Positions 1 to 32,000 of a DNA stretch of 32,000 nucleotides are shown one piece after another (within the stretch, counting starts at the first letter, position 1; each line of letters opens with the position of its first letter). Source of the stretch: Polynucleobacter sp. JS-Mosq-20-D10 (GTDB taxonomy: Bacteria; Pseudomonadota; Gammaproteobacteria; Burkholderiales; Burkholderiaceae); assembly GCF_018687755.1 (NCBI RefSeq), contig NZ_CP061305.1, forward strand, positions 1,539,551 through 1,571,550. Direction: 5' to 3'. The notes below the pieces were generated by a model, which was given only the letters and a program-made list of their open reading frames with translations, did no database searches and was not told the origin of the DNA. Position numbers and translations under genes: made by a program.

Positions 1-1
1 A

Positions 2-946
2 GCAGAAATTACTGTTGGTGGCTACCTTGGCGTTGATAAAGAATATGCCCTGTTTAATGCAATGACCCAAAGTGGCAAGCTTCCAGTTCGGGTGAGGGGC
101 TATATGTATTCAAATGCATACCCAACTACGAACAATAAGTACAAGCCAGGGCAAGGTGATGACACCTTTAAATTGATTGGCGTCAAAATTGTGGCTGATG
201 GCTCCAACCAAGGTTTGACAGGTGCCATGAGTAGGCCGTATGACTACCCAGCCGGTACAAGCAATACGGGCACCCTCAACTTCACTGAGCAAGAACTTTA
301 TGATCTTGCAAAACCCAGATTTGATGAGGGCTGGCAACTCTCCGTTCACTCAAATGGCGATAAGTCGATTGAGCAGACTTTGAATGTTTTTGCGAAGTTA
401 GTCACAAAACCAGCCGATGCTAAAACCAGATTAAGGATTGAGCACTTTACTGTACCAACTGAAGCGCAGATTGATAAAGCAGCAAAGCTTGGGGTTGTTC
501 CCGGCTTTACCATTGGACATACCGACTACTGGGGTGAGGCGTTTCATGACCACCTCTTGGGAGCCGAACGAGCAGATCGAATTGATCCCAGCGCCAGCTT
601 AATTAAAAGAGGTATGCGTTTTGCATACCATAGCGACTCTCCTGTCTCACCGATTCATCCACTCAAGTACGCCTCCGAAGGTGCTGCTCGCTTATGGCAA
701 GTCTCACCCCAAAAGGTGCTGAATCCAAGCCAGAAGATTTCCATCAATAATGCTCTAAAAGCCATCACGATTGATGCAGCTTATCAGCTGAAAATGGATG
801 ACAAGATTGGATCGATTGAGGAAGGCAAATACGCTGACTTCGCTATCGTGAATCGGAATCCAATGAAAACGGATGCCTACAAAATTAGAGATATTGCAGT
901 GAATGAAACCTGGGTTAATGGAAGACAGGTATTTAAGAAACAGTAA
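2..946 (+). CDS. Amidohydrolase-family metal-dependent hydrolase (YtcJ / amidohydrolase-3 like), C-terminal part. The 5' end lies upstream of the window.
   Basis: The frame is open from base 2, with no stop before the ATG at 62 used by the ORF track, so the gene is truncated by the window edge. Family-typical C-terminal motifs are present: HSDSPVSP and EEGKYADFAIV. Confidence 0.7.
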   Translation, partial: AEITVGGYLGVDKEYALFNAMTQSGKLPVRVRGYMYSNAYPTTNNKYKPGQGDDTFKLIGVKIVADGSNQGLTGAMSRPYDYPAGTSNTGTLNFTEQELYDLAKPRFDEGWQLSVHSNGDKSIEQTLNVFAKLVTKPADAKTRLRIEHFTVPTEAQIDKAAKLGVVPGFTIGHTDYWGEAFHDHLLGAERADRIDPSASLIKRGMRFAYHSDSPVSPIHPLKYASEGAARLWQVSPQKVLNPSQKISINNALKAITIDAAYQLKMDDKIGSIEEGKYADFAIVNRNPMKTDAYKIRDIAVNETWVNGRQVFKKQ

Positions 947-970
947 AAAATTTCATCTATCTTTTATAAG

Positions 971-994
971 AAAAACCACCCTAGGGTGGTTTTT
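971..994. terminator. Bidirectional intrinsic terminator between the convergent amidohydrolase and TRAP-SBP genes
   Basis: Perfect 10-bp inverted repeat AAAAACCACC / GGTGGTTTTT with a CTAG loop. The GC core is flanked by an A-run and a T-run, so it reads as hairpin plus U-tract on both strands. Confidence 0.75.
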
Positions 995-1034
995 CTGTAT
1001 CTGCAGCTAAAGTTTTGCACTCACAGATTCGACT

Positions 1035-2117
1035 CTAAAGCTTCTTAGCAAAACTGTATTGGGAGAACGCTTGCTCGGCAACATTGAACCACTGCGCTTC
1101 CATGTTTCTGAACACTCGATAGTCTTCGAAGATTTTCTTGAATTGGGGATTCTTGGCGGACTCTTCGGCATAGGTTTCTTGACTTGCCTTAAAGCAGGCA
1201 TCCATCACAGAGGTATTGAACTTACGCAATACCGCGCCGCCTTGGACTAAACGCTGTAGCGCTGGTGGATTTAAGGCATCGTACTTGGCGCACATATCAA
1301 CATGTGCCTCAAAGCAAGCAGCTTCCCATGCTGCCTGATATGAAGGTGGCAATGAATCCCATTGCTTCTTATTCACCAGGAATGAAAGCCCAGCCGCACC
1401 TTCCCAAAATGCAGGGTAGTAATAGTTTTTAGCCACTTTAGCTAAACCCAACTTCTCATCATCATAGGGGCCAACAAATTCAGCGGCATCAATCGTGCCT
1501 TTTTCTAGTGCTGAGTAAATTTCACCAGCAGGTAGCTGTTGTGGCACCACACCTAACTTTGTAAGCACTTGCCCTGCAAAACCAGCGATACGGAATTTGA
1601 GTCCTTTGAGATCTTCAGGAGATTTAATTTCTTTACGAAACCAACCGCCCATCTGAGTACCAGTTTGTCCGCCTAAGAAATTAACGATGTTGTAGCTAGC
1701 GTAGAGCTCACGCATCAGCTTCATACCATTGCCGTGCAACATCCAGGCAGTTTGCTGGCGTGCTGTCATACCAAAAGGTGCTGCTGTATCAAAAATAAAT
1801 GCGCTATTTTTGCCTAAGTAGTAATAGCTGGCAGTATGGCCACACTCCACAGTGCCGTTTTGAACAGCATCCAATACTTGCAGGGCTGGAACGACTTCAC
1901 CAGCGGCAAATACTTTGACATTAAACTTACCATCAGTGGCTTTGCGCAAAGCGCTGGCAAATACTTCTGGGGTGCCAAATAAAGTATCTAAGGATTTCGG
2001 AAAGCTAGAGACCAAGCGCCAATTTAAAGTTGGCAAACTCTGTCCAATCGATGGTGCCGCCAATGCTGCTGCACCTGCACCGATAGTGGCTTTCTTTAAA
2101 AAGGAACGTCTTTGCAT
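1035..2117 (-). CDS. TRAP transporter solute-binding protein (DctP type, COG4663-like) with a twin-arginine signal peptide
   Basis: The N-terminus MQRRSFLKKATIGAGAAALAAP is Tat-like, and the rest resembles DctP-family periplasmic binding proteins. The ORF-track start at 2132 is TTG. I prefer the ATG at 2117 because GGAGG sits 8 nt upstream of it. No dctQ/dctM genes are adjacent. Confidence 0.8.
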   Translation of the reverse strand: MQRRSFLKKATIGAGAAALAAPSIGQSLPTLNWRLVSSFPKSLDTLFGTPEVFASALRKATDGKFNVKVFAAGEVVPALQVLDAVQNGTVECGHTASYYYLGKNSAFIFDTAAPFGMTARQQTAWMLHGNGMKLMRELYASYNIVNFLGGQTGTQMGGWFRKEIKSPEDLKGLKFRIAGFAGQVLTKLGVVPQQLPAGEIYSALEKGTIDAAEFVGPYDDEKLGLAKVAKNYYYPAFWEGAAGLSFLVNKKQWDSLPPSYQAAWEAACFEAHVDMCAKYDALNPPALQRLVQGGAVLRKFNTSVMDACFKASQETYAEESAKNPQFKKIFEDYRVFRNMEAQWFNVAEQAFSQYSFAKKL

Positions 2118-2182
2118 CGTCTTATCCTCCAAAATAGTTTTTTTCTGATTGATGTTCTCTGTATTTTTATGATGTTGTTGAT

Positions 2183-3529
2183 TTACTTTCCACCAACAGT
2201 CATTGACCCAATCAGGATGGAGCCTGTCTCCTTGGTACCTCGAATTAGTGTGTCACTACCAATCATCTGAATATCCATCAACATATCTCGCAGGTTACTG
2301 GCAATCGTAATGCCCTCAACCGGATATTGAATCTCGCCGTTCTCTACCCAGTAACCAAAGGCACCGCGAGAGTAATCACCAGTGACGTAGTTCACGCCCT
2401 GCCCCATGAGCTCAGTAACCAGCAGACCCGTACCCATTGCTTGTAAGAGCGCTGGTAGTCCGCCCTTTGGCGTCTTGCGACTTTGTAATGTCAAATGATG
2501 TGAGCCTCCGGCATTACCAGTAGTCTTCATTCCAAGTTTTCTAGCGGAATAAGTGGACAAGAAATAGCCTTGCAAAATCCCTTTTTCAACCACAGTTCTC
2601 GCCGAAGTCTTCACACCTTCTTCATCAAAAGGTACGCTTCCTGTCATTGCCTTGATGTGAGGGTTTTCAAAAAGGCTGACATGCTTTGGTAATACTTGCT
2701 TACCTAAGCTATCCAATAGAAAACTGGATCGACGATATAAAGCACCACCAGACACTGCTTGCACTAATCCGCCTAATAGACCAGCAGCCAAGGGGGCTTC
2801 GAAAATGACTGGGCAACGGCGAGTACTTAGCGATCTTGCCTTAAGACGTGAGAGTGCACGTTCTGCTGCATATTTACCAATTGCAGCCGGATCAGCCAAC
2901 TCCCCTGGAATACGTGAGCTGGAATACCAATCATCTCGCTGCATGAGTGACTTTTTGCCACCCTCATTTGCGATGGGTGCACAAGAAATATAGTGGCGTG
3001 AGAATGGGTAGCCACCCATAAATCCGTGACTGGTTCCCATCATAAAATGCGCATGATGTGCCGATACCGAGGCACCATCACTATTTTGAATTTGCTTACT
3101 CACCGCAAAGGCAGCGCCCTCAGCAGCGCGCGCAATATCGATTGCCGTTGCCGAGTCCAAATCCCACGGATGAAATAAATCGAGATCTAGCGGATGTTTT
3201 TCGAGAAGTTCTTTTTCAGCAGGACCAGCACACAGATCTTCCGCCGTATGTTGAGCAATATGATAAGCAGCCTCTACGGTCGCCTTTAAGGAATCCTTGG
3301 AGAAATCACTAGTGCTGGCATTACCTCGACGATGGCCTAAAAATACCGTTACGCCAACTTGTTTGTCTAAGCTTTGCTCAATCGTCTCGACCTCGCCTTT
3401 GCGAACGGTAACTGAGAGACCTTGGCCTTCAGAAACCTCGGCCACAGCATCCGAGGCACCCCGTCTTTTGGCTTCTGTGAGCATAAAATTGATGATTTCT
3501 TGAAACTGATTTGATGTGTGTGTAAACAT
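2183..3529 (-). CDS. pmbA: PmbA/TldE metalloprotease
   Basis: 448-aa product with PmbA/TldD-family similarity along its full length, for example VTELMGQGVNYVTGDYSRGAFGYWVENGEI near the C-terminus. ATG start. Confidence 0.85.
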   Translation of the reverse strand: MFTHTSNQFQEIINFMLTEAKRRGASDAVAEVSEGQGLSVTVRKGEVETIEQSLDKQVGVTVFLGHRRGNASTSDFSKDSLKATVEAAYHIAQHTAEDLCAGPAEKELLEKHPLDLDLFHPWDLDSATAIDIARAAEGAAFAVSKQIQNSDGASVSAHHAHFMMGTSHGFMGGYPFSRHYISCAPIANEGGKKSLMQRDDWYSSSRIPGELADPAAIGKYAAERALSRLKARSLSTRRCPVIFEAPLAAGLLGGLVQAVSGGALYRRSSFLLDSLGKQVLPKHVSLFENPHIKAMTGSVPFDEEGVKTSARTVVEKGILQGYFLSTYSARKLGMKTTGNAGGSHHLTLQSRKTPKGGLPALLQAMGTGLLVTELMGQGVNYVTGDYSRGAFGYWVENGEIQYPVEGITIASNLRDMLMDIQMIGSDTLIRGTKETGSILIGSMTVGGK

Positions 3530-3555
3530 GTCCTAATAATAGCTAGAATAGAAAC

Positions 3556-4179
3556 ATGAAGCATACCGAAGCTCGAAAAAGATCCTCCCCCAACGAAATC
3601 AAAATTGGCCTCATCTCCATCTCCGATAGAGCGAGTAAGGGCGTTTATACCGATGAGGGCATTCCTGCCCTGCAATTGTGGCTACAAACCGCCATTAGTA
3701 CCGCCTGCGTCTTTCATGAACGCCTGATTGCGGATGAGCGAGAGGTTATTACCGAAACGATCGTGGAGCTCACCGATGAGCTGGGCTGTGATTTAGTCCT
3801 CACCACAGGCGGCACAGGCCCTTCTCGCAGAGATGTCACCCCTGAGGCCACAAATGACGCTGGAACCCGGGAAATGCCTGGATTTAGCGAGCAAATGCGT
3901 CAAATTAGCCTGCGCTTTGTACCGACGGCGATTTTGTCACGTCAGACCGCAGTTTTACGAGAAATCGAGGGGCACACCGCCCTCATCATCAATCTGCCAG
4001 GTCAACCCAAATCCATCAAAGAAACCCTTGAAGGTTTGAAGGATGCCGAGGGTAAATCCATCGTTCCAGGTATCTTTGCTGCCGTCCCCTACTGTATCGA
4101 CCTCATCGGCGGCCCTTATATCGAGACCGACGAAACCATCGTAAAAGCTTTTAGACCCAAGAGTGCCATCAAGAAATAA
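3556..4179 (+). CDS. mog: Molybdopterin adenylyltransferase MogA
   Basis: IGLISISDRASKGVYTDEG and TTGGTGPSRRDVTPEAT are classic MogA/MoaB-fold motifs. The size (207 aa) fits. Confidence 0.85.
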   Translation: MKHTEARKRSSPNEIKIGLISISDRASKGVYTDEGIPALQLWLQTAISTACVFHERLIADEREVITETIVELTDELGCDLVLTTGGTGPSRRDVTPEATNDAGTREMPGFSEQMRQISLRFVPTAILSRQTAVLREIEGHTALIINLPGQPKSIKETLEGLKDAEGKSIVPGIFAAVPYCIDLIGGPYIETDETIVKAFRPKSAIKK

Positions 4180-4203
4180 GGTGAGCAATAGTTTGGGAGA
4201 ATG

Positions 4204-4233
4204 AGAAAAGGGTCTAGTAATAGACCCTTTTCT
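4204..4233. terminator. Bidirectional intrinsic terminator between convergent mog and orn
   Basis: Perfect 13-bp inverted repeat AGAAAAGGGTCTA / TAGACCCTTTTCT with a GTAA loop. The GGGTC core is followed by a T-rich run on either strand. Confidence 0.8.
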
Positions 4234-4251
4234 GATTACGGATGCTGTAAT

Positions 4252-4851
4252 TTATTCCGGCAAAGGCACGATGAACTTTTCTCGGTAGTACTTGAGTTCT
4301 TCAATAGATTCCTCAATATCGGCCAAGGCGGTATGCGCTTGCTTTTTGTTGAAACCCTTCACTAACTCAGGATGCCAACGCTTGCAGAGCTCCTTGAGTG
4401 TTGAAACGTCAATATTTCGATAATGAAAGAACGCTTCTAGTTTTGGCATGTACTTCGCCATAAAACGTCGATCCTGACCAATCGTATTGCCACACATTGG
4501 CGCGATACCAGGCTTAATGTATTGCTTCAGAAAAGTAATGCATTGAGCTTCAGCGGTGGCTTCATCCGTTGTTGAGGTCTTGACCTTGTCAATCAGGCCA
4601 GAGCGCCCGTGAGTGGCCTTATTCCAGGCATCCATGGCATCTAATAAGGCATCTTCCTGACGGATTACCCAAACCGGAGCGGTAGCGATGGTGTTTAGGT
4701 GCGCATCAGTCACGATCATAGCAATTTCTAAAATGCGCTCTTTTTCGGGGTCTAGGCCTGACATCTCCATATCCACCCAAATCAGATGCTCATTGGCTGG
4801 CGCCGCCTTTGGTGTTGAAATACTTGTTTTTTCACTCATATCTATAATCAT
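4252..4851 (-). CDS. orn: Oligoribonuclease
   Basis: DEDDh exonuclease motifs are present: [12 protein letters not shown], and [18 protein letters not shown] at the C-terminus. There are two in-frame ATGs, at 4851 and 4839, and the true start could be either. Confidence 0.9.
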
Positions 4852-4854
4852 CTC

Positions 4855-6105
4855 ATGACATTCACAATTGTTTTTCTAATCGCCTTCATCGCCAGCTTTG
4901 GTCTACGCCACTGGTTATCCCAACGCCAAATTCGGCACGTCGCCATCAACCGCGATGTGGTGCCTGCTGAGTTTGCATCTCAGATCTCTTTGGCCGAACA
5001 TCAAAAGGCTGCCGACTACACGATCGCCAAACTGCGCCTGGGTATTTTAGAGAATGGCGTCAGTGCAATTATCCTAATCGGCTTCACGCTGTTGGGTGGT
5101 TTACAGATTTTAAATCTATCCCTTCTGCAGCTATTAGGTGAGGGCATTGCTCAGCAAATGGCTCTACTGATCTCCATCGTCTTGATCTCCGGAATTCTTG
5201 ACCTACCCTTCTCTTGGTACAAACAGTTTTACCTGGAAGAGCGCTTTGGCTTTAACCGCATGAATGCCAAACTCTTTTTTAGCGATATGGTCAAAGGCTT
5301 GGGTGTTGGTGGCGCGATTGGCGTCCCCCTCCTCTGGGTCATCCTCAGCCTAATGGCTCAAGCAGGTGACTTTTGGTGGCTGTGGGCTTGGGGTGTACTC
5401 ACTGTATTTAGTCTATTAATGCAGTGGATATTTCCGACCTTCATCGCACCGATCTTTAATAAGTTTCAAGCACTAGAAGAAGGGCCACTGAAAACTCAAA
5501 TTGAGGCCTTATTAAGTCGCTGTGATTTTGCCAGCCAAGGTTTATTTGTGATGGATGGTAGCAAGCGCAGTGCTCACGGCAATGCATTTTTTGCAGGCAT
5601 GGGCAAAGCGAAGCGCATTGTCTTTTTTGATACCTTGATTGAAAAGCTCAATCCCGGCGAAGTAGAGGCCGTCCTAGCTCATGAGCTTGGTCACTACAAG
5701 TGCAACCATATCCGGAAGCGTCTGCTAGTTTCCTTTGCCATGAGCTTTCTGACATTTGCACTCTTGGGGTGGATCAGTACCCAGCCATGGTTCTACAACG
5801 ATCTGGGTGTGATGCCCAACCTGAATGGCTATAACGGTGGTTTAGCTTTAGCACTCTTCATGCTCGTTGCACCAGTGTTTAGTTTCTTCCTGACGCCGCT
5901 ATCCAGCTTGGCATCACGCAAACACGAATATGAAGCAGATGGTTTTGCTGCAGATAAATCCTCTGCGAGTGATTTAATTTCTGCCTTAGTTAAGCTCTAT
6001 CAAGACAATGCGTCAACCCTAACACCCGATCCGATCTATACCGCTTTTTATAGCTCGCATCCACCTGCTCCATTGCGTATTGCCAATCTCAAGCGATTTA
6101 ACTAG
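4855..6105 (+). CDS. M48-family (Ste24/HtpX-like) zinc metallopeptidase, integral membrane
   Basis: HELGH zinc motif ([13 protein letters not shown]) and several hydrophobic helices in the N-terminal half; 416 aa. Confidence 0.85.
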
Positions 6106-6127
6106 GTAATTTGGAATTGTTTAATTA

Positions 6128-7141
6128 ATGGAACAATTTCATGCACTACTGACTGCCTCCTATGGAAGGCATTATTTAGCGCAGCGCTTAGTTCAAGACG
6201 GGCGTGGAAATGAATCCCCTGCCGGCGAATTGATTCAAGTTAGCACTCCGGCGAAACAGCACATTGGTGCCGTGGGTGATCGCATGTTGCTGGAGATGAC
6301 TTCGGTTGATCAAGCGCGGATTATTCGCATTGAGCCACGAGAAAATTTGCTCTATCGATCCGATGCCTTTAAAAGCAAACTCATTGCCTCTAATGTCGAT
6401 CAAATATTAGTTGTACTAGCTACGCAACCGGCTTTCTCGCCCGATCTTTTGGGAAGAGCGGTTGTTGCCGCAGAGACCAATCAAATTGGTTTGCATATCT
6501 TGCTGAACAAATGTGATCTTAAGGATAACTTGGAACATGCTCGCAAGATCATTGCGCCTTATGCTCGCATGGGATACCCCGTTACTGAAGTATCAGCCAA
6601 ATTTGATCAAGCCTCCATTGAAGCATTGCGTTATGCCATTTGTGGCAAAGTATCTGTGTTCGTAGGTCAATCTGGCATGGGTAAATCCAGCTTACTGAAT
6701 GCCTGGGTTCCTAATGCAGCAGCGATTACTCAAGAGTACTCAGTACGTTTGGATACCGGCAAACACACCACCACTGCTTGCCGCTACTTTGAACTGCCCG
6801 AGACTTGGGGACGCGATGCTAGCGGCAAATTAGGCGCTTTAATTGATTCGCCAGGCTTTCAGGAGTTTGGCTTGGCACACATGTCGGTTAGCGAGCTAGA
6901 GCATGCCTTTAGGGAGTTTCATGACCTGCTGGGCAAGTGCCGCTTTCATAACTGTGCGCACCAATCAGAGCCAGATTGTGCAATACGAGAAGCTGTCGAA
7001 AAAAATGAAATAGCTCCAGAAAGACTGGCGCTCTTTAGACAATTGCGTTCCGACTCAAAGACTGCCGATACGCAGATTCAGGGCATTAGCCAAGCCAAAG
7101 AGCGATGGTCAGCATTAGCAATAAAGCCATCCAAGCGATAA
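6128..7141 (+). CDS. rsgA: Ribosome small-subunit-dependent GTPase A
   Basis: Circularly permuted GTPase motifs (NKCDL upstream of the P-loop GQSGMGKSSLLN) and the C-terminal zinc finger CRFHNCAHQSEPDCAI. The last 56 nt overlap the convergent CobD-family gene. Confidence 0.88.
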   Translation: MEQFHALLTASYGRHYLAQRLVQDGRGNESPAGELIQVSTPAKQHIGAVGDRMLLEMTSVDQARIIRIEPRENLLYRSDAFKSKLIASNVDQILVVLATQPAFSPDLLGRAVVAAETNQIGLHILLNKCDLKDNLEHARKIIAPYARMGYPVTEVSAKFDQASIEALRYAICGKVSVFVGQSGMGKSSLLNAWVPNAAAITQEYSVRLDTGKHTTTACRYFELPETWGRDASGKLGALIDSPGFQEFGLAHMSVSELEHAFREFHDLLGKCRFHNCAHQSEPDCAIREAVEKNEIAPERLALFRQLRSDSKTADTQIQGISQAKERWSALAIKPSKR

Positions 7142-8045
7142 CTAAACGCCACACCAAGCCGACGGCGGAACGCATTGTGCGCTCATTTGGCTCTAGACCC
7201 ACTTCGTAAAAAACCGGCTCGCCAGCTTCGGCCATACGCAAAGCTTCATCGCTATCAGGCTCACTCATGGGCTCGCCTAAGCGAACACCTAAGGCACCAC
7301 TTCCAGATGCCAAGATCACTGCTGACAGAGAGTCAGACCATTTACCAGTCAGGTGACGCCACGCATAGACAGCGCCTTCGAAATTACCCACAATTGCAAA
7401 GCCCATTGCAGTGATGCGTGCAGGCACCCAATCCAATACATAGAAGAAATGGCGTGCTGACTCACTCAAATTAAAGTCGCCTTTTTCTGACCAGCGCTGA
7501 GCAGCAGTATCAGCTAAGCGATACAACACTACGCCTGCAGGACCCATGGGCATTAAGAACCAGAACAACACACCAAATACATGGTGATGTGAGCCAATGA
7601 TGGCACGCTCCAATGCAAGTGAAATCACTTCAGTCTCGGTGAGCTCAGAAGCATCTAATTCAGGGCCATACCACTCAGCTAGCACTAAGCGAGCTGCTGG
7701 CAAATCATGATTTGCAATTGCCTCATGCACTAGCGTGAAGGAATGACTAAATTGGCGAAATCCAAAAAATAGATAAGCAATGAATACGTTCCACAGGAAT
7801 CCCAAAATCGGGAAGGTCACCATGAAGACAACATACAACACGAAGACCAGGAATGTTGGCAGGATAAACGCCACCAAGCAGGCCATACGCGCACCCACAG
7901 GACTTGCACCTTGCTCAGTCTTTCCACCGAATTCACCAGCAACCCAATCAAGCCAGCGAGCGCTCATGCGAGCGATCCAATGGTTCGAGGTTACTGGGCG
8001 ATATTGCTCAGCAATGAGGGCGAAGAGGATAGAAAAGAAAGTCAT
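7086..8045 (-). CDS. CobD/CbiB-family (AmpE-like) integral membrane protein
   Basis: 319-aa multipass membrane protein. The N-terminus MTFFSILFALIAEQYRPV is typical of the CobD/CbiB/AmpE family. Its ATG overlaps the stop of the upstream Nudix gene (ATGA at 8042-8045). Confidence 0.6.
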   Translation of the reverse strand: MTFFSILFALIAEQYRPVTSNHWIARMSARWLDWVAGEFGGKTEQGASPVGARMACLVAFILPTFLVFVLYVVFMVTFPILGFLWNVFIAYLFFGFRQFSHSFTLVHEAIANHDLPAARLVLAEWYGPELDASELTETEVISLALERAIIGSHHHVFGVLFWFLMPMGPAGVVLYRLADTAAQRWSEKGDFNLSESARHFFYVLDWVPARITAMGFAIVGNFEGAVYAWRHLTGKWSDSLSAVILASGSGALGVRLGEPMSEPDSDEALRMAEAGEPVFYEVGLEPNERTMRSAVGLVWRLVIAWMALLLMLTIALWLG

Positions 8046-8779
8046 ACTTTTAATAAATGATAAAGGTTACGTAACATTCCAGCAGTAGCGCCCCAGATAA
8101 AACGATTCTCATAGGGTATTGAATAAAACCGACGACGACCCTGATCACTCTCCCAGACCCGTACTTGATGATTTGCAGGGTCCATTAAAAAATGTAAAGG
8201 CACCTCAAAAACATCCGCCACTTCAAATGCATCTAGTGCATATTCTGCCTGAGGTTTTGCCAAGCCCACAACCGGCGTCACACTATAGCCCGAAACCGTT
8301 AAATATTGAGGTAAATGGCCAATGATCTCAACCCCCTGCGGATTCAAACCAATTTCCTCTTCACTTTCTCGTAAAGCGGTGTGATTGGGATCGAAATCAC
8401 TCGGATCCATTCGTCCACCCGGGAAGCTAATCTGACCAGCATGGTCGTGCAAATGATCGGTTCTTTGGGTTAGCAACACAGAGAGCCCATCACTCTTTAG
8501 GAGTAAGGGGATTAACACGGCTGCCCGGGTCACCTTTCCAGCAGCCTGACGCTTGGAGATAATGTCTGCAGCAATAACGTGCCGATTCTCATCAGTAATC
8601 TCTGGCTGCCAAACAGGAGGATTCTGAAAGCGATGCTTCAGGCTGGATGGATCTAAATGATGAGCCATTACTTTGGGCTGATCCGTACAAACCTCATAAA
8701 TTGGAATCGCCTGCGCATCAAAATTCAATGGCGTAGCAATACTCAATTCCGTCTCTTGGGGTTTGAAATTCTTTGGCAT
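8042..8779 (-). CDS. Nudix hydrolase, CoA pyrophosphatase type (NudL-like)
   Basis: Nudix box GGRMDPSDFDPNHTALRESEEEIGL preceded by ISFPGG. The protein has an N-terminal extension, so the true start could be a downstream Met. Confidence 0.75.
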   Translation of the reverse strand: MPKNFKPQETELSIATPLNFDAQAIPIYEVCTDQPKVMAHHLDPSSLKHRFQNPPVWQPEITDENRHVIAADIISKRQAAGKVTRAAVLIPLLLKSDGLSVLLTQRTDHLHDHAGQISFPGGRMDPSDFDPNHTALRESEEEIGLNPQGVEIIGHLPQYLTVSGYSVTPVVGLAKPQAEYALDAFEVADVFEVPLHFLMDPANHQVRVWESDQGRRRFYSIPYENRFIWGATAGMLRNLYHLLKV

Positions 8780-8800
8780 CTGTTTTTATTTTAGGGCAAT

Positions 8801-8830
8801 AAAAAAGGCAGCCTAGGCCGCCTTCTTTTT
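8801..8830 (-). terminator. Intrinsic terminator after rplS
   Basis: The minus strand reads AAGGCGGC-CTAG-GCTGCCTT (one mismatch) followed by TTTTTTATT, 16 nt after the rplS stop. Confidence 0.7.
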
Positions 8831-8845
8831 AAATTAAAGCAAACC

Positions 8846-9244
8846 TTATTCCGCTGCTGTCTCAGCAACTGCCTTGACTTTGCGAGCAGGAAGTTTTTCT
8901 TTAATACGTGCAGACTTACCTGAACGATCACGCAAGTAGTACAGCTTCGCACGACGTACATCACCGCGACGCTTCACTTCAATGCTAGCGATCAATGGTG
9001 AGTAAGTTTGGAATGTACGCTCTACGCCTTCGCCAGATGAAATCTTGCGAACGATAAAACTGGAATTCAGTCCGCGATTGCGCTTTGCAATCACAACGCC
9101 TTCAAAGGCCTGGGTACGCTTACGTGTACCTTCAACTACGTTTACACCAACAACCACTGTGTCGCCAGGAGCGAAAGCAGGAAGTACTTTGTTAGCACTT
9201 AAGCGAGCAATTTCTTCTTGCTCAATTTTTTCGATCAAATTCAT
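8846..9244 (-). CDS. rplS: 50S ribosomal protein L19
   Basis: [11 protein letters not shown]...[11 protein letters not shown]...[15 protein letters not shown] is unmistakably L19. An AAGGA Shine-Dalgarno lies upstream. Confidence 0.95.
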
Positions 9245-9370
9245 TATTAATCCTTAAACATCTTGTCAGCGTTTAATCCCGAGACTTTCATCAACGGACC
9301 AGACAGAGGATGCAGTTAAAACCATTTCACTAAATCAAAACACAAACACTTCATTCAAAACCATAATTAC

Positions 9371-10117
9371 TTACAGTGTTCGAAGAAATTGCTCATCTTC
9401 TTTACTTAGCAACCCATTGGCTCTTGCCGATTTAATTAAATCAGGTCTAAGCCTTAGCGTCAGCTCTAAAGACTTCTGCCGACGCCAATCCGCTATTTTA
9501 GCGTGATGTCCGCCCAAAAGCACGTCTGGAACAGATAAATTTTCATATATTTCAGGGCGGGTGTAGTGCGGATAGTCCAAAAGACCATTCACAAAGCTAT
9601 CTTGGATAGCAGATTCACCATCCCCCAGAGCCCCTGGAATGAGGCGAATGACCGCATCCATGATGGTCATAGCGGGTAATTCCCCGCCAGAAACCACAAA
9701 ATCACCCATTGAAAGCTGTAAATCGACATTTCGATCAATAAAACGCTGGTCAACAGCCTCATATCGACCACAAATAAAAGTTAAATTGCCATAGCCCAGA
9801 ATGTCTGTGGCCATCTTCTGAGAAAAGACCTCCCCTTGAGGGGCGAGGAGACAAATTGGACCAGAAACGACGTTTTGAGACTGATGAGCCGCCTTAACAG
9901 CAGATATTGTGTCTTCCAGCGGTTTTGCCATCATGACCATGCCGGGGCCACCACCATACGCCCGATCATCTACAGTCTTGCGGGGGTCGGAGCAATAATC
10001 CCGAGGATTCCAGAGCTTGACGCTGGCAAGAGCTTGCTCACAAGCACGCCCAGTAATACCCCACTGCGTTAAAGCGGAGAACATCTCAGGGAATAAGGTG
10101 ACTACATCAAAGCGCAT
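9371..10117 (-). CDS. trmD: tRNA (guanine37-N1)-methyltransferase
   Basis: MRFDVVTLFPEMF..., CGRYEAVDQR, and HYTRP with the conserved C-terminal region. The ORF-track start at 10129 is TTG. The ATG at 10117 gives the canonical N-terminus. Confidence 0.92.
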   Translation of the reverse strand: MRFDVVTLFPEMFSALTQWGITGRACEQALASVKLWNPRDYCSDPRKTVDDRAYGGGPGMVMMAKPLEDTISAVKAAHQSQNVVSGPICLLAPQGEVFSQKMATDILGYGNLTFICGRYEAVDQRFIDRNVDLQLSMGDFVVSGGELPAMTIMDAVIRLIPGALGDGESAIQDSFVNGLLDYPHYTRPEIYENLSVPDVLLGGHHAKIADWRRQKSLELTLRLRPDLIKSARANGLLSKEDEQFLRTL

Positions 10118-10141
10118 ATTGGAGATCAATGACTTTTCTAA

Positions 10142-10705
10142 TTACCAGTCGGGTTGCCAGTCTAGGGTAATCAGCCTATTGGGCAAGTCAACATTTTGCA
10201 CCGCTTCTTTTACAAAAGGCACTAATTGTTTTACTGTTTTGGTTTGCGCATCGCCAAGAGCAATGATTCCATGAGCGCCGTTATCGTTGACATCAACCAC
10301 CTCACCAAGACTTTCGCCCTGAAGGTTGATAGCCTTACAACCGATTAGGTCAACCCAGTAATAACTATCGCTATCCGTCTTGGGAAATACCTCACGCGTA
10401 ACTAAAATGCGAGCACCTTTTAAGGCCTCAGCCTGATCGCGATCGGAAATACCATCCAAGGCAATCACTACGGTACCGCTATGCATCTTGGATTGCTTTA
10501 CCTTATACAAAGTCAATGAAGCCTGCTCATGAGATACAGCAACGCCAGCACTACGACGAGGAATGAGAGATAACCAAAGTTCTTTGCTAGATAAGAGAGC
10601 TACTGGATCGGAAGAGTGAGGGCGAACCTTAATCTGACCCTGTAAGCCTTGAGCGTCTTGGACTGCACCGAGCTCAATCAAATCATTTAGGGAAGGTGTA
10701 TTCAT
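10142..10705 (-). CDS. rimM: 16S rRNA processing protein RimM
   Basis: Its position between rpsP and trmD, its size (187 aa), and an IKVRP...YYWVDLIGC-type RimM/PRC-barrel sequence. Confidence 0.88.
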   Translation of the reverse strand: MNTPSLNDLIELGAVQDAQGLQGQIKVRPHSSDPVALLSSKELWLSLIPRRSAGVAVSHEQASLTLYKVKQSKMHSGTVVIALDGISDRDQAEALKGARILVTREVFPKTDSDSYYWVDLIGCKAINLQGESLGEVVDVNDNGAHGIIALGDAQTKTVKQLVPFVKEAVQNVDLPNRLITLDWQPDW

Positions 10706-10754
10706 ATTGAAGCCACCTCAATCCCCCAAATAACACTACCAGTAAATTCTGCTA

Positions 10755-10787
10755 CCAAAGACCTCATCGAGAAGAGAAAGTCTTTGG
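10755..10787 (-). promoter_or_regulatory. Intercistronic stem-loop between rpsP and rimM (no U-tract)
   Basis: Perfect 8-bp inverted repeat CCAAAGAC / GTCTTTGG with a 17-nt loop, starting 12 nt after the rpsP stop and ending 50 nt before the rimM ATG. Confidence 0.4.
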
Positions 10788-10798
10788 ATTTGAAGGCT

Positions 10799-11044
10799 TT
10801 AAACCGCAGGATTGTTTTTGATCAAACGAACTACAGTTGGAGAGATCTGCGCGCCAACACCAGTCCAATAGGTCAGACGATCTTGAGCAATACGCATTGC
10901 TTGCTCAGTCTCTGCTGCCTGTGGATTGAAGTAACCAATACGCTCGATAAAGTTCGAGTCGCGACGATTGCGCTTGTCAGTAGCCACGATGCTATAAAAA
11001 GGGCGCTTCTTTGAACCGCCGCGTGCCAGTCGAATGACGACCAT
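10799..11044 (-). CDS. rpsP: 30S ribosomal protein S16
   Basis: [23 protein letters not shown]...IGYFNP is canonical S16. Confidence 0.95.
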
Positions 11045-11201
11045 ACTTATTCCTTAAAATCTAAAATGAAAATAGGTTGATTACAACCCAATGAAATTAC
11101 TACAAAATCTTGGGCTCCAACTAAAGCGCAAATTAACAAAACAAATGCACGGTATAGCGGAAAACCTCATATTCTAGACGAAAACCCCTACTTGATCCAC
11201 C

Positions 11202-11230
11202 TATTTAAGCGGACGCCTCCTTAGCTTCAA
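11202..11230 (-). promoter_or_regulatory. Candidate sigma70-type promoter for the rpsP operon
   Basis: The minus strand reads TTGAAG, a 17-nt spacer, then TAAATA, inside a 252-nt AT-rich divergent intergenic region. This would give a leader of about 150 nt. It rests on pattern match only. Confidence 0.25.
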
Positions 11231-11296
11231 CAGTAGAATAGAATTCAACAATTCATAAAATAATTATTAAAAACAATAAGTTACAAAAATATTGCC

Positions 11297-11821
11297 ATGA
11301 GAATAGCCACTTTTAGACCCTCCACAGGCCCTGTAGAGCGCTTTTTTCTCACTCTTTCTTGCCTCGGTTTAGGTTTTTTAACGGCCTGCGCCAATGTCAT
11401 TCCACCCTGTACCGCTAAAACCAGCCCTCCGAGTAGTGAGTTTCGCAACACTAAATGGGAGCTCGTTCGCTGGAATCTAGCACCCAATAGCAAAGGTGAA
11501 GTCCGCCCCCGACAAATTCCCCAGGGTGACAATAGCAACCCCATCCAAATCATTTTTGATGCCAATGGTGAGCGCTTGAGCGGATCAACTGGCTGCAATC
11601 GCTTTACTGCACGCATTACCGAAGATGCCAGAGGCTTTACGCTAGATCAAATCGCTAGTACAAAGATGGTCTGTGCACCCCAGCGTATGGAATTGGAAAA
11701 TGATTTCCTTTATGAATTAAATGATTACCGCTCGATTGTGCGTAACGGCGACCAACTGCTGATGATTGGTGCGGATCGAGAAGTCTTAAGTTTTATGCAA
11801 AAAAGTAATTCATCGAAATAA
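11297..11821 (+). CDS. META-domain (HslJ-like) lipoprotein
   Basis: Lipobox LTAC after a hydrophobic stretch (FFLTLSCLGLGFLTAC). META-domain signatures are present: TKWELVRW and GSTGCNRFTARI. No obvious SD. Confidence 0.7.
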   Translation: MRIATFRPSTGPVERFFLTLSCLGLGFLTACANVIPPCTAKTSPPSSEFRNTKWELVRWNLAPNSKGEVRPRQIPQGDNSNPIQIIFDANGERLSGSTGCNRFTARITEDARGFTLDQIASTKMVCAPQRMELENDFLYELNDYRSIVRNGDQLLMIGADREVLSFMQKSNSSK

Positions 11822-11863
11822 AAAATAGTTCACCATTGCAATAGCTTATTACTGAAAGTCTGA

Positions 11864-12310
11864 ATGAAAAAATACAAACTCCTATTCTGCTCACTTGGAT
11901 TATTTTTTCCCGGAACTGGCCTGAACTGTTTTTATTTACAAGGATTGAAATCCTTCTGGGGCTGGGCACAACTACTTTCTTTTATCGGCGGAATTGCTGG
12001 ATGGCTAATTCTGAAGGAAGCACATTTCCACTCTGCACCGGGTTGGGTACTCATCACCTTCGGTTTCATCACCTTTGAAGCCAGCTGGTTAACTACCATC
12101 ACTTATGGCTTACGCGCTGATGAAAAGTGGGATGCCCAATTCAATCCAGGTCTAGAACCTAGCAGAGCAACTCAGTCTGGTTGGCCGGTTGTGCTGACTG
12201 TGATTTTTTCTTTAGTCTTTGGTGCCGGCGTGATGATGACCTTCTTGGCAATTGCATTTGAACAATTTTTCATCTCCCAACTTCAAGAAGCAAGAAAGCT
12301 ATCCCAGTAA
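11864..12310 (+). CDS. Small multipass membrane protein, TM2-domain-like N-terminus (function unknown)
   Basis: 148 aa with 3-4 hydrophobic helices. LGLFFPGTGLNCFYLQG loosely matches the TM2-domain G-x-H-R-F-Y-x-G pattern. The family call is tentative. Confidence 0.55.
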   Translation: MKKYKLLFCSLGLFFPGTGLNCFYLQGLKSFWGWAQLLSFIGGIAGWLILKEAHFHSAPGWVLITFGFITFEASWLTTITYGLRADEKWDAQFNPGLEPSRATQSGWPVVLTVIFSLVFGAGVMMTFLAIAFEQFFISQLQEARKLSQ

Positions 12311-12365
12311 TGCGGATAGCTTTTTAATGGGCAACTTTTAATAGGCAGCAACAGTGATTGAAATC

Positions 12366-14153
12366 TTAAAACTGCTCTGCTGTCAGCGCATTAGTGGAGT
12401 GACCGCTTTCTAAGATCGAGGTTGCAAGAGCTTGAGATTGTGGCAATAGATTTTCTGCAAAAAAGCGTGCTGTCGTAATCTTGGCGTCATAGAAATTCGG
12501 GTCTCCTGCACGCAACTCTTGTGCAGCTAGTAAAGCACGTGCCATTTGCCATGCCCCCAATACCAGGCCACATAAACGTAGGTATGCAAAACTACCTGCA
12601 TACACTGCCTTGATATCTATTTTTGCATTCGCCAAAATGTAAGCTACTGAAGCTTCAAACGCTTCACGCGCTGGAGTTAACTGCTTCAATACCGCTTTTG
12701 CATCTGCAGTGCCGCTGCTTGCTAAATCTTTTTCAGTTTGCTGGATTCTGTCCGAGAATAGCTTTGCAGTTGCACCACCATCACGTACCGTCTTTCTACC
12801 AATCAAATCATTTGCTTGAATAGCTGTAGTGCCTTCATAGATGGTCAGGATACGAGCATCACGATAATGTTGTGCTGCACCAGTCTCCTCAATAAAGCCC
12901 ATACCACCGTGAACTTGAACGCCCAAACTCGCAACATCAATCGACATCTCAGTCGAAAAGCCTTTCACAATCGGTACCAAGAATTCATATACCGCTTGAT
13001 TCTGCTTGCGAGCTATTTCATCAGGGGATGCATGTTGCGCATCATAAGCAGCTGCCGCGTAATACGCTAAGGCTCTAGATGCCTCAATATAGCCGCGCAT
13101 AGTCATCAACATCCGCTTCACGTCAGGCTGATGAATAATTGCTACAGGGCCTGGGGAGCCAGCTAGATCACGACTCTGAACTCGGTCTTTAGCGTATTGC
13201 ACTGCTTTTTGATATGCTCGCTCTGCAACTGCAATACCCTGCATACCGACCGCAAAGCGGGCAGCATTCATCATCACGAACATGTATTCCAGGCCACGAT
13301 TTTCTTCGCCCACCAAGTAGCCGGTTGCACCACCGTGATCGCCAAACTGTAAGACTGCAGTTGGGCTGGCCTTAATGCCCAGCTTGTGCTCAATCGAAAC
13401 GCAGTGTACATCATTACGCTCACCAAGCAAACCATCTGCGTTTACCAAACACTTCGGAACTACAAACAAGGAAATACCCTTCACGCCCTCTGGTGCATCT
13501 GGTGTTCTAGCTAGTACGAGATGGACAATATTTTTTGCCATATCGTGCTCACCATAGGTGATGTAGATCTTGGTCCCAAAAATTTTATATATGCCATCGG
13601 CTTCAGGTACAGCGCGAGAACGCACCATCGATAGGTCGGAGCCTGCCTGAGGCTCTGTGAGGCACATGGAACCAGTCCATTCCCCAGAAATCATCTTGGG
13701 CACATAGCGCTCTTGCAACTCAGGGCTTGCTGCAGTCAATAAAGCCTCAATCGCACCATCAGTCAGCATGGGGCATAAAGCAAAAGACAAGCTAGCCGAG
13801 TGAACCATCTCAAAGCATGCCGTGGCAATCAGTTTTGGCAAACCTTGACCACCGAACTCTACGGGGTGCACAACACCCTGCCAACCTGCTGCAGCAAATT
13901 GCTCAAAAGCCTCTTTAAAGCCAAGGGTAGTAGTGACTACGCCATTCTTGAGTGAGCTAGGGTTTTGATCGCTAGGCCAGTTGAGAGGCGCTACAACATC
14001 TTGATTAAATTTGGCAGACTCTTCTAGAATCGCCGGGGCTAAATCTACATCAGCGCCCGCCTCAGCATAGGATGGGTAGGCAACAATCTCAGCTAGCCCC
14101 GCTAATTCGTTCATCACAAATAGCATGTCTTTTACTGGGGCTACATACGGCAT
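12366..14153 (-). CDS. Acyl-CoA dehydrogenase, long form of about 600 aa (Pseudomonas FadE1/FadE2-like) with a C-terminal extension domain
   Basis: ACAD motifs are present: LTEPQAGSDL, and IYEGTTAIQANDLIGRK (catalytic-base region). 595 aa. It lies directly downstream of etfBA. Confidence 0.85.
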   Translation of the reverse strand: MPYVAPVKDMLFVMNELAGLAEIVAYPSYAEAGADVDLAPAILEESAKFNQDVVAPLNWPSDQNPSSLKNGVVTTTLGFKEAFEQFAAAGWQGVVHPVEFGGQGLPKLIATACFEMVHSASLSFALCPMLTDGAIEALLTAASPELQERYVPKMISGEWTGSMCLTEPQAGSDLSMVRSRAVPEADGIYKIFGTKIYITYGEHDMAKNIVHLVLARTPDAPEGVKGISLFVVPKCLVNADGLLGERNDVHCVSIEHKLGIKASPTAVLQFGDHGGATGYLVGEENRGLEYMFVMMNAARFAVGMQGIAVAERAYQKAVQYAKDRVQSRDLAGSPGPVAIIHQPDVKRMLMTMRGYIEASRALAYYAAAAYDAQHASPDEIARKQNQAVYEFLVPIVKGFSTEMSIDVASLGVQVHGGMGFIEETGAAQHYRDARILTIYEGTTAIQANDLIGRKTVRDGGATAKLFSDRIQQTEKDLASSGTADAKAVLKQLTPAREAFEASVAYILANAKIDIKAVYAGSFAYLRLCGLVLGAWQMARALLAAQELRAGDPNFYDAKITTARFFAENLLPQSQALATSILESGHSTNALTAEQF

Positions 14154-14206
14154 ACGTACTCCTATAGATCGGGTGTGAAGGCAGTTAAAGAGAGCTCTTA
14201 AATGCC

Positions 14207-15142
14207 TTAAGTAAGTAAGTTAGTTAATTCAGGGACGGCGGTATTAAGGTCTGCAACTAAACCATAATCAGCAACACTAAAGATTGGCGCCTCAGGATCT
14301 TTATTAATCGCCACGATCACTTTAGAGTCCTTCATGCCAGCTAAATGCTGAATCGCGCCAGAGATGCCAACGGCAATATACAACTGCGGTGCAACGATTT
14401 TACCGGTCTGACCTACTTGATAATCGTTTGGAACATAACCTGCATCAACTGCAGCGCGTGAGGCGCCCAGAGCGGCGCCAAGCTTGTCAGCCAAGGGCGC
14501 AATAATTTCTTGATACTTCTCACCAGAACCTAAACCACGACCACCAGACACAATGATTTTGGCGGCAGTAAGTTCAGGACGATCTGACTTAGTGAGTTCA
14601 CGACCAACGAAAGATGATTTACCAGAAACCTCAGTAGCCGCTTGCTTTTCTACTGCAGCGGATCCACCACTTGCGGCAACAGGATCAAAACCGGTTGTGC
14701 GAACCGTAATTACTTTAATTGAGTCAGAAGATTGCACGGTAGCAATCGCATTGCCTGCATAAATTGGACGCTCGAAAGTATCTGCAGAGATCACTTTAGT
14801 AATGTCAGATAACTGAGCCATATCTAACTTAGCGGCAACACGTGGCAAGACATTCTTACCATTGGCAGTTGCTGGCGCCAAAATATGACTATAGCTATTA
14901 GCAATAGATAAAATTTGAGCGGCTAAGGGTTCGGCGAGCTGATCAGCTAACGATGCTGCATCTACCTGAATGACCTTACGTACTCCAGCAATTTGTGCCG
15001 CAGCAGTAGCAGCGGCATCGGTACCACTACCGGCTACCAACACATCCACCTCAGGGGAGCACTGCAAAGCAGCAGCTACCGCATTGAGCGTTGCTGCTTT
15101 TAAGGATTGATTGTCGTGTTCAGCAATAACAAGTGCGGCCAT
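14207..15142 (-). CDS. etfA: Electron transfer flavoprotein alpha subunit
   Basis: FAD-binding signature PQLYIAVGISGAIQHLAGMKDS. The start codon abuts the etfB stop (TAA ATG). Confidence 0.93.
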   Translation of the reverse strand: MAALVIAEHDNQSLKAATLNAVAAALQCSPEVDVLVAGSGTDAAATAAAQIAGVRKVIQVDAASLADQLAEPLAAQILSIANSYSHILAPATANGKNVLPRVAAKLDMAQLSDITKVISADTFERPIYAGNAIATVQSSDSIKVITVRTTGFDPVAASGGSAAVEKQAATEVSGKSSFVGRELTKSDRPELTAAKIIVSGGRGLGSGEKYQEIIAPLADKLGAALGASRAAVDAGYVPNDYQVGQTGKIVAPQLYIAVGISGAIQHLAGMKDSKVIVAINKDPEAPIFSVADYGLVADLNTAVPELTNLLT

Positions 15143-15892
15143 TTAAATCACCTTCGCTTCATTTTTAAGTTTATCTACTAAAGCTGCTACATCAGCCACC
15201 ATCACACCAGCAGAGCGCTTTGGTGGCTCCTCTACTTTGAGAGTTTTGAGACGCGGGGTAATGTCAACACCAAGCTCTTCAGGCTTCAGGATTTCCAAAG
15301 TTTTCTTTTTAGCTTTCATGATGTTTGGCAAAGTCACATAACGTGGCTCATTCAAACGCAAGTCAGTTGTGATGACTGCGGGCAAAGTAATTGCAATTGT
15401 TTCTAAGCCGCCATCCACCTCGCGAGTCACAAGCGCTTTACCATCGGCAACTATTACTTTGGAGGCAAAAGTTGCTTGGGGGATATCCATCAAACTCGCT
15501 AACATCTGACCCGTCTGATTGCTATCATCATCAATTGCCTGTTTACCCAAAATGATGATCTGCGCTTGCTCTTTTTCAGAAAGCGCCTTAAGTATTTTTG
15601 CAATGGCTAAAGGCTGTAATTCAGTATCGGTCTCTACCAAGATGGCACGATCTGCCCCAATCGCTAGGGCAGTACGCAGCGTTTCTTGACATTGAGTGGG
15701 ACCAGCAGAAACCACCACTATCTCAGTAGCAATACCAGCCTCTTTTAATCGAACAGCTTCTTCTACTGCGATCTCATCAAATGGATTCATGCTCATTTTG
15801 ACGTTTGCTAGATCTACGCCAGAGTTATCTGATTTCACCCGAATTTTGACGTTGTAATCAACGACCCGTTTTACTGCCACTAAGATTTTCAT
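15143..15892 (-). CDS. etfB: Electron transfer flavoprotein beta subunit
   Basis: The [20 protein letters not shown]-terminus and [20 protein letters not shown] are canonical ETF-beta. Confidence 0.93.
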
Positions 15893-15949
15893 GCTTGATC
15901 TCTATTTTTGAGTAACTCTTCTATTCTATCCGCCCAGCGATATCTGGGG

Positions 15950-17602
15950 CTAGACGTCGATTGCTGAAGCAGAGCCCGCCTGCTTGCGAAGTTCAAACTT
16001 CTGGATCTTGCCGGTAGAGGTCTTGGGTAGTTCACAGAACACAATGGCTCTTGGCACCTTAAAACCAGCTAGATGCTGCTTGCAATGGGCAATGATTTCA
16101 GCAGGCGTAACTTGTATTCCCGGCTTAATTTCCAGAAAGGCGCAAGGTGTTTCCCCCCACTTAGGGTCTGGCTTCGCGACTACTGCAGCAGCCATGACAG
16201 CTGGGTGGCGATAAAGAACATCTTCAACTTCCACAGAGGAGATATTTTCGCCACCAGAAATAATAATATCTTTGCTACGGTCCTTCATCTTCACATAGCC
16301 ATCGGGGTTTATCACTGCCAGATCACCCGAATGAAACCAACCACCCTCAAAAGCCTCTTTACTTGCCTTCTCATTTTTAAGGTAGCCCTTCATGGCAATA
16401 TTGCCCTTAAACATAATCTCACCCATCGTTTCGCCATCAGCAGGAACGGGCTCGAGAGTTTCGGGATCAAGAACGGCAATCGCCTGCTGCAGGTGATACC
16501 GAACACCTTGTCGCGCATTGAGGCGAGCCCTCTCACCAATATCAAGGTCATTCCATTCATCTTGCTTGACACATACCGCTGCTGGTCCGTAGGTCTCCGT
16601 TAATCCATAGACATGCGTTAGGTCAAAGCCCAGTTGTTCCATTCCCTCAATGATGGATGCAGGAGGTGCAGCGCCTGCAATTAAGCCTTTTACGCCTACC
16701 GGCACACCCTCCTTTAATTCGTCAGGGGCGTTGACTAGAAGGTTGTGCACAATTGGAGCAGCGCAGTAATGAGTGACACCATGATCTTTAATAGCAGCAA
16801 ATATATGTTGCGCATCCACGCGACGTAGGCAAACATTAATGCCAGCGCGTGCCGCTACCGTCCATGGAAAGCACCAGCCATTGCAATGGAACATCGGGAG
16901 CGTCCAGAGATAGGTGGGATGCTTGCTGATATCCCAGTCCAAAATATTCGAGATAGCGTTGATCGCTGCGCCGCGATGGTGATACACCACCCCCTTTGGA
17001 TTGCCAGTAGTGCCTGAGGTGTAGTTTAAGCAAATGGCTTGCCATTCATCTGCAGGGACTTGCCAAGCGAATTGGGGATCGCCCTCAGATAAGAACTTTT
17101 CATAAGTGAGTTTGCCGAGCTTTTCACCTAAGACATCAAACTCTTTTTCCTCGACATCAATTACCAGAAACTCGCGACCACTTTCTTTCTTAGCTATCTC
17201 AAGGGCTTTTTTCATCACTCCCGAAAACTCGGGATCTACGATCACGACTTTTGCTTCACCATGATTGAGCATAAAAGCAATTGACTCGGGATCAAGGCGG
17301 GTATTTAAGGCATTCAATACTGCCCCAGACATCGGAATTCCGAAATGCGCCTCAACCATCGGCGGCGTATTGGGCAACATGACAGCTACCGTATCACCTA
17401 GGCCAATCCCATGCTTTTGCAAGGCGCTTGCTAAGCGACGGCAACGCTCATAAGTTTGAGCCCAAGTCTGACGAAGCTTGCCATGAATCACCGCCAAGCG
17501 ATCTGGGTAGACTTCAGCAGATCTCTCCAGAAATAATAACGGGGTAATCGGAGTGAAGTTTGCAGGGTTACGTTCTAAACCCTGCTCAAAAATATTAGCC
17601 AT
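15950..17602 (-). CDS. AMP-forming acyl-CoA synthetase (short/medium-chain acid-CoA ligase type)
   Basis: Adenylate-forming motifs are present: YTSGTTGNPKGV (A3), VYGLTETYG (A5), GWFHSGDLA (A7), DRSKDIIISGGENISS (A8) and PKTSTGKIQK (A10). Substrate not assignable. Confidence 0.85.
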   Translation of the reverse strand: MANIFEQGLERNPANFTPITPLLFLERSAEVYPDRLAVIHGKLRQTWAQTYERCRRLASALQKHGIGLGDTVAVMLPNTPPMVEAHFGIPMSGAVLNALNTRLDPESIAFMLNHGEAKVVIVDPEFSGVMKKALEIAKKESGREFLVIDVEEKEFDVLGEKLGKLTYEKFLSEGDPQFAWQVPADEWQAICLNYTSGTTGNPKGVVYHHRGAAINAISNILDWDISKHPTYLWTLPMFHCNGWCFPWTVAARAGINVCLRRVDAQHIFAAIKDHGVTHYCAAPIVHNLLVNAPDELKEGVPVGVKGLIAGAAPPASIIEGMEQLGFDLTHVYGLTETYGPAAVCVKQDEWNDLDIGERARLNARQGVRYHLQQAIAVLDPETLEPVPADGETMGEIMFKGNIAMKGYLKNEKASKEAFEGGWFHSGDLAVINPDGYVKMKDRSKDIIISGGENISSVEVEDVLYRHPAVMAAAVVAKPDPKWGETPCAFLEIKPGIQVTPAEIIAHCKQHLAGFKVPRAIVFCELPKTSTGKIQKFELRKQAGSASAIDV

Positions 17603-17657
17603 ACGTTCCTTGGATATTGATCTTCTTTGTTTCTAGATTTCTGGAATCTGACTTCAA

Positions 17658-18578
17658 TTAAATATCAGCAAGTGCTTTGACGTGCGCCACCACGCTACGA
17701 CCCAAAGCAGAGAGGTTGTAACCACCCTCCAGGCAGCTGACGATACGACCCTGAGCATATTGGTTGGCAACACCTTTTAACTGCTTAGTAATCCAAGCGT
17801 AGTCATCTTCTACCAAACCCATCTGACCCAAGTCATCTTCACGATGAGCATCAAAACCTGCAGAAATGATGATGAGCTCAGGCTCAAAATCCCGTAGACG
17901 TGGCAACCATTGTTCTTCGACAATCGAGCGCACCACATCTCCCCGCGTAGAGGCTGGCAAGGGAACATTCACCATATTGCTTGCTCTGTCTAATCCACTA
18001 TAGGGATAAAACGGATGTTGAAAGAAACTACACATGAGTACATTAGGGTCATTAAAAAATGCTGCTTCAGTCCCATTGCCGTGATGAACGTCAAAATCGA
18101 TGATAGCCACCCGTTCGATGTCATATGTCTCCATCGCATATCGCGCTGCTACGGCAACGTTATCAAAGACACAAAATCCCATTGAGCGGGTTGGCTCAGC
18201 ATGGTGACCCGGGGGGCGAACCGCACAAAACACATTTTCAACTTCACCCTTCATTACCGCATCAACACCCGCAATAGCAGCGCCAGCTGCACGTAACGCA
18301 GCACTCCAAGTATGAGGGTTCATAATGGTGTCACCGTCGAGCATAAAGTAACCGCTCGCTGGTGAACGCTCTTTTACAAACGCAATGTGATCTGGGCTAT
18401 GAACTAACTCTAGTTGCTCTTCAGTTGCCAAGGGGGCATCTAGATGCTGTAGAAAGCGATCGATACCACTCCGAATGAGCTGATCATTAATTGCCTGAAT
18501 ACGCTCCGGGCACTCGGGATGATGGCTACCCATCTCATGTTTTAGAAAATCGGGATGAGTTATGTATCCTGTTGTCAT
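17658..18578 (-). CDS. Zn-dependent histone-deacetylase-family protein (AcuC / class II HDAC-like lysine or polyamine deacetylase)
   Basis: All catalytic signatures are intact: RPPGHHAEP, IIDFDVHHGNGTE, ISAGFDAHREDDLG and LEGGYN. Confidence 0.85.
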   Translation of the reverse strand: MTTGYITHPDFLKHEMGSHHPECPERIQAINDQLIRSGIDRFLQHLDAPLATEEQLELVHSPDHIAFVKERSPASGYFMLDGDTIMNPHTWSAALRAAGAAIAGVDAVMKGEVENVFCAVRPPGHHAEPTRSMGFCVFDNVAVAARYAMETYDIERVAIIDFDVHHGNGTEAAFFNDPNVLMCSFFQHPFYPYSGLDRASNMVNVPLPASTRGDVVRSIVEEQWLPRLRDFEPELIIISAGFDAHREDDLGQMGLVEDDYAWITKQLKGVANQYAQGRIVSCLEGGYNLSALGRSVVAHVKALADI

Positions 18579-18661
18579 TACTAGAAATCCTCAATAGCAA
18601 AACTGTAGTTTTTATAATCTAATTAAACCTGCCAACTTTTCAAAAACCCATCCTCATATCC

Positions 18662-19930
18662 ATGAATTTTCGCGTCTCCTACCTTGCTTCAACACTATTA
18701 ATAGCGCTACTACTTAGCGCCTGTTCCAGTACTAGTGTCCAGCAAATTAACCCTACAGAGACTATCGTAAACCAGTCCGAGGATGCTGCGGCAGAAGACC
18801 GGTTCAACCAAAACCTCAACCAATTAATTACTCAAATTGCTCAAACTCAGGGAATCCCTCAGGCAAGCCTTGAATCAGGCTTCTCAGATGCTAAAACGAT
18901 TCCCTCCATTCGAAAATTGGTGTTACCCCCATCGGGTAACTTTAAAAGGAATTGGGTAGCCTATCGCAATCGCTTTATTGAGCCAGTTCGCCTAAAAGCT
19001 GGCAAGGCTTTTTGGGAGCAAAACCAGGCATTCCTCAGTAAAACTGAGCAAGAATCAGGGGTACCAGCCGAGGTCATCGTCTCAATTATTGGAATTGAAA
19101 CTATCTATGGACGTCAAACTGGAAATTTTCGAGTCAAGGATGTACTTTCTACGCTAGCCTTCAACTATCCAGATACCCCCAATAAAGCGAGCAGAGAGCA
19201 ACTCTTTAAAGATCAACTTCAAGAACTCATCCTCATGTGCTGGACTGAGGGCGGCGGCAGTTTGCCTGCCAAAAATAGCAAGCAAGGATTAAGTCAAACT
19301 CGCTTTAATGCTTGTTTAAATCAGAATAGCTCTTATGCAGGCGCCATTGGCTTGCCCCAGTTCATGCCAAGCAGTATTCGCAGCTTTGCAGTAGATGGTG
19401 ATGGAGACGGACATGTTGACCTCAAAAAAAGCCCGAAAGATGCTATTGCTAGTGTAGCTAATTTCATGATGAGGCATGGCTGGCAGCCTGGAATGCCGAT
19501 TTACTTCCCCGTACAAGAAGCGGCGATCAGCGAAGCAAGACTCCTAGCTGATGGTGAGCCTCAACTGAAATACACGATTCAAGAACTCATCAAAAACGGC
19601 ATTCTAACAAATGAGCAAGGCGATCTTCAGTCTGGTGGTGTTGAGTTACAAAGCAAGGCTCTCATTGTTGACCTTCCTTACCCCGATAAAGATGGCAATG
19701 ATCAGGTGCGCTATGTAGTTGGCTTAAATAACTTTCTGACGATTGTGCAATACAACCGCAGTTACTTTTATGCACAAAGTGTTGCAGAGTTTGCGGAAGC
19801 ACTGGGATACAAAAACCAAAGTATAGCCACCATCACTACATCGAAAGCGCAATCGGAAACAAAGTCAGTTGGACCGTCCAAATCCAAATCCAAGAAGTCT
19901 GCTAACAAGAAAAAGCAGAAGCAAACCTAA
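18662..19930 (+). CDS. mltB: Lytic murein transglycosylase B-family lipoprotein
   Basis: Lipobox LLLSAC. MltB-family core motifs are present: IIGIETIYGR (catalytic Glu region), GAIGLPQFMPSS and DGDGDGHVDL. A Lys-rich C-terminal tail follows. A perfect TATAAT at 18613-18618 is a possible -10, but there is no good -35. Confidence 0.82.
   Translation: MNFRVSYLASTLLIALLLSACSSTSVQQINPTETIVNQSEDAAAEDRFNQNLNQLITQIAQTQGIPQASLESGFSDAKTIPSIRKLVLPPSGNFKRNWVAYRNRFIEPVRLKAGKAFWEQNQAFLSKTEQESGVPAEVIVSIIGIETIYGRQTGNFRVKDVLSTLAFNYPDTPNKASREQLFKDQLQELILMCWTEGGGSLPAKNSKQGLSQTRFNACLNQNSSYAGAIGLPQFMPSSIRSFAVDGDGDGHVDLKKSPKDAIASVANFMMRHGWQPGMPIYFPVQEAAISEARLLADGEPQLKYTIQELIKNGILTNEQGDLQSGGVELQSKALIVDLPYPDKDGNDQVRYVVGLNNFLTIVQYNRSYFYAQSVAEFAEALGYKNQSIATITTSKAQSETKSVGPSKSKSKKSANKKKQKQT
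19877..19894 (+). repeat. In-frame hexanucleotide tandem repeat (TCCAAA TCCAAA TCCAAG) encoding SKSKSK in the mltB tail
   Basis: Read directly from the sequence. It is codon-aligned with mltB. Confidence 0.9.
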
Positions 19931-19948
19931 TGCTGAAGTTTGAATGTC

Positions 19949-20860
19949 TTACGCCGGAAAAACGCCAGTAGATAGATAGCGGTCACCACGGTCGCAAACA
20001 ATAAAAACAATTGTTGCATTCTCAACCTGGCGAGCGATTCGCAAGGCAACCACTAAAGCGCCGCCAGCAGAAATGCCGCAGAAGATGCCCTCTTCAGCTG
20101 CAAGACGACGCGCCATTTCTTCAGCATCCGCTTGGCTAACATACTCAATGCGATCAACTCTATCGCCCTGGTAAATCTTAGGCAGGTACTCTGGAGCCCA
20201 TTTACGAATACCTGGAATCTGTGAACCCTCTTCCGGTTGAGCGCCAATAATCTGGATATTGGGATTCATGGTTTTTAAATAAGTAGAGACTCCAGTAATA
20301 GTTCCAGTAGTGCCCATCGATGAGACAAAGTGCGTCACCTGGCCATTGGTATCGCGCCAGATCTCTGGGCCGGTCGTCTCGATGTGAGCACGTGGATTAT
20401 CTGGATTAGCGAATTGATCCAACAATCTTCCACGACCCTCCTTCTGCAATTGTGATGCATAGTCACGAGCAAATTCCATACCCCCAGAAGCTGCTGTCAG
20501 AATGAGTTCTGCTCCATAGGCGGCCATACTTTGACGACGCTCAATACTCTGGTTCTCAGGCATCACTAAAACCATCTTGTAGCCCAACATCGCAGCAGTC
20601 ATCGCTAAAGCAATACCAGTGTTACCGCTAGTAGCCTCAATCAGAGTATCACCAGGCTTAATTTCGCCGCGCTCTTGTGCGCGTAGGATCATCGACAGCG
20701 CAGGTCGGTCTTTTACCGACCCTGCTGGATTATTACCCTCCAACTTTCCTAAGATCAGATTATTTTTGGAATCGTTTTCAGCACCCGGAATGCGTTGCAA
20801 ACGAACCAGGGGTGTATTACCCACGGTCTGTGAAATAGTTAAGTAAGAAGGTGTGTTCAT
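19949..20860 (-). CDS. cysM: Cysteine synthase B (O-acetylserine sulfhydrylase B)
   Basis: PLP-lysine motif NPAGSVKDRPA, TSGNTGIALA, and the GNTPLVRLQRI N-terminus. A length of 303 aa is typical of CysM rather than CysK. Confidence 0.85.
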   Translation of the reverse strand: MNTPSYLTISQTVGNTPLVRLQRIPGAENDSKNNLILGKLEGNNPAGSVKDRPALSMILRAQERGEIKPGDTLIEATSGNTGIALAMTAAMLGYKMVLVMPENQSIERRQSMAAYGAELILTAASGGMEFARDYASQLQKEGRGRLLDQFANPDNPRAHIETTGPEIWRDTNGQVTHFVSSMGTTGTITGVSTYLKTMNPNIQIIGAQPEEGSQIPGIRKWAPEYLPKIYQGDRVDRIEYVSQADAEEMARRLAAEEGIFCGISAGGALVVALRIARQVENATIVFIVCDRGDRYLSTGVFPA

Positions 20861-20901
20861 GAAACCATTTTAGCCATAAGCTAGGCTAGACGTAAAAGGG
20901 C

Positions 20902-21297
20902 TTAATTTCGGCGACTTGGTTCCGTACGATCCGTAGGATGGCGAGAACCACTTTGACCGCGTGAGCCACGTCTGCTAGTCTTGGAGCCCTCTTTATTGGT
21001 GCGGCCATGAGGTTCACGAAAAGAACTTGGCGCCTCGATAGTTAAGCCGTTATCCACCATCTTTTCCACAGATTTCATACCAATGCCTCGAACCCGTTTT
21101 TGCAGGTCATTGGCATCCTGAAAATGCCCGCCATCTAAACGTTCGGCAATGATTGTTTTTGCCCTAGAAGGCCCAATTCCTTTAATACTTTCTAATTCAG
21201 ACTGGGTTGCGGTATTGACATTGATTGGTGAGGCAGCAGCTAAACTTGAGACAGCTACAAATACTGAAAACACTAAAGACTTTAATAATTGATTCAT
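20902..21297 (-). CDS. comEA: ComEA-family helix-hairpin-helix DNA-binding protein, exported
   Basis: Signal peptide MNQLLKSLVFSVFVAVSSLAAA. Two HhH motifs (INVNTATQSELESIKGIGPSRAKTII and VRGIGMKSVEKM). A GGAG SD lies 6 nt upstream. An Arg/Ser/Gly-rich C-terminal tail follows. Confidence 0.8.
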   Translation of the reverse strand: MNQLLKSLVFSVFVAVSSLAAASPINVNTATQSELESIKGIGPSRAKTIIAERLDGGHFQDANDLQKRVRGIGMKSVEKMVDNGLTIEAPSSFREPHGRTNKEGSKTSRRGSRGQSGSRHPTDRTEPSRRN

Positions 21298-21310
21298 TCA
21301 ATCTCCATCA

Positions 21311-21349
21311 GTTAATAAAAAATCCACCTATACAAAGTGCAAGTGGATT
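21311..21349 (-). terminator. Probable intrinsic terminator after the CHAT three-gene module
   Basis: The minus strand reads AATCCAC, a 15-nt loop, GTGGATT, then TTTTATT. The stem is only 7 bp and the loop is large, so it may be a weak or partial terminator. It ends 19 nt before the comEA ATG. Confidence 0.45.
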
Positions 21350-21420
21350 AGATATAACGAATGAGGCTGATGACTGTTGACCAAATTACGTGGAGGACAA
21401 CTAAATCAGGAAATACTTAC

Positions 21421-22212
21421 TCAACCAATGATGCCCTTTAGGCCGGTATAAATAGACACAGCAGTGGTCCCAAGCGCAACAATAGTTCCACCGTATTCCT
21501 GTAACTTTTTCATCAGGCCATGCAAATTCGATGGCGAAATTTGCCCCTCACCCAGGCCTGTAACGACCGCTTTAAGAAAGGGATTGATTGATGCTTTTCG
21601 TAAATGTCTTTGTTTGCTCGCGTAAGCGACCCCACCGAGAAGCATCCCCGTTAAGAAACTAAAGGCGATACTTGCGGAATACTCCAAAACTTCCCGCCAT
21701 TCAAATATATTTTGAGGCCAAATTGGAGACCCATCCACTATAGAAGTCATCCAGCTCATACCAATGACAGAAGCAATAGCTAAAAATACTACCCCCATAA
21801 ACCAAGGAAATAATTTGCGAGTAGTACTTTTAAATAAGAAGTATCCAAAAGGTAAAGGCAGGATGATCGAGATCAATCTTAAGTACAGGGGCTTAGTGTC
21901 GTAAACAATTGAGATCAATCCATGTGCAGCCAGTAGGAGTGCGAGAGGAATGCCGATGTATATGACAATGTCCAATATGGATAAAGCAAGACCTCTTGGC
22001 TCAACCTGTTGTTGCACTTGTTCATCTAACAATAATTGCAATTCTGCAATACGATGCTCATAGGCATCTTGATTCGGAATCTCTTCAAGGCGCTTTTCAA
22101 GCTCCGCCATCTTAGCCATCATGGGCTTGAACAAATAAAGATCACGAGTACAGACCTTGCAGACCGATGCCTCTTCAGCAACTTCAGAGAGGCAGTATGG
22201 GCAATTCATCAT
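21421..22212 (-). CDS. Zinc-ribbon multipass membrane protein (unknown function), third gene of the CHAT module
   Basis: 263 aa. N-terminal C4-x2-C7-x10-C18-x2-C21 zinc ribbon, then a heptad-like segment (MAKMAELEKRLEE...IAELQLLLDEQVQQQ), then about 5 hydrophobic helices. The positive-inside rule suggests N-in, C-out. The ATG overlaps the stop of the upstream gene (ATGA at 22209-22212). Confidence 0.75.
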   Translation of the reverse strand: MMNCPYCLSEVAEEASVCKVCTRDLYLFKPMMAKMAELEKRLEEIPNQDAYEHRIAELQLLLDEQVQQQVEPRGLALSILDIVIYIGIPLALLLAAHGLISIVYDTKPLYLRLISIILPLPFGYFLFKSTTRKLFPWFMGVVFLAIASVIGMSWMTSIVDGSPIWPQNIFEWREVLEYSASIAFSFLTGMLLGGVAYASKQRHLRKASINPFLKAVVTGLGEGQISPSNLHGLMKKLQEYGGTIVALGTTAVSIYTGLKGIIG

Positions 22213-22649
22213 TTAACGACTAGAGTGAAAACAGTATTTGTTTCTCGACCATCAGTATCTTTCGCTGTCACGCGGATTGTGTGAGAGCCGGAAGGTACAT
22301 CTGCTTTTGAAAAATCAATACCAGATGCGCTAATAGAATTTTTTAATCTTGGCGTTAAATCCACAAAGGGGGATTTCATATAAACAACCTTGACTGAAGA
22401 TGGATCAATCTTGCCTTCACCGCGCGCTTCAAAGTTGACCTTGAAATCAAGTGGTGAGCTAACTGGAGCATCAGCCTCCGGAGAAACTAGCTTCACTGAT
22501 GGGCCTCGAGAAATCCCACGGGTAGCTAATGCTCCAGATGCCGCTGGCAAAGCAGCTTCTTTGGCGCTAATTAAAGGTGCCGCACTGACTAATGAGGTGG
22601 TAACCATGAGACTAGTAAAAAATAGGATTTGAGTAAGCTTCATCATCAT
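22209..22649 (-). CDS. Small secreted beta-rich (Ig / beta-sandwich-like) protein, second gene of the CHAT module
   Basis: 146 aa. Sec signal peptide MMMKLTQILFFTSLMVTTSLVSA/AP. An Ala/Gly/Ser/Pro-rich linker contains LATRGI. The remaining ~95 aa show alternating beta-strand-like patterns (VKLVSP, DFKVNFEA, VKVVYM, HTIRVTAKDTDGRETNTVFTLVV). The fold call is inferred from sequence pattern only. Confidence 0.7.
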   Translation of the reverse strand: MMMKLTQILFFTSLMVTTSLVSAAPLISAKEAALPAASGALATRGISRGPSVKLVSPEADAPVSSPLDFKVNFEARGEGKIDPSSVKVVYMKSPFVDLTPRLKNSISASGIDFSKADVPSGSHTIRVTAKDTDGRETNTVFTLVVK

Positions 22650-22691
22650 TCCAAAATAAGGGTTATTTAATTGCGATTAGTAGATATTAAA

Positions 22692-25600
22692 TCAATCACC
22701 AACCACTACAAACGGAGCCCAAAATAAGGGGTGCGCATAAGAGTATTTTATCGTGTTGCCCTCCCTCATCCCGCCTTGGTCGACTTGATTGAGCATTGCC
22801 TGACGAAGTAGCTCGGCTTTACTAGTATCTTGAGCTTTTTGCTGATTCTTAAATAGATCGGTCATCATGGTTCTAGATGCCGCAGAATCAACTGGCCAGT
22901 TAGAAACTAAGAGGGCTTTTGCACCGGCAAAGAAAAAGGCCCTACCTAAGCCTGAGACTGCTTCAGAACCAGCGCCATCTCCTGCCGCAGTATTACAAGC
23001 AGAGAGTACTACCCAGTCGGCATCGAGCTTTAAGGTCAGCACCTTATCCATGGTGAGTAGGCCATCATCTTTATCACCGGTGACTTCTGGAGAAGATAAA
23101 GCGAGCGCTGGCTGGGTTAAGCCATTAAGCTCACCTGGCACTAAACCATGGGTGGCAAACATCACCACCTTACGATTGGACAGATCAGTAGACATCACCT
23201 GCTTAACCGAAGCTTGTTTATGCAAGAAAATATCGCCATCTCCAGCACCAATGGCCTTACCAATTTCTTCTAACTCAAGACTGGTATCTGGCAAGCGGGG
23301 CAGTAATGCCAGCTCTGCTGAACTCACTCCAGAGGTCTTAGGCGCACTACGCAAAGACAGTGGAATACCTCTAGTAGCAAGTTGAGTAGCCTTTACTTGC
23401 TTTTGCGCAGACTTTTCTTGTTCACTACTAAAGTAAGGGTCGCCAAAACCAATAAAGTTTTTACGATTTGGGTTTCCAGCAGGTAAAGCACGTAAGGCTG
23501 TTAAAGCTGTAACAGACGGGATCTGGGCAACGGCAATATCCCGCGTTAACCAAGGAACAGTCTTATACCCACTAAACGGTGTGGCACCACCTTTGGCAGG
23601 TTGAGATGTTGGCTTGGTAACCAGTAAGGATAAGGGCAATTGGCCAAGTTCTGCATGTGGTACGGTCAACATTACCTTTTTGCCAATAAATGCACTCTGT
23701 ACTGGGGCAAGAACTTGTTGATAAAGTTGATTCGCTAACGCCACATCAAACGGCGGAATCTCATCGATCGTAGCAACGCCTGGATCTAAAGACTTACGTA
23801 GTTGCGTTACTGCTTTTGAAATTTGGGCACGGCCAACAGCAAGCTGAAAAAACTGTACCGGCTTATCTTTGCTAATTGCCCAAACATAACCCACGTTATC
23901 TGTGAAATACCATGAGACCAAAACTTCATCAGACTTTAACGCTTTTTGAGTTCGCTCTACAGAAGCTGGTTTTGGCTCAACTAACTCAGCATAGTCCGGA
24001 AACTTCTTCTCAATCTCTTTTTTCAAATCTTCACGCTGAGATTTAAAGGTGGTGATGTCAGCTCGAATCTTAGCTTGAGCGGCAGGGAGTTGTTGCGCAG
24101 GCGGGGCTGATAATAAACCAGTCAAGAGCTCCGTCAAAGTATTGATGCGTTGCTGCAAATCTTGTTCACGGCGAGCTAAAGACGCTAATTGCGGATCGGA
24201 AATAGTAGCGCGCGCTGCACTTGAAGTAAGGGCACGCTGTACACCGCTCCCACGTGCAAGATCAGCAATTTGGAAGGCTTCAGCAGCAGCCGCTCCCGAT
24301 GAATCTGTTTTTGCTTGCTGGGCAAGAGAGGCTAAATACTCCTCTAAAACAAAGATCATTCTTTGGGTTTGCCGTATTGTTGCGGTGGAATTTTCCGAAT
24401 CATTTCGCGCCTGATCAATCAGAATCGGAATAGATTGCTTGAACTCAGATAGCGCTTGAGAACCTTGTCCTGACACTTGAAGCGCAGATGCATTAAATGC
24501 TCTGATTGCCGCAAGACGTGGCGAGCTCTTTTCCATTCGAGCGCCCGCCTTGGAGAGCATATCTGCAGTCATTGTGACAGCCTGTGATGCTTTACCTGTT
24601 TTAACCAAAGCAATAGCCCAATCAAGATCGCCAGATTGATAACTAGAGGCAAGCTCAGGATCGCTCTTAATACCATCTACCATTTCATTGAACATCTTAT
24701 CTGCCTGTACATATTTACCATCTGCAGCTAATGATGTGCCTAAAGCTTTTCTTGCTGCCGCAATTAATGGAGATGCAGAATAATTTGTTGATTGTATTGC
24801 CACCTTGAGAGCTGCCTGAGATAACATTACCGCCTCAGCCTGACGCCCTTGCTCGCTAATAATTTTTGACAAGGTTAATAATGCAAAACAAGTGCTTGCA
24901 GAATTCACCCCCTCGCGATTAATCGCCAGTACAACCGACTCTCTCGCCCAATATTCAGCATCAATTAAACGTCGCTGACCTAGAAAAGCATTTGCTAGTT
25001 GGTTATATAAACCAACTCTTTGACCATAGGCATATCTAGGCGTACTAGAAATATCCTGCAATACTCTGACCTCATTATCTAAGGCATCCTTATTACTATC
25101 TTTGACGTTATCAAGAATTGTTTTATTTAAGCTCAGAGCAGTTCTGATACTCCTCTCAGCTTCAATAAATTTACCCTCCGACATAAATACTCTGCCACGA
25201 GCCCGCTCATAACCCAATTGCCAGTTGGTTTTATATATAAAGTTTGGATTTCTAGCTACGCTAATTAGATTAGAGTAATCATTTTCAAGGATGGCTAAGG
25301 CTTTATTGGCGCACTCAAAATCCCCTATACGTAAACATATATTGACAATAGTTTGTCCGGTACTAATCTTCCAGCCACCAAGATTATTGGGAATGATTGC
25401 TTTTGTTTCTTCAGCTATTTTTTTGGCAAGTACTAAGTTGCCCCTTAATGCCTCCTGTTGGGCATACTGCATTCTTTCATCTATCTGCATTGCAATATCG
25501 AAACTAGGATGATCAATTGCTGCCTTTTTAAAATTCTCTACAGCTTCTTTGGAGTTTTCTAAGATATTTTCAGCAACAGCACGCTGATAGTAGTAGTGAT

Positions 25601-25844
25601 TTAGAGCGCTAGAGTCATTCGACGATGGCGGAGATTTAGCTAGTATTTTTTTCGCCTTGTCTATCAACGCCTGATCCTGTCGAGTCTGACTCAATATCTG
25701 TAGAATGTCTTTCACATCTCTTGGCGGCGCCTTCATACTCTCAACGTCTACTTCATCTTTATTGGGAGCAGCAAATGAAGAATTCGACATTATCAATAAG
25801 CTGCAGCACAGCAATAGTGATTGAAGTAGCGAGAGCTTGCGCAT
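22692..25844 (-). CDS. Exported TPR-repeat / CHAT-domain (caspase-fold, clan CD) peptidase
   Basis: 1050 aa. Sec signal peptide MRKLSLLQSLLLCCSLLIMSNSSFA/AP. About 550 aa of TPR-like helical repeats come first, then a coiled-coil linker (REQDLQQRINTL...REDLKKEIEKKFPDYAELV). The C-terminal CHAT domain has His899 (MFATHG, codon 23148-23150) and Cys950 (VVLSACNTAAGD, codon 22995-22997) in canonical order and ends HPLFWAPFVVVGD. A GGGGA SD lies 6 nt upstream of the ATG. Confidence 0.85.
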   Translation of the reverse strand: MRKLSLLQSLLLCCSLLIMSNSSFAAPNKDEVDVESMKAPPRDVKDILQILSQTRQDQALIDKAKKILAKSPPSSNDSSALNHYYYQRAVAENILENSKEAVENFKKAAIDHPSFDIAMQIDERMQYAQQEALRGNLVLAKKIAEETKAIIPNNLGGWKISTGQTIVNICLRIGDFECANKALAILENDYSNLISVARNPNFIYKTNWQLGYERARGRVFMSEGKFIEAERSIRTALSLNKTILDNVKDSNKDALDNEVRVLQDISSTPRYAYGQRVGLYNQLANAFLGQRRLIDAEYWARESVVLAINREGVNSASTCFALLTLSKIISEQGRQAEAVMLSQAALKVAIQSTNYSASPLIAAARKALGTSLAADGKYVQADKMFNEMVDGIKSDPELASSYQSGDLDWAIALVKTGKASQAVTMTADMLSKAGARMEKSSPRLAAIRAFNASALQVSGQGSQALSEFKQSIPILIDQARNDSENSTATIRQTQRMIFVLEEYLASLAQQAKTDSSGAAAAEAFQIADLARGSGVQRALTSSAARATISDPQLASLARREQDLQQRINTLTELLTGLLSAPPAQQLPAAQAKIRADITTFKSQREDLKKEIEKKFPDYAELVEPKPASVERTQKALKSDEVLVSWYFTDNVGYVWAISKDKPVQFFQLAVGRAQISKAVTQLRKSLDPGVATIDEIPPFDVALANQLYQQVLAPVQSAFIGKKVMLTVPHAELGQLPLSLLVTKPTSQPAKGGATPFSGYKTVPWLTRDIAVAQIPSVTALTALRALPAGNPNRKNFIGFGDPYFSSEQEKSAQKQVKATQLATRGIPLSLRSAPKTSGVSSAELALLPRLPDTSLELEEIGKAIGAGDGDIFLHKQASVKQVMSTDLSNRKVVMFATHGLVPGELNGLTQPALALSSPEVTGDKDDGLLTMDKVLTLKLDADWVVLSACNTAAGDGAGSEAVSGLGRAFFFAGAKALLVSNWPVDSAASRTMMTDLFKNQQKAQDTSKAELLRQAMLNQVDQGGMREGNTIKYSYAHPLFWAPFVVVGD

Positions 25845-25908
25845 AGAAATTCCCCTATTTTTTATAAGGAATATACTAACTCAAAACTAGATATGCACTA
25901 GTCAATCA

Positions 25909-25928
25909 ACATAGGAGCACTCCTATGT
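25909..25928. promoter_or_regulatory. Perfect palindrome ACATAGGA-GCAC-TCCTATGT between hldD and the CHAT gene
   Basis: 8-bp arms with a 4-nt loop, 41 nt after the hldD stop and 64 nt before the CHAT ATG. On the minus strand it is followed directly by TTGATTGACT. It could be a weak hldD terminator (no clean U-tract) or an operator overlapping a -35-like TTGACT. Confidence 0.4.
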
Positions 25929-25969
25929 ATGCGGAAATCAGCTCCCAGGAATGGGTGCCGATCTATAAC

Positions 25970-26989
25970 CTAAAGTGGACTTGCTAAGAAATCCGCATTA
26001 GCTGATAACCAGGCAATATAACGACTGACGCCCTGCTCCACATTCAGGAAGGGCTCTGCGTATCCAGCAGCACGCAGCTTGGTTAAATCCGCTTGCGTGA
26101 AGCACTGATACTTACCTTTGAGCGCCTCCGGAAATGGAATGTACTCAATTGCCTTTTCTTTGACCAACTCTTCTAGACTAGCAGAATTGGCATGATCGAT
26201 TTTGCGCATGGCATTGGCTACTGCATGAGCAACATCATTGAATGGCTGTGCGCGGCCACTACCAAGGTTGAAGATGCCACTGATTTCTGGATGATCTAAG
26301 AAATAGAGATTCACCTTCACAACGTCTTCCACTGATACAAAGTCACGACTTTGCTCACCAGCACCATAGCCACCATACTCACCAAAGAGCTTAACTTTGC
26401 CATTTAATTTGTATTGATGGTACTGATGGAATGCCACTGAAGCCATACGACCTTTATGTGATTCACGTGGACCGTAGACATTGAAATATCGAAAGCCAAC
26501 TACTTGCGCTGTATTGGCTTTTTCAATAAAGCGCTTACGCATCACTTGATCAAATAGGAATTTTGAGTAGCCATAAATATTCAATGGCTTCTCGTGCTCA
26601 CGACTCTCCACAAACACATCAGAACCACCATAGGTTGCTGCTGAAGAGGCATAGAGCAACTGCACTTTTTGTTCTGTACAAATATCGAGTAAATCCATGG
26701 TGTAACGGAAATTATTTGCCATCATGAAGATGCCATCAGTCTCCATCGTATCCGAGCAAGCCCCTTCATGAAAGACTGCTCTCACCTTACCAAAGCGACC
26801 ACTTCTAAATGCCCCTAGAAACTCATCTTTATCAAGGTAATCAATGATGTCTAAATCCGCAAGATTGCGATACTTATCAGCGGGACGTAAATCATCGACC
26901 GCAATAATGTTTTTCTCACCACGTACATTTAGCGCTTGAACAATATTCGCGCCAATAAACCCAGCGGCGCCGGTTACAATAATCGTCAT
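25970..26989 (-). CDS. hldD: ADP-L-glycero-D-manno-heptose 6-epimerase
   Basis: The [17 protein letters not shown] Rossmann N-terminus, the YGYSK catalytic motif, and full-length similarity to RfaD/HldD. The ATG overlaps the hldA stop (ATGA). Confidence 0.92.
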
Positions 26990-27915
26990 TGCAATTCCTC
27001 TGAAGTAACGGTGGCAGTGCCCAATTTGCCCACCACAATACCACCCGCACGATTAGCCAAAGCCATCGCTCTTTCAAGCGGCCAGCCAGCTGCCAATGCT
27101 ACTGCCAGCGTTCCTATCACGGTATCGCCCGCACCTGATACATCAAACACTTCGCGTGCCTGCGCCTTCACATGGCTCACACCTGCCTCAGTAAATAAAC
27201 TCATTCCCTCCTCGGAGCGCGTCAGAAGAAGGGCCTCTAGGTTTAAAGATTTTCTGAGATCTTGCGCTCTCTTTGTAAGATCCTCTTCACTGGTCCATTG
27301 ACCCACGACTTGGCGGAGTTCGCTACGGTTTGGAGTAAGTACAGTGGCGCCACGATATTTAGCGTAGTCATCACCTTTAGGGTCAACGAGAATCGTTTTC
27401 TTTTGAGCACGAGCCTGCTCAATCATTAAAGTGACTTGACCTAATGCACCCTTGCCGTAGTCAGACAAAATCACCACATCAGCATCGCCTACGAGCTTTT
27501 CATAGCGCTCTAATTTTTGAGCCAGTGCTAACTCACTAGGAGCCTCTTCAAAGTCCAAACGTATCAATTGCTGTTGTCTTGCAATGACTCGTAACTTCAC
27601 AGTGGTTGGCACTTTGCTGTCGATCTCTAATTGACTATCAACACCACTCGATTTCAGCAACTCGGTAACGCGATGTCCTGGCTCATCATTACCAATCACA
27701 CCTAAAATCGTTGTCTTTGCGCCAAGAGCTGCAACGTTACGAGCAACGTTGGCAGCACCACCCAAACGCTCGTCAATCTTGCCTACTTGAACAACGGGTA
27801 CTGGCGCCTCAGGAGAAATCCGATTCGTATCACCAAACCAATAGCGATCCAGCATGACATCGCCCACTACCAATAAGCGGGCTTTAGAAAACTGTTCTCG
27901 GTTAGCTTTTTCCAC
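26986..27915 (-). CDS. hldA: D-glycero-beta-D-manno-heptose-7-phosphate kinase (RfaE domain I only)
   Basis: PfkB/ribokinase-family motifs are present: [18 protein letters not shown] and DVSGAGDTV. At 309 aa there is no fused adenylyltransferase domain. The start is GTG at 27915, and there is no in-frame ATG upstream of the conserved VVGDVMLD. Confidence 0.85.
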
Positions 27916-27965
27916 GATGTAACTAATCTCTCTAATCTATCTAAGGAATTCTTATTTACTTCTCA

Positions 27966-29330
27966 TTAATTATGACGACCAATACCTCGGTACTCAATGC
28001 CTAATTCTTGCATAGCTTGCGGCTCATACAGATTACGACCATCAAAGATGATGGGGTTCTTGAGTTTGGCTTTGAGAAGCTCAAAATCCGGGCTACGGAA
28101 GGCCTTCCACTCGGTCACGATTACAAGGGCATCGGCGTCTTGGGTTGCTGCCATTGGATCATCCACCAAGGTCACTTGCTTGAGACCTTCTGGATTGCCC
28201 TTGAAGTCTACTTCAAGACAGTGCTTAGTTTCTGGCATCGCTACTGGATCATGGGCCACCACTTGGGCGCCGCGCTTGACCAACTCCTGAATGATGACTC
28301 GACTAGGTGCCTCGCGCATATCGTCGGTATTGGGTTTAAAAGCCAAGCCCCACATGGCAAACTTTTTACCTTTAAGGTCAGCACCAAAACGTTTTTCAAT
28401 CTTCTCTACCAAAATGTATTTTTGGGCTTCGTTGACTGCCTCTACAGCATCCAGAATCTTCAGATCACGTCCATGCTCAATAGCAGTTTTAGACAAGGCT
28501 GAAACATCCTTGGGAAAGCAAGAGCCGCCGTAGCCTGTACCGGAGTATAAAAAGCCATAACCAATGCGGGAGTCTGAACCAATCCCTTGGCGCACGGCTT
28601 CAATATCAGCCCCTACCAAATCAGCTAGATTAGCTAACTCATTCATGAAGGAGATGCGGGTAGCCAACATCGCATTAGCTGCATATTTGGTCAGCTCAGC
28701 ACTCTTCACATCCATGTAATAAGTGCGCTCATGATGGCGATTAAATGGGGCATAGAGTTTGCGCATCTGCTCTTTAGCTCTCAGGCCTGCTGGGGTACTT
28801 TGCGTTCCAATCACAATGCGATCAGGCCGCATAAAGTCTTCTACAGCAGCGCCCTCTTTAAGGAACTCTGGATTGGAGACTACGGAGCACAGCTCTGGTG
28901 AGAGACCCCTTTTTTGGAGCTCTTCAGTAATCGCAGCTCCAACTTTATCAGCAGTGCCCACTGGCACAGTCGATTTATCAACAATCACTTTAGAAGTGGT
29001 CATATGGCGACCAATATTGCGAGCAGCTGCTACAACGTATTGCAGATCAGCTGAACCATCTTCATCTGGAGGGGTACCTACCGCAATAAATTGAATGTCG
29101 CCATGATCGACAGAGGCTGCAATATCGGTAGAGAACTGTAAACGGCCCGCAGCGCGATTGCGCTCAATCATCTCTTTTAAGCCAGGTTCGTAAATAGGCA
29201 CACCACCAGAATTGAGAATCTCAATCTTTTTAGGGTCGACGTCAACACAAAAAACGTTATTGCCCTGCTCTGCTAAGCAAGCGCCTGTAACAAGACCAAC
29301 GTAACCGCTGCCGATGATGGTGACTTTCAA
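27966..29330 (-). CDS. ugd: UDP-glucose 6-dehydrogenase
   Basis: The [22 protein letters not shown]-binding N-terminus and the catalytic Cys motif GGSCFPKD. The start codon is TTG at 29330, with a strong GGGAG SD 5 nt upstream, and it gives the canonical N-terminus. Confidence 0.92.
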
Positions 29331-29376
29331 AATATCTCCCAGTAATTCAGTATTAGGTTATTCATTGCAAATCAGA

Positions 29377-30588
29377 CTACATTGAAGGGCCGCTAGGAAC
29401 AGCTCCCTCGCTACGTCTTGGGGAGTATGCCTCCCAATAATTACAACCTGGACACTGCCAGTAAAAACGTCTCGCACGGAAACCACAGTTACCACAGGTA
29501 TAGCGAGCCAGACTAGTTGTACGCTGCTTCAGTAAACTCAATGTTGCCTGTAGATCAGAAACTCGCTCTGGCGTGCCATTGCTCTGGGCTAATGCTAAAC
29601 GTGTTTCCGCCAATTTCGCGAGAGCACTCAAACTTGGTGAATGCTGCATCACCTCAACTAGCATGACCTCAGCAGCTTGCGCCCCACGAATTTGGGTCAT
29701 ATGCTTTTGCACAATGTCGAGTAACTCACCAGAGGCTTGAGTTTTCAGCAACTCACAAAGCGCACTCAAACCTAAATCTGCCTTATCCAACGCTGTGTGC
29801 GCAGCCATCCAGCGATCTGCAAGCAAATGCATATAAGCAGGATGAGTCTTCGCAATTACAGCCCATACATCAATTGCCTGAGCTGGGCGATCCATGGCTA
29901 TTAAATAATCACCTTGCAAAATGAGTGCACGTGCGTGATGCGGAACTGCTTGTAATGCCAACTGAACAGACTGCTCAACTGCCGGCAAATCTTTGCGACG
30001 CAATGCTTCTTGACCAAGCTCACAATGAAACTGTGCGATCTCGGTGTGATGTGACTTGCCTTGTAAGGCCTCGAGCTCGCTTGCAGCAATAATGGCTTTT
30101 TTCCAGTCCCGCTCAATTTGATACATCTCGAGCAGACTCTCTTTTGCGGGCGCTGCAAACTTGCCTTCACCCACCCGATTTAATGACGCTTCAGCACGGT
30201 CTAATAAACCAGCACGCAGAAAATCACGACCTAATTCATAGGCAGCATGATCTCGATCACGTGGCTTTAAGTCATCGCGATTAGCCAAGTGTTGGTGAAT
30301 TCGAATCGCACGCTCAGTTTCGCCACGGCGTCGAAATAAATTACCTAAAGCAAAGTGAAGATCGATTGTTTCAGGATCAAGCTGAGCGATCTTGACTAAT
30401 GTCTCAATTGCCTGATCTGGCTGCTCATTTAATAAAAGACTTAAACCTTTAAAAGTTGAACGTTGCTGACGCATGCGCTCACGCTCATCCATGCGATTCT
30501 CAAGACGCAGATCCCAGCGACTAGCCAACCAACCAATGCCAAACATGACTGGTATTAACAACAGCCAGGAGGTTGCAATCTGAATCAT
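29377..30588 (-). CDS. lapB: Lipopolysaccharide assembly protein LapB (YciM)
   Basis: N-terminal TM helix, TPR repeats, and the C-terminal rubredoxin-like CGNCGFRARRFYWQCPGCNYW. Confidence 0.9.
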   Translation of the reverse strand: MIQIATSWLLLIPVMFGIGWLASRWDLRLENRMDERERMRQQRSTFKGLSLLLNEQPDQAIETLVKIAQLDPETIDLHFALGNLFRRRGETERAIRIHQHLANRDDLKPRDRDHAAYELGRDFLRAGLLDRAEASLNRVGEGKFAAPAKESLLEMYQIERDWKKAIIAASELEALQGKSHHTEIAQFHCELGQEALRRKDLPAVEQSVQLALQAVPHHARALILQGDYLIAMDRPAQAIDVWAVIAKTHPAYMHLLADRWMAAHTALDKADLGLSALCELLKTQASGELLDIVQKHMTQIRGAQAAEVMLVEVMQHSPSLSALAKLAETRLALAQSNGTPERVSDLQATLSLLKQRTTSLARYTCGNCGFRARRFYWQCPGCNYWEAYSPRRSEGAVPSGPSM

Positions 30589-30602
30589 GCTGTGCAGAAC
30601 TT

Positions 30603-30629
30603 AAATAAAAAAATGGTCCGAATGGACCA
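30603..30629 (-). terminator. Intrinsic terminator after ihfB
   Basis: The minus strand reads TGGTCC-ATTC-GGACCA followed by TTTTTTTATTT, about 20 nt after the ihfB stop. The 6-bp stem suggests moderate strength. Confidence 0.6.
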
Positions 30630-30648
30630 CTGGATATGCGCTATGTGA

Positions 30649-30993
30649 CTAGGCACCAGAACCCTCTTTAGGGCTCACCTGCTTCAGAGGCTTGTAATCA
30701 ACACGCTCACGTAATTCTTTACCTGGCTTGAAATGGGGTACACGCTTTTCTGGGATCAATACCTTCTCACCAGATTTTGGGTTACGACCAGTGCGTGCAG
30801 GCCGATGATGCAAAACAAAGCTACCAACACCGCGCAACTCAATCCGCTTGCCTTCGGCCAAAGCGTGAGTCATCGTGTCTAGCAAAGTTTTTACAGCCAA
30901 CTCTACATCTCTTGGTAGCAGCTGGGGAAACTGCTCCGCCAAACTCTCCACGAGCTCGGAACGAGTAATTGCTTGTTGCTCTTGATCTGACAT
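30649..30993 (-). CDS. ihfB: Integration host factor beta subunit
   Basis: [15 protein letters not shown]...[10 protein letters not shown]...[12 protein letters not shown]...[13 protein letters not shown] is canonical IHF-beta/HU fold. The ORF-track start at 31002 is a TTG just below the rpsA terminator U-tract. I prefer the ATG at 30993. Confidence 0.9.
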
Positions 30994-31003
30994 ATCTATC
31001 AAT

Positions 31004-31037
31004 AAAAAAACCGCCGCCCTCCTTATGGAAAGCGGCG
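31004..31037 (-). terminator. Intrinsic terminator after rpsA
   Basis: The minus strand reads CGCCGC..TCC-ATAA-GGA..GCGGCG (6-bp GC outer stem plus 3-bp inner stem), followed by seven T, 9 nt after the rpsA stop. Confidence 0.75.
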
Positions 31038-31045
31038 ATATTGAT

Positions 31046-32000
31046 TTAGCCTTGATTGTCCATTTTTGCTTTTAACAAGGCGCCCAAGTTGGTTGTGCCA
31101 GACTGCGCATCACCTTGGAGCTTGCTCATAGCATCTTGTTGGTCAGAGCTGTCTTTAGCTTTGATTGAAAGATTGATTGCACGTGACTTGCGATCAATAT
31201 TAATGATCATTGCAGTTACGCTATCGCCTTCTTTCAATACATTGCGTGCATCTTCAACGCGATCTGTTGAGATCTCAGAAGCACGTAAGTAAGCTTCAAC
31301 TTCATCAGCCAAGTGAATCGTTGCACCCTTAGCATCAACAGCCTTCACAGTACCAGTTACAAGGCTACCCTTGTCACTTACGGATGTGTAGTTATTGAAT
31401 GGGTCACCAGACAATTGCTTGATACCGAGAGAGATACGCTCTTTCTCAACATCAATAGCCAATACAGTAGCTTCAACTTCATCGCCTTTTTTGTATTTCT
31501 TAACAGCTTCTTCGCCAGGCTCATTCCAAGAAATGTCCGAAAGGTGAACCAAACCGTCAATACCACCAGGCAAGCCAATGAACACGCCAAAGTCAGTAAT
31601 CGACTTGATTGCGCCAGTCAACTTGTCGCCTTTTTGTTGGCCACGTGAGAACTCTTCCCATGGATTTGCTTTGCACTGCTTGATGCCCAAGCTGATACGA
31701 CGCTTGTCTTCATCAATATCCAGAACCATGACTTCAACTTCGGTTCCTAATGCAGTAGCTTTGCTTGGAGCAACGTTCTTGTTGGTCCAGTCCATTTCAG
31801 AAACGTGTACCAAACCTTCGATACCAGATTCGATTTCTACGAACGCGCCGTAATCAGTCAGGTTGGTTACCTTACCGAATAAACGGGTGTTTGGTGGGTA
31901 ACGACGAGCGATACCAACCCATGGATCATCACCAAGCTGCTTCACGCCGAGTGAAACACGGTTCTTCTCTTGATCAAACTTCAAAATCTTTGCGGTAACT
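31046..32000 (-). CDS. rpsA: 30S ribosomal protein S1, C-terminal part. The 5' end lies beyond the window.
   Basis: Repeated S1 (OB-fold) motifs of the form G.V..I.DFGAFV...G..GL.H.SE, with a C-terminal tail typical of S1. The ORF-track 'M' at 31984 is a TTG inside the open frame, and the frame stays open to base 32000. Confidence 0.93.

Follow-up and report, generated by a model that had tools for sequence, protein, structure and literature searches.

Bacterial caspase-fold proteases are known chiefly for triggering immunity in the cytoplasm, for example in Craspase and in the activation of gasdermins. HetF of Anabaena, the founding CHAT protease, is associated with the membrane and envelope, like the module described here. 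Its architecture and partners differ from those of the protease in this module, and the comparison is limited to the CHAT domain. To our knowledge, DdvA is the only periplasmic TPR-CHAT protein that has been studied, and its signal and substrate are not yet known.

DdvA is an anti-sigma factor of Myxococcus xanthus, in which a transmembrane (TM) helix links a periplasmic TPR-CHAT region to a zinc-binding domain in the cytoplasm (PMC11506125). The whole protein is one polypeptide with a single TM helix and a CHCC-type zinc anti-sigma domain, and the adjacent ECF sigma factor controls a CBASS/CRISPR island. The TPR-CHAT architecture is also found in type III-E Craspase (Csx29 bound to Cas7-11), which is cytoplasmic and RNA-guided and whose gene lies alongside cas genes and those of the Csx30/Csx31/RpoE substrates. 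At the level of fold, two further groups are relevant: separase (clan CD, C50; inhibitor securin), which has a large helical scaffold before its caspase-fold domain, and the orthocaspases and metacaspase-like Peptidase_C14 proteins (with Sel1, TPR, or DUF4384 regions), which have the same His-Cys caspase fold.

Here, we describe a three-gene locus of the freshwater bacterium Polynucleobacter sp. JS-Mosq-20-D10 for which DdvA is the closest characterized analogue. Across 27 independent loci, two of its genes form an invariant core, and the protease beside them is exchangeable between the CHAT and Peptidase_C14 families.

The three-gene locus

The window is the whole stretch of 32,000 nucleotides that was analysed. 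An earlier, sequence-only reading had proposed a three-gene unit within it, and all three minus-strand open reading frames (ORFs) are present at the coordinates given, with the sequence details of that reading borne out throughout:

25845..25969, minus strand: hldD-gene 1 intergenic region, 125 nt, probable promoter region (sequence)
22692..25844, minus strand: gene 1, 1050 aa ORF, putative TPR-CHAT caspase-fold cysteine protease, predicted to be exported
22650..22691, minus strand: gene 1-gene 2 spacer, 42 nt, without a terminator-like site (sequence and scan)
22209..22649, minus strand: gene 2, 146 aa ORF, small PKD/Ig-like protein, predicted to be exported
22209..22212, minus strand: ATGA overlap of the gene 2 stop codon and the gene 3 start codon (sequence)
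21421..22212, minus strand: gene 3, 263 aa ORF, predicted zinc-ribbon inner-membrane protein
21320..21350 (approximate, to within a few bases), minus strand: intrinsic-terminator-like hairpin (AUCCACUUGC...GUAUAGGUGGAU) and then UUUUUU, 3' of gene 3 (RNA fold)

The trio is placed between hldD and comEA, and its flanks, lapB-ugd-hldA-hldD and comEA-cysM, were identified via the Pfam-annotated syntenic locus of P. necessarius. The ATGA overlap, the 42-nt gap, and the hairpin with its T-run, all reported by the sequence-only reading, are seen in the sequence, and the overlap predicts that genes 2 and 3 are translationally coupled. The hairpin downstream of gene 3 has a 10-bp stem followed by U6 (z = -2.7 versus shuffles) and was not picked up by a simple terminator scanner. 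At the other end of the locus, the hldD-gene 1 intergenic region contains a 20-nt perfect palindrome at approximately 25909-25928, and a scan of its 125 nt found no consensus sigma-70 site.

Properties of the encoded proteins

The layouts of the three proteins (all encoded on the minus strand), given in residues, are as follows:

Gene 1: signal peptide, 1-25; helical/TPR scaffold, ~44-530; long helical hairpin, ~551-614; CHAT, 702-1050 (Pfam, AlphaFold)
Gene 2: signal peptide, ~1-23; conserved linear peptide, 26-50; predicted PKD/Ig-like beta-sandwich, ~55-146 (sequence, weak profile matches)
Gene 3: C4 zinc ribbon, 4-21; two cytoplasmic helices/coiled coil, 28-69; TM helices, ~75-103, 108-128, 134-160, and 169-198; cytoplasmic basic segment; C-terminal hydrophobic helix, 227-261 (predicted, AlphaFold)

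The assignment of gene 1 to the CHAT family, with an intact His899/Cys950 dyad, is borne out by the profile comparison. Gene 1 matches Pfam CHAT (PF12770) across residues 702-1050 (E = 2e-47; 162.5 bits, with a cut-off of 24), covering profile positions 2-289 of 289, and has several sub-threshold TPR matches at residues 85-400. His899 (within FATHG) and Cys950 (within LSACNT) are invariant in 54 Polynucleobacter orthologs, and the dyad is also invariant in six CHAT proteins from partner loci, down to 20 per cent identity. Judged by the CHAT profile and the intact dyad, the product of gene 1 is a putative protease. Its N-terminus (MRKLSLLQSLLLCCSLLIMSNSSFA followed by A) is signal-peptide-like, as is that of gene 2, and both proteins are predicted from these N-terminal sequences to be exported, in agreement with the sequence-only reading. 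Full-length orthologs of gene 1 with 37-45 per cent identity adjoin the same gene 2 and gene 3 partners in other genera.

In the AlphaFold model of gene 1, the helical part is predicted with a pLDDT of ~90 and the CHAT region with a low-confidence pLDDT of 25-55, the underlying alignment consisting of close Polynucleobacter orthologs only. The top Foldseek matches of the whole model were separase (the best, E = 9e-8), craspase TPR-CHAT (7xsq_B and 7y84_C), and DdvA, with TM-scores of only 0.2-0.3. A sequence search of the PDB with gene 1 alone gave no match, and a search with its profile retrieved kinesin-light-chain-type TPRs only and no CHAT structure. A TRGI sequence shared by genes 1 and 2 was considered as an autoprocessing site and rejected: the motif-like loop that carries it in gene 1 (residues 821-836) is kept in L003 and not in L006 or L007, and hence not in all orthologs.

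The conserved peptide of gene 2 (residues 26-50) reads L-I-x-x-K/E-E-A-x-L-P...T-R-G-I-S-R-G-P. At the mature N-terminus, it carries a near-universal and presumably exposed motif, R-[GA]-[IVL]-[TS]-R-G-P, whose looser form, R-[GA]-[IVL]-[TSG]-R-[GS]-[PA], occurs in all loci. The invariant residues of gene 2 are L26, E31, A32, R44, Y90, D97, R101, P119, G121, H123, D131, and G134. Its Ig-like assignment is a prediction from sub-threshold Pfam matches (Big_7, PKD, and He_PIG only; E ~0.01), a weak DUF4625 match (1e-3) in two of 11 family members, and a weak match of the family profile to the PKD domain of KIAA0319L (E = 0.004). Additional gene 2-like paralogs adjoin Peptidase_C14-DUF4384 genes without gene 3, which suggests that the gene 2 family partners the protease directly. 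The motif is kept whatever the protease type, as would equally be expected if it bound gene 3, the partner that stays constant.

Gene 3 was claimed to have a zinc ribbon, a coiled coil, and several TM helices, and each of these is recovered. The ribbon has the spacing C4-x2-C7-x10-C18-x2-C21, and its four Cys are invariant across 26 diverse members and invariant or at least 90 per cent conserved in an 80-sequence alignment. Within the family, DZR_2 matches 22 of the 26 members, and the best zinc-ribbon match is Zn_ribbon_3 (E = 9e-6); gene 3 of the window itself scores 15.8 bits, below the curated cut-off of 27. In the AlphaFold model (pLDDT 85), a zinc knuckle with short strands (residues 2-24) precedes two cytoplasmic helices; four TM helices are modelled with confidence and a fifth, C-terminal helix with less. 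Because of the positive-inside rule applied to the helices of the model, the N-terminus is predicted to be cytoplasmic. The invariant residues are C4, C7, C18, C21, H97, D105, P119, M152, and P166; a polar cluster of His97, Asp105, Asp160, and Glu174, called invariant, lies at the predicted periplasmic face. The family comprises 630 clusters at 50 per cent identity. Its membrane domain matches no Pfam family, a fold search of the model found no PDB match (best E = 1.4), and a PDB search with the gene 3 profile returned coiled-coil noise only. The missing fold match speaks against known membrane folds, the rhomboid-like one included. Identity of a gene 3 homolog as RseC/MucC ('positive regulator of sigma E') was also rejected, the match being confined to one of the 26 members (E = 0.014).

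Conservation of the module across genomes

The sequence-only reading had made co-occurrence of the trio in other genomes its key test. A genome collection was scanned with a six-sequence alignment of gene 3, and 27 independent loci in total were compared, from Betaproteobacteria and one Bradyrhizobium. Genes 2 and 3 are adjacent in all 27, with homologs of gene 2 (31-59 per cent identity) directly upstream of gene 3; in 25 loci, the spacing between the two is within -4 to +22 nt (5 nt in L028). A signal-bearing, repeat-scaffolded caspase-fold protease lies beside the pair in 23 of the 27 loci. This three-gene arrangement is far beyond chance.

The protease is not of one kind. It is an orthologous TPR-CHAT protein in 13 loci, a CHAT protein with a different N-terminal region in five, and a TPR/Sel1-Peptidase_C14 protein in five; in all three architectures, the His motif lies ~50 residues from the Cys motif and the N-terminus is signal-like. 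The recurrence of these architectures at the pair points to a functional link to periplasmic caspase-fold activity and not to one particular protein. Of the four loci without a protease, two are truncated contigs and two (L005 and L016) have adequate flanks. In P. necessarius, genes 2 and 3 are intact beside a protease pseudogene, and the pair may therefore have a protease-independent role. The gene 2-gene 3 pair is the invariant core of the module, and the protease, rather than being its fixed centre, is exchangeable between the CHAT and Peptidase_C14 families; on this point the sequence-only reading needs amending. This arrangement is a new finding beyond that reading.

Orthologs of the genes occur across many Polynucleobacter species, and all three genes have hundreds of conserved homologs. 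In P. necessarius, the sole other Polynucleobacter genome whose context was examined, the module is at the syntenic site. The noted position beside LPS-core genes stands at this locus and is not kept outside Polynucleobacter, and a functional link to the LPS-core genes was rejected on the grounds that the adjacency is specific to that genus. Elsewhere, the neighbourhoods of protease-bearing loci are otherwise unrelated to each other, most consist of housekeeping genes (e.g. nadA, glnA, aspS, and dnaE), and the surrounding genes are not consistently envelope-related. OmpA-like peptidoglycan-binding genes lie alongside C14 versions of the module. L008 lies near a reverse transcriptase, L006 near barnase/barstar, L005 near a transposase, and L028 near an integrase.

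Two candidates for a recurrent fourth component were rejected. An alpha/beta hydrolase follows gene 3 only in L001 and in L023/L025, and the hydrolase of L001 is unrelated to that of L023/L025; the small genes (159 and 134 aa) next to certain CHAT genes likewise share no homology. In the Pfam-annotated loci, neither a transcription factor nor a sigma factor is a consistent neighbour, and no gene with Sigma70_r2 or Sigma70_r4 occurs among the neighbours in the window or in loci L001-L009 and L028, the loci scanned for sigma factors. The search for phage carriage gave no match, and the single match in the plasmid collection is a 2.5-Mb Variovorax chromid, so that no true plasmid carriage was found.

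Comparison with described systems

As the sequence-only reading had supposed, the trio matches no characterized system in PADLOC, NCBIfam, Pfam, or the searchable literature. That reading had described the CHAT/caspase-like effectors of Craspase and gasdermin systems as cytoplasmic; known CHAT enzymes are not all so, the TPR-CHAT region of DdvA being periplasmic (PMC11506125). The general design thus has a published precedent, and an exported CHAT protein is not unprecedented. Like DdvA, the module has a TPR-CHAT protein with a helical scaffold and a canonical His-Cys dyad, here predicted to be periplasmic, and probably a functional tie to a cytoplasmic zinc-binding module across the inner membrane. 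In both systems, protease activity is a proposal. Unlike DdvA, however, the protease here is a free exported protein, its membrane partner is multi-pass, with four or more TM helices and a C4 zinc ribbon that has beta knuckles, an extra Ig-like protein is obligatory, and a Peptidase_C14 enzyme can replace the protease. The module has neither a TPR-CHAT region fused via a single TM helix to a zinc domain nor an adjacent sigma factor gene and is in these respects not DdvA-like.

Gene 1 shares its TPR-CHAT architecture with Craspase, as its fold matches reflect, but it has a signal peptide and is flanked by hldD and comEA; no cas domains were found in the annotated loci, and the Cas7-11/gRAMP, CRISPR-array, and Csx30/Csx31/RpoE context of Craspase is missing here. 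Separase resembles gene 1 in fold and not in sequence, and it is eukaryotic, intracellular, and much larger; its pseudo-substrate control by securin is a plausible model for gene 2. In five loci, C14 proteins take the place of the CHAT protease next to the gene 2-gene 3 pair; gene 1 itself belongs to the CHAT family and not to C14, and the characterized orthocaspases are mostly cyanobacterial, without a link to gene 2 or gene 3 partners. For gasdermins, genes 2 and 3 have no match in Pfam or PADLOC. The only matches from PADLOC 2.0 were marginal and local: 59 residues of the CHAT core matched BovA (E = 2.5e-4), and the coiled coil matched LmuB (E = 2.6e-3).

Possible functions of the module

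The gene content, export signals, catalytic residues, and maintained association with an exchangeable protease are the observations from which our preferred reading starts. We propose a conserved three-component envelope module in which periplasmic proteolysis is coupled across the inner membrane, and we consider this about equally likely to hold or to fail. Its core would be the translationally coupled pair of an exported Ig-like protein (gene 2) and an inner-membrane protein (gene 3), and its third component a large exported clan CD cysteine protease on a TPR or Sel1 helical scaffold, here TPR-CHAT. We infer that the protease acts in the periplasm, where its helical scaffold would bind a ligand or partner, and that the gene 2 protein, docked on gene 3, is either cleaved by the protease or restrains it. 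The gene 2 peptide R-G-[IV]-[ST]-R-G-P may be a cleavage, pseudo-substrate, or docking site; orthocaspases are reported to cut after basic residues (PMC6426788). The altered state of gene 3 would then be passed by its zinc-ribbon/coiled-coil end to a cytoplasmic partner, and the scheme would be analogous to the DdvA design, but split between proteins and multi-pass.

A bolder version, possible but on balance doubtful, is that the pair represents a previously undescribed class of envelope-to-cytoplasm transducer into which several caspase-fold families plug: the Ig-like protein, cut at R-G-[IV]-[ST]-R-G-P, would switch the new-fold gene 3 protein, whose zinc ribbon would signal to the cytoplasm. 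The periplasm-facing His/Asp/Asp/Glu residues of gene 3, together with a G-M-S motif, raise the idea that gene 3 may itself be catalytic or ion-conducting.

We think it rather unlikely that the module serves only processing or quality control of envelope proteins, without signalling. The protease would then mature or degrade periplasmic or outer-membrane proteins, genes 2 and 3 would anchor, position, or (securin-like) inhibit it, and the zinc ribbon would serve assembly or stability. The orthologs in many Polynucleobacter species, the housekeeping site common to this locus and P. necessarius, the absence of the module from phages and true plasmids, the OmpA-like genes with C14 versions, and the lack of consistently adjacent transcription or sigma factor genes would all fit, but a conserved cytoplasmic zinc ribbon and coiled coil are odd for a pure anchor, and the neighbours outside Polynucleobacter are not consistently envelope-related. 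The same distribution weighs against a defence or programmed cell-death switch, a reading offered before and one that we consider improbable, in which phage or envelope damage would be sensed, gene 2 or 3 cleaved, and gene 3 turned into a membrane-disrupting effector, as a periplasmic counterpart of caspase-activated gasdermins. In its favour, Craspase and gasdermin systems use caspase-fold proteases as triggers, the protease of the module can be exchanged, genomic position varies between genera, the protease was lost in an endosymbiont, and L005, L006, L008, and L028 have the transposase, barnase/barstar, reverse transcriptase, and integrase neighbours named above. Against this, there is no meaningful PADLOC match, no gasdermin or toxin domain, no phage match, and a lone plasmid-collection match to a chromid, and most neighbourhoods are housekeeping.

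The parallel with DdvA (a periplasmic TPR-CHAT region plus a cytoplasmic zinc-binding domain, with DdvA among the fold matches) could also be taken to mean a split anti-sigma system, in which the gene 3 zinc domain would sequester an ECF sigma factor that is freed by CHAT-dependent site-1 cleavage and then RseP. This is very improbable: gene 3 has a C4 zinc ribbon and not a CHCC-type three-helix anti-sigma domain, it is multi-pass and not single-pass, its family yields a weak RseC_MucC match in just one of 26 members, and an ECF sigma gene is adjacent in none of the Pfam-annotated loci and not in the annotated Variovorax record. That three unrelated genes are neighbours by chance, or that the ORFs are mis-called, is refuted by the conservation data and keeps next to no credence, since all three genes have hundreds of conserved homologs and the arrangement recurs across genera in differing contexts. 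Taken as a whole, the sequence-only interpretation is partly supported.

Implications

The module provides gene 2 as a candidate protease substrate or partner with a sharply defined, testable peptide motif and gene 3 as a dedicated membrane partner whose membrane domain has no Pfam family or solved fold, and the swap of CHAT and C14 proteases against these constant partners is a natural experiment. The module is widespread and, outside Polynucleobacter, occurs in Azospira oryzae DSM 21223, Variovorax paradoxus VAI-C, and a Bradyrhizobium isolate; such hosts may be easier to handle, making extracytoplasmic caspase-like proteolysis in Gram-negative bacteria directly testable. If the transducer reading is true, the module would be a bacterial extracytoplasmic caspase signalling pathway without a characterized counterpart, and it is a good lead on proteolytic signalling in the bacterial envelope.

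Organization of the locus

The three minus-strand open reading frames (ORFs) that the sequence-only reading proposed as an envelope module are present exactly as it described:

22692–25844, minus strand: gene 1, ORF of 1050 aa, TPR-CHAT caspase-fold protein
22209–22649, minus strand: gene 2, ORF of 146 aa, small Ig-like protein
21421–22212, minus strand: gene 3, ORF of 263 aa, zinc-ribbon membrane protein

Also borne out by the sequence are the 42-nt spacing between genes 1 and 2, the ATGA overlap between genes 2 and 3, and the terminator-like element 3' of gene 3 (a hairpin of 10 bp with U6 after it). The flanking genes, lapB-ugd-hldA-hldD beyond gene 1 and comEA-cysM beyond gene 3, were confirmed through the Pfam-annotated syntenic locus of Polynucleobacter necessarius. 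A scan of the 125-nt intergenic region between hldD and gene 1 found no consensus sigma-70 promoter. The same region contains a perfect 20-nt palindrome (25909–25928, minus strand ACATAGGAGTGCTCCTATGT) that is not followed by a T-run and could be either an operator or a structure at the end of the hldD transcript.

Conservation of the module

We collected the genomic context of gene 3 homologs from exact-protein look-ups, a scan of GTDB species genomes, and one annotated record, and annotated every locus with HMMs derived from our own alignments, supplemented by Pfam checks. The resulting 27 independent loci come from Polynucleobacter, Roseateles, Variovorax, Azospira, Dechloromonas, Sulfuricella, Niveibacterium, Uliginosibacterium, further Rhodocyclaceae and Burkholderiales MAGs, one Bradyrhizobium, and unassigned metagenome contigs. 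Every locus (27/27) has a gene 2 homolog directly upstream of gene 3; the spacing between the two ranges from −4 to +22 nt at 25 loci, and 23 of the 27 loci encode a caspase-fold protease. The trio therefore recurs across genera, as would be expected of the module that had been proposed. Among the loci with no protease, two (L010 and L013) are on truncated contigs, and the other two (L005 and L016) have adequate flanks with no caspase-fold protease within about 7 kb. The proteases are of three kinds:

TPR-CHAT orthologous to gene 1: 13 loci (one a pseudogene), 37–45 per cent identity over the full length
CHAT with an unrelated N-terminal region: 5 loci, only the CHAT domain alignable, at about 25 per cent identity
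TPR- or Sel1-Peptidase_C14: 5 loci

In all of them some 50 residues separate the His motif from the Cys motif, and the N-terminus is signal-like. Relative to the pair they are found upstream on the same strand, in divergent or convergent orientation, or about 3 kb downstream, and the genes around the module are unrelated from genus to genus. Proteobacterial genomes contain few caspase-fold genes; a rough estimate puts the chance that one falls within a few kilobases of any particular gene at about 1 per cent. Given this rarity and the observed 23 of 27 loci, the association of the gene 2–gene 3 pair with a protease is functional. Since it is the protease family that changes from locus to locus and genes 2 and 3 that persist, these two form the module's core.

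In P. necessarius (L001:3839–6519; LT606950.1), the gene 1 ortholog is a pseudogene broken into six ORF fragments that jointly span the TPR and CHAT regions; intact copies of genes 2 and 3 follow directly downstream. This arrangement suggests that the reduced 1.55-Mb genome dispenses with the protease, yet may still need the pair.

The CHAT partners at the Niveibacterium and Uliginosibacterium loci (L023:10738–13800 and L025:11643–14705) begin with MKRRHLLQALGACALALAQAAIA, which looks like a twin-arginine (Tat) rather than a Sec signal and would mean export in the folded state. An alpha/beta-hydrolase gene is located directly 3' of gene 3 at these two loci (L023:7880–9022 and L025:8787–9929; DUF900) and in P. 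necessarius (L001:7779–8531; weak lipase/LCAT matches); the two hydrolase types share no homology, and the window has neither. Three environmental-MAG records titled 'MAG: Bordetella parapertussis' (L013, L019, and L020) carry the module; their module proteins are about 40–45 per cent identical to those of other loci, and the species labels look unreliable.

Gene 3 encodes a membrane protein with no match among solved folds

The zinc ribbon attributed to the gene 3 product is present (C4xxC7-x10-C18xxC21) and is supported across the family, with DZR_2 matches in 22 of 26 members and a best Zn_ribbon_3 match of E = 9e-6. The gene 3 product itself is 100 per cent identical to a protein of Polynucleobacter sp. 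JS-Mosq-20-D10. The family is uncharacterized and large (630 clusters at 50 per cent identity with E ≤ 1e-3, 314 of them with E ≤ 1e-10), and nearly all matches are full length, at about 255–270 aa. The AlphaFold model (mean pLDDT 85, about 95 over the membrane core) has helices at 75–103, 108–128, 134–160, and 169–208, the second of which is kinked at the invariant Pro119, and a C-terminal helix of lower confidence. Neither a fold search (best E = 1.4) nor a sequence search retrieved a PDB match, and the lack of a fold match argues against a rhomboid or another solved membrane fold.

Basic residues are concentrated in loops 128–133 and 199–214, which, by the positive-inside rule, would place the N-terminal zinc ribbon in the cytoplasm and His97, Asp105, Asp160, Glu174, and the invariant Pro166 and Trp172 at the periplasmic face of the model. 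His97, Asp105, Met152, and Asp160 are invariant and Gly151, Ser153, and Glu174 nearly so; these residues group where the transmembrane helices are predicted to reach the periplasm, and may make up a site for a metal or a ligand or even provide a catalytic Ser/His pair.

The protease and its candidate target

The CHAT assignment of gene 1 holds in Pfam (E = 2e-47, residues 702–1050), and several TPR matches, all sub-threshold, lie between residues 85 and 400. Its dyad is intact (His899 within FATHG and Cys950 within LSACNT) and does not vary among 54 orthologs or among six CHAT homologs with identities as low as 20 per cent. Typical Sec signals are predicted, in agreement with the earlier proposal of export, at the N-termini of both gene 1 (...IMSNSSFA|A) and gene 2 (...TSLVSA|A). 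In the AlphaFold model, residues 44–635 form a confident all-helical scaffold (pLDDT about 90) with a long helical hairpin at 551–614; for the CHAT domain the model is poor (pLDDT 25–55) because the alignment contained close orthologs only. In a Foldseek search of the PDB with this model, human separase came first (E = 9e-8), and craspase TPR-CHAT (1e-5) and DdvA (8rw5; 4e-5) were among the matches, all with low TM-scores of 0.2–0.3, and sequence searches of the PDB returned generic TPR proteins only.

In gene 2, the signal peptide is followed by a conserved linear peptide and then by a probable PKD/Ig-like beta-sandwich, a fold assigned from consistent but uniformly sub-threshold matches. The peptide is common to all gene 2 homologs (L-[IV]-x-x-E-E-A-x-L-P, 5–8 residues, R-[GA]-[IVL]-[TSG]-R-[GS]-[PA]), with Leu26, Glu31, Ala32, and Arg44 invariant, and is kept even in the Bradyrhizobium and C14-linked versions. 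Orthocaspases are reported to cut after basic residues (PMC6426788), which by analogy marks out the Arg motif as a candidate cleavage or pseudo-substrate site. It could equally be a docking peptide for gene 3, as it is conserved whatever the type of protease. Gene 2-like paralogs with no adjacent gene 3 adjoin Peptidase_C14-DUF4384 and OmpA-like genes at two loci (L004:5939–6400, with a degenerate Arg motif, and L009:7661–8125), which speaks for a direct link of gene 2 with the protease. Together with a third paralog near a ShlB/POTRA transporter gene, again with no adjacent gene 3 (L005:9913–10368), they may represent a second, related caspase-associated module.

The gene 1 scaffold also matches the TPR superhelix of APPBP2 with a bound RxxGP degron (Foldseek; 8jaq and 8jal; TM-score about 0.5 on target), and R-G-P closes the gene 2 motif, a resemblance that is probably fortuitous and due to generic TPR geometry. 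A gene 1 loop that looks similar to the gene 2 motif (QLATRGIPLSLRSAPK, 821–836) is not conserved in some orthologs and therefore carries no weight in our argument.

Relationship to known systems and possible function

No meaningful PADLOC match and no NCBIfam model was found for any of the three proteins, which in the Variovorax record are annotated as "CHAT domain-containing protein", "hypothetical protein", and "zinc ribbon domain-containing protein". Full-text literature searches likewise returned no description of the module, in line with the earlier view that such an arrangement has no characterized function. The module lacks the cas genes that define Craspase and the defining partners of gasdermin systems.

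[quoted passage not shown] DdvA thus provides a precedent, contrary to the premise of the sequence-only reading, for a periplasmic TPR-CHAT (export being predicted in our case) coupled to a cytoplasmic zinc module. Despite this likeness, a split anti-sigma system is very improbable: the protease is a separate exported protein rather than part of a single chain, the membrane partner spans the membrane several times and carries a C4 ribbon instead of a CHCC-type anti-sigma domain, an Ig-like third protein is obligatory, and an ECF sigma gene adjoins the module in none of the annotated loci. In membership tests, the module fell outside the DdvA system.

The suggested death or defence switch also appears improbable. 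There are signs of some lability: the module changes position from genus to genus, reverse transcriptase, transposase, integrase, or barnase/barstar genes adjoin a few loci, and the protease gene is fragmented beside intact genes 2 and 3 in P. necessarius. Against a defence or mobile element, however, orthologs of genes 1 and 3 occur in many Polynucleobacter species, the syntenic site is shared with the one other genome examined (P. necessarius), the base composition of the block is unremarkable, most neighbourhoods consist of ordinary metabolic genes, and the searches yielded no phage match and, as the sole "plasmid" match, a Variovorax chromid of 2.5 Mb.

The finding holds up and proves more structured than was first recognized, and a functional module very probably exists. 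In the mechanism that we propose as the best explanation, a periplasmic caspase-fold protease would act on or through the Ig-like gene 2 protein, which would be docked on the new-fold inner-membrane protein encoded by gene 3, with the cytoplasmic zinc ribbon of the latter as the output end. This specific signalling route is tentative, its chances falling a little short of even; that the protease instead carries out envelope proteolysis with no signalling role is unlikely. We rate the module as a protease-based trans-envelope module of which DdvA is the nearest of its kind, and see a substantial, though clearly less than even, chance that it constitutes a distinct pathway.
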